Of a DNA stretch of 59,323 nt, positions 1 to 59,323 are shown piece after piece. The stretch covers positions 1 through 59,323 of the forward strand of contig CASEJM010000024.1 of the NCBI GenBank assembly GCA_949288265.1, given 5' to 3'. The position numbers were made by a program, and so were the translations under genes. The notes below the pieces were generated by a model that was not told the origin of the DNA, ran no database searches, and worked only from the letters and a program-made list of their open reading frames with translations. This DNA is from an uncultured Pseudomonadota bacterium (GTDB taxonomy: Bacteria > Pseudomonadota > Alphaproteobacteria > Rs-D84). The number at the start of each line of letters is the position of its first letter. Within the stretch, counting starts at the first letter, position 1.

Positions 1-64
1 AATTTCCCAATCATTTGTTATCCTTTTGTCGTAATTTTAATCAAATAAAAGTAAAAGGTCAAAT

Positions 65-781
65 ATGAGTGGACATAGTAAATGGCACAATATTCAGCAC
101 AAAAAGGGTGCTGTTGATGCGGCGCGCAGTGGTTTGTTCACAAAACTGGCGCGTGAAATAACAATGGCGGCAAAGTTAGGAGATAAAAATCCTGACAATA
201 ATCCTCGTTTGCGTTTGGCTGTTTTGAACGCTAGAAAAAACTCTATGCCGAACGATAACATTAAAAGAGCGATTGAAAAAGCTTCTGGAGCGAATACGGA
301 AAATTATGTAGCTGTGCGTTATGAAGGATATGGACCAGGGGCCGTTCCTGTTATAGTTGAAGCTTTGACCGATAATCCAAGGCGTACGGTGCCAGAAATC
401 CGTAATATCTTTGCTAAGAACGGCGGTAATATGGGTGAAGAGGGCAGCGTTGTATTTATGTTTACGCGTGCCGGTCAGATTTTTTATCCTGCATCAATTG
501 GTAAAACTGAAGATGAAATGATGGAAATAATTATGGATGCAAATGCTGATAATTTAGAAACTTCTGAAGAAGGTTTTATCATTACTACGAAACCAGATGA
601 TTTTATGACGGTTCAGAAAGTTTTGGCAGATAAACTAGGGGAACCAGAAAACGCAGAGTTGACCTGGATACCCAATATGCCGATGGATTTAGATGATGAA
701 ACTTATGCCAAGGTTGAAAAATTGGTCGATGCATTAGATGATAATGATGACGTTCAGAAAGTCTTTACAGCGGCGGCATAA
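65..781 (+). CDS. yebC: YebC/PmpR-family transcriptional regulator
   Basis: Full-length ORF. The N-terminal MSGHSKWHNIQHKKG and PRLRLAV..ARK..MP motifs are typical of the YebC/TACO1 family. An AAAGG SD lies upstream. Confidence 0.9.
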   Translation: MSGHSKWHNIQHKKGAVDAARSGLFTKLAREITMAAKLGDKNPDNNPRLRLAVLNARKNSMPNDNIKRAIEKASGANTENYVAVRYEGYGPGAVPVIVEALTDNPRRTVPEIRNIFAKNGGNMGEEGSVVFMFTRAGQIFYPASIGKTEDEMMEIIMDANADNLETSEEGFIITTKPDDFMTVQKVLADKLGEPENAELTWIPNMPMDLDDETYAKVEKLVDALDDNDDVQKVFTAAA

Positions 782-803
782 TATAGAGTAAAAATAAAAA
801 AAG

Positions 804-826
804 TGTCGCTTTTGCGACATTTTTTT
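804..826 (+). terminator. Rho-independent terminator after yebC
   Basis: Stem TGTCGC / GCGACA with a TTTT loop, followed by a T7 run. Confidence 0.6.
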
Positions 827-859
827 ATTATATTATACGTGTATAAAAAAGAAGGTAAA

Positions 860-1339
860 ATGACAAGAATTCTTGGTATTGACCCAGGTTTATTGCATAC
901 GGGATGGGCGGTAATTGATGCAAAAGGTGCTGAACGACATTACGTTGCAAGCGGGGTAATTTTACCTAAACAATCTTTGCCTTTATCGGATAGGTTGGTC
1001 GAAATTTTTCGTGGTGTTACAGATATTTGCAAAAAATTTTTACCTGATGTATGTAGTATTGAAATTACTTTTGTTAATCAAAACCCGAAAACTACTTTGA
1101 TCCTTGGGCATGCGCGTGCCGCGGCAATTGTGGCAGTTGCAAATTGTGATGTATCTATTTATGAATACGAACCAAATAAAATAAAAAAAGCTTTAACAGC
1201 TGCGGGACATGCAGATAAAGAGCAGGTATATAAAATGGTTAAGATTTTATTGCCTGCAGCAAATCCAAAAACAGCAGATGAAAGTGACGCAATTGCTATT
1301 GCTTTAGCTCATGCTAATATGAGCAGATTCAAATTTTAA
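860..1339 (+). CDS. ruvC: Holliday junction resolvase RuvC
   Basis: MTRILGIDPG start, EITFVN and DESDAIAIALAH catalytic-acid motifs. I prefer the ATG at 860 with a GAAGG SD over the ORF-track start at 803. Confidence 0.9.
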   Translation: MTRILGIDPGLLHTGWAVIDAKGAERHYVASGVILPKQSLPLSDRLVEIFRGVTDICKKFLPDVCSIEITFVNQNPKTTLILGHARAAAIVAVANCDVSIYEYEPNKIKKALTAAGHADKEQVYKMVKILLPAANPKTADESDAIAIALAHANMSRFKF

Positions 1340-1353
1340 GTCTTGTTTTTTTA

Positions 1354-1362
1354 TGTTATAAT
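1354..1362 (+). promoter_or_regulatory. Extended -10 promoter (TGtTATAAT) preceded by a T-tract
   Basis: TTTTTTATGTTATAAT lies 27 nt upstream of the ATG at 1390, with an AAGGGG SD in between. Confidence 0.45.
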
Positions 1363-1389
1363 TATATAGAGATATTAAAGGGGAAAATT

Positions 1390-1668
1390 ATGAAAAACGA
1401 TTTTCAAGAAAAACAAGATATGAAGTTGTTATCAAAGCAAAGGGTTTTATTTCGTGCTTTTATCTTAAATACTATTTTAGTTCTTTTTATATGGCTTTTG
1501 ACTTTTTTCCCGGAATTACTGTATATAGGCGTTCGGGTAACAGGTGTTTCTGGACCTATGTTTTATGTGTATGCCGTTGGAACACTTGCGCTGTGGGGGT
1601 TGGCAGGCGTTGTAATCTTTTTGGTTCCTGCTATGGCTTTATGGTGGGAAAGGAAAATGTTGAAATAA
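1390..1668 (+). CDS. Small integral membrane protein, unknown function
   Basis: 92 aa with two or three long hydrophobic segments, its own SD, and promoter and terminator signals on either side. Confidence 0.55.
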   Translation: MKNDFQEKQDMKLLSKQRVLFRAFILNTILVLFIWLLTFFPELLYIGVRVTGVSGPMFYVYAVGTLALWGLAGVVIFLVPAMALWWERKMLK

Positions 1669-1695
1669 AAAACCGGCTTTTGCCGGTTTTTATTT
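1669..1695. terminator. Bidirectional hairpin terminator between convergent genes
   Basis: AAAACCGGC-TTTT-GCCGGTTTT with A/T runs on both sides. Confidence 0.6.
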
Positions 1696-2019
1696 TCGAA
1701 AACTAATCTTTGCAACAGCGTCACGACCGAAATATTTATTTATTTTTTCTTTTATTTCTTCTGTCATGTAACTTAATTGTAACGTAAGAGCAGGATTTGT
1801 TGGGCGCAATGTTATGTTAAAGCGACCGTCTTTCATTTTTTTTATTGCAACTATAGTTGCTATACTTGCAATTTCTGCACCCATAATTTTTTCCCAACGC
1901 TTAACCAAATCTGCATCGGACGCACGTATACCAAACATTTGCATCAATTCACCCATAGCACTGGCAAGCGTTTGAGGACGTTTTGACCGTTTATCAAAGT
2001 TATTTGGTTGGTTTGACAT
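1690..2019 (-). CDS. DUF721 (DciA-type) protein
   Basis: About 110 aa. The pattern ..W..IMG..IA..T.....K.G.....L.....A..L.LSYM..EI...IN.YFG...V..I.F matches the DUF721 layout. Confidence 0.6.
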   Translation of the reverse strand: MSNQPNNFDKRSKRPQTLASAMGELMQMFGIRASDADLVKRWEKIMGAEIASIATIVAIKKMKDGRFNITLRPTNPALTLQLSYMTEEIKEKINKYFGRDAVAKISFRK

Positions 2020-3103
2020 ATGTGTATTCTTTTGGCATCAAAATAAACATTTGACCTTGGGCGTGTTGTCCGTGTGCAAATTTATATGCCTCATCTCCTT
2101 TCCCAAAGAATATATCCGCACGAACCCAGCCACGTATAGCGCTGCCTGTATCTTGTGCGATCATCAGTCTACTAAATCTGCGACCGTCTGACAAATTAGT
2201 ATCAACATATACAGGTAAACCCAGTGTGTATATGCTGTCGTCCATTGCAATTGAACGTATTTTTGATAGCGGCGTTCCTAGTTTACCTATTACATCCGGT
2301 GGAACCGATTCGTAAAAATATACATATCGTGGATTATTATAAATCACTTCTTTCGCCAAACTTGGATTTTGCTTTAAATACTGCCATACCGCATCCGCAG
2401 AATAGCCATTCGGTGGTCGTATTCCCCTAGAGCGTAATTGTTCACCAATAGATTTAAATGGTAAGTCATTTACAGCCGCAAAGTTTAATTTTACCATGGT
2501 CCCGTCATCAAGTTGTAGCATCCCGCTGCCTTGAATCTGAATGTTTTGAACATCAACAATATTAGCCCAGTATAACGGTCGACCTATTTGCTGCTCTACA
2601 ATTTGTTTTTTGGGGACGCCTTTATAGTTACGTCCATCTGTTGGAACGCCCATTAAAGGTTCGTTACATTGGGCAGTTTTGGTCCTACAACCCGGTATAA
2701 TGGGCGAGTAGTAACCAGTATATAAACCTTTCTTTGAACCATCGTCATTAGTTATCTGGTATGGCTGAAAGTTTGATTCAAACCATGCGCGTATGGTTGC
2801 CACATCTGCAGATGCAGAAGGTAGCATTCTACACTTTTCTTGGAACAGTTCACGATCCGGTATTACGCGACCAGTATATTGAATTTTTGCGCGACATGAA
2901 TTACGAAAAGCTTGTAAAGCATAACGTACGTCGTCATTTTTCCATCCAGGAAGGTCATTATAAGATACCTTTTTTAAGTTTGATGGTATTACAGAATTGT
3001 CACCGCGGTGGGTAGGCGTTGATAGGTCGCAAGAAGTTAATGCCATGGCACATAAAATACATGACAAAGTTCGGAATATAATCCGCTTTATAGAACCCAA
3101 CAT
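2000..3103 (-). CDS. mltA: Membrane-bound lytic murein transglycosylase A (lipoprotein)
   Basis: Lipobox LTSC in the signal peptide, an MltA-specific region, and a 3D-domain-like C-terminus (QDTGSAIRG..RADIFFG.G). Confidence 0.85.
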   Translation of the reverse strand: MLGSIKRIIFRTLSCILCAMALTSCDLSTPTHRGDNSVIPSNLKKVSYNDLPGWKNDDVRYALQAFRNSCRAKIQYTGRVIPDRELFQEKCRMLPSASADVATIRAWFESNFQPYQITNDDGSKKGLYTGYYSPIIPGCRTKTAQCNEPLMGVPTDGRNYKGVPKKQIVEQQIGRPLYWANIVDVQNIQIQGSGMLQLDDGTMVKLNFAAVNDLPFKSIGEQLRSRGIRPPNGYSADAVWQYLKQNPSLAKEVIYNNPRYVYFYESVPPDVIGKLGTPLSKIRSIAMDDSIYTLGLPVYVDTNLSDGRRFSRLMIAQDTGSAIRGWVRADIFFGKGDEAYKFAHGQHAQGQMFILMPKEYTYVKPTK

Positions 3104-3184
3104 TTTTATTATCCCCCCACTTGTAAAAATTATTTATAATGTTATATTATCATAAAATGACGCCTAAAAAAAGGAGTATTAGAA

Positions 3185-3637
3185 ATGGCAAGATTTAACA
3201 TCATTACACAATTTTTGAAAGATTTCTCTTTTGAAAGCCCAAACGTTCCAGAATTATTCTTTAAAAATGATAACGGACAGGCAAAAATGGAAATCAACAT
3301 TGATATCCAGATAAAAGGCGCAGAAAATAACTTATTCATGGTAGATTTGATTACAAAAATTCATTCTAAGCTAGAAAACGGAGATAAATCTATATTCTTA
3401 ATTGAATCAACATATTCTGGTTTGGTTCAGATGGAAGAAGAAAAAGACGAAGAAGTAAAAAAACGTACATTATTGATAAATGTACCTACGCTGCTTTTCC
3501 CGGCCGTACGTTCTTTGATTACACGTATGACGGCAGAATCTGGGTTCCCAGCGTTTGTTATGCAACCAGTTGATTTTGAAAAACTATATGAAGACAGACA
3601 AAAGCAAACTCAACAAGCCCCGGCAAATAATAAATAA
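3185..3637 (+). CDS. secB: Protein-export chaperone SecB
   Basis: FNIITQFLKDFSFESPN and LLFPAVRSLI..MT..SGFP motifs. The size of 150 aa fits. Confidence 0.9.
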   Translation: MARFNIITQFLKDFSFESPNVPELFFKNDNGQAKMEINIDIQIKGAENNLFMVDLITKIHSKLENGDKSIFLIESTYSGLVQMEEEKDEEVKKRTLLINVPTLLFPAVRSLITRMTAESGFPAFVMQPVDFEKLYEDRQKQTQQAPANNK

Positions 3638-3650
3638 TTTTATATATGTA

Positions 3651-3679
3651 AAAAATCCGCTAACTGCGGATTTTTTTTT
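3651..3679 (+). terminator. Rho-independent terminator after secB
   Basis: ATCCGC-TAACT-GCGGAT followed by a T9 run. Confidence 0.7.
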
Positions 3680-3690
3680 ATCTTTTTTTA

Positions 3691-3699
3691 TGGTAAAAT
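3691..3699 (+). promoter_or_regulatory. Extended -10 promoter (TGgTAAAAT) 9 nt from the ATG at 3709
   Basis: TTTTTTTATGGTAAAAT. There is no SD before the ATG, so the mRNA would be leaderless. Confidence 0.4.
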
Positions 3700-3708
3700 A
3701 TGTAAGAT

Positions 3709-4893
3709 ATGGCAAAAGATAAATATATTTCTATTAAAAGCGGGGTCAGTGGGTTTTCATTTGCAAACCTTGGGTTGTTTACTGGGTTTGCCGATGGAAT
3801 TTATAATGCTGTGTATTCGTTGGTACTGATGGAAATCTTTATGAATTCCGCTGTTGTTGGTATTTATGTTGGTATATATGCTGCGTTTTGTATGGTTGTA
3901 GGTTTGTTTGCTAATGAGGTTTTACGAAGATTTTCTAAAGTACGTGTTTTCTATTTTTCTATGCTGATGTTGGCAATATGTTATGCAATGATGAGTTTTT
4001 CTATAAGACCCAGTACTTTTGTTATATTGGATTATACAACAGGTATTGCAGCAACTTTGGTTGGTGTGCTAATTCCATTGTTTATGTCGGATTTTTCCGG
4101 GAATATAGGTATGGCACGCTTAAATTCAAGATATCATTTATGGATGAACGTGGGGGCTTTGTTCGCGCCAATGATAGCTGTGGCTATTGCGGAGCAATTT
4201 GATAATAGAGCCGCTTTTTTTGCTTCTGCTCTTATATATTTAGCTGGGTGGATGGCGTTCAAATTGTTTCGCATAATGCAAGAAGATAAAAAAATAAAAC
4301 CAGTAAACCCACGCAGAACTTTTCGCGTTTTATGGAAAAATACGATCGCTTTTTTTAAGAAACCAGGTATGCCTCGTGCATATGCCGTAAATTTTGGTTA
4401 TTACGCTTTAAGGGCTATGCGATATTTATATGTGCCAATCGTAGTTATAGAAAATGGTTTTTCAAAAGATACTTTGGGTTGGGTATTAACTTTGGGGATA
4501 ATACCTTATTTGATATTATCTGAGTTGATGGCAAAACTTGTACGTCAATATGGTAAAAGGAAGTGGTTGTTTATCGGTTTTTCTTCTTTTGCCGTGTTTT
4601 CTGCGTTGGCAACATTTGTAACGGGATTCCCATTATTAGCTATTTTTGTGATGTGGCAAATTTCTGGTGCTTTGATGGAATCCGTTCATGATTTGCTTTT
4701 CTTTGATGCGGCAAAAAAGACGGAACAAACAAAGTTTTATGGGGTTTTTAGAACCAGTGTCAATTTACCGAACATAATTGCCCCCATATTAGGTGCATTT
4801 TGTATAACAACTTTTGGTGGAACGTCCGCAGTATGGGTTGTAACCGCTTTAATTGGTGGTATTTCCGCATTATTAGCTGTTGCAAAAAAGTAA
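3709..4893 (+). CDS. MFS-type transporter
   Basis: 394 aa with about 12 hydrophobic segments in two halves separated by a basic loop (QEDKKIKPVNPRR). Confidence 0.65.
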   Translation: MAKDKYISIKSGVSGFSFANLGLFTGFADGIYNAVYSLVLMEIFMNSAVVGIYVGIYAAFCMVVGLFANEVLRRFSKVRVFYFSMLMLAICYAMMSFSIRPSTFVILDYTTGIAATLVGVLIPLFMSDFSGNIGMARLNSRYHLWMNVGALFAPMIAVAIAEQFDNRAAFFASALIYLAGWMAFKLFRIMQEDKKIKPVNPRRTFRVLWKNTIAFFKKPGMPRAYAVNFGYYALRAMRYLYVPIVVIENGFSKDTLGWVLTLGIIPYLILSELMAKLVRQYGKRKWLFIGFSSFAVFSALATFVTGFPLLAIFVMWQISGALMESVHDLLFFDAAKKTEQTKFYGVFRTSVNLPNIIAPILGAFCITTFGGTSAVWVVTALIGGISALLAVAKK

Positions 4894-4981
4894 TTTTTGT
4901 CGTACGTCGATGAAACTTAATTTTCGTTGCGTACGGCATAAATAAATTGTATTATTTTCCTGATAAGAAAAGGGGAATTTT

Positions 4982-6064
4982 ATGGCAAAAAAAGAAGCAG
5001 TAAAAGAAGCCAATGCACCGGTAAAAAATCCGGCCTTAGAATCGGCTTTGGCACAAATTCAAAAGCAGTTCGGTAAAGAAGCAATTATGAAAATGGGTGA
5101 TGGCTCCCAGCAAAATATAGAGGTAATTTCTTCTGGCTCTTTGGGGTTAGATATTGCTTTGGGTGTTGGTGGGTATCCTCGTGGTCGCATAGTTGAAATA
5201 TATGGCCCAGAAAGTTCTGGTAAAACAACTTTGGCTTTACATGCTGTGGCAGAGGCTCAGAAAAAAGGTGGTACTTGCGCTTATATTGACGCTGAAAATG
5301 CTTTAGACCCAAGTTATGCGAAAAAGCTTGGCGTTGATGTTGCTAATTTAATTATTTCTCAGCCGGATTCTGGTGAGCAAGCTTTGGAAATAGCAGATAC
5401 GTTAATAAAGTCTGGGGCCGTAGATGTTGTTGTAATCGATTCGGTCGCCGCATTAGTCCCAAAGGCAGAGTTAGAAGGGAATATAGGTGATTCTTTTGTC
5501 GGTACAACGGCAAGACTGATGTCACAAAGCTTGAAAAAATTGGCTGGTTCTGTATCTCGTAGTAACACTTTGTTGATATTTATTAATCAAATTCGTATGA
5601 AAATAGGGGTTATGTTTGGTAATCCGGAAACCACATCTGGTGGTAACGCATTAAAGTTTTATGCATCTGTACGTCTTGATATTCGCCGTACAGGACAAAT
5701 TAAGGATAAAGAAACAATAGTAGGAAACGAAACGCGAGTAAAGATTGTTAAAAATAAAGTTGCACCTCCTTTCCGTACGGTAGATTTTAAAATTATGTAT
5801 GGTGAAGGTATTTCTCGTATCAGTGAAATATTAGATATGGGGATAAAGTACGATTTAATTGAAAAAGCTGGAAGTTTTTATTCTTATAATAATGAACGTA
5901 TGGGGCAAGGTGAGGCCAATGCGCGTCAGTGGTTAAAAGAACATGAAGATGTACAAAAAGAACTGCTTGATAAAATTATGGCACGTTCTCAGGGTATCGC
6001 GGAAGAAATGACAACTGGTCCAGATGAAGAGAACGAAGTTAGTAGTGTAATCGAAGAAGAATAA
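4982..6064 (+). CDS. recA: Recombinase RecA
   Basis: GPESSGKTT Walker A, and conserved [41 protein letters not shown]. Confidence 0.98.
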
Positions 6065-6077
6065 TTAGGGGAACATA

Positions 6078-6983
6078 ATGAATCTTGCAAGATTTTTTGC
6101 GATGTCTGATGTGATTATCCGTGGGCACGTTTTAAATTGGTTCTGGCGTAGTCGCGAGAAACGTCGTGCCGTGCGTAGCGATGTTTTAGCAACGGCTATA
6201 CCGCGTTATTTTAAGCGATATTTGCCCGCTGCTGCCGCCGTTAAAGAACGTGCTGTAGAGAACAATGATAAGCAAGAAAAAATTTTTACAATATGGTTCC
6301 AAGGGGAAGAAAATGCGCCTGACTTAGTTAAGGCGTGTTTTCGTAGTATAAGAAAAAATTGTAAGCAAGAGCTGGTGGTGTTGGATGAAAATTCTTTAAG
6401 GCAATATATAACTTTACCAGAAGTTATTTGGAAAAAGCATAAAGAAGGAAAAATAAAATATGCTCATTTTGCAGATATATGTCGAGTAGAACTGTTATAT
6501 GAATATGGAGGAATATGGTTGGATTCAACGGGGTTTGCAACGGCTGAAATACCAGATTGGATTCTTAAAGAAGATTTTTTTGTGTATATGGCTGGAAATA
6601 AGGTCGGCAGCCCTTATAGCTTTATGCAAAATTGTTTCATTCGTGCCAGAAAGGGGGCTTATTTATTAGACGCTTGGCGTGCAATGATTTTAGATTATTG
6701 GATGCACGAAAATCATAGTTTTGATTATTTTATGCACCAATTGTTATTTAAAACATTAGTTATGAATGATCCGCGCGCTAAAAATTATTTCAATAAGATG
6801 CCTCATGTTGACCAAGATCCAACACATGCTTTATGGTGGGCATATGCAGAAAAACCGTTTAATCAGAAAACTTTTGATGAAGTAACATCTGGGGCATTCT
6901 TTCAGAAAACTACTTATGCGCAGGCAAAAAATCCTATAAAAGGTAGTTTTGCAGATGTTATGATAAATAAAATGTATAAATAA
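6078..6983 (+). CDS. Glycosyltransferase, capsular-polysaccharide-synthesis (GT32-like) family
   Basis: IWFQGEENAP.LVKAC..S, and ADICRVELLYEYGGIWLDST, a DXD-type motif typical of GT32/Caps_synth proteins. Confidence 0.65.
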   Translation: MNLARFFAMSDVIIRGHVLNWFWRSREKRRAVRSDVLATAIPRYFKRYLPAAAAVKERAVENNDKQEKIFTIWFQGEENAPDLVKACFRSIRKNCKQELVVLDENSLRQYITLPEVIWKKHKEGKIKYAHFADICRVELLYEYGGIWLDSTGFATAEIPDWILKEDFFVYMAGNKVGSPYSFMQNCFIRARKGAYLLDAWRAMILDYWMHENHSFDYFMHQLLFKTLVMNDPRAKNYFNKMPHVDQDPTHALWWAYAEKPFNQKTFDEVTSGAFFQKTTYAQAKNPIKGSFADVMINKMYK

Positions 6984-7000
6984 AATACAGGGGACAGAAT

Positions 7001-8026
7001 ATGCCGGCCATTTCCATTATAATACCAGTATATAATGTAGAAAAGTATTTACGTAGGTGTTTGGATAGTGTACTAAATCAGACTTTTACAGATTGGGAAG
7101 CTATTTGCGTCAATGATGGAAGCCCAGATAATAGTGCGGATATTTTGGAAGAATATGCAGAAAAGGACGGGCGTTTCAAAATAGTTACTAAAGAAAATGG
7201 CGGCCTATCTGATGCTCGTAATGCTGGTATGCGCGTTGCAGAAGGGGATTTTATTTTATTTTTAGACAGTGACGATTTTATCCATCCGCAAACAATGGAA
7301 ATAGCTCATTTTTGTGCAGTTAGAGACGGTTCGGATATTGTTTCTTTTAGGTACGACAGAATTTATCGGCCAAGATTGATGATACGTCACAAGCTAGGTT
7401 TGGATACTGATAATGTTATACCTATACGAATAAATAAGGTATATGATCCCGCCAATGTTAAAACATTAGTAACAGATGATGTTTATGCATACGCCACAGA
7501 AAGAGCTCATAATGCATTCAATCCGAAACGTAAATGGTTAATTAAGCATTGTCAGGTATGGAAAAATCTATATCGTCGTGAACTTATTTCTGATACCCCC
7601 TTTATTAAAGGAATTTTATTTGAAGATTTTCCTTGGTGGTCAGCGATAATGTTAAAGAATCCTAGGGTTACGATTGTTCCGTTGCCGTTGTATTTTTATG
7701 TGCCGAATTTTGGAGGAATCGTTTTGTCTGCAAAGCAACTGCGTATATTGCATAGTTTGTGTGATGGTATAGAAAATGCTTTTACTTTATATAAAGAGAA
7801 AGCTTCTGATTATCAAATGCAGCAGTGGTCAAAAAAATTCAAATGGTTCTTTATAAAATGGGCTTTTCGTAAAATAAAGTATTTAGATAATAGCGCTGAT
7901 CTGGAATCTGCGCGTAAACGTTTTTGTGAACTTGAAAAAATGGGGGCTATGGATAATCCGCCATCAAAATGTGCGCGCTGTTTACGATGCAGAATTTGTA
8001 AGTTTATAAAGATTTGTAAAAAATGA
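7001..8026 (+). CDS. Family 2 glycosyltransferase
   Basis: N-terminal ISIIIPVYNVEKYLRRCLDSVLNQTF.DWE.ICVNDGS.D.S and LDSDD motifs. Confidence 0.85.
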   Translation: MPAISIIIPVYNVEKYLRRCLDSVLNQTFTDWEAICVNDGSPDNSADILEEYAEKDGRFKIVTKENGGLSDARNAGMRVAEGDFILFLDSDDFIHPQTMEIAHFCAVRDGSDIVSFRYDRIYRPRLMIRHKLGLDTDNVIPIRINKVYDPANVKTLVTDDVYAYATERAHNAFNPKRKWLIKHCQVWKNLYRRELISDTPFIKGILFEDFPWWSAIMLKNPRVTIVPLPLYFYVPNFGGIVLSAKQLRILHSLCDGIENAFTLYKEKASDYQMQQWSKKFKWFFIKWAFRKIKYLDNSADLESARKRFCELEKMGAMDNPPSKCARCLRCRICKFIKICKK

Positions 8027-9165
8027 AAAAAATAAAAATCGCTTTATGTGTACGTGATATGAAAATAGGTGGTGTTGAATCTGTAATGATTCGAACCATG
8101 GAAATGTTATTAAAAAATAAAGATTTAGAAATAGTTGTAGTTACGTATTCAAAAATTAAAGAACCTGTCTATTTGAAATGGTTTTTATCTCATCCAGAGG
8201 TTAAGCTATATGCTTTATATCCTTTTAAATGGTTGGCTACTGATTTGGCTCATTTTTTTCTGTTACGTCTAATTCAACATTTTTGTAGAGATTTATATCG
8301 TTGGTCTAAACGTACGTTTATAGGGTTTCGTAATATAAAGGATGTGGATGTTTTTATAGACTATTATAACTTTTCTTTCGATAAAGAGTTTAAAAGATTA
8401 ACCAAACCAAAATTAGTGTGGTGGCATTCTTCAATAGATAATTTTATATCTGGAAATTATATTAAGTATATGAATGATTATGATAAATTAATTGCTTTGA
8501 CAGATGGTTTCGTAAAAGATTTTAAAAAATTATATCCAAATTATGCTAATAAAATTATTCGTATATATAATCCTATTGATATAAAATATGCAGTAAAAAG
8601 ATCAGAAGAAACTAGCGGTCCGAAAGGTAAATATTTTTGCTGTGTATCACGTTTATATGCAGATAAAGACATTACAACTTTATTAAATGGGTTTAATATT
8701 TTTTGGCTTAATAATAATAAACCTAATGTTAATTTATATGTTATAGGAGATGGAAGTTTTCGTTCGCGATATGAGCAAATGGCAAAAGCGTTGTCTTCTG
8801 GTCATAATATTATATTTACTGGTGCCTTGATGAATCCATTTGGTTATATGCGCAATGCTTTGGCAAATATTTTATCTAGTTTAAGTGAGGGGTTGCCAAC
8901 CGTATTAATTGAAGCTGGTTCTGTCGGTACATTAAATATAGCGTCCGATTGTAGAAATGGACCAAGTGAAATTTTGTTCGATGGAGCAGGGGGCTTGTTG
9001 TTTACGCCAGGTGATGCGAATGCTTTGGCAGAATGTATGGATAAAGTATTTAATAAAAAAGTACCCATAAAAAAAATGAAAAAGATTACTTACGATGGTT
9101 TATGTCGTTTTGACGCTGGTGAAGTATCAAAACAGATTACAAAACTGATAAAATCATACGTTTGA
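8023..9165 (+). CDS. GT1-superfamily (GT4-like) glycosyltransferase
   Basis: C-terminal SLSEGLPTVLIEAGSVG (an EX7E-like motif). Its start overlaps the upstream stop by 4 nt. Confidence 0.75.
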   Translation: MKKIKIALCVRDMKIGGVESVMIRTMEMLLKNKDLEIVVVTYSKIKEPVYLKWFLSHPEVKLYALYPFKWLATDLAHFFLLRLIQHFCRDLYRWSKRTFIGFRNIKDVDVFIDYYNFSFDKEFKRLTKPKLVWWHSSIDNFISGNYIKYMNDYDKLIALTDGFVKDFKKLYPNYANKIIRIYNPIDIKYAVKRSEETSGPKGKYFCCVSRLYADKDITTLLNGFNIFWLNNNKPNVNLYVIGDGSFRSRYEQMAKALSSGHNIIFTGALMNPFGYMRNALANILSSLSEGLPTVLIEAGSVGTLNIASDCRNGPSEILFDGAGGLLFTPGDANALAECMDKVFNKKVPIKKMKKITYDGLCRFDAGEVSKQITKLIKSYV

Positions 9166-10005
9166 TTCTTTAAACCGAGACGGTATTTTGATAACGCGCT
9201 TTAGACCAAACATAGCAGGTTTATCCATTGCATAAATAGGACGCGTATATGTTTGTATGATTCGTGCAATTTTTAACCAGTTTTCGTTGCGCGCAGATAA
9301 AGTTGTTACGGCGTTTATTGTACCGTTACCACGTCGACGTAAATGGTTAACCCAATCACTTCCTCGTGCTGAGGCCTTATCAATTAACATTTGCATATCA
9401 ACGGCCCCAAAGTGTAATAAATATAAATTTTTATCAATATGAAAGTTATGACCATGTATGCTGTGAAAACCACTTCCCCATTTGATGGGTTTATTAATAA
9501 CTACTGGTTTAGTGTATCGGGTCGAAAGCAGAGCATATTGACGTTGTTGCAATAATGGAAGTCCTTTGTCTAAGATTTTTTCTATGTTTAGATTCTGACC
9601 TACGTCAAGGCCAAGACCAGATACGCTTGTATTAATTTTTAGTTCTGATAAATATTCTGATAATGTTTTTTTTACCGCAGGGTCAACTATTAAAAATTCG
9701 TCGCAGTCACATCCTATAACAATATCATATTTTTTTAATAATTCTTTCGCCAATTCAGATAATTTATTTATACGATATTTATCACCAGCTGCACGTGACA
9801 TGTTTATGTGTGGAAATTTTTCTATATGGGCTTTTCCGCTATTTGCAGGAATTTTTTGATCTTCACCATCTAAATATATATAAAGATTTTCATTGCCTAG
9901 TTCGCTGCCATAATATTTTATCCAGCGTTCTAGAAAAAAATCATCATTGCGGGCCATTGTTATGGCCGCAATTTTTTTTAATTTTTTTATTTTTGATATC
10001 ATCAT
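9154..10005 (-). CDS. Glycosyltransferase family 2-like protein (Glyco_tranf_2_4-like)
   Basis: AAITMARNDD.FLERWIKYYG...G.ENLYIYLDG.DQ and CDCDEF motifs. It overlaps the convergent GT4 gene by 12 nt. Confidence 0.55.
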   Translation of the reverse strand: MMISKIKKLKKIAAITMARNDDFFLERWIKYYGSELGNENLYIYLDGEDQKIPANSGKAHIEKFPHINMSRAAGDKYRINKLSELAKELLKKYDIVIGCDCDEFLIVDPAVKKTLSEYLSELKINTSVSGLGLDVGQNLNIEKILDKGLPLLQQRQYALLSTRYTKPVVINKPIKWGSGFHSIHGHNFHIDKNLYLLHFGAVDMQMLIDKASARGSDWVNHLRRRGNGTINAVTTLSARNENWLKIARIIQTYTRPIYAMDKPAMFGLKRVIKIPSRFKESNV

Positions 10006-10850
10006 ATTCCACCAACTTTAAGTTTGTGTGCAAAATATTTTACAGATCTGAACATTATCTTAAATGGATTATTTGTTAAAAGCCAATTTACATAATTTTC
10101 GCCGTATTCGTTACACGCAGCCTTTAAAATTGCTTTTTTAGCAGCAGCGTCACCGTTATTTAAGGCGTATAATATTTGTCGACCAAGTCTGCCGTAATGT
10201 CTTGTAAATGCAAGCTTTTTTATAAATGGCATTTTACCATCTGAAAATTTACGAACATTATTATATATTCTGCGACCGATGGCTCGGTATGGCGCATCAT
10301 ATGAGGCACCATGATCGTGTAGCATATTTGTAAAACCATGTTCATATAGTTTAATTACGTCGCCTTTAGATTCCTGATGAGTTATATTACGCATAAATTC
10401 ATCGTACCACCGCGTTAAAAATATACTGGGTCTTATACCTATGAACCAAGCACCTAGGTGAGGCTTTTTAGGGTGGTTGTTATATACCATTGCAAAAGCA
10501 TCTGTACCTTCGGCTTCAAGTTTTTCTAAGGCCGGTTTAATCGGGTATAATGGACCATATACTGAATCATTTACCATATATAAAACGTCATAATTCTTTA
10601 AAAGGTTTTGTTCATAAGCATATAAGTATGCACGTTTATAGGAACCAAAATCATATTCTTTGTGACGTTTTGCAGAAATATAAATTGTGTAAGGTTTTAT
10701 TTTTTTTAGTTCTGAATCAGGGATGTCGCTATCCATAACCAAAATTATATCTCCGCATTTGTTTAGTTGTTGCGCCATATATATTAATGCTTCATCAATT
10801 TTGTTTTTTGCGCTGTATCCAGCAAAAAGAAATAAACGTTTTGGTTTCAT
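10002..10850 (-). CDS. Rhamnan-synthesis protein F (RgpF)-like glycosyltransferase, copy 1
   Basis: HKEYDFGSYKRAY, NDSVYGPL and PFIKK.AFTRH motifs. It is collinear with its neighbouring paralog. Confidence 0.6.
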   Translation of the reverse strand: MKPKRLFLFAGYSAKNKIDEALIYMAQQLNKCGDIILVMDSDIPDSELKKIKPYTIYISAKRHKEYDFGSYKRAYLYAYEQNLLKNYDVLYMVNDSVYGPLYPIKPALEKLEAEGTDAFAMVYNNHPKKPHLGAWFIGIRPSIFLTRWYDEFMRNITHQESKGDVIKLYEHGFTNMLHDHGASYDAPYRAIGRRIYNNVRKFSDGKMPFIKKLAFTRHYGRLGRQILYALNNGDAAAKKAILKAACNEYGENYVNWLLTNNPFKIMFRSVKYFAHKLKVGGI

Positions 10851-11695
10851 ATTTCTCTCTTTTTAAGTTTAAGTATAAAATATGTTACATTACGATATAT
10901 TATTTTAATGGGATTTTTTGTTAAAAGCCATTTAGTATATTCAGAACCAAAAGATTCTTTTGCACTAGATATGATGGCTATGCGTGCTTCGGTGGAACAT
11001 TTATTTAATACATATTCAATTTGTCTGCCTAATGCACCATTATGTCTTGTAAAGGCAACCTTTTTTATAAAAGGGATACCGATATTATAAAGTTTTTTTA
11101 TTTTATTATAAATTCCACGACCAGAAACAGAATATTGGCATTTCCAGGTTTTATTGTGTTTCTCCAATAATTTTGTGAAACCTTGCTCATAAAGACATGT
11201 AACGGAACCCTTATCTTTCTGTTTAGTTACTGATTCTATGAAATCTTTGAACCATTGTGCCGCGAACACAGAAGGTTTCATTCCTATAAACCAAGATTGT
11301 ATATGAGGATGCCTTTTATGGGGATTACAAACCAAACCAAAAGCATCGGTGTTAAAAGATTCTATATTTTGAAAAGTTTTTCCAATGTCAAACAATGGTC
11401 CATAAACAGAATCATTTATCATATATACGAAATCATAATTATTCAGTAATTCTTTTTCTGATGCGTATGCATAGGCACGTTTATATGAACCAAAGTCATA
11501 TTCTTTATGTCTAAGTGCAATTATATGTAAAGTATATGATGAGACTTTATTCAATTCTGGTTCCGGTACATCATTGTCCATTGCCAGAATTATGTCTCCA
11601 TAGACATGCAGTTCTTTTAACATATAAACTAATGCCGCATCAAGTTTATTTTGCGTATTATAACCAGCAATTAAAAATAAACGTTTAGGCTTCAA
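10847..11695 (-). CDS. RgpF-like glycosyltransferase, copy 2
   Basis: Same length (282 aa) and gap-free alignment by eye with copy 1. The TTG start overlaps the typA stop by 11 nt, and the start is supported by the identical MKPKRLFL in the paralog. Confidence 0.6.
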   Translation of the reverse strand: MKPKRLFLIAGYNTQNKLDAALVYMLKELHVYGDIILAMDNDVPEPELNKVSSYTLHIIALRHKEYDFGSYKRAYAYASEKELLNNYDFVYMINDSVYGPLFDIGKTFQNIESFNTDAFGLVCNPHKRHPHIQSWFIGMKPSVFAAQWFKDFIESVTKQKDKGSVTCLYEQGFTKLLEKHNKTWKCQYSVSGRGIYNKIKKLYNIGIPFIKKVAFTRHNGALGRQIEYVLNKCSTEARIAIISSAKESFGSEYTKWLLTKNPIKIIYRNVTYFILKLKKREI

Positions 11696-13523
11696 TGTTT
11701 TTACGTGTCTTTTTTCTTATGTTACTGTCTAATTCTTTTTTGCGCAAACGAATCGTTGCAGGTGTTACTTCTACCAATTCATCGTCCTGGATATAAGATA
11801 AAGCTTCTTCTAAGGATATCTTACGTGGAGGTGCTAAAAATAATTTTTCGTCAGCAGTAACAGAACGAACATTCGTAAGTTCTTTTCCTTTTACTGGATT
11901 TACTTCCAAATCATTTTCTTTGCTGTGTTCTCCTATTATCATTCCTGAATAAACTTCTGTCTGTGGCCCAACAAATAATACGCCGCGTGGTTCCAGGTTG
12001 TGTAAAGCATATGTTGATGTTACACCGTTTTCCATAGATACTAGAACACCTGGACGGTATTGTACGATTGGACCACGATATTCCTCGTAACCAGAAAAGA
12101 CCCTATTCATAATACCGGTACCGCGTGTATCAGTTCTGAATTCGGATAGATAACCGATTAAGCCGCGAGATGGAGCAGAAAAAACAATTCTTGTCTTCCC
12201 GCCACCAGATGATTTCATTTCTGTAATCGTTGCTTTTCGTTTTGTCATTTTTTCAATGACAACGCCGCTGAATTCGTCGTCTACGTCAATTACCACTTCT
12301 TCAATGGGTTCCAGTTTTTCACCATTCGGGCCATCTTGCATAACAACGCGTGGACGAGAAACGCTTAATTCAAAACCTTCACGACGCATTGTTTCAATCA
12401 ATATTCCAAGTTGTAATTCGCCGCGCCCTGATACTTCAAACGATTCGTTATTTGCGCTTTGTGTTACACGTAATGCGATATTAGTTTCCGCTTCTTTGAA
12501 TAAACGTTCGCCGATCATTCGAGACGTCAGCTTTTTTCCTGATTTACCAGCAAGCGGAGATGTGTTTACAAAAAACGTCATTGTTAAAGTAGGAGGGTCA
12601 ATCGGCATCGCGGGAATTGGTTCAGTTACTTCTGGGGCACAAAGTGTGTCCGCCACAGTCGCTTTAGAAAAACCGGCTACGACAACAATATCACCAGCAG
12701 ACGCAGATTCTAAAGATACTTTTTCAATTCCGCGATGTTCAATGATTTTTGTTATTTTAGCGTTTTCTATAAATTCACCTTTCATGTTTATTGCTTTTAC
12801 CGTCTGACCTACGCGAACGGTACCAGATTCAATCTTTCCTGTTAAAATGCGTCCGACATAAGGATCTGCTTCTAGTGTCGTAGCAAGCATAGAAAATGGT
12901 GCGTCAATTTGACAACGATTGCCGTTACAATCGGGGGCAGGTACGTGGTCTATAATTAACTGGAATAAAGGAGTTAAGTCTTTGTGTTCGTCGTTTAAAT
13001 CACGTACAGCCCAACCATCGCGACCAACCGCATATAAATAAGGGAAATCTAATTGGGAATCTGTTGCCCCAAGTTTATCAAATAAATCGAAAGTTTCTGT
13101 CAAAACTTCGTCAGGACGAGCGTCACTACGATCAACCTTATTTATGCAAACAATAGGTCTGAGCCCAAGTTTTAATGCTTTTGATAATACAAACTTTGTC
13201 TGAGGTAGCGGTCCTTCGGCAGCGTCAACCAGCAATACAACACCGTCTACCATAGACAAAATACGTTCAACTTCACCACCAAAATCCGCGTGCCCGGGGG
13301 TGTCAACAATATTAATTTTATAATCACCCCATTGAATAGATGTCGGTTTTGCAGATATGGTTATACCACGTTCTCTTTCAATGTCGCCGCTATCCATGAC
13401 TCTTTCAGCAACGCGTTCGTTTTCCCGAAAAGTTCCGGCTTGCTTTAACATGTTGTCAACTAATGTGGTTTTCCCGTGATCAACGTGCGCAATAATTGCA
13501 ATATTGCGAATTTTCATAGACAT
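11685..13523 (-). CDS. typA: Translational GTPase TypA/BipA
   Basis: [33 protein letters not shown] and NKVDR motifs. The 612 aa length is typical. Confidence 0.97.
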
Positions 13524-13578
13524 ACTTAAATACCCTTAATTTATATACCGTTTTACCTAAATTTTTCGTAACTAATAG

Positions 13579-13607
13579 ATTATACTATAAATTAGCATTT
13601 TCAACAA
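13579..13607 (-). promoter_or_regulatory. Sigma70-like promoter for typA (TTGTTG-17-TATAAT)
   Basis: Hexamers read on the minus strand. A 5' UTR of about 55 nt with an AAGGG SD follows. Confidence 0.4.
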
Positions 13608-13623
13608 ATATCTATATATTTTA

Positions 13624-13651
13624 TTGACGGTTTGTGTTTTTGTACTATAAT
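13624..13651 (+). promoter_or_regulatory. Sigma70-like promoter (TTGACG-16-TATAAT)
   Basis: Near-consensus hexamers 30 nt upstream of the ATG at 13682, with a CGGGGA SD. Confidence 0.5.
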
Positions 13652-13681
13652 AAATCATAATAACAAAAAACGGGGATTTAA

Positions 13682-14221
13682 ATGCAAGAAATTAAAGATA
13701 AAGAAGTTTATAAATCAATTAAATCAGGGCTAAAAGATTTGAAGATTTTAGCTAGATACAACTTGGCAAAACGGTGGATGAAAATTCCTAAAAAAACGCG
13801 TTGGTCCATTGGAAGGGCTTTGGTTTATATGGAGCATGTCGCAAAAAATCCGGAAGCTTATTTTTCTAAGGCGACGACGGAAGATCCTTGGAAAGAGCGG
13901 GTTAAAGAATGGGCTAAAAAAAATAATGCAAATATGGAATTAAGTTTTCATCTTGTTCAAGATCCTAAAGATATCGTTTTTTGTAACACGTCCATTGCTA
14001 TGGATGAAAATTTAAGTTCAATTTATCATAACTTCTGTCAAAAAATTCAAGATTGGGAGTATAGTCGTACAAGAAAAGATGATATCGGTGGTTTCATGGC
14101 AACTAATAACGCTATAGAAATTATTAAAATGTCAAAACTGTTAAATAAAAAAGTACAAGTCATGAAAGATCCTTGTATTTTAAGGCCATTTAAAAGATTT
14201 TATTTACAATTTCAACGATAA
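13682..14221 (+). CDS. Hypothetical protein (no recognisable family)
   Basis: 179-aa ORF with its own promoter, SD and terminator. It has no signal peptide or TM segment. Confidence 0.5.
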   Translation: MQEIKDKEVYKSIKSGLKDLKILARYNLAKRWMKIPKKTRWSIGRALVYMEHVAKNPEAYFSKATTEDPWKERVKEWAKKNNANMELSFHLVQDPKDIVFCNTSIAMDENLSSIYHNFCQKIQDWEYSRTRKDDIGGFMATNNAIEIIKMSKLLNKKVQVMKDPCILRPFKRFYLQFQR

Positions 14222-14249
14222 AAAATCCCCACTTTTATGGGGATTTTTT
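14221..14249. terminator. Bidirectional hairpin terminator
   Basis: AAAAATCCCC-ACTTTTAT-GGGGATTTTTT between convergent genes. Confidence 0.65.
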
Positions 14250-15528
14250 AATGCTTTCCACCAATCTTGGTTCTGCCGCCCATCAATGCTTGTAGCTTTT
14301 TAGGTATGTTTACACTACCATCGGCATTTTGATGATTTTCTAAGAATGGAACTAAAGCACGTGGTACAGCAATCCCTGTATTATTTAAGGTTGCACAGAA
14401 TTTAACCTCGTTTGTACCATTTTCACGGTATCTGGTATTTGTTCTGCGTGCTTGGAATGTGCCAATCGAAGAGCAGCTGCCCAGTTCTTTATAGGCATTT
14501 TCACTTGGTACCCACGCTTCTACATCGTTCATTTTTACTTTATTGAATCCCATGTCGCCAGTTGAATTTGCAATTACGCGATAAGGTAATTCTAAATCTT
14601 CTACTACTTCGCATAAATTATTCAAAAGGTGTTCGTGCATTTCATCTGATTGTTCCGGCGTACAAAATACGTATTGTTCGACTTTGTTAAATTGATGAAA
14701 ACGCGCCAGACCACGGGTATCCCTACCAGCAGCCCCGGCTTCTTTTCTAAAACATGGAGAAAAACCAGCATATTTAATTGGCAATGCACTTTCCGGTAAA
14801 ATTTCACCGCTATGTAAAGAGTTTAAAATTATTTCAGCCGTTCCGGCTAAGCATCTGTCTGTATCAGTTAACATAAATACATCGTTGTTCATTACGGATA
14901 AGTCGGCCCCCATAAAATGTCCCGCATCAAATATGGTTTGCGGTTTCGTAATAGACGGACATTCTATAAAGCGAAATCCTTTACTTATCAATTTTTGTAT
15001 TACATACGTTTCTATTGCCAATTGTAATTCCGCCGCTTCACCAATTAAACAATATGTGCGTGTACCGCAGATTTGTGCAATTTTTTCTGGCATCCACCAA
15101 CCGTTCATGTCCAGCAAATCCCACTGAGCACGTGGCGTAAAGTCAAATTCTTTTGGTTTGCCTATTCGGCGAACTTCTACATTTGCACTGTCATCGGGAC
15201 CGATAGGAGCCTTTACATCGGGAATTTGGGGCACACGGTGTAATAAATCATTTAGCAATGCCTCTTTTTCTGCAAGTTCAGCCATATCGGCGGCAATTTC
15301 ATCACTTATTTGTTTAGATTTTGCAATTAATGGGGATTTGTCTGCGGCATTTGGTATTTCACGAGTTATTTTATTCTTTTCCGCAGTCATGTTTTGAGTT
15401 ATTGTTTTTAGTTCACGTACCCGTACGTCTAATTTTAAAATTTCGTCCACGCGATCTTCAAACCCCTTGACTTTGCAAGCATTTTTTACTTTGTCAGAAT
15501 TCTCACGAATAAATCTTATGTCTAGCAT
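14248..15528 (-). CDS. serS: Seryl-tRNA synthetase
   Basis: MLDIRFIREN start, an N-terminal coiled-coil arm, and class II motifs (FRKEAGAAGRDTRGL.R.HQF.KVE, GTGIAVPRALVP.LEN). Confidence 0.97.
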   Translation of the reverse strand: MLDIRFIRENSDKVKNACKVKGFEDRVDEILKLDVRVRELKTITQNMTAEKNKITREIPNAADKSPLIAKSKQISDEIAADMAELAEKEALLNDLLHRVPQIPDVKAPIGPDDSANVEVRRIGKPKEFDFTPRAQWDLLDMNGWWMPEKIAQICGTRTYCLIGEAAELQLAIETYVIQKLISKGFRFIECPSITKPQTIFDAGHFMGADLSVMNNDVFMLTDTDRCLAGTAEIILNSLHSGEILPESALPIKYAGFSPCFRKEAGAAGRDTRGLARFHQFNKVEQYVFCTPEQSDEMHEHLLNNLCEVVEDLELPYRVIANSTGDMGFNKVKMNDVEAWVPSENAYKELGSCSSIGTFQARRTNTRYRENGTNEVKFCATLNNTGIAVPRALVPFLENHQNADGSVNIPKKLQALMGGRTKIGGKH

Positions 15529-15612
15529 AATGTTATCCTTAATTTTTATTATTTTTTATAATGGTAATATCGCTTTTACAAAAGCGCAACTTAATATAAA
15601 ATATATCATAAA

Positions 15613-15681
15613 TTAAATCAGCACCCCAAAAGGGGATGAAGAAAATAGAAAAAAAAGATATTGTTTTTTCATACTGTTCAT
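15613..15681 (-). promoter_or_regulatory. Candidate serS leader peptide ORF with a Ser-codon run
   Basis: Encodes MNSMKKQYLFFLFSSSPFGVLI*, or a 19-aa form from the in-frame ATG at 15672. TCT TCA TCC CCT is followed by a CCCC-TTTT-GGGG hairpin, and a second hairpin lies at 15571-15586. Confidence 0.5.
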
Positions 15682-15682
15682 A

Positions 15683-15711
15683 ATTTTATTGTTAATACTT
15701 AGAAAAATCAA
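15683..15711 (-). promoter_or_regulatory. Sigma70-like promoter (TTGATT-17-TAAAAT) for the serS leader
   Basis: Hexamers read on the minus strand. The -10 ends 10 nt before the ATG at 15672. Confidence 0.45.
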
Positions 15712-15805
15712 TAAAAAAAGCCTGTTTTTTGTCTGAAATCGAAATTATTTGCGCATACTTTATGATTATGCTATGCTGTTGCCCGAAAGAATATGGAGAT
15801 TTGTT

Positions 15806-16714
15806 ATGAACGAAATCGTTATGCATGACGCAATTATTTTAGGATCTGGTCCTGCTGGTTTGACGGCGGCATTATATTGCGCACGTGCTGGTAAAGATAC
15901 ATTGGTCCTTGGGGGGGATCGTTTAGGGGGACAGACAGCTGGTATTGCTGTTTTAGAAAATTATCCTGGTTGGAAGGGCAGCGGTTTGGAACTTGCCGAG
16001 TTTATGAAAAAACAGGCCGAATCTTTCGGGGCAAAAATAAAGTTTGTTTCGGCAAAAAATATTTCAGGTGACGTTGAAAGTGGGTTTAATATACTTTGTG
16101 ATGATGGTAATAGGTATGTTTCAAAGGTTGTTATTATTGCAACTGGCGCGTCTCCACGTAAATTGGAAATAGAAGGTGCAAAAGAGCTATTCGGTAAGGG
16201 GGTTTCTTATTGTGCTACTTGTGATGGTTTCTTCTATTATGGTAAAGATGTTATTGTTATGGGTGGCGGTAATTCTGCGTTAAATGACGCGCTATACTTG
16301 GCAGATGTTGCACGTAATGTTAAAATTGTATACCGTAAGGGGGCGTTTACGAGGGCAGAAGAAATTCTACGTAATCGCGTTGCAGAACGTGAAAATATTG
16401 AATGTTTGTTTAATACAGATTTAAAGAAAATCACAAAAAAAGACGATGATAAGTTAGTTGTTACTACGACAGAAGATCAAGAAATTATTTGTGACGGTTT
16501 ATTTGTTGCAATAGGGCATGAAGCGAACACAGATTATTTATCCGAAGAGTATGCGCGTGATAATATGGGGCGTATAATACCTAGCGGTTTACCATCTGGT
16601 ATGTATGTTGCCGGTGATGTTCAGTCTGAGTTAAAAATGCAAATAGCAACGGCTGTTGGGGCGGGTTGTACGGCCGCGATGGATGCAATCGCATTTTTAA
16701 ATTCACGTAGTTAA
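15806..16714 (+). CDS. trxB: Thioredoxin reductase
   Basis: GSGPAG FAD motif, CATCDG redox centre and GGGNSA NADPH motif. I prefer the ATG at 15806 with a GGAG SD over the ORF-track start at 15749. Confidence 0.92.
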   Translation: MNEIVMHDAIILGSGPAGLTAALYCARAGKDTLVLGGDRLGGQTAGIAVLENYPGWKGSGLELAEFMKKQAESFGAKIKFVSAKNISGDVESGFNILCDDGNRYVSKVVIIATGASPRKLEIEGAKELFGKGVSYCATCDGFFYYGKDVIVMGGGNSALNDALYLADVARNVKIVYRKGAFTRAEEILRNRVAERENIECLFNTDLKKITKKDDDKLVVTTTEDQEIICDGLFVAIGHEANTDYLSEEYARDNMGRIIPSGLPSGMYVAGDVQSELKMQIATAVGAGCTAAMDAIAFLNSRS

Positions 16715-16735
16715 ACTTATCGTATTAGTATAATT

Positions 16736-16761
16736 AAAAATCCGCATATCGCGGATTTTTC
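16736..16761 (+). terminator. Rho-independent terminator after trxB
   Basis: AATCCGC-ATATC-GCGGATT followed by a T run. Confidence 0.7.
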
Positions 16762-16821
16762 TTTACTTTTTTATGTGGGGATACGATAATATTTTACGTT
16801 ATAAATAATTGAGGGGGATAA

Positions 16822-17370
16822 ATGAAACGTTTTCTTAGCGTAGTATGTTTTGTTTTATATTCAGCTACTGCTTTTGCAATTGATATGTCGAATCCTTCAT
16901 GTAATACGTGTGCGTGGGTATCTGGTTCTTTATTACAATATATGCAACTTACGGGTTTGTATACAGTTACTGTTGAGCAAGTAAAAAATGCAGGAAAACA
17001 ATATTGTCAGCAAGAAACTCAATTAGTGGGATGTCTAGATTTTGTTGAAAAAGAAACAGAAAGACTTATGGAATGGTTTAGAGATATGAAAACAAATGTT
17101 GAAGGTGATTGTGTTCAATGGGGTTATTGTGGATGTGAGGCAGGTACTGGTTTTATAAATGATGGAGCGGGTGGGGCCTGCTTAACGTGCTCTGACGGTA
17201 AATATAGTCTTAATGATGGTAGCAATACTTGTGCTAGTTGTATATCTCCGGGAACAACTTCTGATACATATGGTAAGACAAGTCTTTTTGATTGTTATAT
17301 TCCTAAAGGATCTTCTTTTTCCGACGAAAATGGGGAGTGGAAATATTCAGATAATTGTTTTTATAAATAA
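16822..17370 (+). CDS. Secreted cysteine-rich protein with TNFR/ephrin-receptor-like Cys repeats
   Basis: Signal peptide MKRFLSVVCFVLYSATAFA. Contains CLTCSDGKYSLNDGSNTCASCISPGTTS (C-x2-C-x2-G-x-Y...C-x2-C). The C-terminal DNCFY tail is shared with 44895-45455. Confidence 0.6.
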   Translation: MKRFLSVVCFVLYSATAFAIDMSNPSCNTCAWVSGSLLQYMQLTGLYTVTVEQVKNAGKQYCQQETQLVGCLDFVEKETERLMEWFRDMKTNVEGDCVQWGYCGCEAGTGFINDGAGGACLTCSDGKYSLNDGSNTCASCISPGTTSDTYGKTSLFDCYIPKGSSFSDENGEWKYSDNCFYK

Positions 17371-17385
17371 CAAATCAAGTTAAGT

Positions 17386-17895
17386 TTATTTTTTGTTAAA
17401 ATATTTTTTTAAAATATCATATGCGGCGGAAATATTAGAAAAGGTTTCTGCCGCAATGTTTTTATCGCTTTTTGTTGTGTCTGGGTGATATTTTTTTGCC
17501 AAAGATCTATAACGTGCAGAAACTTCACGCCAAGAAGCTGTGATAGGTAAATCAAATGTCTTTAAAGCCTTTATAACACCATTTGGAAGCACGTTTTTCT
17601 TTGGTGGAATTTTATCAAATGTTGATCTACCTGTTATAAAATCATTTAAAAAGTTTATATAATCTTTATTATCTTGTTCGGCTTGTTTTTTATCTTTTAA
17701 TGGTGAACCAAAAGTTTGACGTTCCCAATCTTCTTCTATTTCTTCCGGACTCATCCCTTCATAGTAATTCCAATTTTTATTATATTCAGCTGCGTGTTCT
17801 TTACAGAACCACCAATAATCATTTAAATCACGCGATTTAGGTGCGCGACAAGTACCAGCTTTGGTACAACCTGGATGATCACATTTTTTTATCAT
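17386..17895 (-). CDS. J-domain protein (C-terminal DnaJ domain, Cys-rich N-terminus)
   Basis: YRSLAKKYHPD...F..ISAAYDILK J-domain with HPD, and an N-terminal CDHPGC..AGTCRAP...FC.EH. Confidence 0.75.
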   Translation of the reverse strand: MIKKCDHPGCTKAGTCRAPKSRDLNDYWWFCKEHAAEYNKNWNYYEGMSPEEIEEDWERQTFGSPLKDKKQAEQDNKDYINFLNDFITGRSTFDKIPPKKNVLPNGVIKALKTFDLPITASWREVSARYRSLAKKYHPDTTKSDKNIAAETFSNISAAYDILKKYFNKK

Positions 17896-18758
17896 TTTTT
17901 TATTTCCTTATTGCGACCTAGGGGGTGGTGCATCTGTACTGTTTCTTTTAATTTTTCTGGAAGAACGTGCGTATAAATTTGAGTGGTTGAAATATCTTCG
18001 TGACCAAGCATTGTTTGTATTGCTCGTAGGTTTGCCCCACCTGCTAAGAGATGTGAGGCGAAAGAGTGACGTAATACGTGCGGGCTTACCCGGTTAGGTT
18101 CTATTCCAGCCAATATCGCGCATTTTTTTAATATTTTAAAGAACCCATCTCTTGTTATATGACCTGTTTTCCCAGACGATGGAAATATGTATTTTGATTT
18201 ATCATCGTTGCGTATGCTTAACCATGTATGCAAAGCATTTTGTGCGCGTTCGTGCATGGGGACGATTCGTTCTTTGGCGCCTTTTCCATGAATTAATAGT
18301 TTATCACCAAGATTGGCGGTCATCGGTAATTCGCATAATTCTGATACACGAAGCCCTGATGCGTATACTAATTCTAACATGGCGCGTAAACGAATCGAAT
18401 TTCTGGTATCGCCAGCTGAAGATATTAATAATTCTATTTCGTCAACAGATAAGAATTTTGGTAAAGTTCTTGTTCGTTTGGGAAGCTCTAAGTTCGCAGC
18501 AGGGTTTTCAGAAATTATTTTTTCTAGCATTAAAAATTTATAAAAACCACGTATCGCGCTGGCTTTTCTGGCAATTGAAGATGCGCGATCGGGTAAACTT
18601 GATAGATAATTTTGAACGTCGGTTGCAGATGCACCCATTAAACCACCCGGAATAGATGCGTCAGCATGACGCAAATCACTGGCGTAACTTTCTAACGTCT
18701 TTTTACTGCGTCCTCGTTCAGCCGATAATGCTTCTAAAAATATATCTATATAATTCAT
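17892..18758 (-). CDS. xerD: Tyrosine recombinase XerD (XerC/D family)
   Basis: Core-binding N-terminus (FLEALSAERG.S..TL.SY..DL) and catalytic RHSFASHLL..GANLRAIQTMLGHEDISTTQIYTHV. Confidence 0.8.
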   Translation of the reverse strand: MNYIDIFLEALSAERGRSKKTLESYASDLRHADASIPGGLMGASATDVQNYLSSLPDRASSIARKASAIRGFYKFLMLEKIISENPAANLELPKRTRTLPKFLSVDEIELLISSAGDTRNSIRLRAMLELVYASGLRVSELCELPMTANLGDKLLIHGKGAKERIVPMHERAQNALHTWLSIRNDDKSKYIFPSSGKTGHITRDGFFKILKKCAILAGIEPNRVSPHVLRHSFASHLLAGGANLRAIQTMLGHEDISTTQIYTHVLPEKLKETVQMHHPLGRNKEIKK

Positions 18759-18886
18759 TGATACAAAACGATTTCAGTTACATTTTGGGTCGCAGGAAAT
18801 GATATTATCATCAGTATTATTAGTACCGCAATCAATGTCCATATAATGATTTTATTTCGTTTTGTGTTTTTTTTACGTAATGGCAT
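18755..18886 (-). CDS. Possible small membrane protein (43 aa), not in the ORF track
   Basis: Encodes MPLRKKNTKRNKIIIWTLIAVLIILMIISFPATQNVTEIVLYQ*, with a basic N-terminus and one TM. Its stop overlaps the xerD ATG (ATGA). Confidence 0.3.
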   Translation of the reverse strand: MPLRKKNTKRNKIIIWTLIAVLIILMIISFPATQNVTEIVLYQ

Positions 18887-18900
18887 ATTAATTCCGTTTT

Positions 18901-19962
18901 TTAAATTGTGTCAAAAGTTGTAATGAATGTACCCGCTGCCGCAATTATTATTAGTGGCGGGGCAATAATTGCTAGTAATGGCGGAAGAACGCCTGTTGAT
19001 CCCAAAGCGTTGAACATATTTACTAAAAAATATAGCGCAAAACACGTTAAAATGCCTAATGCAAACTTTATTCCAAAACTATAATTACGTCTTTGACGTG
19101 TTTGAGAAAACGCGACCCCAAGCGTTGCCATTGAAACCATCGTTAATGGTAAGAATAATAATGTCCAATATTGAACTAAATGTCCACGTACAGAAACACC
19201 TATCGCTTCCATCTTTTTTATGAATGCAGGTAATTCCCAGAAAGAGATTTGATCGGGTTGCAGATAACGGTCAAGTACTGTTTGCGGGGTTATCAGCGTT
19301 TTTAATTGCCAAGAACCTGTGGTAGGAACACCTTTGGTATCCCATTTTGTTGCTTTCGTTGTGCTAAGCCCGGCGTCAGATAATTTTACTGTATCCGCTT
19401 GAACGCGTTGTAAAAGTTTAAAATCAGAACTTTGTATATATATGGTTGCGTCGTCAAACAGTAACGTGTCACCAGATTTATGCATATTTTTTGCGTTCAT
19501 CGTAACGAATGAAGTATCAGACGATTCGCGTAGCCATATTTCGTCATCAATCAACATTAAGTGATCCGAAGTTATGTTCTTAGAATTTAATTTTACGGAA
19601 TATGGATTAATTATTGTTGTTGCAATTACCCCTATTAAAGCCGCACCAACTAAAGAAGGACGAGCAATTTGGAACGGGGATAATCCCGCGCTGGCAACTA
19701 TGATGTTTTCACTGGATTTCGTTAAGTTATAAAAAGCTAATAATGTACCCATAAATATAGCCATAGGTAAAAACATAGGTACATACTCCAATAATCTGCG
19801 CCACGAATCAAATAAAGCGGCCGTTGCATCAGGATTAGATGGAAGACGTTCTACGAATGTTATTGCTAGTATTATTCCGCATACCACTAACATGACTATG
19901 CCTACGCCGTATAAAAAGCGTCGCATAAGAAAACGAGTCAAAATTCTTGGTCTTAGTCTCAT
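18901..19962 (-). CDS. LPS export ABC permease, LptF/LptG (YjgP/YjgQ) family
   Basis: 353 aa with three N-terminal TMs, a periplasmic beta-jellyroll-sized insert, and three C-terminal TMs. Confidence 0.75.
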   Translation of the reverse strand: MRLRPRILTRFLMRRFLYGVGIVMLVVCGIILAITFVERLPSNPDATAALFDSWRRLLEYVPMFLPMAIFMGTLLAFYNLTKSSENIIVASAGLSPFQIARPSLVGAALIGVIATTIINPYSVKLNSKNITSDHLMLIDDEIWLRESSDTSFVTMNAKNMHKSGDTLLFDDATIYIQSSDFKLLQRVQADTVKLSDAGLSTTKATKWDTKGVPTTGSWQLKTLITPQTVLDRYLQPDQISFWELPAFIKKMEAIGVSVRGHLVQYWTLLFLPLTMVSMATLGVAFSQTRQRRNYSFGIKFALGILTCFALYFLVNMFNALGSTGVLPPLLAIIAPPLIIIAAAGTFITTFDTI

Positions 19963-20061
19963 ATTTAATATCTCAATTAAAAAAGTATACCTTGTTCATT
20001 TGATAATTGCAAAATTAAAATGAACGCTTATAATTCCAACGAAATAATAAGGTTAGGTAAA

Positions 20062-20532
20062 ATGGAAAAAAGACCAATTTCAAGAGCTGGATTTGATAGC
20101 CTGCTTAAAGAACTGAAAGATTTAAAAGAAGTGCAAAGACCGGAAATTTTAAAGACCGTCCAGTGGGCTCGTTCTTTGGGTGATTTGTCTGAAAATGCTG
20201 ATTATAGCGCAGCAAAAGAAAAACAGCGGCAGATAGATAAACGTATTCAATTTATTGAAGATTTTATTAATAATGCCGACGTCATAGATGTTGATAGTTT
20301 ATCTGGTGACAGAATCGTTTTTGGGGCCCGGGTTATTGCCGAAGACGAAGACGGTAACCGTATGCAGTGTAGAATTTTATCAGATATAGAATCTGATGGT
20401 AAGCAAGTAATTTCTTGTACTTCTCCTGTTGGAAGAGCAATGATAGGTAGATGCGTTGGCGATACGTGCATTGTTAAATTACCAAGCGGGGAAAAAGAAT
20501 ATGAAATCTTAGAAGTAAAATTTAAGGAATGA
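20062..20532 (+). CDS. greA: Transcription elongation factor GreA
   Basis: GDLSENADYSAAKE..R.I..RI coiled-coil tip motif. I prefer the ATG at 20062 over the ORF-track start at 20020. Confidence 0.9.
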   Translation: MEKRPISRAGFDSLLKELKDLKEVQRPEILKTVQWARSLGDLSENADYSAAKEKQRQIDKRIQFIEDFINNADVIDVDSLSGDRIVFGARVIAEDEDGNRMQCRILSDIESDGKQVISCTSPVGRAMIGRCVGDTCIVKLPSGEKEYEILEVKFKE

Positions 20533-20540
20533 TTTTTATA

Positions 20541-22259
20541 ATGCCGATTCGCGTTTTGCCAGATTTTTTAGTTAATCAAATCGCAGCCGGTGAGGTGGTG
20601 GAACGTCCAGCCAGTGTTGTAAAAGAATTAGTAGAAAATGCTCTTGATGCGGGTGCTGATCAGATTGTAGTTGATGTTGTAGACGGCGGAAGAACTTTGA
20701 TTTCCGTTATAGATAATGGTTCTGGTATGTCACAGGAAGATTTACTGAAAAGTATTACCCGGCATGCAACTTCAAAATTACCGTCAGACGATTTATTAAA
20801 TATTAACTTTATGGGTTTTCGAGGCGAGGCCTTGCCGTCTATTGCATCTGTTTCTGAAATGGTTATAGATACCTTTAATGGCTGTGAAAATAATGGCTGG
20901 TCTTTGGATTGTGATACGGGTATTTTACGACCGTCAGATTGGGATTGTGGTACGCGTATCAGGGTAAATAATTTATTTGCTAAAACACCGGCGCGGTTAA
21001 AGTTTTTGCGCGGTGATAAGGCCGAAATGATGTCTGTACTGGACGTTATAAAACGTTTGGCTATGGCTCGTCCAGATGTTGGTTTTACGTTGAATAATAA
21101 GTGGCGTTTCCCTAAAAATCAGGATATGAATGAAAGAATAATTGCCGTAATGGGTGAAGACGTTCGTGATCGTATGTTAGAAGTTAATACAAAATCTTCG
21201 TCTACATCTTCTTTGGCGTTACAAGGTTTTGTTTCTGAACCTACTTTAAGACGGGCAAGTTCTGTTGACCAATATTTATTCGTTAATGGAAGACCTGTTA
21301 AAGATAAGGTTCTTATTGGGGCACTTCGCGCAGCATATATGGATGTTATGCACGCAAGAGAATTTCCTTTATGTGCTTTATATTTGACTTTAGACCCGCG
21401 CAGCGTTGATGTAAATGTTTCACCAGCGAAAACAGAAGTTCATTTTTTAGAACCTTCTCACATAAGGTCTTTTATAATAAAATCTTTACGGGACACATTG
21501 GCGCAAACTATATCAGATAAAGCGCAATTCTTTCCTATAAAATCGCCCACAAAAACAGAAAAAACGTCTATTAATTTCAGTGCAAATAATTTTCATGTAT
21601 GTGCACCAAAACGTGGCCCAGATAGTGCTTTTATGTTTGACATTTTACCAGAAAATAAAAAGCAAAAAGAAGAAACTTTGGCAATAGAAGAAGAAAAACC
21701 TTTGGGACACGTTATAGGGCAAGTTGGGAATAAGTATATATTAGCACAGAGTGGGGAAAATCTTATTATCGTTGATCAACATGCCGCACATGAACGTATA
21801 ACTTATGAACGCTTGCGAAATCATACCATAAAAGTGCAACCATTATTAACGCCCATAGTTGTATCTTTAAAACAGGAAGATGTAAATGCCGTTTTATCAA
21901 TAACGGATGAAATGCGAAATGCGGGATTGGTTATTGACGCGTTTGGTGATGACGCTGTGGCAATTTTTGAAAAACCATCAGATTGGGATTTAAATTGGCA
22001 AGATACGCTTCATGCGATTGCAGACGAGGTAAGGGCGTATGGGCATTCTTCACAGTTAAATGAACGTCTGCATTTGAAACTGGCTAATTATGCATGCCAT
22101 CATAGTGTGCGTGCCGGACAGAAACTAGATTTTGCGCAAATGGATGCGCTGCTAAGAGATATAGAAAACACTAATAGGGCGGGTGAATGTAATCATGGGC
22201 GACCAGTATATAAAATAATTCCGTTGATAGAGATTGATGGATGGTTTGAACGCGTCTGA
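20541..22259 (+). CDS. mutL: DNA mismatch repair protein MutL
   Basis: MPIRVLP..LVNQIAAGEVVERPASVVKELVENALDAG GHKL ATPase N-terminus and a C-terminal dimerisation domain. An alternative ATG at 20529 overlaps the greA stop. Confidence 0.93.
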   Translation: MPIRVLPDFLVNQIAAGEVVERPASVVKELVENALDAGADQIVVDVVDGGRTLISVIDNGSGMSQEDLLKSITRHATSKLPSDDLLNINFMGFRGEALPSIASVSEMVIDTFNGCENNGWSLDCDTGILRPSDWDCGTRIRVNNLFAKTPARLKFLRGDKAEMMSVLDVIKRLAMARPDVGFTLNNKWRFPKNQDMNERIIAVMGEDVRDRMLEVNTKSSSTSSLALQGFVSEPTLRRASSVDQYLFVNGRPVKDKVLIGALRAAYMDVMHAREFPLCALYLTLDPRSVDVNVSPAKTEVHFLEPSHIRSFIIKSLRDTLAQTISDKAQFFPIKSPTKTEKTSINFSANNFHVCAPKRGPDSAFMFDILPENKKQKEETLAIEEEKPLGHVIGQVGNKYILAQSGENLIIVDQHAAHERITYERLRNHTIKVQPLLTPIVVSLKQEDVNAVLSITDEMRNAGLVIDAFGDDAVAIFEKPSDWDLNWQDTLHAIADEVRAYGHSSQLNERLHLKLANYACHHSVRAGQKLDFAQMDALLRDIENTNRAGECNHGRPVYKIIPLIEIDGWFERV

Positions 22260-22352
22260 TTTTTAAGGATTTATAAACTATTTTTCTTTACATAATCGGC
22301 TTTTTTTACTATTCTGAACCCATATAAATGGATATATTTAAGGAGAAAAGTT

Positions 22353-22661
22353 ATGGAAGAAACAACGGCAGTCGTAGAAACTGCAACTAATACCGCTTCG
22401 GCAACTGTAAATAACTGGTGGGGTATGTTGCTTTACTGCTTGATAATATTTGCGATAATTTATGTGTTTATGGTACGACCAAACAAAAAGCGTATGGCTG
22501 AATATCAGAAAATGATTGATGCTTTAAAGATTGGTGATCGTGTTATGGCCGCCGGAATTTATGGCACCATTAAAAAAATAAATGAAAAATCAATAGAAAT
22601 GGAAATTGCAGATGGCGTCGTAATTGAAGTAAATAAAGGCGCAATCGCGAACGTTGAATAA
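22353..22661 (+). CDS. yajC: Preprotein translocase subunit YajC
   Basis: One TM followed by RPN.KR......M...L..GD.V....GI.G.I. It lies immediately upstream of secDF. Confidence 0.85.
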   Translation: MEETTAVVETATNTASATVNNWWGMLLYCLIIFAIIYVFMVRPNKKRMAEYQKMIDALKIGDRVMAAGIYGTIKKINEKSIEMEIADGVVIEVNKGAIANVE

Positions 22662-22673
22662 AAGGGTTGTGGT

Positions 22674-24233
22674 ATGTTTAAGAAACTGGCAATAATTTTC
22701 GTTGCAGTATTTGGTGTGTTATTGGCTGTGCCGACGGTTGCACCTAAGTTAGCACCGTATTTTCCATCTTGGATTCAACCAATTCCTTTGGGGTTGGATT
22801 TGAAGGGCGGGGCACAACTTTTGTTAGAAGTTGATACCGATGTGATGATGAAAGATAAAACCGCGCAATTATATGAAGATGCGCGCAGTGCGCTAATTGA
22901 TCGTGATAAGGGTGTAATAAGATTTTCGAATATGCGAAATAGTGATGGCGTTGTTTCTTTCGTCGTACGTGAAGAAGATGATGTTTCTAAAGCAAAAGGT
23001 AGGTTAAAAAGTGAATTTGGCGATACTGTGGATATTGTAACTGATGGGAAAACGGTATCTTTAACATATTCTCAAAAAGCAAAGGACGAAATGATAAAAG
23101 ACGCGCTGTCGCGTAGTATAGAAATCGTTCGTCGTCGTATTGATGCTTTAGGAACAAAAGAACCGTCCATTCAAAGTCAGGGTGGAAAATATATTTTGGT
23201 TCAGTTGCCTGGTGTTGATAATCCTGAACGCATAAAAGAATTAATCGGTCAGACCGCAAAAATGACGTTCCATTTAGTAAATGAAGATGTTACTCAAGAA
23301 CAATTGGCTTCTGGTAGGGCGCCTAAAGGCACGGAATTTTTACCTTTGATGGAAGCACCTAATCAATTAATTCCTGTGTATTCTAGGGTAGAAGTTTCAG
23401 GTGAATCATTGAAAGATTCTCAGGCTGATTTTGATCAGAATAATATGCCTGTTGTAACAACTGTATTTGATGCGGGTGGTGCGCGTAAGTTTGCACGTCT
23501 TACGACAGAACATGTTAATGAACGTTTCGCAATTGTTTTAGATGATATGGTTTTGTCCGCTCCTACAATACGTGAACCTATACCCGGTGGGCGGGGACAG
23601 ATTTCCGGTGGCTTTACTTTGCAGGGCGCAAAAGATTTGGCGGTATTGTTGCGTAGCGGGGCATTACCAGCACCGTTACAAGTTATCGAAGAACGTACTG
23701 TTGGTGCGGGACTTGGGGCTGATACAATTGCAGCCGGTAAAATCGCGTCTTTGGTCGGTATGATTTTCATTATGATATTTATGATAGTTTGCTATCGCGG
23801 TTTCGGTGTTATTGCAAGTTTTGTTTTAGTAATTAATTTAGCTATGATAATAGGTATATCAGCTTTCTTAGGCGCAACCTTAACTTTACCCGGAATTGCT
23901 GGTATCGTATTGACTTTGGGTATGGCTGTAGATGCTAATATATTGCCGTTTGAACGAATTCGTGATGAAATTCGTGCGGGGGCAACACCTTTACGCGCAG
24001 TAGAGGCAGGTTTTCATCGCTCTATGAAAGCCGTATTAGATGGAAATTTAACAAACTTAATTTGTTCGTTGGTTCTATTCCAATTTGGTGCAGGACCGAT
24101 TCGTGGTTTTGCCGTTACTTTATCGGTTGGCGTTTTGACAACGTTGTTTACTTGTGTATCTTTGTCAAAAGTAATAATCGATTGGTATATGAATGGTAAA
24201 AATAAAAAAATTAGTTATGTAAGAAGTAAGTAA
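22674..24233 (+). CDS. secD: Protein translocase subunit SecD
   Basis: LGLDLKGG, a large periplasmic domain, and a C-terminal 6-TM block with LPGIAGIVLTLGMAVDANIL. Confidence 0.95.
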   Translation: MFKKLAIIFVAVFGVLLAVPTVAPKLAPYFPSWIQPIPLGLDLKGGAQLLLEVDTDVMMKDKTAQLYEDARSALIDRDKGVIRFSNMRNSDGVVSFVVREEDDVSKAKGRLKSEFGDTVDIVTDGKTVSLTYSQKAKDEMIKDALSRSIEIVRRRIDALGTKEPSIQSQGGKYILVQLPGVDNPERIKELIGQTAKMTFHLVNEDVTQEQLASGRAPKGTEFLPLMEAPNQLIPVYSRVEVSGESLKDSQADFDQNNMPVVTTVFDAGGARKFARLTTEHVNERFAIVLDDMVLSAPTIREPIPGGRGQISGGFTLQGAKDLAVLLRSGALPAPLQVIEERTVGAGLGADTIAAGKIASLVGMIFIMIFMIVCYRGFGVIASFVLVINLAMIIGISAFLGATLTLPGIAGIVLTLGMAVDANILPFERIRDEIRAGATPLRAVEAGFHRSMKAVLDGNLTNLICSLVLFQFGAGPIRGFAVTLSVGVLTTLFTCVSLSKVIIDWYMNGKNKKISYVRSK

Positions 24234-24243
24234 GGGGCTGGGT

Positions 24244-25110
24244 ATGAAATTAAAGTTTATGAAATATCGCAAATTATCGTATTGGATTGCGGCGGTATTA
24301 GTTGGTTTGTCTATTTTGTCTTTATGTGTGCGCGGTTTGAATTATGGTATTGACTTTGCTGGTGGTATATCTATGGAAGTAACACCGGTATCCGCAGATT
24401 ATACAATTGATAAGATGCGTTCAGATTTGGCTCAGTTTAAACCTGAATTACAATCTGTCGGTAATAATGGTGCAATATTAGTTCGCGTCGGACTTCATAA
24501 AGGTGCAACCGATTCTGAACAGAATCAGCGTGTTACAGAAATTAAAAATATCTTGGGGGATAAAGTAGAATATTCTCAGGTTCAAATAGTAGGACCAAAA
24601 ATCGGTGGTGAACTTGTTCGTGGGGGAATTCTTGCCGTATTATTTTCCTTTATTTTAATGTCTGTCTATGTGTGGGTTCGGTACCGCGGTGGATATGCAA
24701 TCGGATCTTTTGTATCTTTATGTTTGGACTTTATCATAATGTTCGGTTTCTTTTCCATTACAGGGTTAGAATTTAACCAAACAGCCATTGCTGTAATATT
24801 GATGGGCGTAGGCTATTCAATTAATGATAAAGTTGTAAATTATGATCGTATTGAAGAAAATATAAAAATGTACCATAAAATGCCTATGGACGATTTGATA
24901 GATTTATCTGTAAACGAAATGATGCGCAGAACAATAATGACAGGTTTGTCAACAATTTTGGCTATGGTAGCGTTATATTTGTTTGGTGGTGCTATGTTAC
25001 GGGATTTCGCAATAGCGATGACGTTTGCAGTTGTAATGGGTACCTTTACAAGTATTTATATTTCAAATGTAATTTTGTATCACTTTAATTTGCGTGATGA
25101 TACAAAATAA
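24244..25110 (+). CDS. secF: Protein translocase subunit SecF
   Basis: GIDFAGG and a conserved C-terminal TM block (R.IMTGLST). Confidence 0.95.
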   Translation: MKLKFMKYRKLSYWIAAVLVGLSILSLCVRGLNYGIDFAGGISMEVTPVSADYTIDKMRSDLAQFKPELQSVGNNGAILVRVGLHKGATDSEQNQRVTEIKNILGDKVEYSQVQIVGPKIGGELVRGGILAVLFSFILMSVYVWVRYRGGYAIGSFVSLCLDFIIMFGFFSITGLEFNQTAIAVILMGVGYSINDKVVNYDRIEENIKMYHKMPMDDLIDLSVNEMMRRTIMTGLSTILAMVALYLFGGAMLRDFAIAMTFAVVMGTFTSIYISNVILYHFNLRDDTK

Positions 25111-25139
25111 GTGAAGTAACCAGGGGAGGGGATAAATAT

Positions 25140-26645
25140 ATGAGAATGATAAAATCTTTTTTATTCGCGCTTTTAACCTTGGTTACTATACCATGTTATG
25201 CAGATAGTTTGTTCTTTGAAGACGAACCTGTTCAAGATGGTTTAAATGTATTTGATGTTTCCGCAACTTTTGCAGATATATATGAAAAGCTTGACGGGGT
25301 AAAGTGGGGCGGAAAAAATATAAATGTAGCGATTGAAAGTTTGGAAAAATTAAATTCAGATGCACATATAGCCGCAACTGATGAACGGGTGGTATTGGTA
25401 TGGAAAGATGCTATAATCGCTAATTACCCTCGACCAGCCGCGGGCGATTGGAATGGTTTTGGTGAAATAACTACGGCGTTGGTTTTGAAATTGCGTGCAA
25501 ATGACCCTGTCTTACATAATGCTTCAACAAGTGAAATGTATCAGATGGTCGTTGATAGTTTAATGCGCGGTATTGATGAAAATGGTAGATATATATATTC
25601 TAGAGCCGCTGAGATCTCTGAAGATGGTAGAATTTTGACAAGTGTCGGATTGGAAGGAATGCGAGATGAAAGAGGAAATTATCGCGTAACTGGTATATAT
25701 AAAGACTCTCCCGCAGATACTGCAGGAATAAGAGAAGGGGATTTAATTGTATCAATAAATGGGCAAAGTGTTAAGAATATGTCCGATTCAGATTTATCTG
25801 CCGTTATGTCTGGTTTTAATTCTGGGACATCAAAAATAAAATTATTGTCACCAAGCGGAGAAAAAGACGTGGTTTTGCGCCGCGCAAGTATCGTTTTAGC
25901 CGATACCGATGTCGTTCATAGAAGCGATTTAGATAATGGTGGAATATTAGAAATTGTCGTACATAAAATTTCTGATAACACTGCATCTATTGTTAATGAG
26001 GCTTTGGCAAAATACCCGGACGTGTTTGGTATCGTTCTTGATTTGCGTGCTGCTACAGGTGACGATGAACGTGCTGCCGCAAAGCTGACGGGGTTATTCA
26101 TAGGTGAAAAACCGGTAATGCGAATAGTTGAAACTGCAAAGGAAGAAGTTGAAGTGGTTCCTGGTGGTTCCGCTGTTACTGATGCACCTGTTGTCGTTTT
26201 AATGTCTAATATGACACGTGGTACAGCAGAAGCTGTAGTTTCGGCTTTTTATGAAAACGGTCGCGGTGTTTTAGTGGGAACCCCGACCGCTGGTAGTGCA
26301 AGAATTGCAACTCGGATAAATTTGGAAAACGGTGGGGCTTTAGAGTTACTTAATAAAGCAATAAAAACAGGTACAGGGCGTACAATTGATGGAAGAGGAA
26401 TTTTCCCGATAGTTTGTTTGTCTAACATAAGGTCGTCTAATCAGCAGAATGCCTTTTTCTTAAATGTTATAAATAATGATTTTAATGCAAAAGATTTTAA
26501 TCGTGATGAAGAAGTTGATCCAGAGGCCGTACGCCGTGGGTGTCCGACGATAACAAGTGGGGCAGATGAAGACGCTTTATCCGCTGCTGTAGCAATTAAA
26601 ATACTGACCGATAAAAAGGTTTATAATAAATTAGTTGCTGAATAA
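25140..26645 (+). CDS. S41 (C-terminal processing peptidase)-like protein with a PDZ domain
   Basis: Signal peptide, PDZ segment GIYKDSPADTAGIREGDLIVSINGQSV, and an S41-like core (VVVLMSN.TRGTAEAVVSAF.ENGRGVLVGTPTAGS). The catalytic Ser and Lys positions look substituted. Confidence 0.65.
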   Translation: MRMIKSFLFALLTLVTIPCYADSLFFEDEPVQDGLNVFDVSATFADIYEKLDGVKWGGKNINVAIESLEKLNSDAHIAATDERVVLVWKDAIIANYPRPAAGDWNGFGEITTALVLKLRANDPVLHNASTSEMYQMVVDSLMRGIDENGRYIYSRAAEISEDGRILTSVGLEGMRDERGNYRVTGIYKDSPADTAGIREGDLIVSINGQSVKNMSDSDLSAVMSGFNSGTSKIKLLSPSGEKDVVLRRASIVLADTDVVHRSDLDNGGILEIVVHKISDNTASIVNEALAKYPDVFGIVLDLRAATGDDERAAAKLTGLFIGEKPVMRIVETAKEEVEVVPGGSAVTDAPVVVLMSNMTRGTAEAVVSAFYENGRGVLVGTPTAGSARIATRINLENGGALELLNKAIKTGTGRTIDGRGIFPIVCLSNIRSSNQQNAFFLNVINNDFNAKDFNRDEEVDPEAVRRGCPTITSGADEDALSAAVAIKILTDKKVYNKLVAE

Positions 26646-26668
26646 ACGTAAATATAAACGGAGCCGTT

Positions 26669-27367
26669 ATGTTTTTAACAAATGATAATAAAATCAAATG
26701 GAATTGGTTGAAGTGGGGAACTGTTATAGCAACTTTTTTAATAGTAACAGGTGTTCTATGGTTTGATAAACCTATTTATTTATTTTTACGTAATTTTGAT
26801 TGCGGTTTGTGGCGGGTGTTTAGTTTGGTTTTTGACGCAAAAATGTGGATCATCGTTTCCGCAATTGTTTTATTAGTATTTTACATAAAAAAGATTATTA
26901 AAACAAAACCTCGTTTTAGAAATGAAAACCATAAATTTAGTCTGCGTGTCTTTTGTCGTGACTTTATAGCTAAGACACATAATAGTTATGCTTTTTTTGT
27001 TTTGTCTTCTGTTTTGGCTGCAAGTATAGTTGGAAAAATTTTAAAAATACTTATCGGAAGAATGAGACCTGTTTTTTTTGAAGCTTTGGATAAAACTGGT
27101 TTTGTACCGTTTTCAACCGATTGGGCTTTTAATTCTATGCCGTCTGGCCATACGTTCGCGTCGTTTGCAGGACTTATCATGTTGGGCTTATTGGCACCTA
27201 AAATTAAATGGTTTACTTGGACGCTTGCCATTGTGATTGGTCTTTCGCGTATATGCGTTGGGGCTCATTGGCCATCGGATGTAATTTTTGGGGCTTTTAT
27301 AGGTATGGTAGCAGCCGATTTTGTAAAAGCTATTTTAAAGCATTATGGTGCAGAAATAGCGAAATAA
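26669..27367 (+). CDS. PAP2-family membrane phosphatase
   Basis: KILIGRMRP ... PSGH ... SRICVGAHWPSDV tripartite PAP2 motif, with multiple TMs. Confidence 0.85.
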   Translation: MFLTNDNKIKWNWLKWGTVIATFLIVTGVLWFDKPIYLFLRNFDCGLWRVFSLVFDAKMWIIVSAIVLLVFYIKKIIKTKPRFRNENHKFSLRVFCRDFIAKTHNSYAFFVLSSVLAASIVGKILKILIGRMRPVFFEALDKTGFVPFSTDWAFNSMPSGHTFASFAGLIMLGLLAPKIKWFTWTLAIVIGLSRICVGAHWPSDVIFGAFIGMVAADFVKAILKHYGAEIAK

Positions 27368-27407
27368 TTAATTTTTATCTTAAATCCTAACATTTTAGTC
27401 TTTTTTA

Positions 27408-27416
27408 TGATAAAAT
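27408..27416 (+). promoter_or_regulatory. Extended -10 promoter (TGaTAAAAT) 7 nt from the ftsK ATG at 27424
   Basis: TTTTTTATGATAAAAT. The ORF-track ATG at 27415 lies inside the -10 hexamer. Confidence 0.4.
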
Positions 27417-27423
27417 GCGGAGT

Positions 27424-29664
27424 ATGGCAAGGAAGTCTAATTTTTTTCCAGAAAGTGTTTCTAATGCGTTAAAGAAAATATCAAAACGTGTTATCGGTAT
27501 CGTTTTATTATGTTTTGGCTTATGGGCTTTATTTTCGTTGATCTTTTTTGATCCGTATCTTAACGGTTTTGCCGCTGCTAGCACTTTTGGTGAGCAATCT
27601 ATTATGGGGCAGGTCGTTGGTTTTATTCGTTATTCAGTGGGGTTCGTACCAGCGATGTTCTTTATATTATGTATTGCTCGTTGGGGGCTAGCTTGGCTTG
27701 CAAATTGGGAAGAAAACGCCGCACCAGAATATAATTTTTTACGTTGTTTTGTCGTAATTTGTGTCGGTGCAATCGGTTTCGGTTTGATTATGCCATCTTC
27801 AACTTTTGGTGGAATGTTGGGATATATTGCCGCCGCGGACGCCACAAGATTTATAGGTACTTGGGGTATTTTATTGGGAATTTTATTTGTTGGGGTATTT
27901 CTTGTAATGGGGGCTTTGTTACTACATATAAAATGGACGCATATCAAAGGTATCTCTTTTGCAATATGGCGTGGTTTTCGTTGGCTGCTGTCTGTATTCC
28001 ATTTGGTACCTGCAGTTGAATATACAGAAGAAGATGAAGAAGCAGAAGAAGAAATTGAGGAAGAATCAGACGATGAGTCAGAAGAACAAGAGACTCAACC
28101 CGTGCGCCGTCGTATGCGTCGCGCAACACGTGCTGCAAAATCTAAAAAAACTTTTGCAGGTGAATATGAATTGCCAGATCCAGCATTCCTGGAAAGATCA
28201 AATTTTGGTAAAAATATTGTAACGCCGGAATTAAAACGTAATGCTGCTGCGATGGAGGTGCATTTCGCAGAGTACGGGGTTCAGGGAAAGGTGGTCGGAA
28301 TTCGTCCGGGGCCTATTGTTACTTTATACGAATTCATGCCAGATAGTGGTGTTCGTATGGCTGATGTTAGTAAGACCGTAAAAGATATGACCAGGGCAAT
28401 GGCAACTGAAAATATACGTATTGCTCATATACCAAGTACTCAGTTAATCGGCGTAGAAATGGTAAATATAACTCGTCAGACTGTTAGGTTTCAATCGTTG
28501 GTTGACAATGATACATTTATAAATTCTAAATATAAAATACCTTTGGCGTTAGGGGTGGACATCGGTGGAAACCCTATGTATTATGATTTAGCAAAAATGC
28601 CGCATATGTTAATTGCCGGACGTACGGGGTCTGGTAAATCAGTTTTTGTTCAATCTATTATTATGTCAATCGTTTATCATTTTACACCGGATAAGTGTAA
28701 ACTTATCATAATAGATCCAAAAGGTGTTGATTTTGGATTTTGGGATGACATACCACATTTAATAACACCAATCGTTAAATTAGATGCCGCTGCTGCTGTA
28801 AATGCATTAAAATGGGCAGTTCGTGAGATGGAGGATCGTTATAAACAACTACAGGTTTTGAATGCTCGTAACATAGAAAGTTATAACGAAATGGCCACAC
28901 AGAAGCGAGAAAGCGGTGAAAAAGTTACTCGTCAGGTTGCAGTTGGTACAGACGAAGAAACAGGTGAGCTATTATTTGAAACACAAGAAGTTGATTTATC
29001 TGACATGCCGTATATTGTAATAATAATTGATGAGGTTGCAGATTTGATGAGTCTTGCCAGAAAAGAGGTCGAAGCCTGCGTACAAAGAATTGCACAAAAG
29101 GCTAGGGCGGCTGGTATACATCTTGTAATGGCGACGCAGCGTCCCGATGCGACGACAATTACCGGTGTAATTAAAGCAAATTTCCCAACGCGTGTATCTT
29201 TCCAAGCCAGAAGTGTAATCGATTCTATGACTACGCTTGGAGAAAAGGGGGCAGAGCAATTGCTGTCTTGTGGAGATATGTTATTTAGTGAAGCAGGACG
29301 TGTCCCTGTACGTATACATGGTGCCTTTATATCGGACGAAGAAATGAATAGAGTTGGGGATTTCTTGCGAGCCGAAGGTGAACCTGAATATGCGGCAGGT
29401 GTTACAGATGGCGATGGCGGAGACGATTTTGCAGCAGGGGCTGTTCCTGGGTTACCTAATGCGGTTTCGTCAAAAGCCGATAAAGATGCTGATTTATATA
29501 CTCAGGCGAAAGAATATGTGTTACGGGATAAAAAACCTACAATTTCTTATATACAGCGTCGTTTAGGTGTTGGATATAATAAAGCAGCTGGTTTTATGGA
29601 ACGTATGGAACAAGAAGGAATCGTCAGTGCACCTGACGCAAATAATAAAAGACATATTTTATAG
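27424..29664 (+). CDS. ftsK: DNA translocase FtsK
   Basis: N-terminal TM domain, acidic linker, motor domain with the GRTGSGKS Walker A, and a gamma winged helix (ISYIQRRLGVGYNKAAGFMERMEQEGIVS). Confidence 0.95.
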   Translation: MARKSNFFPESVSNALKKISKRVIGIVLLCFGLWALFSLIFFDPYLNGFAAASTFGEQSIMGQVVGFIRYSVGFVPAMFFILCIARWGLAWLANWEENAAPEYNFLRCFVVICVGAIGFGLIMPSSTFGGMLGYIAAADATRFIGTWGILLGILFVGVFLVMGALLLHIKWTHIKGISFAIWRGFRWLLSVFHLVPAVEYTEEDEEAEEEIEEESDDESEEQETQPVRRRMRRATRAAKSKKTFAGEYELPDPAFLERSNFGKNIVTPELKRNAAAMEVHFAEYGVQGKVVGIRPGPIVTLYEFMPDSGVRMADVSKTVKDMTRAMATENIRIAHIPSTQLIGVEMVNITRQTVRFQSLVDNDTFINSKYKIPLALGVDIGGNPMYYDLAKMPHMLIAGRTGSGKSVFVQSIIMSIVYHFTPDKCKLIIIDPKGVDFGFWDDIPHLITPIVKLDAAAAVNALKWAVREMEDRYKQLQVLNARNIESYNEMATQKRESGEKVTRQVAVGTDEETGELLFETQEVDLSDMPYIVIIIDEVADLMSLARKEVEACVQRIAQKARAAGIHLVMATQRPDATTITGVIKANFPTRVSFQARSVIDSMTTLGEKGAEQLLSCGDMLFSEAGRVPVRIHGAFISDEEMNRVGDFLRAEGEPEYAAGVTDGDGGDDFAAGAVPGLPNAVSSKADKDADLYTQAKEYVLRDKKPTISYIQRRLGVGYNKAAGFMERMEQEGIVSAPDANNKRHIL

Positions 29665-29665
29665 A

Positions 29666-29692
29666 AAACCGCTTTATAGCGGTTTATTTTTT
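29666..29692 (+). terminator. Rho-independent terminator after ftsK
   Basis: AAACCGC-TTTATA-GCGGTTT followed by ATTTTTT. Confidence 0.7.
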
Positions 29693-29723
29693 GTTTTTAG
29701 TTCTTTTTAAAACAAGCTTTTTA

Positions 29724-29732
29724 TGATATAAT
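29724..29732 (+). promoter_or_regulatory. Extended -10 promoter (TGaTATAAT)
   Basis: CTTTTTATGATATAAT lies 24 nt upstream of the ATG at 29757, with an AAGGAG SD. Confidence 0.5.
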
Positions 29733-29756
29733 TTTGTTAAAAAGGAGAAATATATA

Positions 29757-30962
29757 ATGAAAAAGCATTTATCTTTATTGACCGCATTTGTAGTGTTGTT
29801 TGGGGTTAGCCCTGTTTTGGCGGCAACCAATTATGGTACGCGCGCAGCATCCAGCGCAGATTTAACAGGTGCACCAGCCGTGCGTGAAAGAACACAAGTA
29901 AATTATGAAAAGTATACGACACGTTCTACAACCAGAACATATGACGAAGCAGATGCGAAAAATATATATTATACTCAACCATCTAATCGTAGTGCGTTGT
30001 ATAATCAATATGATAGTGGTAACGCATCGGCAAGCGTTCGTACAACAAGAGCGGAAACATATCGTACAGAGCTGAAGCGTAAATATTATTTGGCGCATCC
30101 TTTCTTCCAGCCGACAAAGGGCAAGTTTGGTTCTGTAACGGATCTATCATATAATATGAATTCTTATGACTTGGTCTTAAATCCTGCTGACGGTGTTGAG
30201 ATAACAGATCCAAATGGTAAATGGGACATGAGTCAATTTTCTATAAAAGAAGACTTTAGTTATGGTATTACAGATCGTTTGTCTGTATTAGCTATGGCAC
30301 GTTTTGATGTCTCGGATTATAAATTTGATTGGGCCGTTGCACCAGATGACACTATGGATGATAGCGGTTTTAATCTATTTGGTTTGGGTTTCCAATGGCG
30401 CTTTGTTGATACAACAGATTGGATTGCCACGGCTTCTGCATACTATCAATATCAGCAGGATATATCTAATAATGTAATCCTGGATTTAAAAGCTGGTTAT
30501 AAAGTAAGCTCTTCAACTATATATGGTTTGGTTCGCGGTTGGTATCTAAACTTTGATGGTAATTCATACGGTAATGGTATTAACGGAAAAACAGAAAACG
30601 GTGATGACGCAACTTTCTTCTTGGCGTATAACACTGATGCAGATAACACTTTCTATGTTGAAGGTGGCGTCGGTGTATTCAGCGTCTTAGACGAAGATTG
30701 GACGTTGAATTTCGAAGCGATTTTAGGTAATTATGACTGGCATAACCAAGCAAGCTTAAAAGCAGCCATTGGTTGGCAGCCAAATGATTGGTTTGCTTTG
30801 AATCTGTATGGAAGAATGGCTGTTTGGGATTCTGCAAACGGTAAGGATTTATCTTTCTGGCAGACGGATGCTGTTGATGGCGTGTTCCGTAAAATGGGTA
30901 CAGCTAATATAGACAACTATTCCGATGCTTCCGTCGGTTTGCAGGCGATATTTATGTTCTAA
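29757..30962 (+). CDS. Putative outer-membrane beta-barrel protein (long form)
   Basis: Signal peptide ending VLA, alternating aromatic/polar strands, and a C-terminal ..LQAIFMF signature with a terminal Phe. Confidence 0.6.
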   Translation: MKKHLSLLTAFVVLFGVSPVLAATNYGTRAASSADLTGAPAVRERTQVNYEKYTTRSTTRTYDEADAKNIYYTQPSNRSALYNQYDSGNASASVRTTRAETYRTELKRKYYLAHPFFQPTKGKFGSVTDLSYNMNSYDLVLNPADGVEITDPNGKWDMSQFSIKEDFSYGITDRLSVLAMARFDVSDYKFDWAVAPDDTMDDSGFNLFGLGFQWRFVDTTDWIATASAYYQYQQDISNNVILDLKAGYKVSSSTIYGLVRGWYLNFDGNSYGNGINGKTENGDDATFFLAYNTDADNTFYVEGGVGVFSVLDEDWTLNFEAILGNYDWHNQASLKAAIGWQPNDWFALNLYGRMAVWDSANGKDLSFWQTDAVDGVFRKMGTANIDNYSDASVGLQAIFMF

Positions 30963-30976
30963 TATGGCTTAATTAA

Positions 30977-31010
30977 TCTGGGTTCCTAAGAAAATTGGAA
31001 CCCAGATTTT
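30977..31010 (+). terminator. Rho-independent terminator
   Basis: TCTGGGTTCC-N10-GGAACCCAGA followed by TTTT. Confidence 0.7.
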
Positions 31011-31051
31011 AATGGATGATTCTTTATATTTATTTATATAAAAGGTAAGAT

Positions 31052-31777
31052 ATGCGCAATTTTTTTATAGGATTATTTACCGTTTTTTTGGGGATGGTGC
31101 CTGTGTTTTCAAACGCATATGCAAACGGGTTAGAATCGGATACTTCTGATCCATTGTATATGTTGAATGAACAACATGTTTTATCAGAGACTACGCTTAC
31201 GTATTGGGACAATGTATTGCGGTTGGGGCAAAGTGTATCTTATGGTATAAATAATCGTTTAACAATTGGGGCAAACGCTCACTTTCAGCAAGATTTTGAT
31301 GGACCAGAAGATGGCTTCTCTGCCGTAGATCTTGGGGGGGTATATCGTGTTGGAACTGCGTCAGGAAATAGCGCAAATATAATATCAGATGTTTTATTAG
31401 GATTAAAAATAGGTGGTTCTTCAAGTGTTCGTACACCTTATTTTGCAGATTCTACATATTATGCCGGATATCGTTTTGGTCGTCAGTGGGCTGGTATGAC
31501 TTTGGCGGCAACTATAAAGTCTAGTTGGATTTTTGATGACGATCGTGGAATGGCTTATATCGATGCAATACCCGAGGCTTATTTTAGAATTTCTCAAGAT
31601 TGGCGTCTGGGGGCACAGTTCACGTTGCGTAAGGCAACTAATCCGCGTTATAACCAAGAATGGCTGGGTGGAAAAATAATACGTCAATATGGGCGCACTC
31701 AATATGCAGGGCATATAGATTATGAGTTTGAAAGTGATGATTTGCAAGTTGGGGTAAATGTAAACATATTGTTTTAG
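31052..31777 (+). CDS. Putative outer-membrane beta-barrel protein (short paralog)
   Basis: Signal peptide, a SYGINNRLT motif shared with the SYGITDRLS of 29757-30962, and a C-terminal VNVNILF. Confidence 0.6.
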   Translation: MRNFFIGLFTVFLGMVPVFSNAYANGLESDTSDPLYMLNEQHVLSETTLTYWDNVLRLGQSVSYGINNRLTIGANAHFQQDFDGPEDGFSAVDLGGVYRVGTASGNSANIISDVLLGLKIGGSSSVRTPYFADSTYYAGYRFGRQWAGMTLAATIKSSWIFDDDRGMAYIDAIPEAYFRISQDWRLGAQFTLRKATNPRYNQEWLGGKIIRQYGRTQYAGHIDYEFESDDLQVGVNVNILF

Positions 31778-31796
31778 AATAATGTTATTAATATTT

Positions 31797-31822
31797 AATC
31801 CCGCATCTAAGCGGGATTTTTT
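31797..31822 (+). terminator. Rho-independent terminator
   Basis: AATCCCGC-ATCTAA-GCGGGATT followed by TTTT. Confidence 0.7.
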
Positions 31823-31860
31823 ATTGACTATTTTATATTTTGTGTAAAAATGTTGTAATT

Positions 31861-32826
31861 ATGGTAAAAGAAAAAATAGCTTTTGTTTTTCCGGGTCAGG
31901 GGGCGCAATACGTAGGTATGGCGAAAGATTTGTTTGATGAATATGCTGTTGTTCGTCATACGTTTGAACAGGTATCTGATATTTCTAATAAAGATATAGC
32001 CAAAGTTTGTTTTTACGGACCAAATTATGCTTTAAATGATACAGAGATAACATCCCTTGGTACTTTTGCTCATTCCTTATCTATTGCTCGTATTATAGAA
32101 GATCATTTCGGAAAACCAATTTATAATATTGCTTATGCGATAACGGGGCATTCTATGGGGCAGTATTCGGCTTTATGTTGCGCTGGAAGTTTAGAGTTTA
32201 AAGATGTTATACGATTACTATCTGCTCGTTCTAAGTCAATGAAGAGTATCGATACAATAAATGGTGGTATGGCGTGTATAGCTGGTGCTAATAAGGAAGT
32301 GGTTGAAAGTTGTCTAGAACCAGCAAAAAAGTTTGGTTTTGTGGTTATATCTAATCATAACGCGCGTGATCAATTTACACTTAGTGGCGAAATTCCCGCA
32401 TTGGATGCGGCCATCGCAGAGGCGAAGAAAAAAAATGTAAGAATCGCGAAACGTTTAAACATTTCTGTACCTGCACACTGTAAACTTATGGCAAAGACGC
32501 AAGGCATTTTACGTAGAGAATTAGATTCTGTAAATGTTTTGCCGCCAAAAACAAATTGGTTTTCAAATCAGACTGGTGCAATAATGGTAAACCCATTAGA
32601 TGTTAAAGATGCGTTGGCAGATCAGATGACACATGGTGTGCGCTGGTTAGAAATTATGGAAAAATTTCCAGAGTATAAGATTTCTTCTGTTTATGAATTA
32701 GGACCAGGAAAAACTTTAAGTGGTTTGATAAAACACGCTAATCTTGGTATTCCTGCACAATGCACAGATAATTTAAAAAATGTTCGGGCAATGATTGAAC
32801 AACTAGAAAAATTAATTATGCGATAA
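31861..32826 (+). CDS. fabD: Malonyl-CoA:ACP transacylase
   Basis: FVFPGQGAQ and the GHSMGQYSA active-site serine motif. I prefer the ATG at 31861 over the ORF-track start at 31840. Confidence 0.88.
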   Translation: MVKEKIAFVFPGQGAQYVGMAKDLFDEYAVVRHTFEQVSDISNKDIAKVCFYGPNYALNDTEITSLGTFAHSLSIARIIEDHFGKPIYNIAYAITGHSMGQYSALCCAGSLEFKDVIRLLSARSKSMKSIDTINGGMACIAGANKEVVESCLEPAKKFGFVVISNHNARDQFTLSGEIPALDAAIAEAKKKNVRIAKRLNISVPAHCKLMAKTQGILRRELDSVNVLPPKTNWFSNQTGAIMVNPLDVKDALADQMTHGVRWLEIMEKFPEYKISSVYELGPGKTLSGLIKHANLGIPAQCTDNLKNVRAMIEQLEKLIMR

Positions 32827-32829
32827 TGT

Positions 32830-34104
32830 TTATGGGTTTAATTTTTTCCTTAGAGAATCCCAATATTCCAATCGTTTTTTTATTTCACGTTCAAACCCGC
32901 GTTCAATTGGATGATAAAATTTCTGACGCGTCATTGTTTCTGGAAAGCAATTTTGTCCGCTGAATCCGGATTCTGTATTTGGTTCATATATGTATCCAGC
33001 CCCATATCCCATTTCTTTCATCATTCTTGTCGGTGCATTTAGAATGTTTTTCGGGGGCATTAAACTTCCTGTGTCTTTTGCGGTTTGATACGCCGACATT
33101 TGTGCGCGATAGTTAGCCGTACTTTTTGGGGCAGTTCCTAAATATATTACTAATTCTGTTAAAGCCAGATCGCCTTCTGGGCTGCCCATTCTTTCATATA
33201 TTTGCCATGCGGCAAGTGCTATTTGCATGGCGTTCGGATCCGCTAAACCTATATCTTCCATCGCAAATCTAGTAAGCCTACGAAATAGGTACATAGGGTC
33301 TTGACCAGACGTCATCATTCTGGCAGTCCAATATAAGGCCGCATCTGTATCGCTTGCACGTAACGACTTATGTACCGCAGATATAAGGTTATAATGTTCG
33401 TCACCTGTTTTATCAGAAAGGGGGGCTCTTTTTTGTATGGCCGTATCAAGCGCATCTGGTGTTAATTTCTTTTTGAAGTTCGCGTTTGATAAATACTCAA
33501 TAGTATTTAATAGAAATCGTGCATCACCGTCAGACATTTGGGCTAGATGTAATTTAGCCGATTCGTCTAAAGGTAATTTTTTATTCAAGAATTTTTCTGC
33601 ACGCGATATCAATGTAATTAAGTCTTCCGTTGATAATGGTTGTAAAACACCAACATGGCAGCGGGATAATAAAGCATTGTTTAAATTAAAACTTGGGTTT
33701 TCAGTTGTTGCACCCATAAATACAACAGTTCCGTCTTCAAGATATGGTAATAAAGTATCTTGTTGCGTTTTATTAAAACGATGAATTTCATCAATGAATA
33801 ATAAAGTTGAGCGACCGATTTCACGGTTCATACGTGCAGCTTCCATGGCTTTTTTTATGTCCGCTGTGCCGGAAAATACAGCAGACATTGGGACAAAGTC
33901 CATATCTACAGATTTGGCCAATGCTCGTGCAATTGTTGTTTTTCCACATCCCGGGGGACCCCATAGAATCAAATTTGATAATTTATGGTTATCTACCATT
34001 CTGCGCACAAGACCGTTTTCACCTAAAAGTTGTGGTTGCCCGACAATTTCGTCTATTGTCGATGGGCGCATTAAATCTGCAAGCGGTCTGTTTTCAGTCG
34101 GCAT
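32830..34104 (-). CDS. rarA: Replication-associated recombination protein A (RarA/MgsA)
   Basis: LADLMRP..IDEIVGQ, GPPGCGKTT, FIDEIHRFNK.QQD.LLP and the MgsA C-terminal domain. Confidence 0.95.
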   Translation of the reverse strand: MPTENRPLADLMRPSTIDEIVGQPQLLGENGLVRRMVDNHKLSNLILWGPPGCGKTTIARALAKSVDMDFVPMSAVFSGTADIKKAMEAARMNREIGRSTLLFIDEIHRFNKTQQDTLLPYLEDGTVVFMGATTENPSFNLNNALLSRCHVGVLQPLSTEDLITLISRAEKFLNKKLPLDESAKLHLAQMSDGDARFLLNTIEYLSNANFKKKLTPDALDTAIQKRAPLSDKTGDEHYNLISAVHKSLRASDTDAALYWTARMMTSGQDPMYLFRRLTRFAMEDIGLADPNAMQIALAAWQIYERMGSPEGDLALTELVIYLGTAPKSTANYRAQMSAYQTAKDTGSLMPPKNILNAPTRMMKEMGYGAGYIYEPNTESGFSGQNCFPETMTRQKFYHPIERGFEREIKKRLEYWDSLRKKLNP

Positions 34105-34138
34105 ATGTTTTACTTTGATTTTATTTGATGTTTATTTG

Positions 34139-34147
34139 TGATATAAT
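34139..34147 (+). promoter_or_regulatory. Extended -10 promoter (TGaTATAAT) upstream of mucR
   Basis: TTTATTTGTGATATAAT lies 31 nt before the TTG at 34179. Confidence 0.45.
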
Positions 34148-34178
34148 AAAGTTTAGTAAATAACAGTGGGGTTTTCAA

Positions 34179-34550
34179 TTGGTAAGTGTAAATAAAGATT
34201 CTTCCGAATTTGCGTTAGCTGTGGCTAACCTTGCGGCAGCAGCAATTTCCGCAAATCCACAAATGACGATGGAGCAGGCTGTACGTAGTGCACGTGAAAG
34301 TTTACGTGGGGCTTCCGTCAGCCCGCAGCAAATATCCGATTCTGTGCGTCCAGATAAAATTCAGTGTTTAGAAGATGGTACTTGGCATGTCATGTTACGG
34401 CGGTATGTAAAAAGAAAATTTGGAATGACACCACAACAATATCGGCAGAAGTGGGGGCTGCCAGAAGATTATCCTTTCGTTGCACCAAATTATTCGGTAC
34501 GTAGATCTAAAATAGCAAAAAAAACAGGGCTTGGTAAAAACAAGGATTAA
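34179..34550 (+). CDS. mucR: MucR/Ros-family transcriptional regulator (zinc ligands degenerate)
   Basis: The C-terminal MTPQQYRQKWGLPEDYPFVAPNYSVRRSKIAKKTGLG is diagnostic of Ros/MucR. The zinc-site region reads CLEDG..H...RRY..RKF. The start is TTG, so the exact start is uncertain. Confidence 0.85.
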   Translation: MVSVNKDSSEFALAVANLAAAAISANPQMTMEQAVRSARESLRGASVSPQQISDSVRPDKIQCLEDGTWHVMLRRYVKRKFGMTPQQYRQKWGLPEDYPFVAPNYSVRRSKIAKKTGLGKNKD

Positions 34551-34552
34551 TT

Positions 34553-36475
34553 ATGAATGAGAAGTTTATAAAAGCTGTTAGAACGCCAGAAGAAGCGGCA
34601 AAAAAATTACGTAAATTTATAGAAAAGAAAAAGCCGCTTGATTATGTTCAACAATCCCGTCAAAAAAAAGAAAGGAACGGTGATAAAAATCCTTACTCAA
34701 TGTTTATTGATTCCGCAGAAGTTCTGGGTTTAAGTGCCGCAAAATTTACTGCGTGGTTGGCGGCCGGGGGCAGTCAATTTTTGCTTACGCTGGCACGCTG
34801 GTTGACGATGGATAATGTTTTCTTGCGCAAAATGGAGAAAAAATTTGAATCAATAAATGTTACTAAAAATAAGGACGGGAAAAATAAAAAGCTAGCGGTT
34901 ATTTTAAAAGAATATCCAACTTCATCTGCATATGTTTTGTGGTTGCTTAGTTTGGTTGCCGTTGCTGGTTCCGGATATCTAACGGCAGAGATAGCACCCA
35001 AAGCTATTAGTAACTATAAAGAAAAACGTTTGGCTAAAGAGGCAGAAAAACAAGCCCAGGGTACATATAGAGCTTTTTTAAATAAGGTTCAACCAATAGT
35101 TCCGTTTCTTATTGCTGATTTAATTGCGAAAGAGGGCGTCCATGTAGATAAAAAAACTGGATTGCATACCCCATATTTTGATTCGGAAAATATTGCAACA
35201 ATTGGTTTCGGATCGACAAAATTAAAAAACGGCAGAAGGGTTACAAAGGATACTCGACCAATAACGACAGAAGAAGCATATGAGTTGGCCCGTTGGCATT
35301 TAGAAGAAGAAACTTTTTTCGTTTTATATTGTTATGATGTTGCTTTAGATAATGTAAATATAAATTCTACGGAAGAAGCATTAGCCTTGTCGTCAATGTG
35401 CTATAATGCTTATTCTAAGATCATAGAAGATAAGACAGACATAAATAGTCAAAAAAGATTTGCAGAGTTAAGAAAACTATATGGCGAATATGGTTATTCT
35501 GTTACCGATGATGCGGTACGAAAAGTTTTTGAGGAATATCCGATAATAAAACCAACCAGTTTCGGAAAGCTTTGGGTAGAAGGGGCAGATAAAGAACAAC
35601 TTGCCGATGCCTTAGGTGGATTCTTGAGAAATGGACGAGGTATTTATTGGCGGCGTTGGTTAGAAGCAGGCTTGTTGACTGGGGATATAAAACCAGAAAT
35701 GTTATTGAACTGCCCAACAAATGGAATGTATGAATTCTTTTGCGTAATGGGACAAAAGAAAAGTTCGTTTTTTACAGGTGAAGCTGGTAATAGAAAAGTA
35801 AATAAAAATACATATAAAATATTTGAAGAATGGTTGAAAAATCCTGTTAATGCGAAGGGAGAAAGTTTAAAGCATTGGAAAAAAGTTTCGGATTATATGC
35901 CCGAAGATGTGGTTGATTTCTGTCAGAAAGGCGAATGTAAGTTAAACAATAAGAATTTTAAACAATTTGTGAAAACAAGAGAAGAAATTTCAAACGAAAC
36001 TTATACTATGGGGTATGACGAACAATATAAAAAAGCTATAAATGCGTATAAAGAAAAAGATTATAAAAGCGCGGCCAAGAAGTTTGAACAAATGTTAGAA
36101 GATTATCCTAATAATGCTTTATTGCATAATGATTTGGCTGCTACGTATAATCACTTGGGACGCTATGAAGAAGCAATCATACACACGCGTAAAATATTAC
36201 ACGAAATAGGTGATAAAAGCCAATATGCTGCTGCGCAGTATAATGCAGGTTTCGCATATGAAAAACTTGGTGATTTTGATAGGGCTTTGATGAATTATAA
36301 TTTATCCGTTGAAAATGGAAACCTTAACGTTCGTAAAGATATAGAAAGGGTAAAAAAACTTAGGTCAAAACAGACTATCGCTTTTCGTAATGCCGCAAAA
36401 AATATATCTGATATAGATTTTGTAGAGGAACAAATTTTATATAATAATGTTAAAAAATCTGGGAAGATGGCATGA
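34553..36475 (+). CDS. Membrane-anchored lysozyme-like (GH24-like) protein with C-terminal TPR repeats
   Basis: Two hydrophobic segments in the first 150 aa. KEG...PYFDSENIATIGFGST....G..V......IT.EEA..L resembles the phage-type lysozyme core. TPR-like repeats occupy the last 130 aa. Confidence 0.5.
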   Translation: MNEKFIKAVRTPEEAAKKLRKFIEKKKPLDYVQQSRQKKERNGDKNPYSMFIDSAEVLGLSAAKFTAWLAAGGSQFLLTLARWLTMDNVFLRKMEKKFESINVTKNKDGKNKKLAVILKEYPTSSAYVLWLLSLVAVAGSGYLTAEIAPKAISNYKEKRLAKEAEKQAQGTYRAFLNKVQPIVPFLIADLIAKEGVHVDKKTGLHTPYFDSENIATIGFGSTKLKNGRRVTKDTRPITTEEAYELARWHLEEETFFVLYCYDVALDNVNINSTEEALALSSMCYNAYSKIIEDKTDINSQKRFAELRKLYGEYGYSVTDDAVRKVFEEYPIIKPTSFGKLWVEGADKEQLADALGGFLRNGRGIYWRRWLEAGLLTGDIKPEMLLNCPTNGMYEFFCVMGQKKSSFFTGEAGNRKVNKNTYKIFEEWLKNPVNAKGESLKHWKKVSDYMPEDVVDFCQKGECKLNNKNFKQFVKTREEISNETYTMGYDEQYKKAINAYKEKDYKSAAKKFEQMLEDYPNNALLHNDLAATYNHLGRYEEAIIHTRKILHEIGDKSQYAAAQYNAGFAYEKLGDFDRALMNYNLSVENGNLNVRKDIERVKKLRSKQTIAFRNAAKNISDIDFVEEQILYNNVKKSGKMA

Positions 36476-38484
36476 AAATTTATGTAAATTATAATGATAA
36501 GCGTTGGCGTAAATATAAAATTAATTTTGAAAAAATTGCGCTTGCTGCAGTAATGGGCAATCGTCCTGATTCGGAAGTATCTATAATCTTAACAAACGAT
36601 AAAGAAATTCATAAGATAAATCGTGAGTATCGAAATATAGATAAACCTACAAACGTTTTATCATTTGAACTAGGTGATGATATTTTATTAGGGGATATTT
36701 ATATATCTTTGGATACTGTTTTAAAAGAAGCAAAGGAAGAAAATATATCTTTGTCAGATCATACGGCGCATATGGTTGTACATGGTATGTTGCATCTGCA
36801 GGGGTATGATCATATAAAAGAAAAAGATGCAGAAGTAATGGAAAATAAAGAAACAGAAATTTTAAAAGGTATGAATATAAAAAATCCGTATGCGTCTGAT
36901 TATAACGCATGCAAGAATTCTTCATGTTGTCCCGGAAATAAATTTTTTTCATGGTTACATTCTTTAAGAATACGTGAAAATTCTATTTGGCAATATTTAA
37001 TAATGTTTTTATTAGGGGCAATTGCTTCACTTGGTTTTGCACCTTTTCATATATGGTGGGCTACATTAGTTGCGATTGCGGCGGCATATAAAATATCTAT
37101 ATGTGGGACTAATAGATCAAGTCTGGTAAAAACTTTTTTACAAATTTTGCCGTTCAGTGCCGCTTATGCTATATCAATGTTTTGGTGGGTTGTAAACTCT
37201 ATATACGTTGTACCTGAATTGGCAGCGCAATTTGCTGTGTGGACTTTGCCGGCTCTTATAGGAATAGGTATTGTGGGCGGAATAATTTTTGCAATTCCTT
37301 TTGTTGTGATAAGGCGTATGTGCACGTTTCCTGCATGTAGAGCGTTTTTATTTGCTGCAATTTGGGTGTTGATTTTGTGGTTAAGGGAATGGCTGTTTAC
37401 GGGTTTCCCCTGGAATCCACTTTCTAACATTTTAATGCCTTTCCCTGTTTTGGCAAATTCTATGTCTTTATGGGGCGCTTTGGGAAGCTCTTTTGTGATA
37501 ATAGGATTGCTTGCTTCGATTGCAGAGTTAATTGGAAATCATAAAGATAAAACTGTATGGGGTACTTTTTGTATTTTTATAGTTCTAAGTATTTTAGGCG
37601 TCGGCTATGGTTATAAAAACATTCATTTGGCAAAAAATGTTGATGTAGATAGCCCAATAATTAGAATCGTTCAACCGGCTCGTAGCGCAGTGCAAAAAGC
37701 TACTCATTCCCGAGAAGAAGCATTAAAAAATGCAACAGAAAATGTAAAGTTTTTAATAAACTTGGCTTCTGCATCTGGGAACATTGATTTGGTTGTTTTC
37801 CCAGAAACTTCTTATCCTTTTATTGTTCTTGATGGGGATGATATGCCGATTTCCGTCGCATTAAATAATAATATCATTATTGGTACTAATTTTTATTCTT
37901 CTGGAAATTTATATAATTCAATGATTTTCGCGACACCAGATGGTGAAATTCAAAAAATATACAGTAAATCTCATTTGGTTCCCTTCGGAGAATATAGACC
38001 TTTCGGTGACATAATTCCGACACCTGGGCAATTATCAAAAGGTAATGGACCAGAACTTATAAGTATTAATGTACATAATAAGAATTTTACTTTCGTACCA
38101 GCAATTTGTTATGAAATAATCTTTTCAGACTCTTTGGTTCCATCGGGAAAGCAACCTGATGCAGTTATAAATATTACGAATGATACTTGGTTCGGTAATA
38201 CCCCCGGAACGTATCAGCATCTTGATATGGTTCGCAGGTATGCAATAGAATCAGGTTTGCCTATAGTCAGAGCAAATTATTCTGGAATCAGTGCTTTCAT
38301 AACATCTTATGGAACTATTATATCCGAAATACCTGTCGGAAAATCTGGTTATATGGACGGCGTTATAGGTGGCGCTCATTTTACCCTATATCGGGAAATT
38401 GGACGGGATGGTTGGATTGTAATAATATTATTATTTTCATGTATATGCACCATATCTTTGTATGCACTAAAAAAACAAAGATAG
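36472..38484 (+). CDS. Fusion protein: YbeY endoribonuclease domain + apolipoprotein N-acyltransferase (Lnt)
   Basis: Residues 1-140 are YbeY (NVLSFE, HGMLHLQGYDH, end ..NPY). The rest is Lnt (8-TM region, nitrilase domain with FPETS, SKSHLVPFGEY, PAICYEIIF). It is a single uninterrupted 670-codon ORF. Confidence 0.85.
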   Translation: MKIYVNYNDKRWRKYKINFEKIALAAVMGNRPDSEVSIILTNDKEIHKINREYRNIDKPTNVLSFELGDDILLGDIYISLDTVLKEAKEENISLSDHTAHMVVHGMLHLQGYDHIKEKDAEVMENKETEILKGMNIKNPYASDYNACKNSSCCPGNKFFSWLHSLRIRENSIWQYLIMFLLGAIASLGFAPFHIWWATLVAIAAAYKISICGTNRSSLVKTFLQILPFSAAYAISMFWWVVNSIYVVPELAAQFAVWTLPALIGIGIVGGIIFAIPFVVIRRMCTFPACRAFLFAAIWVLILWLREWLFTGFPWNPLSNILMPFPVLANSMSLWGALGSSFVIIGLLASIAELIGNHKDKTVWGTFCIFIVLSILGVGYGYKNIHLAKNVDVDSPIIRIVQPARSAVQKATHSREEALKNATENVKFLINLASASGNIDLVVFPETSYPFIVLDGDDMPISVALNNNIIIGTNFYSSGNLYNSMIFATPDGEIQKIYSKSHLVPFGEYRPFGDIIPTPGQLSKGNGPELISINVHNKNFTFVPAICYEIIFSDSLVPSGKQPDAVINITNDTWFGNTPGTYQHLDMVRRYAIESGLPIVRANYSGISAFITSYGTIISEIPVGKSGYMDGVIGGAHFTLYREIGRDGWIVIILLFSCICTISLYALKKQR

Positions 38485-38485
38485 G

Positions 38486-38689
38486 TTATTGAGAAACTTT
38501 ATTTAAAATCCATATCCTAATTGCTGAAGACAAATTTGTTCCGGGTGCTCTGTTATCGTCAATGTATTCTATTATTGACGCAATTGATTTTTTCTCATCG
38601 TGTGCAATTTTCTTTAGAGATTCTATAAACTCGTATTCTAAAGAAATACTTGTTTGGTGACCTGATAAAGATACTGATAGTTTTCTCAT
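38486..38689 (-). CDS. Ribbon-helix-helix (RHH_4-type) protein
   Basis: KLSVSLSGHQTSISLE.EF...L..IA.......ASII..ID..R....NLSSAIRIWIL matches the PF13467-type pattern. I prefer the ATG at 38689 over the TTG at 38707. Confidence 0.7.
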   Translation of the reverse strand: MRKLSVSLSGHQTSISLEYEFIESLKKIAHDEKKSIASIIEYIDDNRAPGTNLSSAIRIWILNKVSQ

Positions 38690-38690
38690 T

Positions 38691-39125
38691 TTATATATTC
38701 CCCGCAATAAGGCAATCCATCATGGCTTTATAAGGGTCTTCATACTTACGAAGTTCGTTTAAATTTATATTATCTAGCATAAAGCAAGAACCAAATGAAT
38801 CGAAAGCAAACCAAAACAGGTCGTTCCGGCCAAATACAGTTTTACCGTGTAACCGAGAAAAAGATGTCAGTTCTTTATTTATGTCTGAAATACTAGGAAT
38901 AGGGTATTTATTACCACGAGAAACCTCTTGCGGACCAAAAATGTACCCATTTCCAAGATTTATGGAACCGCATTGCAAATATAAATCTATTATGAATTGC
39001 GGTAATATAGCAGAATGCATGTTTTGTAATGAAGAATTCGTTAACGTTATTAATTTTGGTGAAACACCTGGGGAAAGCTTTGCACCTTGAGATTTTATTG
39101 AAGATAAAAATTCAGAACACTTCAT
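38691..39125 (-). CDS. Hypothetical protein, SUKH/SMI1-KNR4-like (tentative)
   Basis: LPQFIIDLYLQCGSINLGNGYIFGP and GKTVFGRNDLFWFAFDSFGSCFMLD fit the SUKH layout by eye. Confidence 0.35.
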   Translation of the reverse strand: MKCSEFLSSIKSQGAKLSPGVSPKLITLTNSSLQNMHSAILPQFIIDLYLQCGSINLGNGYIFGPQEVSRGNKYPIPSISDINKELTSFSRLHGKTVFGRNDLFWFAFDSFGSCFMLDNINLNELRKYEDPYKAMMDCLIAGNI

Positions 39126-39140
39126 TTATTAGCTACTTTT

Positions 39141-39650
39141 TTATTGTTCCATACCACGCGCTGCTACGATTTGTGCAGCTATTTGACTTAACCTGTCTTC
39201 TGTTGCGTTACCACCGTCCCCACCGGATATATTATTTAAAGAAATATAAACTTTTTTTGACGGGTTAGGTAACCATACAGTTTTTGCACCACTTTGTTCT
39301 ATTATAAATTGGTCAAGTCTCTGGGAATTAGGAAATGTATGACACATGAACAAATTTTTTATTTCTAATTTCCCACCCCAGATAAGCGGAATTCGAAAAC
39401 GTATAGAAAGATTCTGAGGTATTTTTTTCCCCATAATTAACGACATGAATTCGTCTTGGGTTAAATTCATTAAGGCTAGTTGTTCCACAGAATCAGTCAA
39501 CGTTTCAATGAATTCGTGACATAGTTTTTTATATGTTATAAACCAATTAGAAGCAACTTTAACAGGTGCCGGGTGAAATTCCATTATGGGCATATCACCC
39601 ATATTCATGTCTTTTAAGCGTTTCTCAGCCGTATCCTTTGTCAGTTGCAT
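39141..39650 (-). CDS. Hypothetical protein with an HNH-like (beta-beta-alpha-Me) signature lacking the first His
   Basis: Residues 84-108 read RFRIPLIWGGKLEIKNLFMCHTFPN. The ORF is real on the basis of operon context, with a 1-nt overlap with the upstream gene. Confidence 0.35.
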   Translation of the reverse strand: MQLTKDTAEKRLKDMNMGDMPIMEFHPAPVKVASNWFITYKKLCHEFIETLTDSVEQLALMNLTQDEFMSLIMGKKIPQNLSIRFRIPLIWGGKLEIKNLFMCHTFPNSQRLDQFIIEQSGAKTVWLPNPSKKVYISLNNISGGDGGNATEDRLSQIAAQIVAARGMEQ

Positions 39651-40579
39651 TATATTTTACCTATGTGAGTTATAACGGCATCTATATATTGAGAATATGC
39701 CTCAAACATTCCGTCATCATCATCTGGAATAGGTGGGTTTTTAATATCTTCCATATATTTACGCAATTCATCAATTGAATTAAACATTAGTATATCTTGA
39801 AATTCCGATATACCAGCGTCTGGAGCAAAAAGTGCAAAACCATTTATAGATATTTCCGTCTCGTCTAAAGTATCTGCAAATACGCGTTGGAACTTTTCTA
39901 TTATTTCACGTACTTGCGTTGTTTTTACACCTATGCATCCAAGCCACATCGTTTCATTCGTACCAATCGCGATTAATGATGTTTTAATACCGTTAACCAT
40001 GGTATTAGGTTTTACTGTATACCCAGCATTACTAAATATTGTACGTAGTTCTGTTAAATAAATATCATTATTATCAGGTTCTTTTTTGGGGCCTTGTAAT
40101 GTCGGAGCAGGTGATTGTGTGGGCATAAAAGTATTATTTAAAGATGGAACAACCAACCGTGGAGGACGTACACCAACATAAGAAGGAGTAGATGTATTTT
40201 GTGTTTTTGAAGGTTGTACTTCTGCTGGTAATATATCTAACGTCGATGCATCTTCGTTTTTTTGCGGTAAGTTATTTTGAATTGGCGCTGTGTTTGTCGT
40301 AGTTTTTTTTATCTTCATAATTGGCATTCTGATTTTTCTGATGCGCGGCCGCAAAATCAAATATATACCAAAGATCGCAATGAATATTGTTATTGCAATT
40401 GATACATAAAAACTGACTTTAACAGGGGCGTTTGTTGCCTGCAATGATGCGGCATATTCCCAGTGAGAAGCAGAAAAAACGTTAAACCCAAATACAGTAT
40501 TGAACCAAAAACTGGTCCCAAGGGTTACGGCCAGTACCCATAAAGTACATAATAATATGTTGTCTAGACGAATTCTCAT
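39650..40579 (-). CDS. Membrane protein: 2 TM + P/T/Q/N-rich linker + C-terminal globular domain, unknown family
   Basis: 309-aa ORF and the first gene of a tightly packed four-gene minus-strand operon. Confidence 0.5.
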   Translation of the reverse strand: MRIRLDNILLCTLWVLAVTLGTSFWFNTVFGFNVFSASHWEYAASLQATNAPVKVSFYVSIAITIFIAIFGIYLILRPRIRKIRMPIMKIKKTTTNTAPIQNNLPQKNEDASTLDILPAEVQPSKTQNTSTPSYVGVRPPRLVVPSLNNTFMPTQSPAPTLQGPKKEPDNNDIYLTELRTIFSNAGYTVKPNTMVNGIKTSLIAIGTNETMWLGCIGVKTTQVREIIEKFQRVFADTLDETEISINGFALFAPDAGISEFQDILMFNSIDELRKYMEDIKNPPIPDDDDGMFEAYSQYIDAVITHIGKI

Positions 40580-40588
40580 TTGATTTTA

Positions 40589-40597
40589 ATTATATCA
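40589..40597 (-). promoter_or_regulatory. Extended -10 promoter (TGaTATAAT, minus strand) 9 nt from the ATG at 40579
   Basis: The minus strand reads ATGTGATATAAT-TAAAATCAA-ATG, with no SD. Confidence 0.4.
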
Positions 40598-40603
40598 CAT
40601 TTA

Positions 40604-40612
40604 TGATAAAGT
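40604..40612 (+). promoter_or_regulatory. Extended -10-like promoter (TGaTAAAGT) 10 nt from the ATG at 40623
   Basis: TTTATGATAAAGT. It sits back-to-back with the minus-strand promoter in a 43-nt spacer. Confidence 0.3.
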
Positions 40613-40622
40613 AAAAAGAACA

Positions 40623-41282
40623 ATGATTGATATGGATAAGATTCTTGAAAATGTTTCTGAACCAGCTTTATGGTGTGGAATGGATATTGAAGCGACAGAT
40701 CTGGCACGCGTTGCTTCGATCGCCATAGAAAATAAAGTTTCACCGATATCTGTTGGACCAAATTCTGTTTCAATATTGTGGCCGTGGTTAGAGGGTAAAA
40801 ATATAAAAATATATTCTCGTTTTTATTTTGATGGCAAAGAAAATCAAGCGTCTATTATATCAGAGAAAATAAATTTTACTTTTAAGCATGGGGCGGATGG
40901 GGCTCAGGTTTTTGTTTCTAGACGGAATTTAAACGATTTTGTATCTCAATTATATTTAATTCGCGATGATTTATTCTTTAATAAAGATATATTTATAGGT
41001 TTAAATATAAACGAAATAGATGCGTTTGAATGGAATGAAATATTTTCTTCACTAGAAAAAATGCGCGCTACAGGTTTAATTTTAGTATTGGCTAAAGATG
41101 ACGGGGATAAGTCTGATTTCGTCGGTCGTGTTTATTCTGCATTATCTGCTTTGAATAATAAAAATATTAAATTGCATTTTGTTTTAGGAATAAAACCATA
41201 TAGGGTAGAGCAAGTAGTTCGTTTGGTTAAATCTATGGCAACAGAAATAGAACATAATTTGAAATTTTTCATAAATGCTTAG
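40623..41282 (+). CDS. Hypothetical protein, possibly a degenerate DeoC-like TIM-barrel fold
   Basis: 219-aa ORF. The order of segments (..ATDLARVASIAIENKVSPISVGPNSV....L.G..IKIYS...F.....KHGADGAQVFV) parallels deoxyribose-phosphate aldolase by eye only. Confidence 0.3.
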   Translation: MIDMDKILENVSEPALWCGMDIEATDLARVASIAIENKVSPISVGPNSVSILWPWLEGKNIKIYSRFYFDGKENQASIISEKINFTFKHGADGAQVFVSRRNLNDFVSQLYLIRDDLFFNKDIFIGLNINEIDAFEWNEIFSSLEKMRATGLILVLAKDDGDKSDFVGRVYSALSALNNKNIKLHFVLGIKPYRVEQVVRLVKSMATEIEHNLKFFINA

Positions 41283-41911
41283 TTCTTTAGAAGCAAATAC
41301 TTTGGAACCGTAGTTCCGGCTTTGTTTTTTTCTTGATAGCGTGTATGTATTGTTTTTATATCGGGGGTACAAATAAAAAGTTTTGTTAGTTTTGCTTGGT
41401 TTATAATCCAATCAAAATATTCCCAATGGTCAGTACCAATTATTATTTCACCGTTTCGTGTAAGATGTTTTGATAAAAGCATTAAGAAATCAGCATTTAA
41501 AAGCCGTCTTTTTTCATGTCTTGCTTTCGGCCAAGGGTCTGGGTGCAGAACCCATATTTGTTCGAATTTCGAATCGGTATCACGTAAAAAATCGCGAACA
41601 TCATCCGGAAAAATCCGTATGTTTTTATATTCAGAACGAATCGAATTCGATTCGTCTGTTATTGCGGATAATAGAGAAGCAACGCCATTCATAAATGGTT
41701 CTGCGCCGATTATAATTTTATCCGGGTTTTCCCGGCTAATTTCACGTAAATGTTCACCTGAACCGAAACCAATTTCTAAAATTAAACCGGTGTTTGTTGG
41801 TAAGCCTACAGGCTGTATCGCAGGCAACACTGTATCCAGCAACGTATTCTGACGTGCAGATAATTTTTTGCCGTGCCGGCGTCCAAAAGTTCTTATCTCT
41901 TGTTTTTCCAT
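41279..41911 (-). CDS. trmB: tRNA (guanine46-N7)-methyltransferase
   Basis: EIGFGSGEHL SAM motif and HPDPWPKARHEKRRL signature. Confidence 0.88.
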   Translation of the reverse strand: MEKQEIRTFGRRHGKKLSARQNTLLDTVLPAIQPVGLPTNTGLILEIGFGSGEHLREISRENPDKIIIGAEPFMNGVASLLSAITDESNSIRSEYKNIRIFPDDVRDFLRDTDSKFEQIWVLHPDPWPKARHEKRRLLNADFLMLLSKHLTRNGEIIIGTDHWEYFDWIINQAKLTKLFICTPDIKTIHTRYQEKNKAGTTVPKYLLLKN

Positions 41912-41956
41912 ATATTTAGTATAAAATTCAACTTATATGAATACAAGGTAAATGTA

Positions 41957-42514
41957 ATGGAATACCCTAAAATTATTAAATCAGACGGCTTTACATTGGA
42001 AAAAATTGCGCCTACATTTGAAAATGCGCGCAAGGTTTTTGAAGTCGTTGATGCAGAACGCGATTCTTTGCGCCAATTCTTATCGTGGATTGACGAAACG
42101 CGTTGCCCAGAAGATTTGTTCATGCATATTTATAAGGTTTCTAAAACAGATAACGGATCTTATTACATAAAGTACGACGGTAAAATAGTCGGTAATGTTG
42201 GAGTGGACATTAGTTCTAAAAAAAATAAAATCGCAGAGATTGCATATTGGTTATCTGGCAAGTATACCGGTCGTGGTATCATGACGCGTTGTGTTAAAAA
42301 GTTAGAAGAGTTCGCTTTTAAAAATATGGATGTGAACAGAATAGAAATTATTATGGAAACAGAAAATATAAAATCTGAGGGCGTTGCAAAGCGGGCAGGT
42401 TATGTATGTGAGGGTATTCGTCGTCAAAGTTATTTGATTCATGATAAATTAAAAGATGTTTTTACATATTCGAAATTAAAGTCAGAATGGGAAAAGGAAA
42501 ATAAAAATGCGTAA
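41957..42514 (+). CDS. GNAT-family N-acetyltransferase (RimJ/RimL-like)
   Basis: IAYWLSGKYTGRGIMT..V..L..FAF......RIEI.....N..S..VA.RAGY..EG. I prefer the ATG at 41957 with an AAGG SD over the ORF-track start at 41873. Confidence 0.8.
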   Translation: MEYPKIIKSDGFTLEKIAPTFENARKVFEVVDAERDSLRQFLSWIDETRCPEDLFMHIYKVSKTDNGSYYIKYDGKIVGNVGVDISSKKNKIAEIAYWLSGKYTGRGIMTRCVKKLEEFAFKNMDVNRIEIIMETENIKSEGVAKRAGYVCEGIRRQSYLIHDKLKDVFTYSKLKSEWEKENKNA

Positions 42515-44087
42515 AGGTTTGTCTGCAGATTTAATTACTCGTGTATTAGGGGGGGGGCCAAAATATACTTTGGCAGAGTTAGAAGAAAAGTACCCACCAC
42601 GTAATTTACCAGAAGGGGCCTTTGTAACCCGCTTTTCACCAAGCCCTACGGGATATATGCATATCGGCGGTTTGTACATGTCTTTGATTGATTATAAATT
42701 GGCAAAGCAAACTGACGGTGTATTTATGCTGCGTATAGAAGATACAGATACCAAGCGTGAAGTAAAAGATGCGGCAAAGATTATTGTAGATTCTATGAAA
42801 CGATTCGGTTTTGAATATAATAATGATGAAGTATATGGACCTTACTATCAGTCGCAACGCAAGGATGTTTATCGCAGTGTCGCAGCAGATTTGTTGGCAC
42901 GTGGATTGGCGTATCCTTGCTTTTTGACGGCAGAAGATATGGAAAAAATTCGTGAAAATCAAAAGAATGCAGGATTCGCAACGGGTATTTACGGCGAATT
43001 TGCACGTGATAGAGATATTTCAGAAGAAGATATAATTCGTCATTTGGATGCAGGTGAGGTTCCGTCAATTCGCTTATATTCTACTGGTAATCCTGATAAC
43101 AGAATTTTCTGTAAAGATGCAGTGCGTGGTTCTATCGGTTTCCCAGAAAATAACGAAGATATTGTTTTGATTAAGTCAAATGACGGTTTGCCAACGTATC
43201 ATTTTGCGCACCTGTGTGATGACCACTTTATGCGTACAACACACGTTGTTCGTGGTGAAGAATGGCTGCCTTCTTTTCCTTTGCATACTCAAATGTTTCG
43301 CATGATGGGGTGGACGCCACCATTATATATCCATACTGCGACAATTGATAAGATTGATCCAGAAACTGGTAAACAAAGAAAGTTGTCCAAGCGCCATGAC
43401 CCAGAGGCAAACGTTGCGTTTTTCTTAGCAGACGGTTGGCCGACAGAGGCGATAATAGATTATCTGGGCAATATTGCTGCATCTGGTTATGAAGAGGCGA
43501 AGGTTAAAGGGCAGGTTAAATCTTTTTGGGATTATGAATTGCGCCCAAAGAAAATACCTATGTCTGGTGTCTTGTTTGATAACAGAAAATTAGAATGGTG
43601 GGCAAAAGAATATATTGCTACTTTGCCGGTTGATGAATTGGTAAAGCGAGTTCGCGATTGGGCGGATGAATATGACCCACAATGGGCGGCACGAATCGGT
43701 GACAATCCAGAATATTTAAAAAATATTTTGGCGATTGAACGTGATAACCCGAAGCGCATCCGTAAAGATTTTATTACTTGGAAACAGACTTTGCAGGAAG
43801 TGTCTTATTTCTGGGATGATTTGTTCTTGTCGAACAAAGAATATGAATTTAACAAAGATTTATTGTCTGCATTTTTATCAACATTTGATATTTGTGATGA
43901 TAAAGACACTTGGTGGGCAAAGATTGTTGCCATTGCCGCTGACAAAGGTGTAAAAAACGGCGATGTTGCGATGAATTTGCGTGTGGTGTTGACCGGTCGC
44001 ACAAATACACCCGATTTGTATTCTATAATGCAGGTTATGGGTACGGATAAGGTTGTTAATCGTATAAAGGATGTAATTAATGGTTAA
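42507..44087 (+). CDS. gltX: Glutamyl-tRNA synthetase
   Basis: RFSPSPTGYMHIGG (HIGH), RIEDTD and KLSKR (KMSKS) motifs. It overlaps the upstream gene by 8 nt, and a 35-aa segment precedes the HIGH region. Confidence 0.88.
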   Translation: MRKGLSADLITRVLGGGPKYTLAELEEKYPPRNLPEGAFVTRFSPSPTGYMHIGGLYMSLIDYKLAKQTDGVFMLRIEDTDTKREVKDAAKIIVDSMKRFGFEYNNDEVYGPYYQSQRKDVYRSVAADLLARGLAYPCFLTAEDMEKIRENQKNAGFATGIYGEFARDRDISEEDIIRHLDAGEVPSIRLYSTGNPDNRIFCKDAVRGSIGFPENNEDIVLIKSNDGLPTYHFAHLCDDHFMRTTHVVRGEEWLPSFPLHTQMFRMMGWTPPLYIHTATIDKIDPETGKQRKLSKRHDPEANVAFFLADGWPTEAIIDYLGNIAASGYEEAKVKGQVKSFWDYELRPKKIPMSGVLFDNRKLEWWAKEYIATLPVDELVKRVRDWADEYDPQWAARIGDNPEYLKNILAIERDNPKRIRKDFITWKQTLQEVSYFWDDLFLSNKEYEFNKDLLSAFLSTFDICDDKDTWWAKIVAIAADKGVKNGDVAMNLRVVLTGRTNTPDLYSIMQVMGTDKVVNRIKDVING

Positions 44088-44826
44088 ATCAAAAAAAATT
44101 GTTCGGGCTAAGTTAAAGGCGGTTAAATCAGATTCGCGTGGCAGTCGATTGTTACGTATATTACGTGCCACAGGTTTATTTCGTTGGGAACGTCCAAGTA
44201 CGAAATCAGAAGAGGTGGTTAATATATTAACTCATGGCATAGGTATCGGTTTAGCAATAGCTGGCCTAACTTTGTTGGTGGTTTTTGCTTCGTTGAAGGG
44301 CGATCCCTGGGCAATAGTTTCTTGTGCCATATTTGGGTTGACCATGTTTACTTTATATTTTGGGTCGACAATGTGTCATGCAACAATTGGTAAAAAAAGT
44401 GAATGCTTTTTTGAGGTATGGGATAGTGCGGCAATTTATGCTTTAATAGCTGGTACATACACGCCGTTTTTATTGGTGAATTTGCGTGGGTGGATTGGCT
44501 GGACAGTTTTCGGCATTTTATGGGCGATTGTGATATTCGGTTCAATCATGAAAATACGTAACCCGAAACAGCAACCTAAGTGGATGGTTGCATTGTATCT
44601 AATTATGGGATGGACTTTGCTATTTATTTTGCCTGCAATGTTATACCATATTCCATCGCGTGGTTTGTGGTTTATATTGGCGGGGGGGCTTTCTTATTCA
44701 ATCGGGGTATTTTTCTATCTGTGGCGTAAGATGAAATATTCTCATGCAATTTGGCATTTATTTGTAATCGCTGGTAGCGTATGCTTCTTTTTCGCTGTAC
44801 TGTTTGGTTGCATTATAGATTTATAA
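44080..44826 (+). CDS. Hemolysin III / PAQR-family membrane protein
   Basis: 7 TM, H..G motifs and the C-terminal HAIWHLFVIAGSVCFFF. Confidence 0.85.
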   Translation: MVKSKKIVRAKLKAVKSDSRGSRLLRILRATGLFRWERPSTKSEEVVNILTHGIGIGLAIAGLTLLVVFASLKGDPWAIVSCAIFGLTMFTLYFGSTMCHATIGKKSECFFEVWDSAAIYALIAGTYTPFLLVNLRGWIGWTVFGILWAIVIFGSIMKIRNPKQQPKWMVALYLIMGWTLLFILPAMLYHIPSRGLWFILAGGLSYSIGVFFYLWRKMKYSHAIWHLFVIAGSVCFFFAVLFGCIIDL

Positions 44827-44894
44827 AAATGACTTGTCGTAGATGGATTTTTTTTATATTATCAGTATATAAGTTATGATAAAAAGGCAAAAGT

Positions 44895-45455
44895 ATGTAT
44901 ATTTTAAATGCGATAAAGAAATTTAAATTTCTGGGTTTGCTATGTGCCTGTGTAATAGGAATTGTTGTTATGCCAAATAAGGCCGCTTTGGGGGCATGGA
45001 CATATTGTGATGATTGCTATAAGTGTGTGCTTTGGGATTCTACATTTGGATGTCTAAAGTGTGAATATGATGAAGCTTATTGTGGAAGTGAAGGGGCGTG
45101 TACAGGAAATCAAGTATGGGATCCTGTTTTAGAAAAATGTGTGTGTGATCCTTATCCTATGTGTATGGAAGGCCAGATTGTAAATGAAGAAACTTGTGAG
45201 TGTGAGGGTGAGCCAGGTGGCGAAGTGGCTTTTTGCGAAGACGGTTTTTATTCTGCAAATGGCGAATGTTTACCTTGCCCGGTTGTAGATAACTTTACCG
45301 TTATAAATAGTGTTTATCCATGTGGTGGACCACATATTGCGGAAGATATGCTAGATTCTATATTAGGGTGCTTTTATGGTGGCGGCGGAAGTTGTACATA
45401 TGATGACAATTCCGGTACATTTATATTTACAGATAACTGTTTTTATTCAGAATAG
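44895..45455 (+). CDS. Secreted cysteine-rich protein, paralog of 16822-17370
   Basis: Signal/TM segment, more than 25 Cys, CEDGFYSANGECLPCP (C-x2-G-x-Y...C-x2-C), and a C-terminal ..DDNSGTFIFTDNCFYSE tail. Confidence 0.6.
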   Translation: MYILNAIKKFKFLGLLCACVIGIVVMPNKAALGAWTYCDDCYKCVLWDSTFGCLKCEYDEAYCGSEGACTGNQVWDPVLEKCVCDPYPMCMEGQIVNEETCECEGEPGGEVAFCEDGFYSANGECLPCPVVDNFTVINSVYPCGGPHIAEDMLDSILGCFYGGGGSCTYDDNSGTFIFTDNCFYSE

Positions 45456-45473
45456 TGGAATAAGCAAGTTTAT

Positions 45474-45502
45474 TTGACATTATTGGTTTTAAGTACTAAC
45501 AT
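45474..45502 (+). promoter_or_regulatory. Sigma70-like promoter (TTGACA-17-TAACAT) for the thrS leader
   Basis: Consensus -35. The -10 ends 9 nt before the leader ATG at 45512. Confidence 0.45.
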
Positions 45503-45511
45503 TGATTTATC

Positions 45512-45568
45512 ATGAATAGGTTTATTGTATTTTTTGCTACAACTACAACAACCCCCACGGGGGTGTAG
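45512..45568 (+). promoter_or_regulatory. Candidate thrS leader peptide ORF with a Thr-codon run
   Basis: Encodes MNRFIVFFATTTTTPTGV*. ACA ACT ACA ACA ACC CCC ACG is followed by a C5/G5 hairpin at 45551-45564, and a second hairpin lies at 45577-45592. Confidence 0.55.
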
Positions 45569-45649
45569 ATTCTATTTGCGGTTTTAACCGCACAGTGTAA
45601 TAATCAATAACAATTTAATTTTATTTATATAAATAAAAAGGTTTTTATT

Positions 45650-47383
45650 ATGGCATATCCTATTGAAACGATTCGTCATTCTTTGGCGCATGTTATGGCG
45701 GCAGCAGTACAAAAACTGTATCCAGATGTAAAATTTGCTGGGGGACCGGCGATTGAAAACGGGTTCTATTACGACTTTGATACGGAACATAGATTTTCTG
45801 AGGAAGATTTTGAGAAAATAGAACAAGAAATGCGTTCACTGATCAAATCAAATGGTCGATTTGAACAACGTAACGTATCTTTGGAAGAAGCAAAACAAAT
45901 TTTTGCCGATCAACCGTATAAGATGGAATGGTTGAACGAATATGATGCCGCGGGGGAACAGTTGTCTATATATACTTTCCGCGACTTCATAGACTTATGT
46001 CGCGGACCGCACGTTGAAAGCTCAAAAGACTTGCCACGCGATTCGTTTAAGGTTCGCAATGTTGCGGGGGCGTATTGGAAAGGCGATGCAAAAAATAAAA
46101 TGTTGCAACGTATTTATGTAGACGCGTTTGCTTCTAAAGAAGAATTAGAACAATTCTTAAAAATGCAAGAAGAAGCTGCAGGACGTGATAATCGTAAGTT
46201 AGGTAAAGATATGGATTTATTCCATTTTGAACCAGATTATGCACCAGGGGCGGTATTCTGGCATGATAAGGGATATAAAATTTACCGTAAATTAATTGAA
46301 TATATCCGTCATCGTCAGGAAAAAGCAGGATATTTAGAAATTTCTACTCCGTCCGTTATGGATCGTTCTTTATGGGAACGTAGCGGTCACTGGGCTAAAT
46401 ATGGTGAACATAATTATTCTGGTAAAACTCAGGATGGTAAAACTTTCTGCGTAAAACCAATGTCTTGCCCAGGCGGAATGTTAGTATTTGGTCAGGGAAT
46501 TAAGTCTTATAAAGATTTGCCTATGTATTTGGCCGAGTTTGGTAAAGTTAATCGTTATGAAACTGCTGGTAGTCTGTCTGGGTTGATGCGCGTTCGTGAA
46601 TTTACTCAAGATGATGCTCATATTTTCTGCACGGAAGAGCAATTAGAATCCGAAGTCGTAAAAGTGTTGCGTTTTATTAAAGATATTTATGGTAAGTTTG
46701 GCTTTGATAAGATTTCTATGAAACTAGCAACCCGTAAAGAATCTGAATTTCGTATAGGGTCTGATGAAATATGGGACAAAGCAGAAGGGGCTTTAAAACA
46801 TGCGTTGGATGCAAATGGAATTGAATACGAAATTGCAGAAGGTGATGCAGCATTCTATGGACCGAAAATTGATAATTACTTGAAAGATGCGCTGGGGCGT
46901 ACATGGCAGTGTGGCACAGTACAATTAGACATGAATTTACCGGAAAGATTTGATTTGTCTTATATCGGTGAAGACGGTGAAAAGCACCGTCCAATTATGT
47001 TGCATCGTGCTATGTTAGGATCTATTGAACGTTTTATGGCGATATTGTTAGAATCAACCGGTGGAAACTTGCCTTTGTGGTTGTCACCAGAACCGGTTGT
47101 TGTTACCCCTATTTCTGAAAAGTTCCGTGATTATGCAGAAGCTATAGTTGATGCTTTGCATGATGCTGGTATATATGCACGGGCTGATTTACGTGACGAG
47201 AAGGTTAATTATAAAATCCGTGAATTATCTTTGGCAAAAACACCAATTATCGCGGTGGTTGGTGAAAAAGAAATGGCGGACAAAACCGTAACTTTACGTC
47301 GTCTTGGGGTAGAAAAGCAGGAAGTAGTAAAACTGGATGACTTTATATCTCAGATGAAAGACGCGGTAAAGATGCCGGCATAA
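45650..47383 (+). CDS. thrS: Threonyl-tRNA synthetase (no N-terminal TGS domain)
   Basis: Starts at the editing domain (IRHSLAHVMAAAVQ..YP......GP.IENGFYYDFD). It has the class II core and an anticodon-binding domain. Length is 577 aa. Confidence 0.95.
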   Translation: MAYPIETIRHSLAHVMAAAVQKLYPDVKFAGGPAIENGFYYDFDTEHRFSEEDFEKIEQEMRSLIKSNGRFEQRNVSLEEAKQIFADQPYKMEWLNEYDAAGEQLSIYTFRDFIDLCRGPHVESSKDLPRDSFKVRNVAGAYWKGDAKNKMLQRIYVDAFASKEELEQFLKMQEEAAGRDNRKLGKDMDLFHFEPDYAPGAVFWHDKGYKIYRKLIEYIRHRQEKAGYLEISTPSVMDRSLWERSGHWAKYGEHNYSGKTQDGKTFCVKPMSCPGGMLVFGQGIKSYKDLPMYLAEFGKVNRYETAGSLSGLMRVREFTQDDAHIFCTEEQLESEVVKVLRFIKDIYGKFGFDKISMKLATRKESEFRIGSDEIWDKAEGALKHALDANGIEYEIAEGDAAFYGPKIDNYLKDALGRTWQCGTVQLDMNLPERFDLSYIGEDGEKHRPIMLHRAMLGSIERFMAILLESTGGNLPLWLSPEPVVVTPISEKFRDYAEAIVDALHDAGIYARADLRDEKVNYKIRELSLAKTPIIAVVGEKEMADKTVTLRRLGVEKQEVVKLDDFISQMKDAVKMPA

Positions 47384-47393
47384 ATAAAAAAAT

Positions 47394-47416
47394 ATGGCGC
47401 GTTTTAAACGCGCCAT
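47394..47416 (+). terminator. Hairpin terminator after thrS
   Basis: ATGGCGCG-TTTTAAA-CGCGCCAT. The T tract is weak. Confidence 0.5.
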
Positions 47417-47446
47417 TATAATATAATTAAAACAAAGGAAGCTAAA

Positions 47447-47590
47447 ATGAAGAAAGCGGTTTTATTAGCGGCAATATTTATAATGCCGATGATGGTATCT
47501 GCGTGTGCGTCTAAATGCGAAACGGAACCTATTGTAGAAGAAAATCATAAATTAATTGTCCCACCAAATTTCGGACAGATGCCAAAGTAA
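47447..47590 (+). CDS. Small lipoprotein (47 aa, DUF3035-like C-terminal VPPxF motif), not in the ORF track
   Basis: Encodes MKKAVLLAAIFIMPMMVSAC|ASKCETEPIVEENHKLIVPPNFGQMPK*, with lipobox VSAC and an AAGGAAG SD. Confidence 0.6.
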   Translation: MKKAVLLAAIFIMPMMVSACASKCETEPIVEENHKLIVPPNFGQMPK

Positions 47591-47596
47591 TTATAT

Positions 47597-47605
47597 TGAT
47601 ATAAT
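47597..47605 (+). promoter_or_regulatory. Extended -10 promoter (TGaTATAAT), distal copy
   Basis: TTATATTGATATAAT. Confidence 0.35.
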
Positions 47606-47627
47606 CTTTGGAAAATACGGTTTTTTA

Positions 47628-47636
47628 TGATATAAT
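47628..47636 (+). promoter_or_regulatory. Extended -10 promoter (TGaTATAAT), proximal copy
   Basis: TTTTTTATGATATAAT lies 29 nt upstream of the ATG at 47666, with a GGGGGA SD. Confidence 0.45.
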
Positions 47637-47665
47637 TAATTATAAAGAACTATGGGGGAATCCTG

Positions 47666-48475
47666 ATGAATAACGACGATAATTTAGATTTATTGGATTT
47701 AAATGATGATGCAGATTCAATAGATGCATTACCTGATGCTGCGCCTTTTGCAACACCGCGACCAAAAAAACCATGGTTATTGATGGGGGTAGGGGTGCTG
47801 ATCATAATATTGGCGACATATGTAATAATTCGCATAGTCGGTGGGGATTCCGCTTCTACTATGGAAGTTAACTTAGACGCACCTGCTGTAGTGGTTGAGG
47901 GCGCTGATCCGAATGCACCTTTGGTGGTTGGACCCGCACCAGATATTCATCCAGTACCGCAACAACCTGTAAATGTAGTACCTGCACCACAACCGGTACC
48001 ACAGCAACCTGCCGTAGAACCTACGCCGGTGGCACCACAACCAGTTGTGCAGAATGCTACCCCGGGGGTTCCTGTGCGCGTTATAGATGATAGAAAGGAC
48101 GTTACATTTAATCCGAATAAAGTTGCAGATAAGCAGCCTGTAAAATCAAGCCCTAAAAAATCTGTGACGAAATCGGCTTCTCAGCCGGCACGTCGTACAC
48201 AAACACAACGTGCGCAGACGGCTCCGAAAGCTTCGGCTTGGTATGCCCAGATTGGTTCGTATAGTACAAGGGCTTTGGCAGAATCTGGTCAGCGTAAATT
48301 ACAGAATTCTCATAAAACTTTGTTCTCTGGACATCAACCGGTAATTTTGGCGGCTGTGTTGCCAAATGGTACGACTGCCTATAGATTACGCGTCGGTTTT
48401 AATGCGGCTGCAGACGCTAATAATTTCTGTCGAAATGCAAAGGCCGATGGTTTAGAGTGTTATGTAACAAAGTAA
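47666..48475 (+). CDS. SPOR-domain protein (N-terminal TM, Pro-rich linker, C-terminal SPOR)
   Basis: The C-terminus AWYAQIGSYSTRALAE........L......AYRLRVGF....A..FC...K..G..C.V is a SPOR fold signature. Confidence 0.8.
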   Translation: MNNDDNLDLLDLNDDADSIDALPDAAPFATPRPKKPWLLMGVGVLIIILATYVIIRIVGGDSASTMEVNLDAPAVVVEGADPNAPLVVGPAPDIHPVPQQPVNVVPAPQPVPQQPAVEPTPVAPQPVVQNATPGVPVRVIDDRKDVTFNPNKVADKQPVKSSPKKSVTKSASQPARRTQTQRAQTAPKASAWYAQIGSYSTRALAESGQRKLQNSHKTLFSGHQPVILAAVLPNGTTAYRLRVGFNAAADANNFCRNAKADGLECYVTK

Positions 48476-48492
48476 TTATAAGGGGTAGATAA

Positions 48493-48759
48493 ATGTTTGG
48501 ACGGTTTGGTTGGGCGGAGATACTTGTTGTTGTCGTTTTAGTTTTAATTTTGTTCGGACATAACAAAATACCAGGCATGATGAAAAATCTTGCAGATGGA
48601 ATAAACGTCTTTAAGAAAGAATTAAAGACTAAAGAAGATTCGAAAAGCGTGACTGAAAAAAAAGATGACAATAAAAAATCTGTTTCAACATCGAAAAAAA
48701 GTACAGCTAAAAAAACGGTAAAGAAAAAAACTAAAGTTAGCGTGGTTAAGCAAAAATAA
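48493..48759 (+). CDS. tatA: Twin-arginine translocase subunit TatA/E
   Basis: MFGRFGWAEILVVVVLVLILFG.NKIP, followed by an amphipathic helix and a Lys-rich tail. Confidence 0.85.
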   Translation: MFGRFGWAEILVVVVLVLILFGHNKIPGMMKNLADGINVFKKELKTKEDSKSVTEKKDDNKKSVSTSKKSTAKKTVKKKTKVSVVKQK

Positions 48760-48798
48760 ATGAATTTCGGTGTTAAGAAATTGGAATTTATATAATTT

Positions 48799-48826
48799 AA
48801 AAGACCGGCATTTACCGGTCTTTTTT
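48799..48826. terminator. Bidirectional hairpin terminator (tatA / dksA convergent)
   Basis: AAAGACCGG-CATTTA-CCGGTCTTT with A/T runs on both sides. Confidence 0.7.
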
Positions 48827-48846
48827 ATATTAAGTTGTTAATATCG

Positions 48847-49275
48847 TTAACTACGTTTTTCGTGTTCTTCCTGTTCGTCAATTGTCATTGTTGCCAAAGG
48901 ACGAGCCAGCATACGAGAAATACCAATTTCTTCACCAGAAACAACGCTGTAACCGAAAGAACCATTTTCTATTCTTTCTAGTGCCGCATTTATTTTTTTT
49001 AATAAGTTATTATCTCGTTCAGACATACGTAAATTCATAGTAATTTCTTGCTCGAACGTAGCGTTGTCCGATTCGTCGCCAACACCGGCACTGTCATTCT
49101 TTTCGGCCATACGTACGGCACTTAAAGTAGAATTTGCATCATGTAACAATTCTTCTTTTTGCGCCATCAGTAATTGATAAAAATATGCTAATTGCTGTGG
49201 GCACATGTAAGGTTCAGATTTTTTCGGCACATATTTTGCCGGTAATTCAATATTTTTATAATTTTGTACTGCCAT
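48847..49275 (-). CDS. dksA: DksA-family RNA polymerase-binding regulator lacking the Cys4 zinc finger
   Basis: Coiled-coil tip DESDNAT (DxxDxA). The C-terminal FGYSVVSGEEIG...ARP.AT.TIDEQ has Ser/Ser/Thr/Glu where the E. coli DksA cysteines sit. Confidence 0.8.
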   Translation of the reverse strand: MAVQNYKNIELPAKYVPKKSEPYMCPQQLAYFYQLLMAQKEELLHDANSTLSAVRMAEKNDSAGVGDESDNATFEQEITMNLRMSERDNNLLKKINAALERIENGSFGYSVVSGEEIGISRMLARPLATMTIDEQEEHEKRS

Positions 49276-49277
49276 CT

Positions 49278-49598
49278 TTAGGATCCTTTTATTTCACGTA
49301 TCCAATCCATAAGAGTCTCTTCGTCCATTAAACCTGTACGAGCCTCTATTAATTCACCGTTTTTAAATGCCAATACGCTTGGTATGCTACGAATACCAAA
49401 TTTTGCCGGCGTACGGCGGTTTGATTCGTCAATTTCAAATTTAACGAAAGTAACGTCCTGAACTTTTTCAGAGGCAGATTCAAATATTGGACCAAACATA
49501 CGGCATGGACCGCACCAATGTGCCCAGAAATCTACCAACGCAATGCCAGAATTCGTTAACGATTCAAAGTTTGCGTCGTTTGCGTGTTCCAAAGCCAT
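49278..49598 (-). CDS. trxA: Thioredoxin
   Basis: WAHWCGPC active site. Length is 106 aa. Confidence 0.95.
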   Translation of the reverse strand: MALEHANDANFESLTNSGIALVDFWAHWCGPCRMFGPIFESASEKVQDVTFVKFEIDESNRRTPAKFGIRSIPSVLAFKNGELIEARTGLMDEETLMDWIREIKGS

Positions 49599-49615
49599 TT
49601 TTAACTCCTTCCTTG

Positions 49616-49643
49616 TTGATATTTTTCACGAGTGTATTATAAT
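49616..49643 (+). promoter_or_regulatory. Sigma70-like promoter (TTGATA-16-TATAAT) for the suf genes
   Basis: Hexamers lie in the 73-nt trxA/sufS divergent spacer. Confidence 0.45.
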
Positions 49644-49671
49644 CGCCACAAAATGCAAGAGAAATCATAAA

Positions 49672-50814
49672 ATGAATAATATCATATACTTAGATGCTGC
49701 TGCTTCGGCACTTAAACCCGAATCTGTAATAAAAGCAGAAATGAACTTTCTGCAGAATTCATATGCTAATGCGGGAAGAGGGGTTTGCTCTCGTGCTGTG
49801 AACGTTGATGCAACTGTGGCTCGCGTTCGTAAAAAAGTTGCTGATTTCATAGGCGCTGAATCTGAAACTCAGATCATTTTCACGTCTGGTACTACTGACG
49901 GTATGAACAGAATCGCAAGAATAATTAACGATTCTGTTTGTGGCGAAAATCTGAAAAACAAAACCATTATGGTATCAGATTTGGACCATCATTCGGCTCG
50001 ACTGCCGTTTGAGGTTTTATGGGATTCTGTTGGGTGTAAAATCGTTCTGTGTCCGATGGACAAAGAATACAATTTGACATGTTCAGATTTACCACGGGCT
50101 GATGTTTTTGTAATAACAGCTATGTCAAATGTTTTAGGCATTGCACAAGACGTTTCTGGTTTGATTTCTGCGGCACGTAAAAAAAATCCAAATGTAATTA
50201 CTATTGTTGATGCTGCGCAATATGTCGTGCATGAAAAAATTGACGTGCAAAAGTGGAATTGTGATTTTATGTGTTTTTCTGCGCATAAAATAGGGGCTGA
50301 TACGGGACTTGGTATTTTGTATATGAAAGAACCTGACCGTTGGGTGTCGCCGGATAAATTCGGTGGCGGTATGGTGTCCAGAATAATTGGCAGTGCTGCT
50401 TCACATAGTTATGATATTAAATGGGAACCAGCACCAGCTAAGTTTGAAGCGGGTACATTGCCGCTGACTCAAATAATTGGATTAGAACAGGCGATTGACC
50501 ATTTGATTTCGCATCGACCAAATTTAGATTTAATAAAATATTTACATGATAGATTTTCAAAAAATGAAAATATTAAAATAATTACTAGTCGCGATTCTAC
50601 TATGTTCACCTTTTACCCGAAAAATATGCATATATTAGACTTTGGGATAATGGCGGGTACAATGGGATTATGTTTGCGGGTCGGCAATATGTGTGCTGGG
50701 TGGTTGCATAATTTAATGGGGTTGGCTGGTACAGCAAGAATTTCTGTTGGTTATTGGAATACAAAGGATGACGTTGAAAAAGCGGCAAAAATTATAGAAA
50801 AAGTGGTTAATTAA
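49672..50814 (+). CDS. sufS: Cysteine desulfurase (SufS/class V aminotransferase)
   Basis: IYLDAAAS, the PLP-lysine motif FSAHKIG, and the active-site Cys in RVGNMCAG. I prefer the ATG at 49672, because the ORF-track start at 49543 overlaps trxA. Confidence 0.8.
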   Translation: MNNIIYLDAAASALKPESVIKAEMNFLQNSYANAGRGVCSRAVNVDATVARVRKKVADFIGAESETQIIFTSGTTDGMNRIARIINDSVCGENLKNKTIMVSDLDHHSARLPFEVLWDSVGCKIVLCPMDKEYNLTCSDLPRADVFVITAMSNVLGIAQDVSGLISAARKKNPNVITIVDAAQYVVHEKIDVQKWNCDFMCFSAHKIGADTGLGILYMKEPDRWVSPDKFGGGMVSRIIGSAASHSYDIKWEPAPAKFEAGTLPLTQIIGLEQAIDHLISHRPNLDLIKYLHDRFSKNENIKIITSRDSTMFTFYPKNMHILDFGIMAGTMGLCLRVGNMCAGWLHNLMGLAGTARISVGYWNTKDDVEKAAKIIEKVVN

Positions 50815-50815
50815 A

Positions 50816-51133
50816 ATGGCTGCGTTGACAAAAGAAAATGTTATAGAAGTTTTAAAGACTATATATGATCCTGAAATACCAGTAAATATTTGGGAATTGG
50901 GCTTGATATATGATATTTCTATATCTGATTTAGAAGTTAATGTCAAAATGACTTTCACAAGTCCCACTTGTCCGATGATGGAAGAATTATTACAGCAGGT
51001 TCATGATAGCGTTTCCGCTATATCTGGTGGTCGTGATGTAAAAATTGATTTAGTTTGGGATCCACCTTGGGATTTAACACGTATGTCCGATAAGGCGCGT
51101 ATAGAGTTAGATTTAACAGAGCAGGGGTGGTAA
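50816..51133 (+). CDS. sufT: Fe-S assembly protein, DUF59/SufT family
   Basis: IYDPEIPVNIWELGLIY...TFTSPTCP pattern. Confidence 0.75.
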   Translation: MAALTKENVIEVLKTIYDPEIPVNIWELGLIYDISISDLEVNVKMTFTSPTCPMMEELLQQVHDSVSAISGGRDVKIDLVWDPPWDLTRMSDKARIELDLTEQGW

Positions 51134-51139
51134 AATAAA

Positions 51140-51502
51140 ATGCAATATGCGGAAATGAAAAATATTTTATCACTAATATCAAATCCAGTTGATAAATTAG
51201 AAATGGTAATGGATTTCGGTAAGCGTATGCCGGAAGTCCCAAAAGATGCTATTTGTAATGAAATTGATGGTTGTGCGTCTTATGCCGAGATTTGTTATAA
51301 AGGTACGAATTTTTATGGGCGTGCCGATTCGGTATTAGTCCGTGGAATTGTCGCAATAATTACAGCAATGGTTGACGGGAAAACGCCTGAAGAAATAAAA
51401 AATATGGATTTATTAGGTGAGTTTTCTTCACTGAATATTAATCTTGGAACCGGTAGATTAGGTGGTGTTAATTCTATGATTAGTTTTTTGCAGAATTTGT
51501 GA
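51140..51502 (+). CDS. sufE: SufE-like sulfur acceptor
   Basis: The size and the motif ..EIDGCASYAEI.. (Cys loop) fit, along with suf gene context. Confidence 0.65.
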   Translation: MQYAEMKNILSLISNPVDKLEMVMDFGKRMPEVPKDAICNEIDGCASYAEICYKGTNFYGRADSVLVRGIVAIITAMVDGKTPEEIKNMDLLGEFSSLNINLGTGRLGGVNSMISFLQNL

Positions 51503-51536
51503 TAAGATTACTATGAATAATGGCGAGCGTTAAAAA

Positions 51537-51839
51537 ATGGGCGAATCAAAGAAGATGTTACATATAGGTTTCTGGGCAGTTTGCTTGGCGTTTATGCTGT
51601 CTGCTGTGTTACAAGTATGTTATCGTACACAAAATAAAGTTCGTAATCGTGTTCGATCCGCAATAGTTCAGACTCAGCAGGATATTGCTGTCGCCCAGGC
51701 CGATTTTGCATCATATGTCAGACCGGAAATTTTGCGTAATATAGTGACAAGTGTTTATCCAAAAGCAGAAGCTATAGGGTATAGAAAACATATATCTGTT
51801 TATGATTTACCTGTAAAAGAAGAACTCGCCCAGAAATAA
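51537..51839 (+). CDS. Probable cell-division protein FtsL (alphaproteobacterial type)
   Basis: 100 aa with a single TM followed by a coiled-coil-like segment. It lies directly upstream of ftsI. Confidence 0.45.
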   Translation: MGESKKMLHIGFWAVCLAFMLSAVLQVCYRTQNKVRNRVRSAIVQTQQDIAVAQADFASYVRPEILRNIVTSVYPKAEAIGYRKHISVYDLPVKEELAQK

Positions 51840-51842
51840 GCA

Positions 51843-53468
51843 ATGTTTGAAATCGGAAAGGATATTTTTAAACATGGTTTTTTAAGTGCCTCTAGTGATA
51901 GAAAGGGGCATCGACGTATGCGTATAATTTATTATTTCTTTGTCGCTGCTTTTGTACTATTCGTGGGAAGAACTTTACAATTAGGAGTAGAAGGAACGGA
52001 TCGATCTCGTCGTGCGGGGGCAGATGGTGCTTGGATGGTTCAGCGGGCTGATATCGTCGATAGGAATGGGGATATATTAGCTAAAAATATCATGTCTGGT
52101 CATATAACTTTACGACCACCATATGTAAAAGATAGAGATAAAGTTGCTGAAACTATACACAATATTTTGCCATATGAATATACTTTGGCTCAGGCTTTAG
52201 GACTGGTTAATTCTTCTCGTAAATTTTTATATGTTAAAAAGTACGCATCGGACTCTCAACGTGAGGTTGTAGAAACAGCAAAATTATCCGGGTTGGAGAT
52301 AGAAGCTGAACAAAAGAGAAGATATCCAAAACGAAGGTTGTTTTCGCATGTCATCGGTTTCGTAGGACGAGATGGTTATGGATTAGAGGGCGTTGAACGT
52401 ACTTATGATGACTATTTACGTGAAAATACAGACCCGTTACAACTTTCGCTGGATGCACGAATTCAGGCCGTTTTTTACGAACAATTGTCTATGGCGATGC
52501 AACACTATCAGGCCAAAGCCGCAATGGGTATGCTGATGAATTCTCGTACAGGTGAAATAATTGCAATGGTATCGTTACCTGATTATGATCCAGAAAATAT
52601 AAATTTAGACCCAGCTGCAAATAGATTATTTATGCCATTGCGGGGTGTATTTGAAATGGGTTCTATCTTTAAAATATTTAATACGGCAATGGCCATGGAA
52701 AATGGGATAAATAAAGAATACTATGTTGCCAAACCATTTGAAATTAAAGATAAATTTGGACGTACTGCCGCTAGGATAAGCGATGTGCGCAGTTTTAAAC
52801 CGCCTCGTCCAAATTTAACAATTGAAGAAATTATGCTTCATTCTTGTAATGCGGGTAGCGCACAAATTGCTTTGGATTTACCAGACGGTACGCAAGAAGA
52901 GTTTTTTCATCGGTTACATCTTGATGAAACTTTGGAACTTGAATTCGGGGTCACAGAAAAACCTTTAATGCCGGCAAAATGGGGACCTGTCGAACGCGCA
53001 ACGATGTCTTTTGGTCATGGAATATCTGTTACGCCGATGCACCTGCTATTGGCGGTAAACGCAATGACAAATGGTGGCATTTATATTTATCCTACGTTAT
53101 TAAAGCGGGGAGTTGGACCCATTAAAGGGGAAAGGGTTCTGTCAGCAGAAATTTCTGCCCGTTTACGCGAAATAATGTTTCATATCGCCGAAGAGACCGG
53201 TGGAAAAAAGGCAAGAGTTGCAGGGGTTGAAATAGGTGGAAAAACTGCTACGGCTGAAAAATATGAAAATGGGCGCGTAAATAATAAGAAAAATTTAACG
53301 GCATTTGCTGGTATTTTCCCAGTTTCTGCCCCGCAATATACCATATTGGTCATTTTAGATGAACCTAAGGGAACAGAAGATTCTTTCGGTTTACGAACCG
53401 CTGCTTGGAACGCCGTTCCAACAACCGGAAAAATTCTTGATAGTATACTGCCGTTGCTATTTGAATAA
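51843..53468 (+). CDS. ftsI: Penicillin-binding protein 3-type transpeptidase (FtsI)
   Basis: N-terminal TM, PBP dimer domain, and SIFK (SxxK), SCN (SxN) and KTAT (KTG-like) motifs. Confidence 0.85.
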   Translation: MFEIGKDIFKHGFLSASSDRKGHRRMRIIYYFFVAAFVLFVGRTLQLGVEGTDRSRRAGADGAWMVQRADIVDRNGDILAKNIMSGHITLRPPYVKDRDKVAETIHNILPYEYTLAQALGLVNSSRKFLYVKKYASDSQREVVETAKLSGLEIEAEQKRRYPKRRLFSHVIGFVGRDGYGLEGVERTYDDYLRENTDPLQLSLDARIQAVFYEQLSMAMQHYQAKAAMGMLMNSRTGEIIAMVSLPDYDPENINLDPAANRLFMPLRGVFEMGSIFKIFNTAMAMENGINKEYYVAKPFEIKDKFGRTAARISDVRSFKPPRPNLTIEEIMLHSCNAGSAQIALDLPDGTQEEFFHRLHLDETLELEFGVTEKPLMPAKWGPVERATMSFGHGISVTPMHLLLAVNAMTNGGIYIYPTLLKRGVGPIKGERVLSAEISARLREIMFHIAEETGGKKARVAGVEIGGKTATAEKYENGRVNNKKNLTAFAGIFPVSAPQYTILVILDEPKGTEDSFGLRTAAWNAVPTTGKILDSILPLLFE

Positions 53469-53510
53469 TTTTTGATTATAATTATTCCGATAATAAGAAA
53501 AGAGTATAGC

Positions 53511-55274
53511 GTGAGAAAAGTTGTAGATAAGTCCATGCTAGGGCAGGCATGGGCCGTGGCGACGTATCCGGGTAAAGATAATAATCCTAGCTCGGCTGAT
53601 GATTTGTTACAGAAAATTTTAATGGCTCGTGGTATCGTTGATACAGCCGCTATGGAAAAATTCTTAAATCCTTGCATTAAGGATTATATGCCTGACCCGT
53701 CTGTTTTAAAAGATATTGATATAGCAGCAAAAATAATTGCTGATAGTATATTAAATAACGAAAAAATTGCTATTTATGGGGATTATGATGTTGATGGTAT
53801 AACGTCAACTGCCATATTCGTAAAGTATTTACGTGCGTTGGGTTGTGACGTAATATGGCATTTACCAACCCGTGAAGGTGAAGGTTATGGGTTAAATATA
53901 TCTGCAATTGATGAAATAGCACAAAAAGGTACAAAGCTTATAATAACGGTTGATTGTGGAATTAGCGGTATTAATGAAGTTGAACATGCAAAGTCTTTGG
54001 GAATTCGTATCGTCGTAACAGATCATCATTCACCAGATGCTACATTGCCAAACGCAGATGCTGTTGTAAACCCAAAGCAAACTGATGATACCTCTGATTT
54101 AGATTATCTTGCAGGGGTAGGTGTTGCTTTTTTAACTTTAGTAGCATTAAGACGGGAATTAAGAAGTCGTAATTTAAATGCCGATATGTCGCAACGCATT
54201 GAAGATAATAATCCAATTAATTATTTAGATTTGGTGGCGCTGGGAACTATATGCGATACGATGCCGTTGGTTGGTTTAAATCGTGCTTTTGTGGCAACAG
54301 GGTTAAAAGTTCTTGGTATGCGTAATAATTTAGGGTTGCGTACTTTGATGGATGTTGCTGGGATAAAGAAACCTTCTGTTTATGCGGCAGGGTTTGCTTT
54401 GGGACCTCGATTAAATGCTGCTGGAAGATTAGATTCTGCTGCACCGGCTTTAGAGTTGTTATTAACTGATAATCCTTTAATTGCAAACGATTTGGCTCAG
54501 AAATTGCATAAGATGAATCAAGATAGGTTGGATATACAAAATTCAATCATGTTATCTGCAGGTGAAATGGCACAGAAATGTTGCGATTCAGGGCGATGCA
54601 GTTTGTTTGTGTGTGGGGATAATTGGCATGGCGGCGTGATGGGGATAATAGCAGGTCGTTTAAAAGATAAGTATAATTTACCCTCTTGCGTGGCAACAAA
54701 ATGTGACGGCGTAATAAACGGTTCTGGTCGATCAATTCAGGGGGTGGATTTAGGTAAAATTATACATGATGCATTGGCAAAAGGTATAATTTCAGAAGGT
54801 GGTGGTCATGCCGCAGCTGCTGGTTTTTCCTTAAGTGCAGAAAATGAACAGGCTTTTTGTGATTTTCTGGAACAGTCTGTAAAGGATCAATTAAATGGAC
54901 TTTTACCTAATAAAGAAGTTATCGCAGATGCAGAAATAGATGCGGGTGGGGCAACTTTAAAATTGATAAAAAAATTAAGCTCTTTGGAACCTTTTGGTCA
55001 AGGTAACCAAGAACCTACGCTTATTTTGCATGGGGCATCTTTGCGCTTTGTTTCTACTATGGGGCATGGTGCTCATATTCGAGGGGCTTTCATGACAAGT
55101 AGTGGAACGCAATTGGCTTTTGTCGGTTTTAATTTAGTGGGAACGCCCGTTGGTGATTTTTTACTGGACGATGCTAACACAAACACTAAAATAATGTTGT
55201 TAGGTAAGTTAAAAGAAAACGAATATAATGGTCATGTTACGGCACAGTTCTTTTTAGAGGATATCGCAATATGA
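53511..55274 (+). CDS. recJ: Single-stranded-DNA exonuclease RecJ
   Basis: DHH motifs (IYGDYDVDGITS, TVDCG, VTDHH) and DHHA1 (GGGHAAAAG). The GTG at 53511 with an AAGAG SD is a tentative start, and the ORF-track TTG is at 53472. Confidence 0.9.
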   Translation: MRKVVDKSMLGQAWAVATYPGKDNNPSSADDLLQKILMARGIVDTAAMEKFLNPCIKDYMPDPSVLKDIDIAAKIIADSILNNEKIAIYGDYDVDGITSTAIFVKYLRALGCDVIWHLPTREGEGYGLNISAIDEIAQKGTKLIITVDCGISGINEVEHAKSLGIRIVVTDHHSPDATLPNADAVVNPKQTDDTSDLDYLAGVGVAFLTLVALRRELRSRNLNADMSQRIEDNNPINYLDLVALGTICDTMPLVGLNRAFVATGLKVLGMRNNLGLRTLMDVAGIKKPSVYAAGFALGPRLNAAGRLDSAAPALELLLTDNPLIANDLAQKLHKMNQDRLDIQNSIMLSAGEMAQKCCDSGRCSLFVCGDNWHGGVMGIIAGRLKDKYNLPSCVATKCDGVINGSGRSIQGVDLGKIIHDALAKGIISEGGGHAAAAGFSLSAENEQAFCDFLEQSVKDQLNGLLPNKEVIADAEIDAGGATLKLIKKLSSLEPFGQGNQEPTLILHGASLRFVSTMGHGAHIRGAFMTSSGTQLAFVGFNLVGTPVGDFLLDDANTNTKIMLLGKLKENEYNGHVTAQFFLEDIAI

Positions 55275-56227
55275 AAAATAATTACTTGGACGTTTTGATT
55301 GATAAAATCCATACTGCACAGACTATTGCAATTGTTGGACATAAAAATCCTGATGGTGATTCTTTATGTTCTACATTAGCTTTGGCTAGGTTACTTAAAG
55401 TCAATTTTAATAAAGATGCAATATGTGTATATGATGGTAATATACCGGATATGTTAGATAACGTTCCTTTTAGGGAAAAAATGCAGTTTTGGGAACGGGC
55501 TGATTTAACAAAGAGCTTTGATTTATTTTTCGTGTTAGATTATGGAACAAAAAATCATATTGGGGGTGCTTTACCAGCCGTTAATAAAGCCAAATTTGTA
55601 ATAGAAATAGATCATCATGAAAATGCAGATACAATTGCTGATTTATGTTTAAATGATGATAAGGCTGCTGCAGTAGGTGAAATAATTTTTAATATAGCAA
55701 ATAGATTAAAGTGGACTTTAGATGATTCAGTGAACGAATTAATTGCAACATCAATTCTTACAGATACGGGCTTTTTTAGATATGTCCATAAAGGAAATGT
55801 TTTACGTAGTATGGCAAAATTAGTTGATGCTGGGATTGATATAGATCGTATATCGAATTCGTTAAATAATAAACCTCGCAAAACCGTTTTAATGGAAGCT
55901 GCGGTTGCTTCTAGAGCTGAATTTTTTAATCATGGTAAGTTGGTATTAGCTGTTATAAATGCAGATGATTACAAAAATTTAGATGGACGCGGTGAAACAG
56001 TTTTATCGTTATTGGGGCAGATAAAAGGTGTTGAATATATAGTATTGTTAAAAAGGCAGAAAGAAAATCAAACAGGCGTATCGTTGCGTAGTAAAACGCA
56101 ACCAATAGATGAGATTGCTGCCGCGTTAGGCGGTGGCGGGCATAAATGTGCAGCTGGTGCTGTTGTTCAGGATTCTTTAGAAAATGTGCAAAAAAAAGTA
56201 TTGGGTTTATTTAGGGGGATAAAATGA
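55271..56227 (+). CDS. DHH/DHHA1 phosphoesterase (NrnA-like nanoRNase/pAp phosphatase)
   Basis: GHKNPDGDSLCS, IDHHEN and GGGGHKCAAG motifs. ATGA overlap with recJ. Confidence 0.8.
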   Translation: MKNNYLDVLIDKIHTAQTIAIVGHKNPDGDSLCSTLALARLLKVNFNKDAICVYDGNIPDMLDNVPFREKMQFWERADLTKSFDLFFVLDYGTKNHIGGALPAVNKAKFVIEIDHHENADTIADLCLNDDKAAAVGEIIFNIANRLKWTLDDSVNELIATSILTDTGFFRYVHKGNVLRSMAKLVDAGIDIDRISNSLNNKPRKTVLMEAAVASRAEFFNHGKLVLAVINADDYKNLDGRGETVLSLLGQIKGVEYIVLLKRQKENQTGVSLRSKTQPIDEIAAALGGGGHKCAAGAVVQDSLENVQKKVLGLFRGIK

Positions 56228-56838
56228 GAAAGATATTTTTTGTCGTTATTGGGATGTTTTTATGTGGTTTCGCAAATGCTGCTGTTGATTCGTCTCTTGT
56301 TAGTGCGGCTGAAAAATATCTAAATTCTATAACGGGTTTGTCGGGGGATTTTGTTCAAGTTGCTAATGGTAAAAAAAACGATGGAACTTTTTCTATGCTA
56401 CGCCCTGGACGCGTTCGTTTAGATTATGATGATTTACCAGTACAATTGATTTCAGACGGTCGTGATCTTTACTTTTTTGATAAGTCTTTAGATCAAATAA
56501 CAACGGTGCCTTTAACTAGTACACCCGCAGGAATACTTATTCGTGAAAATATAGATTTAAGAAACGCAGATATAAGTGTAATCGAAACAAATGATATGCA
56601 AGATACATTTTCGTTAAAAATGAATTTGCGCGGGCAAGAAGGTTTAGGGAATATGACGGTAGTTTTTGATAAAAAACCTGTAAAGTTAAATTCTTGGACG
56701 GTCGTCGATGCAACAGGTGCAAAAACAGACGTAGCGTTTAGTGATTTGAAACCTAAAACTAATTTTGCTTCTGATTATTTTCAGATTCAGCATCATAGAA
56801 CAATTAGCACTAGTGGTGGTGACGCTTTCTACGATTAA
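56224..56838 (+). CDS. lolA: Outer-membrane lipoprotein carrier LolA-like protein
   Basis: Signal peptide. The pattern L.GDF.Q........G.F...RPG..R.DY......L.SDG..L.....L.Q is typical of LolA. Confidence 0.6.
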   Translation: MRKIFFVVIGMFLCGFANAAVDSSLVSAAEKYLNSITGLSGDFVQVANGKKNDGTFSMLRPGRVRLDYDDLPVQLISDGRDLYFFDKSLDQITTVPLTSTPAGILIRENIDLRNADISVIETNDMQDTFSLKMNLRGQEGLGNMTVVFDKKPVKLNSWTVVDATGAKTDVAFSDLKPKTNFASDYFQIQHHRTISTSGGDAFYD

Positions 56839-56840
56839 AA

Positions 56841-57152
56841 ATGTTTGGAATTAGTTGGTCCGAGTTTTTAGTAATTTTATTGGTTGGCGTGCTGGTTATT
56901 CCTGCTCGTATGTGGCCGGATGTTGCCCGTTTTTTGGCAAAGACGATAACTTTTATAAGAAAAGTAATTTGGAAAATTACAGATGCGTCCGAACAAATAA
57001 AGCAACAAATTGATTTAGAAAAACCAATTGATGATTTAATTCGTACTACAACTTCAGATATGTTAGATGGTATTTCAGAACCGTTAAAGAAAATTAGTGG
57101 GGGTAAGAAAAAAGTAAATAAGAAAACGAAAAAACAGAGGGGGCGCAAATGA
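56841..57152 (+). CDS. tatB: Twin-arginine translocase subunit TatB
   Basis: MFGISWSEFLVILLVGVLVI.P.......R......IR. It lies upstream of tatC with an overlap. Confidence 0.8.
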   Translation: MFGISWSEFLVILLVGVLVIPARMWPDVARFLAKTITFIRKVIWKITDASEQIKQQIDLEKPIDDLIRTTTSDMLDGISEPLKKISGGKKKVNKKTKKQRGRK

Positions 57153-57862
57153 AGCGAATGACCTTAGGACAACATTTTGCAGAATTGCGTCGTAGAATTT
57201 TATTTACTTTGGCAGTATTTATGATTGCCTTAGTGCTTGGGTGGTACATATCCCCTTATTTACAAAATTTATTAACCAGACCGTTGCTTATGGTATGGCC
57301 AGACGGTGAATTACTGTATACAGGAATAGCTGACGGTTTGATGATTCGTTTTTCTTTGTCTGTATTGTTTGGGTTATTTATCACTACGCCTTTTGCTTTA
57401 TTGCAATTATGGAGTTTCATCGCGCCTGGGTTACATAAAAAAGAAAGAAATTTTATATGGCCGATTTTAATTGCATCTCCATTATTATTTTTAGTTGGTG
57501 CGGCGTTCGCTTTTTATATTCTTTTCCCTTTTGTGTTCGGTTTTTTTATAGAACTAAATCAATCTGCACCAGTTCCTGCCGTTGTACTACCAGCCGCGAC
57601 AGATTATTTAGCGTTTGCTGTTGGTTTATTGAAAGTTTTTGGTATCGCGTTTCAGCTGCCGTTAGTATTAGTTTTGCTTAATAGGGTAGGGATTCTGTCA
57701 CGTGATAAAGCTGTCAAAATGCGTCGTTATGCAATCGTTTTAATAGTAGTCGTCGCGGCTGTATTAACCCCACCTGATGTAGTTTCTCAGATCTTGTTGG
57801 CACTACCTATGTGGGGTTTGTTTGAATTAAGTTTGTTGTTTATGAAAGATGATAGAAAATAG
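57149..57862 (+). CDS. tatC: Twin-arginine translocase subunit TatC
   Basis: HF.ELRRR, 6 TM, LTPPDVVSQ. Confidence 0.93.
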   Translation: MKRMTLGQHFAELRRRILFTLAVFMIALVLGWYISPYLQNLLTRPLLMVWPDGELLYTGIADGLMIRFSLSVLFGLFITTPFALLQLWSFIAPGLHKKERNFIWPILIASPLLFLVGAAFAFYILFPFVFGFFIELNQSAPVPAVVLPAATDYLAFAVGLLKVFGIAFQLPLVLVLLNRVGILSRDKAVKMRRYAIVLIVVVAAVLTPPDVVSQILLALPMWGLFELSLLFMKDDRK

Positions 57863-57884
57863 ATAAGATTTATTTTATTTTTTA

Positions 57885-57893
57885 TGATATAAT
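57885..57893 (+). promoter_or_regulatory. Extended -10 promoter (TGaTATAAT) 6 nt from the GTG at 57900
   Basis: TTTTTTATGATATAAT-TAACGT-GTG, with no SD. Confidence 0.4.
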
Positions 57894-57899
57894 TAACGT

Positions 57900-59219
57900 G
57901 TGAAAAAAATCGGATTATGCTTTATTGGGCTGGGGGCATTGCTAGTTACTGCGTGTGATTTACAGCCAAAGATTGCTTCGCTGCCTGATACGGTCGGCGA
58001 GTTTATTTCTACGCGTTATCCGGCGTTATTGGCAGATCCAGAAACGCAACCAGAAATTTATAATTCAGCAGCTACGGACTATGGTGTGTACGCATCACCG
58101 ACTTTATATGGTTCTGTCGCGGCCGATGACTATGTTGAATATGCTAGTGTTAATGACTATATAATCCCGCCAGCTAGAGAAGGGGGGGCGATGTATGGTG
58201 ATATACCAAGTCAGACATCCGTTGATTATGGTTCACCTATAGTTTCTAATGAAACGGTAATCGCTGATGCTGATAGCGAATATTTATCTGTACCAATGTA
58301 TGGTGGTTCGAAAACGGTTCAATCTACTTTTGAGGTTACTGTGCAAACGGGGGATACGTTATATTCTTTGGCTAAAAAATATGGGACTAGTGTTGATGAA
58401 ATTGCACGTTTAAATGCTTTGTCTGAACCTTACTCTTTGTATGGTGGGCAGAAATTAAAGATTCCTTCAAAATCTGAACAGACAATAGTTCAGACAGTAT
58501 CTGTACCAAATCGTTCTGCTGCAGTAAAAACTAATACTACAACACGTGTAGAATTACAAGAAATTACAGTTAAAGCCGGCGATACTCTTTATTCGTTATC
58601 TCGTCAATATTCTATACCTGTAAATGATTTAGCAGTTATGAATAATTTAAGTGCGCCTTTTACATTATCTATAGGACAAAAGTTAAAAGTACCAAATTTA
58701 AGTACAGCACCCGTTCGTACTACAACAAGTACTGCAAAAACAGAACCTGTTGCAACAACTACACAGACCTCTGCATCAAAAACTAAGGCGAAGATTTCTT
58801 CTGATCCTACTAAGAAATTACCAACTATTAGTGCCCGTTCTTCGTCTAAATTTACTTGGCCCGTTCAAGGTAAAATACTATCTAGTTATGGTTCAAAGAC
58901 AAACGGTTTATTTAATGATGGTATAAACATTGGTGCGGCTCGTGGTACAGCTGTAAAGGCAGCTGAAAACGGTGTCGTCGCATACGCAGGAAATGAAGTT
59001 AAAGGAATGGGTAATTTGATCATTATTCAACATTCTGGTGGTTGGATGACTGTATATGCGCATTTAGATTCAATGTCCGTGCGTCGCGGTACAAAAGTTT
59101 TAGTGGGGCAGAAAATAGGCACGGTCGGAGAAACTGGGAAAGTTGATCAACCGCAATTGCATTTTGAAATTCGTAAGGGTACAAAGGCATATAATCCTTC
59201 TTCATATCTAAAAAAATAA
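57900..59219 (+). CDS. LysM + M23 peptidase lipoprotein (NlpD-like)
   Basis: Lipobox LVTAC, two LysM repeats (VQTGDTLYSLAKKYG.., VKAGDTLYSLSRQYS..), and an M23 C-terminus (GINIGA..GT.V.AAENG.V.YAG......G.L.IIQH..G..T.YAH, HLHFEIR). The start is GTG. Confidence 0.88.
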   Translation: MKKIGLCFIGLGALLVTACDLQPKIASLPDTVGEFISTRYPALLADPETQPEIYNSAATDYGVYASPTLYGSVAADDYVEYASVNDYIIPPAREGGAMYGDIPSQTSVDYGSPIVSNETVIADADSEYLSVPMYGGSKTVQSTFEVTVQTGDTLYSLAKKYGTSVDEIARLNALSEPYSLYGGQKLKIPSKSEQTIVQTVSVPNRSAAVKTNTTTRVELQEITVKAGDTLYSLSRQYSIPVNDLAVMNNLSAPFTLSIGQKLKVPNLSTAPVRTTTSTAKTEPVATTTQTSASKTKAKISSDPTKKLPTISARSSSKFTWPVQGKILSSYGSKTNGLFNDGINIGAARGTAVKAAENGVVAYAGNEVKGMGNLIIIQHSGGWMTVYAHLDSMSVRRGTKVLVGQKIGTVGETGKVDQPQLHFEIRKGTKAYNPSSYLKK

Positions 59220-59241
59220 AACCGCTATGCGGTTTATATTT
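59219..59241. terminator. Bidirectional hairpin terminator shared by the nlpD-like gene and tRNA-Lys
   Basis: AAACCGC-TAT-GCGGTTT with T runs on both strands. Confidence 0.65.
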
Positions 59242-59317
59242 TGGTGGGCGCGCAGGGACTCGAACCCTGGACCCACTGATTAAGAGTCAGTTGCTCTACC
59301 AACTGAGCTACGCACCC
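59242..59317 (-). tRNA. tRNA-Lys (anticodon CTT), CCA encoded
   Basis: Manual cloverleaf: acceptor GGGTGCG/CGCGCCC, D-arm GCTC-AGTTGGTA-GAGC, anticodon arm ACTGA-CTCTTAA-TCAGT, T-arm CAGGG-TTCGAGT-CCCTG, then ACCA. Confidence 0.93.
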
Positions 59318-59323
59318 GGGTCC

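What the first reader, a model, noticed from the sequence alone, without database searches (positions are those of the whole stretch)
15529..15711. Ser-codon-run leader ORF upstream of seryl-tRNA synthetase with the same architecture as the thrS leader
On the minus strand, the 277-nt serS/trxB spacer is the longest intergenic region in the window. It carries ATG(15681), or the in-frame ATG(15672), through TAA(15613), encoding M(NSM)KKQYLFFLFSSSPFGVLI. Three consecutive Ser codons (TCT TCA TCC) are followed by Pro and a CCCC-TTTT-GGGG hairpin (plus-strand core 15624-15635). A second hairpin, CGCTTTT-GT-AAAAGCG (15571-15586), follows, and then about 40 nt of AT-rich spacer before the serS SD and ATG (15528). 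A TTGATT-17-TAAAAT promoter (15711-15683) puts the TSS a few nt before the second ATG, again leaderless. The peptide grammar matches the thrS leader: FF, 1-2 residues, a cognate-residue run, P, x, G, V (FFATTTTTPTGV versus FFLFSSSPFGV). In both, the C-run/G-run hairpin spans the Pro to Gly-Val codons. Two different aaRS genes sharing one device argues against chance. It suggests a family of leader-peptide sensors for aminoacyl-tRNA synthetase genes that I do not recognise as a described regulon.
Basis: partly seen in the sequence, partly recalled or inferred. Interest (0 to 1): 0.72.

Follow-up and report, generated by a model that had tools for sequence, protein, structure and literature searches.

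The report
Serine- and threonine-sensing leader ORFs before aaRS genes
A tiny, conserved upstream reading frame with a run of serine codons fused to a small GC hairpin sits in front of the seryl-tRNA synthetase gene of this reduced-genome gut bacterium, with a threonine twin before the threonyl-tRNA synthetase gene; it most likely lets a stalling ribosome report low charged tRNA, which is a compact new version of the known leader-peptide attenuation principle.

Summary
The window comes from a Candidatus Enterousia-like alphaproteobacterium (order Rs-D84, genomes under 1 Mb, no amino-acid biosynthesis).

- **serS leader.** A near-leaderless 19-codon ORF (15672-15613, minus strand) ends ...FSSSPFGVLI. 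Its last Ser codon runs into a CCCC-UUUU-GGGG hairpin.
- **Conservation.** The serS device is present in 36 of 81 Enterousia species. A Thr-codon twin precedes thrS in all 42 Enterousia-like loci that have upstream sequence.
- **Evidence for translation.** Sensor codons vary synonymously and in whole-codon steps.
- **Evidence for an RNA constraint.** The rare codons TCC/ACC and GGG that build the hairpin are invariant.
- **No classical attenuator.** Only this one 4-5 bp hairpin is conserved next to the sensor codons. No antiterminator alternative exists.
- **Reinterpretation of the second hairpin.** It lies inside a probable second promoter (TTGCGN-17-TAnnAT), and its arms covary.
- **Best explanation.** A ribosome stalled on hungry Ser or Thr codons masks a weak terminator or pause hairpin. 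Transcription from the upstream promoter then reads into the synthetase gene, on top of basal P2 expression. The sensor role is well supported. The termination step is inferred.
- **Novelty.** Leader peptides before aaRS genes are already known (pheM-pheST, Streptomyces, Deinococcus), so this is a new variant of a known kind.

The parts
15683..15711 (-). Promoter P1 of the serS leader: -35 TTGATT (15711-15706), 17-nt spacer, -10 TAAAAT (15688-15683)
   Evidence: Consensus scan. The same -35 TTGATT/TTGCAT and -10 TATAAT lie 9-10 nt before the leader ATG in 34 species.
15613..15672 (-). serS leader ORF, 19 codons plus stop: MKKQYLFFLFSSSPFGVLI*. An in-frame ATG at 15681 probably lies upstream of the transcription start. 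There is no SD.
   Evidence: The ORF is conserved at 17-22 codons, with consensus M-x3-F-x-FF-S-x-x-S-S-P-[FL]-G-[VE].
15634..15642 (-). Sensor codons TCT TCA TCC (Ser-Ser-Ser). The last two (TCA TCC) are invariant across species.
   Evidence: position 0 is TCC in 33/33 leaders, although TCC is only 6.6% of Ser codons in the window. Position -1 is TCA in 31/33. Ser codons further upstream vary (TCT/TCA/TCG/AGT).
15624..15635 (-). Hairpin 1: CCCC-UUUU-GGGG, overlapping the last Ser, Pro, x and Gly codons. A U-rich tract follows after the stop codon.
   Evidence: It folds in 34/34 nascent leader RNAs, mean dG -6.9 kcal/mol. GGG is used in 33/33 leaders although it is 19% of Gly codons. Loop sequences vary.
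15561..15589 (-). Probable second promoter P2 with hairpin 2 inside it: -35 TTGCGC (15589-15584), 17-nt spacer, -10 TACCAT (15566-15561). The inverted repeat CGCUUUU-GU-AAAAGCG is at 15586-15571.
   Evidence: The -35-like to -10-like spacing of 17 is conserved. Only 2 of 191 promoter-like sites in the window carry such a hairpin.
14248..15540 (-). SD AAGGA (15540-15536) and serS (ATG 15528 to stop 14248), the regulated gene
   Evidence: SerRS relatives at 78-93% identity in 80 Enterousia species.
45474..45502 (+). Promoter P1 of the thrS leader: TTGACA, 17-nt spacer, TAACAT, ending 9 nt before the leader ATG
45512..45568 (+). thrS leader ORF MNRFIVFFATTTTTPTGV*. Thr codons are at 45539-45553. 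Hairpin 1 is A-CCCC (45551-45555), a 4-nt loop, and GGGG-U (45560-45564).
   Evidence: Conserved in 42/42 Enterousia-like thrS loci with 3-7 Thr codons. ACC is used 40/40 and GGG 40/40. The A-U and four C-G pairs are essentially invariant in 29 sequences (one C-U mismatch at one pair).
45576..45604 (+). thrS P2-like promoter with hairpin 2: -35 TTGCGG (45576-45581), GCGGUU-UU-AACCGC (45578-45591), extended -10 TGtAATAAT (45596-45604)
   Evidence: 36/41 relatives have TTGCNN-16/17-TATAAT here; hairpin present in 39/40, against 10 expected from shuffled spacers.
45650..47383 (+). thrS (577 aa, no N-terminal TGS extension), the regulated gene of the twin device

Best explanation
The element is a ribosome-mediated sensor of charged tRNA-Ser. 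A paralogous copy at thrS senses tRNA-Thr.

Proposed sequence of events:
1. Promoter P1 makes a transcript that starts 0-3 nt before an AUG. The 17-19-codon leader ORF is therefore translated without a Shine-Dalgarno sequence.
2. The last two to seven codons before a Pro codon are cognate (Ser or Thr) codons. The final one (UCC or ACC) supplies the first two C's of a C4-loop-G4 hairpin. That hairpin ends 2-9 nt before the stop codon and is followed by a U-rich tract.
3. When seryl-tRNA is plentiful, the leader is either not yet occupied or is cleared quickly at the nearby UAA. The hairpin then forms behind RNA polymerase. Transcription from P1 pauses and terminates in the U-rich tract, just upstream of a second promoter, P2. 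P2 alone then supplies basal serS mRNA.
4. When seryl-tRNA is scarce, the ribosome dwells on the Ser codons. Its footprint reaches about 12-13 nt beyond the A-site codon and covers the C-run, so the hairpin cannot form. P1 transcription reads through into serS and raises expression.

Status of each step:
- Shown by sequence comparison: the ORF, the cognate-codon selection, the RNA-level constraint on the hairpin, the lack of any alternative antiterminator pairing, and the promoter geometries.
- Inferred: that hairpin 1 terminates or pauses transcription, the direction of regulation, and that P2 is active.
For: 1. Specificity. The only two short ORFs in the window that end at a C4/G4 hairpin precede serS (Ser run) and thrS (Thr run).
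2. Conservation. The serS leader is in 34 complete, 1 truncated and 1 degenerate copy among 81 species. The thrS leader is in all 42 Enterousia-like loci. It is absent from 33 loci with more distant ThrRS relatives at 60-63% identity (upstream regions of 15 of them read).
3. Translation signature. Thr codons upstream of the last two vary freely among ACA/ACT/ACC/ACG. The Ser run uses both UCN and AGU. Run length changes in whole codons. The ORF stays at 17-23 codons.
4. RNA signature. Rare codons are invariant: TCC 33/33 (6.6% genomic usage), ACC 40/40 (11%), GGG 73/73 (19%). Loop sequences vary. The hairpin folds in 74/75 nascent RNAs with mean dG of -6.9 kcal/mol.
5. Near-leaderless start. 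The distance from the -10 box to the ATG is mostly 7-10 nt, with no SD.
6. Terminators in this genome are similarly small. They have 4-6 GC pairs and include C4/G4 stems at 14227-14246 and L161:13958.
7. Geometry. The invariant sensor codons sit 0-6 nt from the 5' arm, so a stalled ribosome must cover it. This follows from the sequence and established ribosome footprint sizes.
8. Physiology. The lineage lacks amino-acid biosynthesis (PMC12306168). Synthetase genes are therefore the natural targets for amino-acid-specific control.
Against: - No transcript ends, reporter data or ribosome profiling exist for this organism.
- Hairpin 1 is weak (4-5 bp). Its U-rich tract starts 5-7 nt after the stem and is interrupted, unlike the canonical terminators of the same genome, where the T-run abuts the stem.
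- There is no antiterminator, so discrimination between a passing and a stalled ribosome depends on timing. A ribosome starting at a leaderless 5' end must reach the sensor codons before polymerase leaves the U-tract. That requires a pause which is not demonstrated.
- A ribosome that is tightly coupled to polymerase would also suppress the hairpin when amino acid is plentiful.
- The covarying hairpin 2 has no role in this model.
- In serS loci that lack a recognisable P2, an essential gene would depend wholly on read-through.
Confidence: 0.5

Rival explanations
1. Post-transcriptional control. P1 transcripts always reach the synthetase gene. A ribosome stalled near the 5' end either frees the downstream ribosome-binding site from pairing with the U-rich start of the leader, as in mycobacterial poly-Cys leaderless sORFs, or protects the 5' end and stabilises the mRNA, as with erm leaders.
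For: - The leaderless sensory sORFs of mycobacteria work by unmasking an RBS (10.1101/834739).
- The leader's first 8 codons are U-rich and the 5' UTR is A-rich, so long-range A-U pairing is possible.
- In serS leaders the SD window is somewhat less paired when the leader is masked: 61% against 45% of positions.
- This model needs no polymerase-ribosome timing.
Against: - There is no consistent SD sequestration in thrS leaders: 41% free against 44% stalled.
- Whole-leader folds are not more stable than shuffles (z -1.0 and -1.4).
- The model does not explain the invariant C4/G4 hairpin, or the stop codon fixed right after it.
- The SD is 60-100 nt away, with a promoter in between.
Confidence: 0.15
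2. Rho-dependent attenuation. After the ribosome leaves the leader, the C-rich, G-poor sensor region (UCUUCAUCCCC or ACAACUACAACAACCCC) serves as a Rho loading site. Rho then stops polymerase before or early in the synthetase gene. A ribosome stalled on the sensor codons hides this site, as in tnaC.
For: - The sensor runs are C-rich and G-free, and the spacer downstream is G-poor.
- This model removes the timing problem of intrinsic termination.
- There is no canonical U-run directly at hairpin 1.
Against: - The most conserved feature, the G-run pairing with the C-run, would hide the C-run from Rho and is unexplained by this model.
- The downstream spacer is A-rich rather than C-rich.
- It was not possible to check whether this reduced genome encodes rho; none is in the window.
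Confidence: 0.12
3. Inverse or growth-coupled logic. Hairpin 1 is a hairpin-stabilised pause rather than a terminator, and a translating ribosome releases it. A ribosome stalled early in the sensor run does not reach the hairpin. Polymerase then stays parked on the -35 region of P2 and lowers expression, tying synthetase output to translation capacity.
For: - The 10-14 nt distance from the stem to the U-rich tract fits class I pause geometry better than terminator geometry (pause geometry from own knowledge).
- The pause site would overlap the P2 -35 element in thrS, where the G-run to -35 distance is 11-16 nt.
Against: - All known aaRS controls raise expression when charging falls.
- The invariant sensor codons are the two that abut the hairpin. 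Some serS leaders have only these two, so a stall there must melt the hairpin.
- In serS, P2 lies 30-37 nt further away, so occlusion would not apply.
Confidence: 0.08
4. Not a sensor. Either the ORF encodes a small hydrophobic peptide with its own function, or the C4-N4-G4 palindrome is a DNA operator for a regulator shared by the two genes, and the codon runs are incidental.
For: - The N-terminal half is hydrophobic and conserved (F-x-F-F or F-I-F) in both families.
- The palindrome is identical in both loci.
Against: - Ser codons pair only with serS and Thr codons only with thrS, across 36 and 42 loci.
- The codons vary synonymously and the run length is variable.
- The palindrome keeps a fixed reading frame relative to the ORF, and its loop length varies from 2 to 4 nt. 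That is unusual for an operator.
Confidence: 0.05

Closest known systems
Classical leader-peptide transcription attenuators of proteobacteria (trpL, hisL, thrL, pheL, and pheM upstream of pheST)
   Same: - A short upstream ORF with tandem codons for the cognate amino acid.
- Ribosome position is read out through RNA structure next to a U-rich tract.
- pheM-pheST shows the principle applied to a synthetase operon (own knowledge; principle summarised in PMC8079986 and PMC4007540).
   Different: - No SD on the leader ORF; it is near-leaderless.
- There is one hairpin fused directly to the last sensor codon, instead of overlapping 1:2, 2:3 and 3:4 alternatives. No antiterminator pairing was found.
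- The U-tract is displaced from the stem.
- A second promoter lies between the leader and the gene.
- No Rfam leader family matches.
Leaderless cognate-codon leader peptides upstream of aaRS genes in Streptomyces lividans (thrL-thrS, alaL-alaS, leuL2-leuS, trpL2-trpS; PMC8079986) and Deinococcus deserti (cysS and others; PMC4007540)
   Same: - A leaderless short ORF of 10-22 codons with cognate residues directly upstream of the matching synthetase gene.
- One hairpin, and often no clear U-run.
- S. lividans ThrL (MKRVRPFLETTPGFVPAR) even contains T-T-P-G.
   Different: - Different phyla, and no detectable sequence homology was tested.
- Those peptides carry only 1-6 cognate residues and were defined in single genomes from RNA-seq.
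- Here the evidence is comparative (75 loci), and the hairpin is built from the sensor, Pro and Gly codons in a fixed frame.
- No serS/Ser example turned up in the held literature, and the held text of those two papers names none.
Mycobacterial polycysteine leaderless sORFs (the 'Cys ribulon'; 10.1101/834739)
   Same: - Leaderless sensory sORFs with a run of one codon type.
- Several loci share one grammar and respond to one amino acid through ribosome pausing.
   Different: - Those act on translation, by blocking a duplex that sequesters the downstream RBS.
- Here no consistent RBS sequestration is predicted.
- The targets are synthetase genes, with a promoter in between.
pyrBI/pyrE-type attenuators (own knowledge)
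   Same: - The leader ORF runs through a single terminator-like hairpin with no antiterminator.
- The outcome depends on whether a ribosome covers the hairpin when polymerase is at the U-tract.
   Different: - The signal there is UTP-dependent polymerase pausing.
- Here the signal would be cognate-codon-dependent ribosome dwell time.
T-box riboswitches (the usual serS/thrS control in Firmicutes)
   Same: - Same regulated genes and the same physiological signal (uncharged versus charged tRNA).
   Different: - No specifier loop or T-box sequence.
- cmscan against Rfam 15 gives no hit, even at E up to 10.
- Sensing here would be through translation, not direct tRNA binding.

Membership tests
Classical ribosome-mediated transcription attenuator (trp/his/thr/pheST type) | Short leader ORF with tandem codons for the amino acid that matches the downstream gene | tested here: met
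   The Ser run lies before serS in 36 species and the Thr run before thrS in 42 loci. The cognate identity is kept through synonymous changes.
Classical ribosome-mediated transcription attenuator (trp/his/thr/pheST type) | Mutually exclusive hairpins: a pause/protector (1:2), an antiterminator (2:3) and a terminator (3:4) | tested here: not met
   RNAalifold on 29 thrS leaders finds only hairpin 1. With the C-run masked, the G-run has no conserved partner. The arms of hairpin 2 are not complementary to the arms of hairpin 1.
Classical ribosome-mediated transcription attenuator (trp/his/thr/pheST type) | GC-rich terminator stem followed directly by a U-run | tested here: inconclusive
   The stem is GC-only but only 4-5 bp. 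The U-rich tract begins 5-7 nt after it and is interrupted. Genomic terminators have the T-run abutting the stem.
Classical ribosome-mediated transcription attenuator (trp/his/thr/pheST type) | Amino-acid-dependent termination shown experimentally | not testable with these tools
   The lineage is uncultured and no transcript data are available here.
Leaderless sensory short ORFs (Actinobacteria/Deinococcus type) | Transcription starts at, or within a few nt of, the sORF start codon, with no SD | tested here: inconclusive
   The distance from the -10 box to the ATG is mostly 7-10 nt and no SD is present. This predicts a 0-3 nt 5' UTR, but no TSS mapping exists.
Leaderless sensory short ORFs (Actinobacteria/Deinococcus type) | Cognate codon enrichment matching the downstream amino-acid-related gene | tested here: met
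Leaderless sensory short ORFs (mycobacterial Cys type) | A stalled ribosome blocks a duplex that sequesters the downstream RBS | tested here: not met
   Constrained folding shows no consistent change in SD pairing between the free, stalled and stop states, especially for thrS.
T-box riboswitch | Match to the T-box covariance model (specifier loop, T-box sequence, antiterminator) | tested here: not met
   There is no T-box hit, or any leader-family hit, at gathering threshold or at E up to 10.
Rfam amino-acid leader families (Thr_leader, His_leader, Leu_leader, Trp_leader, Phe_leader) | Covariance-model match | tested here: not met
   Searches give only chance-level hits to unrelated families.

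The most novel reading that the evidence does not exclude
The two leaders are members of a modular, re-codable minimal attenuator. In it, the sensor codons, a Pro codon and a Gly codon themselves build the single regulatory hairpin (NCC-CCN-NNN-GGG-G).

- No antiterminator is needed. A stalled ribosome is the antiterminator.
- Specificity can be switched simply by exchanging the codon run. The serS and thrS leaders share ATT GTA TTT TTT ... GGG GTG TAG, which points to this kind of exchange.
- The design would be open to all amino acids with NCC codons (Ser, Thr, Ala, Pro).
- It could be the main amino-acid-specific regulatory system of a sub-1-Mb symbiont genome that has lost amino-acid biosynthesis.
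- The covarying hairpin built from the -35 hexamer of P2 would couple read-through from P1 to the activity of the downstream promoter in a way not described before.
Probability: 0.3. Interest if true: 0.7.

Novelty: new variant of a known kind. Interest (0 to 1): 0.5.

Why it matters
- **Regulation in a reduced genome.** If confirmed, it shows that an obligate, reduced-genome gut alphaproteobacterium (Enterousia, Rs-D84) keeps amino-acid-specific feedback on at least two synthetase genes. It would do so with about 70 nt of RNA and no protein or tRNA-binding riboswitch.
- **A first for serS.** It would be the first leader-peptide control of serS that I could find.
- **A clean natural case of re-coding.** One attenuator scaffold appears to have been re-coded for a second amino acid.
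- **A minimal test system.** The single-hairpin, no-antiterminator design asks how little RNA is needed for ribosome-mediated attenuation. The parts are small enough to test in cell-free systems or to reuse as synthetic amino-acid sensors.
- **Annotation.** It flags a class of 17-20-codon ORFs that gene callers miss in metagenome-assembled genomes.

Tried and rejected
1. **Rfam.** The whole window was scanned at gathering threshold, and both leaders at E up to 10. This gave no T-box and no amino-acid leader family, only chance hits.
2. **Classical three-hairpin attenuator.** RNAalifold and constrained folding found no antiterminator. Hairpin 2 is not complementary to hairpin 1.
3. **SD sequestration or unmasking.** The results were inconsistent. 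Whole-leader folds are not better than shuffles.
4. **Hairpin 2 as a terminator.** No U-run follows it. It is instead followed at fixed spacing by a TATAAT-like hexamer.
5. **Hairpin 2 as a general promoter feature.** Only 2 of 191 promoter-like sites in the window have one.
6. **Hairpin 2 as a protein operator.** This is unlikely, because the arms covary and the loop length varies from 3 to 9 nt.
7. **Further family members.**
   - A regex for short ORFs ending at C4/G4 hairpins, and for -10-N7-12-ATG sORFs with residue runs, was run over the window and 160 loci (about 1.3 Mb). It found only the serS and thrS leaders plus noise inside coding regions.
   - The flanks contain no other aaRS gene.
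   - Extending the window ends by 10 kb each gave no aaRS and only a canonical terminator.
   - gltX in the window has no leader.
8. **More distant ThrRS relatives** (60-63% identity, with a TGS domain): no leader.
9. **D. deserti supplementary table of leader peptides.** It is not held in the library.
10. **rho.** I looked for it in the window to weigh the Rho model; none is present.
Full report
**What is in the sequence**

- -35 TTGATT (15711-15706), a 17-nt spacer, and -10 TAAAAT (15688-15683).
- ATG at 15681 and an in-frame ATG at 15672, with TAA at 15615-15613.
- Ser codons TCT TCA TCC at 15642-15634.
- The hairpin CCCC-TTTT-GGGG at 15635-15624.
- The inverted repeat CGCTTTT-GT-AAAAGCG at 15586-15571.
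- SD AAGGA at 15540-15536.

The thrS twin is on the plus strand at 45512-45568 and encodes MNRFIVFFATTTTTPTGV. Its hairpin is A-CCCC/GGGG-U at 45551-45564.

A search of the whole window for short ORFs that end at a C4-loop-G4 hairpin returns only these two. The third synthetase gene in the window, gltX at 42507-44087, overlaps its upstream ORF and has no leader.

One detail of the finding is not right. By ORF calls, the spacer after thrS (47384-47665) is 282 nt, so the serS/trxB spacer is not the longest in the window.

**Which organism**

The best SerRS matches, at 78-93% identity, are metagenome-assembled genomes named Candidatus Enterousia or uncultured Alphaproteobacteria from animal and human guts. 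Enterousia belongs to order Rs-D84. Its genomes are below about 1 Mb and lack pathways for amino-acid biosynthesis (PMC12306168). The window has 37% G+C.

**Conservation of the serS leader**

- Of 81 serS loci (80 species plus the window), 34 carry a complete leader ORF.
- One contig (L003) is cut inside the ORF.
- One (L063) has a degenerate copy (TCC ACG TTG GGG).
- In the other species, serS either follows trxB co-directionally or has a plain promoter.

The ORF is 17-22 codons long, with consensus M-x3-F-x-F-F-S-x-x-S-S-P-[FL]-G-[VE], 0-2 further residues and then the stop. A TATAAT-type -10 box ends 9-10 nt before the ATG in most species, and there is no SD. This predicts a 5' UTR of 0-3 nt. 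It also identifies the second ATG (15672) as the working start in the window.

**Conservation of the thrS leader**

All 42 Enterousia-like thrS loci that have upstream sequence (69-91% ThrRS identity) carry the twin:
- M-x3-[FL]-F-[IV]-F, then 3-7 Thr codons, then P-x-G-V, an optional R, and the stop.
- L113 is a variant with a displaced stop.
- Thirty-three loci with more distant ThrRS relatives (60-63% identity, with an N-terminal TGS extension of about 67 residues) lie directly behind another gene and have no leader.

**Two separate selective signatures**

*Codon identity.*
- Thr codons at positions -5 to -2 vary among ACA, ACT, ACC and ACG.
- Ser runs use TCT, TCA, TCG and AGT.
- Run length changes in steps of whole codons.

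This pattern is what selection for translated cognate codons produces, not selection for a nucleotide motif.

*RNA structure.*
- The codon that starts the C-run is TCC in 33/33 serS leaders and ACC in 40/40 thrS leaders. TCC and ACC make up only 6.6% and 11% of Ser and Thr codons in the window's genes.
- The Gly codon is GGG in 73/73, against 19% genomic usage.
- The loop between the runs varies: TTTT, GTTT, GTTG, ATTT, TGCG, CGCG and others.
- The hairpin forms in 74 of 75 nascent leader RNAs, with mean dG of -6.9 kcal/mol.
- Because the stem never varies, there is no covariation. The support comes from the synonymous-site invariance.

**The two leaders look paralogous**

The serS leader of L062 (...ATT GTA TTT TTT AGT CGC AGT TCA TCC CCG TTT GGG GTG TAG) and the window's thrS leader (...ATT GTA TTT TTT GCT ACA ACT ACA ACA ACC CCC ACG GGG GTG TAG) share both flanks. 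They differ mainly in the sensor codons.

**What the 'second hairpin' is**

It begins with TTGCGN and is followed, 16-17 nt after that hexamer, by a -10-like hexamer.
- In thrS loci the hexamer is TATAAT in 32, TAAAAT in 3 and TACAAT in 1 of 41. The rest, including the window, have TGnAATAAT.
- In at least 18/34 serS loci the hexamer is TAACAT, TATTAT or TACCAT.
- The hairpin loop ranges from 3 to 9 nt, but the hexamer spacing stays at 16-17 because filler sequence compensates.

That pattern is the signature of a sigma-70 promoter, which I call P2. The 3' arm of the hairpin tracks the last four bases of the -35 hexamer:
- GCGC/GCGC
- GCAC/GUGC
- GCGA/UCGC
- GCGU/ACGC
- GCGGU/ACCGC
- CGCUUUU/AAAAGCG

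This is true covariation. The hairpin is present in 39/40 thrS loci, against 10 expected from shuffled spacers. Only 2 of 191 promoter-like sites in the window have such a hairpin: the serS P2 and one chance site inside a gene. Hairpin 2 is therefore real and specific to these loci. It is not followed by a U-run, and it is not complementary to hairpin 1. Its role is unexplained.

**What the device is not**

- Rfam gives no T-box and no amino-acid leader family.
- There is no set of alternative hairpins. RNAalifold finds only hairpin 1. When the C-run is masked, the G-run has no conserved partner.
- Predicted pairing of the serS and thrS SD does not change consistently between the free, stalled and terminating-ribosome states.
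- Whole-leader folds are no more stable than shuffles.

**Most likely mechanism**

Established parts:
- A near-leaderless ORF.
- Cognate sensor codons.
- A small GC hairpin whose 5' arm starts inside the last sensor codon.
- A stop codon 2-9 nt after the stem, usually UAA followed by U.
- A U-rich tract, and then P2.

Terminators elsewhere in this genome are also tiny. They have 4-6 GC pairs flanked by A and T runs, including C4/G4 stems at 14227-14246 and at L161:13958.

A ribosome with one of the invariant sensor codons in its A site covers about 12-13 nt downstream (established footprint size). That span contains the C-run. The simplest reading is therefore as follows:
- Hairpin 1 plus the U-rich tract stops or pauses transcription from P1.
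- A ribosome held on hungry Ser or Thr codons prevents the hairpin from forming.
- Read-through then adds to basal expression from P2.

I put about 0.85-0.9 on the statement that this is a cognate-codon, ribosome-mediated sensor acting on the synthetase gene. I put about 0.5 on the terminator-masking step.

Weak points of this model:
- The displaced, interrupted U-tract.
- The absence of a demonstrated pause that would let a ribosome reach the sensor codons in time.
- The fact that a tightly coupled ribosome would also suppress the hairpin.
- The idle hairpin 2.

The rival explanations are post-transcriptional unmasking or stabilisation, a Rho loading site hidden by the stalled ribosome, a pause with inverse logic, and a non-sensor peptide or operator. 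Each is listed with its own tests.

**Comparison with what is known**

- The principle is classical attenuation. pheM-pheST is the textbook synthetase example (own knowledge).
- Leaderless cognate-codon leader peptides upstream of synthetase genes have been proposed from RNA-seq in Streptomyces lividans (thrL, alaL, leuL2, trpL2). ThrL there reads MKRVRPFLETTPGFVPAR and so also contains T-T-P-G.
- The same has been proposed in Deinococcus deserti (cysS and others).
- Mycobacterial poly-Cys leaderless sORFs are shown experimentally, but they act on translation.
- I found no leader peptide described for serS, and nothing on regulation in Enterousia.

The Enterousia device differs in several ways:
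- Its single hairpin is built from the sensor, Pro and Gly codons in a fixed frame.
- It lacks an antiterminator.
- An internal promoter lies between leader and gene.
- That promoter's -35 element is one arm of a second, covarying hairpin.
- One scaffold appears to have been re-coded for two amino acids.

I file it as a new variant of a known kind.

**Limits**

- I could not reach other synthetase genes of these genomes. The flanks fetched contain none, and extending the window ends gave none. Whether the family goes beyond Ser and Thr is open.
- All functional statements rest on sequence comparison and established knowledge of ribosome footprints and termination. No expression data exist for this organism.

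Noticed in passing
window 16822-17370 (+) and 44895-45455 (+): Two apparently paralogous Cys-rich ORFs have N-terminal hydrophobic signal-like segments and end in ...DNCFYK / ...DNCFYSE. One lies next to trxB and the other directly upstream of the thrS leader. The first has no Pfam match.
   Followed up: partly
window 36472-38484 (+): A single 670-aa open frame combines a YbeY endoribonuclease domain with apolipoprotein N-acyltransferase domains (LNT_N, CN_hydrolase). This is either a gene fusion or two genes without an intervening stop.
   Followed up: no
window 45650-47383; L128-L160: Enterousia ThrRS (577 aa) lacks the roughly 67-residue N-terminal TGS extension found in the 60-63%-identical relatives. 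Those relatives also lack the leader.
   Followed up: partly
window 1673, 3657, 14227, 16742, 29669, 31800, 48805, 59222; L161:13958: Terminators in this genome are very short GC stems (4-6 bp) flanked by an A-run and a T-run, so they can work in both directions. One of them (14227-14246, CCCC/GGGG) serves the 3' ends of serS and the convergent ORF 13682-14221.
   Followed up: partly
L112, L115, L118 (between P2 and thrS): Extra palindromic, repeat-like inserts of 60-130 nt sit in the thrS 5' UTR of three species. They look MITE-like.
   Followed up: no
L001-L080 upstream of serS: The serS leader is patchy within the genus (36 of 81 species). The trxB-serS arrangement switches between divergent and co-directional, which implies repeated loss or gain. 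L063 carries a copy with a broken C-run.
   Followed up: partly
window 15645-15656 and 45524-45535; all leader loci: Both leader families keep U-rich Phe/Ile/Val codons (GTA TTT TTT or TTT ATT TTT) immediately before the sensor codons. The reason is unknown. It could be a pause signal, a nascent-peptide effect, or pairing with the A-rich 5' UTR.
   Followed up: no
window 42507-44087 (+): gltX (GluRS) overlaps the preceding ORF (41873-42514) and has no leader or hairpin device. Not all synthetase genes in this genome use the device.
   Followed up: yes
L161 17940-21320 (-): A gatC-gatA-gatB operon (Glu-tRNA-Gln amidotransferase) lies about 7 kb beyond the right end of the window. This fits a genome that charges tRNA-Gln indirectly.
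   Followed up: no

What the first reader, a model, noticed from the sequence alone, without database searches (positions are those of the whole stretch)
45474..45649. Thr-codon-run leader ORF in front of threonyl-tRNA synthetase: candidate leader-peptide attenuator on an aaRS gene
The 194-nt gap before thrS is one of the longest non-coding stretches in a very tightly packed window. It contains ATG(45512)...TAG(45568), encoding MNRFIVFFATTTTTPTGV. That peptide has five consecutive Thr codons (ACA ACT ACA ACA ACC) and a sixth two codons later, and Thr is the cognate amino acid of the downstream synthetase. The run leads straight into a C5/G5 hairpin (45551-45564), the only GC-rich element in the spacer, which a ribosome paused on the Thr codons would cover. 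A second hairpin, GCGGTT-TT-AACCGC (45577-45592), follows. A TTGACA-17-TAACAT promoter (45474-45502) would start the transcript only 1-3 nt before the ATG, and there is no SD, so the leader ORF would be translated leaderless. The logic resembles the E. coli thrL and pheM leader peptides. However, thrS is classically regulated by an operator mimic in E. coli or a T-box in Firmicutes. The second hairpin has no U tract, so the read-out may not be classical intrinsic termination; Rho-dependent or translational control are alternatives. The same grammar recurs upstream of serS in this window (15529-15711).
Basis: partly seen in the sequence, partly recalled or inferred. Interest (0 to 1): 0.72.

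Follow-up and report, generated by a model that had tools for sequence, protein, structure and literature searches.

The report
Threonine-codon leader peptide controlling thrS
A tiny 18-codon gene packed with threonine codons sits in front of the threonyl-tRNA synthetase gene in every relative examined of this small-genome gut bacterium, with a serine-codon twin in front of seryl-tRNA synthetase in some of them, so it is very probably a sensor that tunes each enzyme to the supply of its own charged tRNA.

Summary
The window comes from Candidatus Enterousia (order Rs-D84), a gut Alphaproteobacterium with a genome of about 1 Mb.

- **Conservation.** All 53 thrS loci of this clade carry the same module. 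A consensus promoter lies 6-10 nt before an ATG with no Shine-Dalgarno sequence. The ORF has 17-21 codons in 52 of 53 loci (26 in L032) and reads M-K/N-(Phe-rich)-Thr(4-8)-Pro-x-Gly-Val-stop.
- **Codon-level selection.** The Thr codons vary only at third positions.
- **RNA-level selection.** Hairpin A-CCCC/GGGG-U is fixed through rare synonymous codons (ACC and GGG, 53/53 each).
- **Paralogue.** A homologous module with Ser codons precedes serS in the window and 14 other loci.
- **Outgroup.** The nearest outgroup has no leader.
  - The hairpin with its U-rich tail is itself the terminator-like element.
  - There is no antiterminator or pause hairpin.
  - The "second hairpin" sits inside a conserved second promoter, TTGCGN-17-TATAAT.

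My best reading is a leaderless, single-hairpin, ribosome-mediated attenuator plus a basal internal promoter. The sensor role is well supported. The read-out and its sign are inferred. It is a new variant of a known kind.

The parts
45474..45502 (+). Promoter P1: -35 TTGACA (45474-45479), 17-nt spacer, -10 TAACAT (45497-45502). It would start the transcript 0-4 nt before the leader ATG.
   Evidence: The equivalent TTGAC/TTGAT-17-TAnnAT is present at nearly all 53 loci, with a -10-to-ATG gap of 6-10 nt in 52 of 53. Canonical terminators of unrelated upstream genes often abut its -35.
45512..45568 (+). Leaderless leader ORF encoding MNRFIVFFATTTTTPTGV plus stop. It has no Shine-Dalgarno sequence.
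   Evidence: An ORF of 17-21 codons (26 in L032) with the same plan is present in 53/53 loci. The ATG is invariant in alignment A1. The 5' part is unstructured, with mean MFE -2.1 kcal/mol and z +0.5.
45539..45553 (+). Regulatory run of five Thr codons (ACA ACT ACA ACA ACC). A sixth Thr codon, ACG, lies at 45557-45559 in the hairpin loop.
   Evidence: It is the only run of 5 or more ACN codons in the window. Across the 53 loci the two codons before Pro are Thr in 53/53. At positions -3 to -6 the entropy is 0.45-0.86 bit at codon positions 1 and 2 and 1.5-1.8 bit at position 3.
45551..45564 (+). Hairpin H1: A-CCCC / GGGG-T with a 4-nt loop. It is encoded by the last codons of the leader (ACC CCC ACG GGG GTG). 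Terminator-like.
   Evidence: The stem is invariant and the loop variable. dG is -8 to -10 kcal/mol at all loci. ACC is used 53/53 and GGG 53/53, against 11% and 19% genomic usage. It is called terminator-like on the + strand in L008 and L025 but not in the window.
45566..45577 (+). Stop codon TAG plus the U-rich tail (TAGATTCTATTT; most relatives have TAATTTCTATTT). It could be an imperfect terminator U tract, an A/T-rich region upstream of the P2 -35, or both.
   Evidence: mean 6.4 T in the 12 nt after H1. A U-rich tail also follows H1 in serS leaders that lack P2.
45576..45604 (+). Internal promoter P2: -35 TTGCGG (45576-45581), 17-nt spacer, -10 AATAAT (45599-45604; most relatives have TATAAT).
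   Evidence: TTG(C/T)(G/A)N-16/17/18-(T/A)ATAAT is found in 51/53 loci, with a spacer of 17 in 42. The spacing is kept although the hairpin loop length varies. The scan tool does not call it, because the -35 matches only 3 of 6.
45577..45592 (+). Hairpin H2 (T-GCGGTT-TT-AACCGC-A). Its 5' arm overlaps the P2 -35 and it has no U tract. Its role is unexplained.
   Evidence: More than 20 different complementary stem variants occur across loci, e.g. GCGG/CCGC, GCGC/GCGC, GCGA/UCGC, GCAC/GUGC and GUGC/GCAC. It co-occurs with P2 and is lost together with it in serS loci L102, L105 and L108.
45605..45649 (+). A-rich, G-poor 5' UTR with the thrS Shine-Dalgarno sequence (AAAGG, 45637-45641).
   Evidence: Pooled over the 53 loci the composition is A 57%, C 13%, G 7%, T 22%, against 19% G in other intergenic DNA. 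RNAalifold finds no conserved structure here.
45650..47383 (+). thrS, encoding a threonyl-tRNA synthetase of 577 aa without the N-terminal TGS domain.
   Evidence: Pfam matches tRNA_SAD, tRNA-synt_2b and HGTP_anticodon. Orthologues are 76-92% identical in the clade.
15561..15711 (-). Paralogous serS leader module. P1 is TTGATT (15711-15706), 17 nt, TAAAAT (15688-15683). The ORF runs 15672-15613 and encodes MKKQYLFFLFSSSPFGVLI plus stop. H1 is 15635-15624. P2 is TTGCGC (15589-15584), 17 nt, TACCAT (15566-15561). H2 is 15587-15571. serS is 15528-14248.
   Evidence: Ser-run leaders precede serS in 14 further loci. They are homologous to thrS leaders over the whole module, with z up to 25.

Best explanation
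This is a ribosome-mediated attenuator for thrS, built from a leaderless leader peptide.

**Proposed sequence of events**
- Promoter P1 starts an RNA whose first bases are the ATG of an 18-codon ORF.
- A 70S ribosome translates about nine codons, mostly hydrophobic and Phe-rich, and then meets a run of Thr codons.
- The last Thr codon (ACC) and the next three codons (CCN NNN GGG) form the 5' arm, loop and 3' arm of a short GC hairpin, H1.
- H1 is followed by the stop codon and a U-rich tract, so it resembles a leaky intrinsic terminator.
- When Thr-tRNA(Thr) is scarce, the ribosome dwells on the last three or four Thr codons. Its footprint of about 13 nt ahead of the P site covers the 5' arm of H1.
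- H1 then cannot fold, and RNA polymerase continues from the strong P1 into thrS.
- When Thr-tRNA(Thr) is plentiful, most P1 transcripts end at H1. thrS is then served mainly by the weaker internal promoter P2, which lies just after H1.

**Shown**
- All sequence elements, their conservation, and the selection acting on codons and on the hairpin.
- The paralogous Ser version on serS.
- The absence of any antiterminator or pause hairpin.

**Inferred**
- That P1 and P2 fire.
- That the ORF is translated without a leader.
- That H1 terminates transcription.
- The sign of the response.
For: **Conservation**
- 53/53 Rs-D84 thrS loci carry the module.
- The outgroup at 61% identity carries none.

**It is read as codons**
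- In the run, codon positions 1 and 2 are nearly fixed and position 3 is free.
- The two codons next to H1 are Thr in 53/53.

**The run matches the downstream gene**
- Thr runs occur only before thrS and Ser runs only before serS.
- That holds for 63 of 63 hits in about 1.09 Mb.
- The serS and thrS modules are homologous end to end, so the sensor was retargeted by changing ACN to UCN.

**H1 is selected as RNA**
- ACC and GGG are used 53/53, against 11% and 19% genomic usage.
- The loop varies freely.

**H1 resembles a terminator of this genome**
- It looks like the genuine terminators here, which have 4-6-bp GC stems.
- It passes the terminator scan in L008 and L025.

**P1 transcripts reach the gene**
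- serS loci L102, L105 and L108 have leader and H1 but neither P2 nor H2.
- P1 transcripts must therefore cross H1 to express an essential gene.

**Leaderless start**
- The -10-to-ATG gap is 6-10 nt in 52/53 loci, there is no SD, and the 5' end is unstructured.

**Precedents**
- pheM-pheST in E. coli (own knowledge).
- A predicted His leader before hisS paralogues (PMC2965389).
- Leaderless leader peptides in Corynebacterium and Mycobacterium.
Against: - There are no expression data of any kind.
- The U tract after H1 is interrupted and starts 3-5 nt after the stem. It starts 7-8 nt after the stem in L027, L030, L046 and L048.
- In the window itself H1 fails the simple terminator scan.
- No pause hairpin synchronises ribosome and polymerase. 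Modelling holds such synchrony to be essential for sensitive attenuation (PMC1183508).
- The ORF reads through the whole hairpin. An unstalled ribosome that follows the polymerase closely would therefore also melt H1.
- A ribosome stalled at the first codons of a long run would not reach H1.
- H1 is invariant, so base-pair covariation cannot be shown for it.
- H2 has no role in this model.
Confidence: 0.55

Rival explanations
1. The sensor is the same but the sign is opposite, as in the E. coli pyrBI attenuator (a coupling sensor). When Thr-tRNA is plentiful, the ribosome follows RNA polymerase closely through the ORF, which spans H1, and so prevents the terminator from folding. When Thr-tRNA is scarce, the ribosome lags in the run, H1 folds and P1 transcripts end. 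P1-driven thrS expression would then rise with Thr supply, and P2 would provide the floor.
For: - The ORF always extends through H1, and the stop codon comes 1-2 codons after the G run in 52 of 53 loci.
- There is no antiterminator and no pause hairpin.
- serS loci with P1 alone need high default read-through for an essential gene.
- The host lacks amino-acid biosynthesis, so matching synthetase level to supply is conceivable (PMC12306168).
Against: - Every known synthetase control is homeostatic, with more enzyme made when charged tRNA falls. This holds for T-box, pheST and E. coli thrS (own knowledge).
- A coupling sensor does not need the cognate codons to abut the hairpin. Yet the two codons next to H1 are cognate in 53/53 thrS leaders and 14/15 serS leaders.
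Confidence: 0.15
2. The sensor is the same, but the read-out is not intrinsic termination at H1. One possibility is that a ribosome stalled on the run blocks Rho loading on the G-poor leader and UTR, as at the tna operon. Another is that it changes processing or stability of the P1 transcript, with H1 and H2 acting as structural barriers.
For: - The U tract is imperfect.
- The leader 5' part and the UTR are G-depleted and unstructured, with 7% G in the UTR.
- H2 is conserved yet has no role in the terminator model.
Against: - Whether Rs-D84 genomes encode Rho was not determined.
- The Thr run offers few YC dinucleotides.
- RNAalifold finds no conserved alternative pairing involving the SD or the UTR.
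- H1 has the form of this genome's own terminators.
Confidence: 0.15
3. P2 is the only promoter that serves thrS. P1, the leader and H1 form a separate short transcription unit that influences P2 only indirectly. This could work by promoter occlusion or interference when read-through occurs, or by the terminating polymerase clearing or blocking the P2 region.
For: - P2 geometry is as conserved as that of P1.
- H1 plus its T-rich tail abutting a -35 is the usual terminator-promoter junction in this genome.
- H2 and P2 co-occur.
Against: - Three serS loci have leader and H1 but no P2, so P1 must feed the gene there.
- A polymerase that reads through P2 still transcribes thrS, so interference alone gives no clear regulatory logic.
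Confidence: 0.08
4. The feature is not regulatory. The ORF would encode a small hydrophobic peptide with a function of its own, or it would be a by-product of a conserved terminator-promoter junction or repeat element.
For: The N-terminal half is hydrophobic. There is no direct evidence of regulation.
Against: - The N-terminal sequence is poorly conserved, while the Thr or Ser run always matches the downstream synthetase.
- Conservation in the run has a codon periodicity.
- No other copies occur in about 1.09 Mb.
- Upstream genes differ among loci while the module stays with thrS.
Confidence: 0.03

Closest known systems
E. coli pheST attenuator with the pheM leader peptide (own knowledge: Fayat, Springer and co-workers, 1980s)
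   Same: A short upstream ORF rich in the cognate amino-acid codons controls transcription of an aminoacyl-tRNA synthetase operon through ribosome position.
   Different: pheM has a normal ribosome-binding site, alternative 1:2, 2:3 and 3:4 pairings, and a canonical terminator. Here the start is leaderless, there is a single hairpin formed by the last codons of the ORF, no antiterminator, and an internal promoter. The amino acids and the phylum also differ.
thr operon leader thrL (Rfam RF00506) and the other classical leaders (his, trp, leu, ilv)
   Same: A run of Thr codons in a leader ORF acts as a sensor of charged tRNA.
   Different: Those leaders control biosynthetic operons, which this organism lacks. 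No Rfam leader family matches. There is no pause or antiterminator hairpin.
Predicted His leader peptide upstream of hisS paralogues in bacilli (PMC2965389)
   Same: It is a comparative-genomics prediction of a cognate-codon leader peptide upstream of synthetase-family genes.
   Different: The phylum and amino acid differ. That prediction rests on a premature canonical terminator.
Leaderless leader peptides of Actinobacteria: C. glutamicum ilvBNC (PMC11857589) and mycobacterial poly-Cys short ORFs (cited in PMC13236596)
   Same: The transcription start lies within about 1 nt of the leader start codon, there is no SD, and regulatory codons sense charged tRNA.
   Different: Those regulate biosynthetic operons. 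The ilvBNC case uses a three-hairpin design, and the organisms are high-GC Gram-positives.
E. coli pyrBI attenuator (own knowledge)
   Same: The leader ORF runs through the terminator hairpin. There is no antiterminator. The ribosome itself competes with hairpin folding.
   Different: pyrBI senses UTP through polymerase pausing, not a cognate aminoacyl-tRNA. Its ORF is longer and has an SD.
E. coli thrS translational operator (tRNA mimic) and Firmicute T-box leaders of thrS and serS
   Same: The regulated genes are the same, and so is the presumed purpose: synthetase homeostasis.
   Different: There is no T-box match. There is no anticodon-arm mimic: the H1 loop is 4 variable nt, the H2 loop has variable length and sequence, and both lie well upstream of the SD.

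Membership tests
Ribosome-mediated (leader-peptide) transcription attenuators | A short ORF upstream of the regulated gene carries a cluster of codons cognate to that gene's amino acid | tested here: met
   There are 4-8 Thr among the nine codons before Pro in 53/53 thrS leaders. Ser clusters occur in 15 serS leaders. All 63 of 63 strict hits match their gene.
Ribosome-mediated (leader-peptide) transcription attenuators | The ORF is translated (start signal present, selection acting on codons) | tested here: met
   The evidence is indirect. The ATG is invariant and lies 6-10 nt after a conserved -10 in 52 of 53 loci. The 5' end is unstructured. Conservation in the run has a three-base periodicity. 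No ribosome profiling data are available.
Ribosome-mediated (leader-peptide) transcription attenuators | An intrinsic terminator (GC hairpin followed by a U run) lies between the leader and the gene | tested here: inconclusive
   H1 has dG of -8 to -10 kcal/mol and is called terminator-like in L008 and L025. It is not called in the window. The U tract is interrupted and offset by the stop codon.
Ribosome-mediated (leader-peptide) transcription attenuators | Mutually exclusive pause, antiterminator and terminator pairings (1:2, 2:3, 3:4) | tested here: not met
   RNAalifold finds only H1. The region from the ATG to the run is less structured than shuffled sequence, with mean MFE -2.1 and z +0.5. 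H2 does not compete with H1.
Ribosome-mediated (leader-peptide) transcription attenuators | Read-through responds to the level of the cognate charged tRNA | not testable with these tools
   This needs reporters or coupled in vitro transcription-translation.
T-box riboswitch (RF00230) | Match to the T-box covariance model (specifier loop, T-box sequence, terminator/antiterminator) | tested here: not met
   There is no Rfam hit at gathering threshold in the window, and none up to E=10 in 45400-45720.
Rfam Thr_leader (RF00506) and other curated leader families | Match to the covariance model | tested here: not met
   Searches return only chance-level hits to unrelated families.
E. coli-type thrS operator (tRNA-Thr anticodon-arm mimic) | Stem-loops with an anticodon-like 7-nt loop containing the Thr anticodon, next to the thrS ribosome-binding site | tested here: not met
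   The H1 loop is 4 nt and variable. The H2 loop is 3-10 nt and variable, with no conserved anticodon triplet. In the window, 45 nt separate the end of H2 from the SD.
pyrBI-type coupling attenuator | The leader ORF extends through the terminator hairpin and there is no antiterminator | tested here: met
   The stop codon lies 1-2 codons after the 3' arm in 52 of 53 loci. No other structure is present. Whether coupling rather than stalling is what gets read out could not be tested.

The most novel reading that the evidence does not exclude
Rs-D84 bacteria have no amino-acid biosynthetic operons to regulate. They keep a minimal, portable attenuator cassette dedicated to aminoacyl-tRNA synthetase genes. 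The cassette has a leaderless ORF whose final codons are themselves the terminator hairpin, no antiterminator and no pause site, and it is fused to an internal promoter that contains a covarying hairpin. It has been copied between genes and retargeted simply by changing the first base of the regulatory codons (ACN to UCN). It may also work by a logic not seen in classical attenuators, such as direct ribosome-hairpin competition, possibly with inverse sign, or a Rho-linked read-out.
Probability: 0.35. Interest if true: 0.75.

Novelty: new variant of a known kind. Interest (0 to 1): 0.62.

Why it matters
- **A rare kind of control.** To my knowledge, leader-peptide control of a synthetase gene has been shown experimentally only for pheST. 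thrS and serS are textbook cases of other mechanisms: tRNA-mimic operators and T-boxes.
- **A third solution.** This clade would have a third solution for the same genes. It is kept in genomes under 1 Mb that have lost amino-acid biosynthesis, which suggests that sensing charged tRNA at the synthetase level stays valuable in obligate symbionts.
- **A minimal design.** The module has one hairpin and a leaderless start. That makes it an attractive system for asking what ribosome-mediated attenuation strictly requires.
- **A natural retargeting experiment.** The Thr-to-Ser retargeting shows how such sensors can evolve new specificity.
- **Practical value.** The motif lets annotators mark these short ORFs and the two promoters in hundreds of gut and rumen MAGs.

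Tried and rejected
- **Rfam.** The whole window at gathering threshold, and 45400-45720 up to E=10, gave nothing relevant. There was no T-box and no Thr, Phe or other leader family.
- **SD sequestration or long-range switch.** RNAalifold on 50 leaders finds only H1. The weak AU pairing between the P2 -10 region and the thrS start seen in the window fold is not in the consensus.
- **Upstream pause or antiterminator hairpin.** None exists; the leader 5' part is unstructured.
- **H2 as terminator.** It has no U tract on either strand, and it is tied to P2 instead.
- **H2 as a binding site for a dimeric protein.** This is unlikely, because the loop length varies 3-10 nt and the arms covary.
- **A second uORF** starting at the TTG of P2 and running to the thrS start. 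It is open in L008 but stops after three codons in the window, so it was rejected by inspection.
- **H1 as the terminator of the upstream gene.** Upstream genes differ between loci and often have their own canonical terminator before P1.
- **Other members.** The strict and relaxed scans of about 1.09 Mb found only thrS and serS. Clustering the large ORFs turned up no other synthetase apart from gltX, which has no intergenic region of its own in the window. Extending the window by 10 kb on each side added no other synthetase. A generic pattern scan of the metagenome collection was judged too unspecific and was not run.
- **Literature.** Searches found no paper describing a thrS or serS leader peptide.

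Full report
**1. Observation.**
- P1 is TTGACA (45474-45479), 17 nt, TAACAT (45497-45502).
- Nine nt later comes ATG 45512, with no Shine-Dalgarno sequence.
- The ORF encodes MNRFIVFFATTTTTPTGV and ends at TAG 45566-45568.
- Five consecutive Thr codons occupy 45539-45553, and a sixth lies at 45557-45559.
- The C/G hairpin is at 45551-45564 and a second hairpin at 45577-45592.
- The thrS ATG is at 45650.

Pfam confirms a threonyl-tRNA synthetase with tRNA_SAD, class II core and anticodon-binding domains.

This is not chance. It is the only run of 5 or more ACN codons on either strand of the window, where a Markov model expects 0.07. The motif CCCC-N3-6-GGGG occurs only twice in 59 kb, upstream of thrS and upstream of serS. 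The spacer is only the 11th longest ORF-free gap in the window.

**2. Organism and relatives.** A scan of one genome per species with the ThrRS protein returned 54 loci at 76-92% identity. All are MAGs of gut, rumen or termite Alphaproteobacteria, and many are named Candidatus Enterousia. It also returned 26 loci at about 61% identity. Enterousia belongs to the uncultured order Rs-D84. Its genomes are under about 1 Mb and lack amino-acid biosynthesis pathways (PMC12306168).

**3. The leader is conserved and is read as codons.**
- All 53 usable thrS loci (the window plus 52 others) have the same plan.
- A -35/-10 pair (TTGAC/TTGAT, 17 nt, TAnnAT) is followed after only 6-10 nt by an invariant ATG (52 of 53 loci).
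- The ORF has 17-21 codons in 52 of the 53 loci and 26 in L032.
- It reads M-K/N-x, then Phe/Leu/Ile-rich residues, then 4-8 Thr among the nine codons before Pro, then Pro-x-Gly-Val-stop.
- The two codons before Pro are Thr in 53/53.
- At run positions -3 to -6 the entropy is 0.45-0.86 bit at codon positions 1 and 2 but 1.5-1.8 bit at position 3. That is the signature of selection on codon identity.
- The part from the ATG to the run is unstructured, with mean MFE -2.1 kcal/mol and z +0.5 against shuffles. This suits a leaderless start.
- The outgroup at 61% identity has no leader or Thr run, and its ThrRS keeps a 67-residue N-terminal extension that the Rs-D84 enzyme lacks.

**4. Hairpin H1 is selected as RNA.**
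- The stem A-CCCC/GGGG-U is invariant, while the 4-nt loop varies.
- The stem is made from the last Thr codon, the Pro codon, the x codon and the Gly codon.
- ACC is used in 53/53 leaders although it is 11% of Thr codons in window genes. GGG is used in 53/53 although it is 19% of Gly codons. "P-x-G" is therefore a by-product of the hairpin.
- Its dG is -8 to -10 kcal/mol.
- Genuine terminators of this genome are equally short GC stems followed by a T run.
- H1 is followed by the stop codon and a U-rich tail (TAATTTCTATTT in most loci).
- The simple scan calls it terminator-like in L008 and L025 but not in the window, whose tail is TGTAGATTCTATTT.
- Because H1 never varies, base-pair covariation cannot be used for or against it.

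**5. A second promoter and hairpin H2.**
- Directly after the tail lies TTG(C/T)(G/A)N, then 16-18 nt, then (T/A)ATAAT. This is present in 51/53 loci, with a spacer of 17 in 42.
- H2 starts at the G of that TTG. Its arms covary in more than 20 complementary variants, and its loop varies from 3 to 10 nt. The -35/-10 spacing stays constant throughout.
- I read this as a sigma-70-type internal promoter, P2. In the window it is 45576-45581 and 45599-45604, with a hairpin inside it.
- The UTR that follows is 57% A and 7% G and has no conserved structure.
- H2 has no U tract. Its function is unexplained.

**6. The serS twin.**
- On the minus strand upstream of serS the window has the same cassette with Ser codons: P1 at 15711-15683, an ORF at 15672-15613 encoding MKKQYLFFLFSSSPFGVLI, H1 at 15635-15624, and P2/H2 at 15589-15561.
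- Ser-rich leaders ending in S-S-P-x-G precede serS in 14 further loci.
- In the other roughly 30 clade serS loci the gene sits directly behind trxB or has a plain promoter.
- serS and thrS cassettes align over their whole length, with local alignment z up to 25. They are therefore paralogues that were retargeted by ACN-to-UCN changes.
- Three serS loci (L102, L105, L108) keep leader and H1 but have neither H2 nor P2. There, P1 transcripts must pass H1 to express an essential gene, and H2 goes with P2 rather than with the sensor.
- A strict scan for promoter, leaderless ATG, short ORF and hairpin over about 1.09 Mb of clade DNA gave 63 hits. Every hit was a Thr leader upstream of thrS or a Ser leader upstream of serS.
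- A relaxed scan added nothing. No other synthetase with its own intergenic region was in the sampled DNA.

**7. Mechanism.**
- No antiterminator or pause hairpin exists. The only available logic is therefore direct competition between the ribosome and H1.
- The cognate codons abut H1. A ribosome with any of the last three or four of them in its A site would cover the 5' arm, given about 13 nt of mRNA ahead of the P site (established ribosome geometry).
- I therefore favour this model: low Thr-tRNA(Thr) leads to a stall, H1 is masked, and read-through from P1 into thrS rises. P2 gives basal expression.
- Confidence in the sensor role is about 0.85. Confidence in this specific read-out is about 0.55 for the statement as a whole.
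- There are three weak points:
  - The U tract is imperfect.
  - Nothing synchronises ribosome and polymerase, and modelling stresses that synchrony (PMC1183508).
  - The ORF crosses the whole hairpin, so a closely coupled, unstalled ribosome would also prevent folding.
- That last point motivates the main rival, a pyrBI-like coupling sensor of opposite sign. A Rho-linked or stability read-out, and interference between P1 and P2, remain possible.

**8. Comparison with known systems.**
- It works like pheM-pheST of E. coli and like classical leader peptides.
- It shares the leaderless start with Corynebacterium ilvBNC and with mycobacterial short ORFs.
- It shares the ORF-through-terminator layout with pyrBI.
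- It is not a T-box, not an Rfam leader family, and not a tRNA-mimic operator.
- It fails one defining feature of classical attenuators, the alternative pairings.
- A His leader upstream of hisS paralogues has been predicted in bacilli (PMC2965389).
- I found no report of a thrS or serS leader peptide. The library searched is incomplete.

**9. Verdict.** This is a real, strongly conserved regulatory cassette. It is best classed as a new variant of ribosome-mediated attenuation, applied to two synthetase genes in reduced-genome gut Alphaproteobacteria. Its function, its sign and the role of H2 need experiments.

Noticed in passing
window 15561-15711 (minus strand), upstream of serS 14248-15528: A paralogous leader cassette with Ser codons (MKKQYLFFLFSSSPFGVLI), its own H1, and P2/H2. 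Across the clade it is patchy: about 15 of roughly 45 serS loci have it. The others sit directly behind trxB or have a plain promoter.
   Followed up: yes
window 45650-47383; loci L055-L080: ThrRS of the whole Rs-D84 clade lacks the N-terminal TGS domain and starts at the editing-domain region. The outgroup at 61% identity keeps a 67-residue extension (MVAIKLPDGS...) and has no leader. Loss of the domain and gain of the leader coincide phylogenetically.
   Followed up: partly
window 45577-45592 and 15571-15587: A covarying GC hairpin is embedded between the -35 and -10 of the internal promoter, with its 5' arm overlapping the -35. Its loop length varies while the promoter spacing is kept. No known role fits.
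   Followed up: partly
window 36472-38484: A single 670-aa ORF matches both the rRNA maturation RNase YbeY (residues 13-137) and apolipoprotein N-acyltransferase Lnt (residues 230-615). This is either a gene fusion or a missed frameshift or stop.
   Followed up: no
L053 about 2850-2990; L031 about 2930-2960; L122 about 9940-9990: Extra inverted-repeat or GC-hairpin insertions lie in the UTR between P2 and the synthetase start codon. One is an element of about 130 nt with long terminal inverted repeats in L053. They look like small mobile or repeat elements.
   Followed up: no
window 44895-45455: A Cys-rich 186-aa ORF with an N-terminal hydrophobic segment and no Pfam match lies between the HlyIII-family gene and the thrS leader. 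Most relatives have the HlyIII gene directly upstream of the leader.
   Followed up: no
window 1340-1999 and 22260-22673: These are the two longest ORF-free gaps in the window (660 and 414 nt). Neither has an Rfam match.
   Followed up: no
leader codons -8 and -7 relative to Pro, e.g. window 45530-45535: Phe-Phe (UUY UUY) directly before the regulatory run is common in both thrS leaders (31 and 26 of 53 at the two positions) and serS leaders. It may be a U-rich polymerase pause or simply compositional.
   Followed up: no
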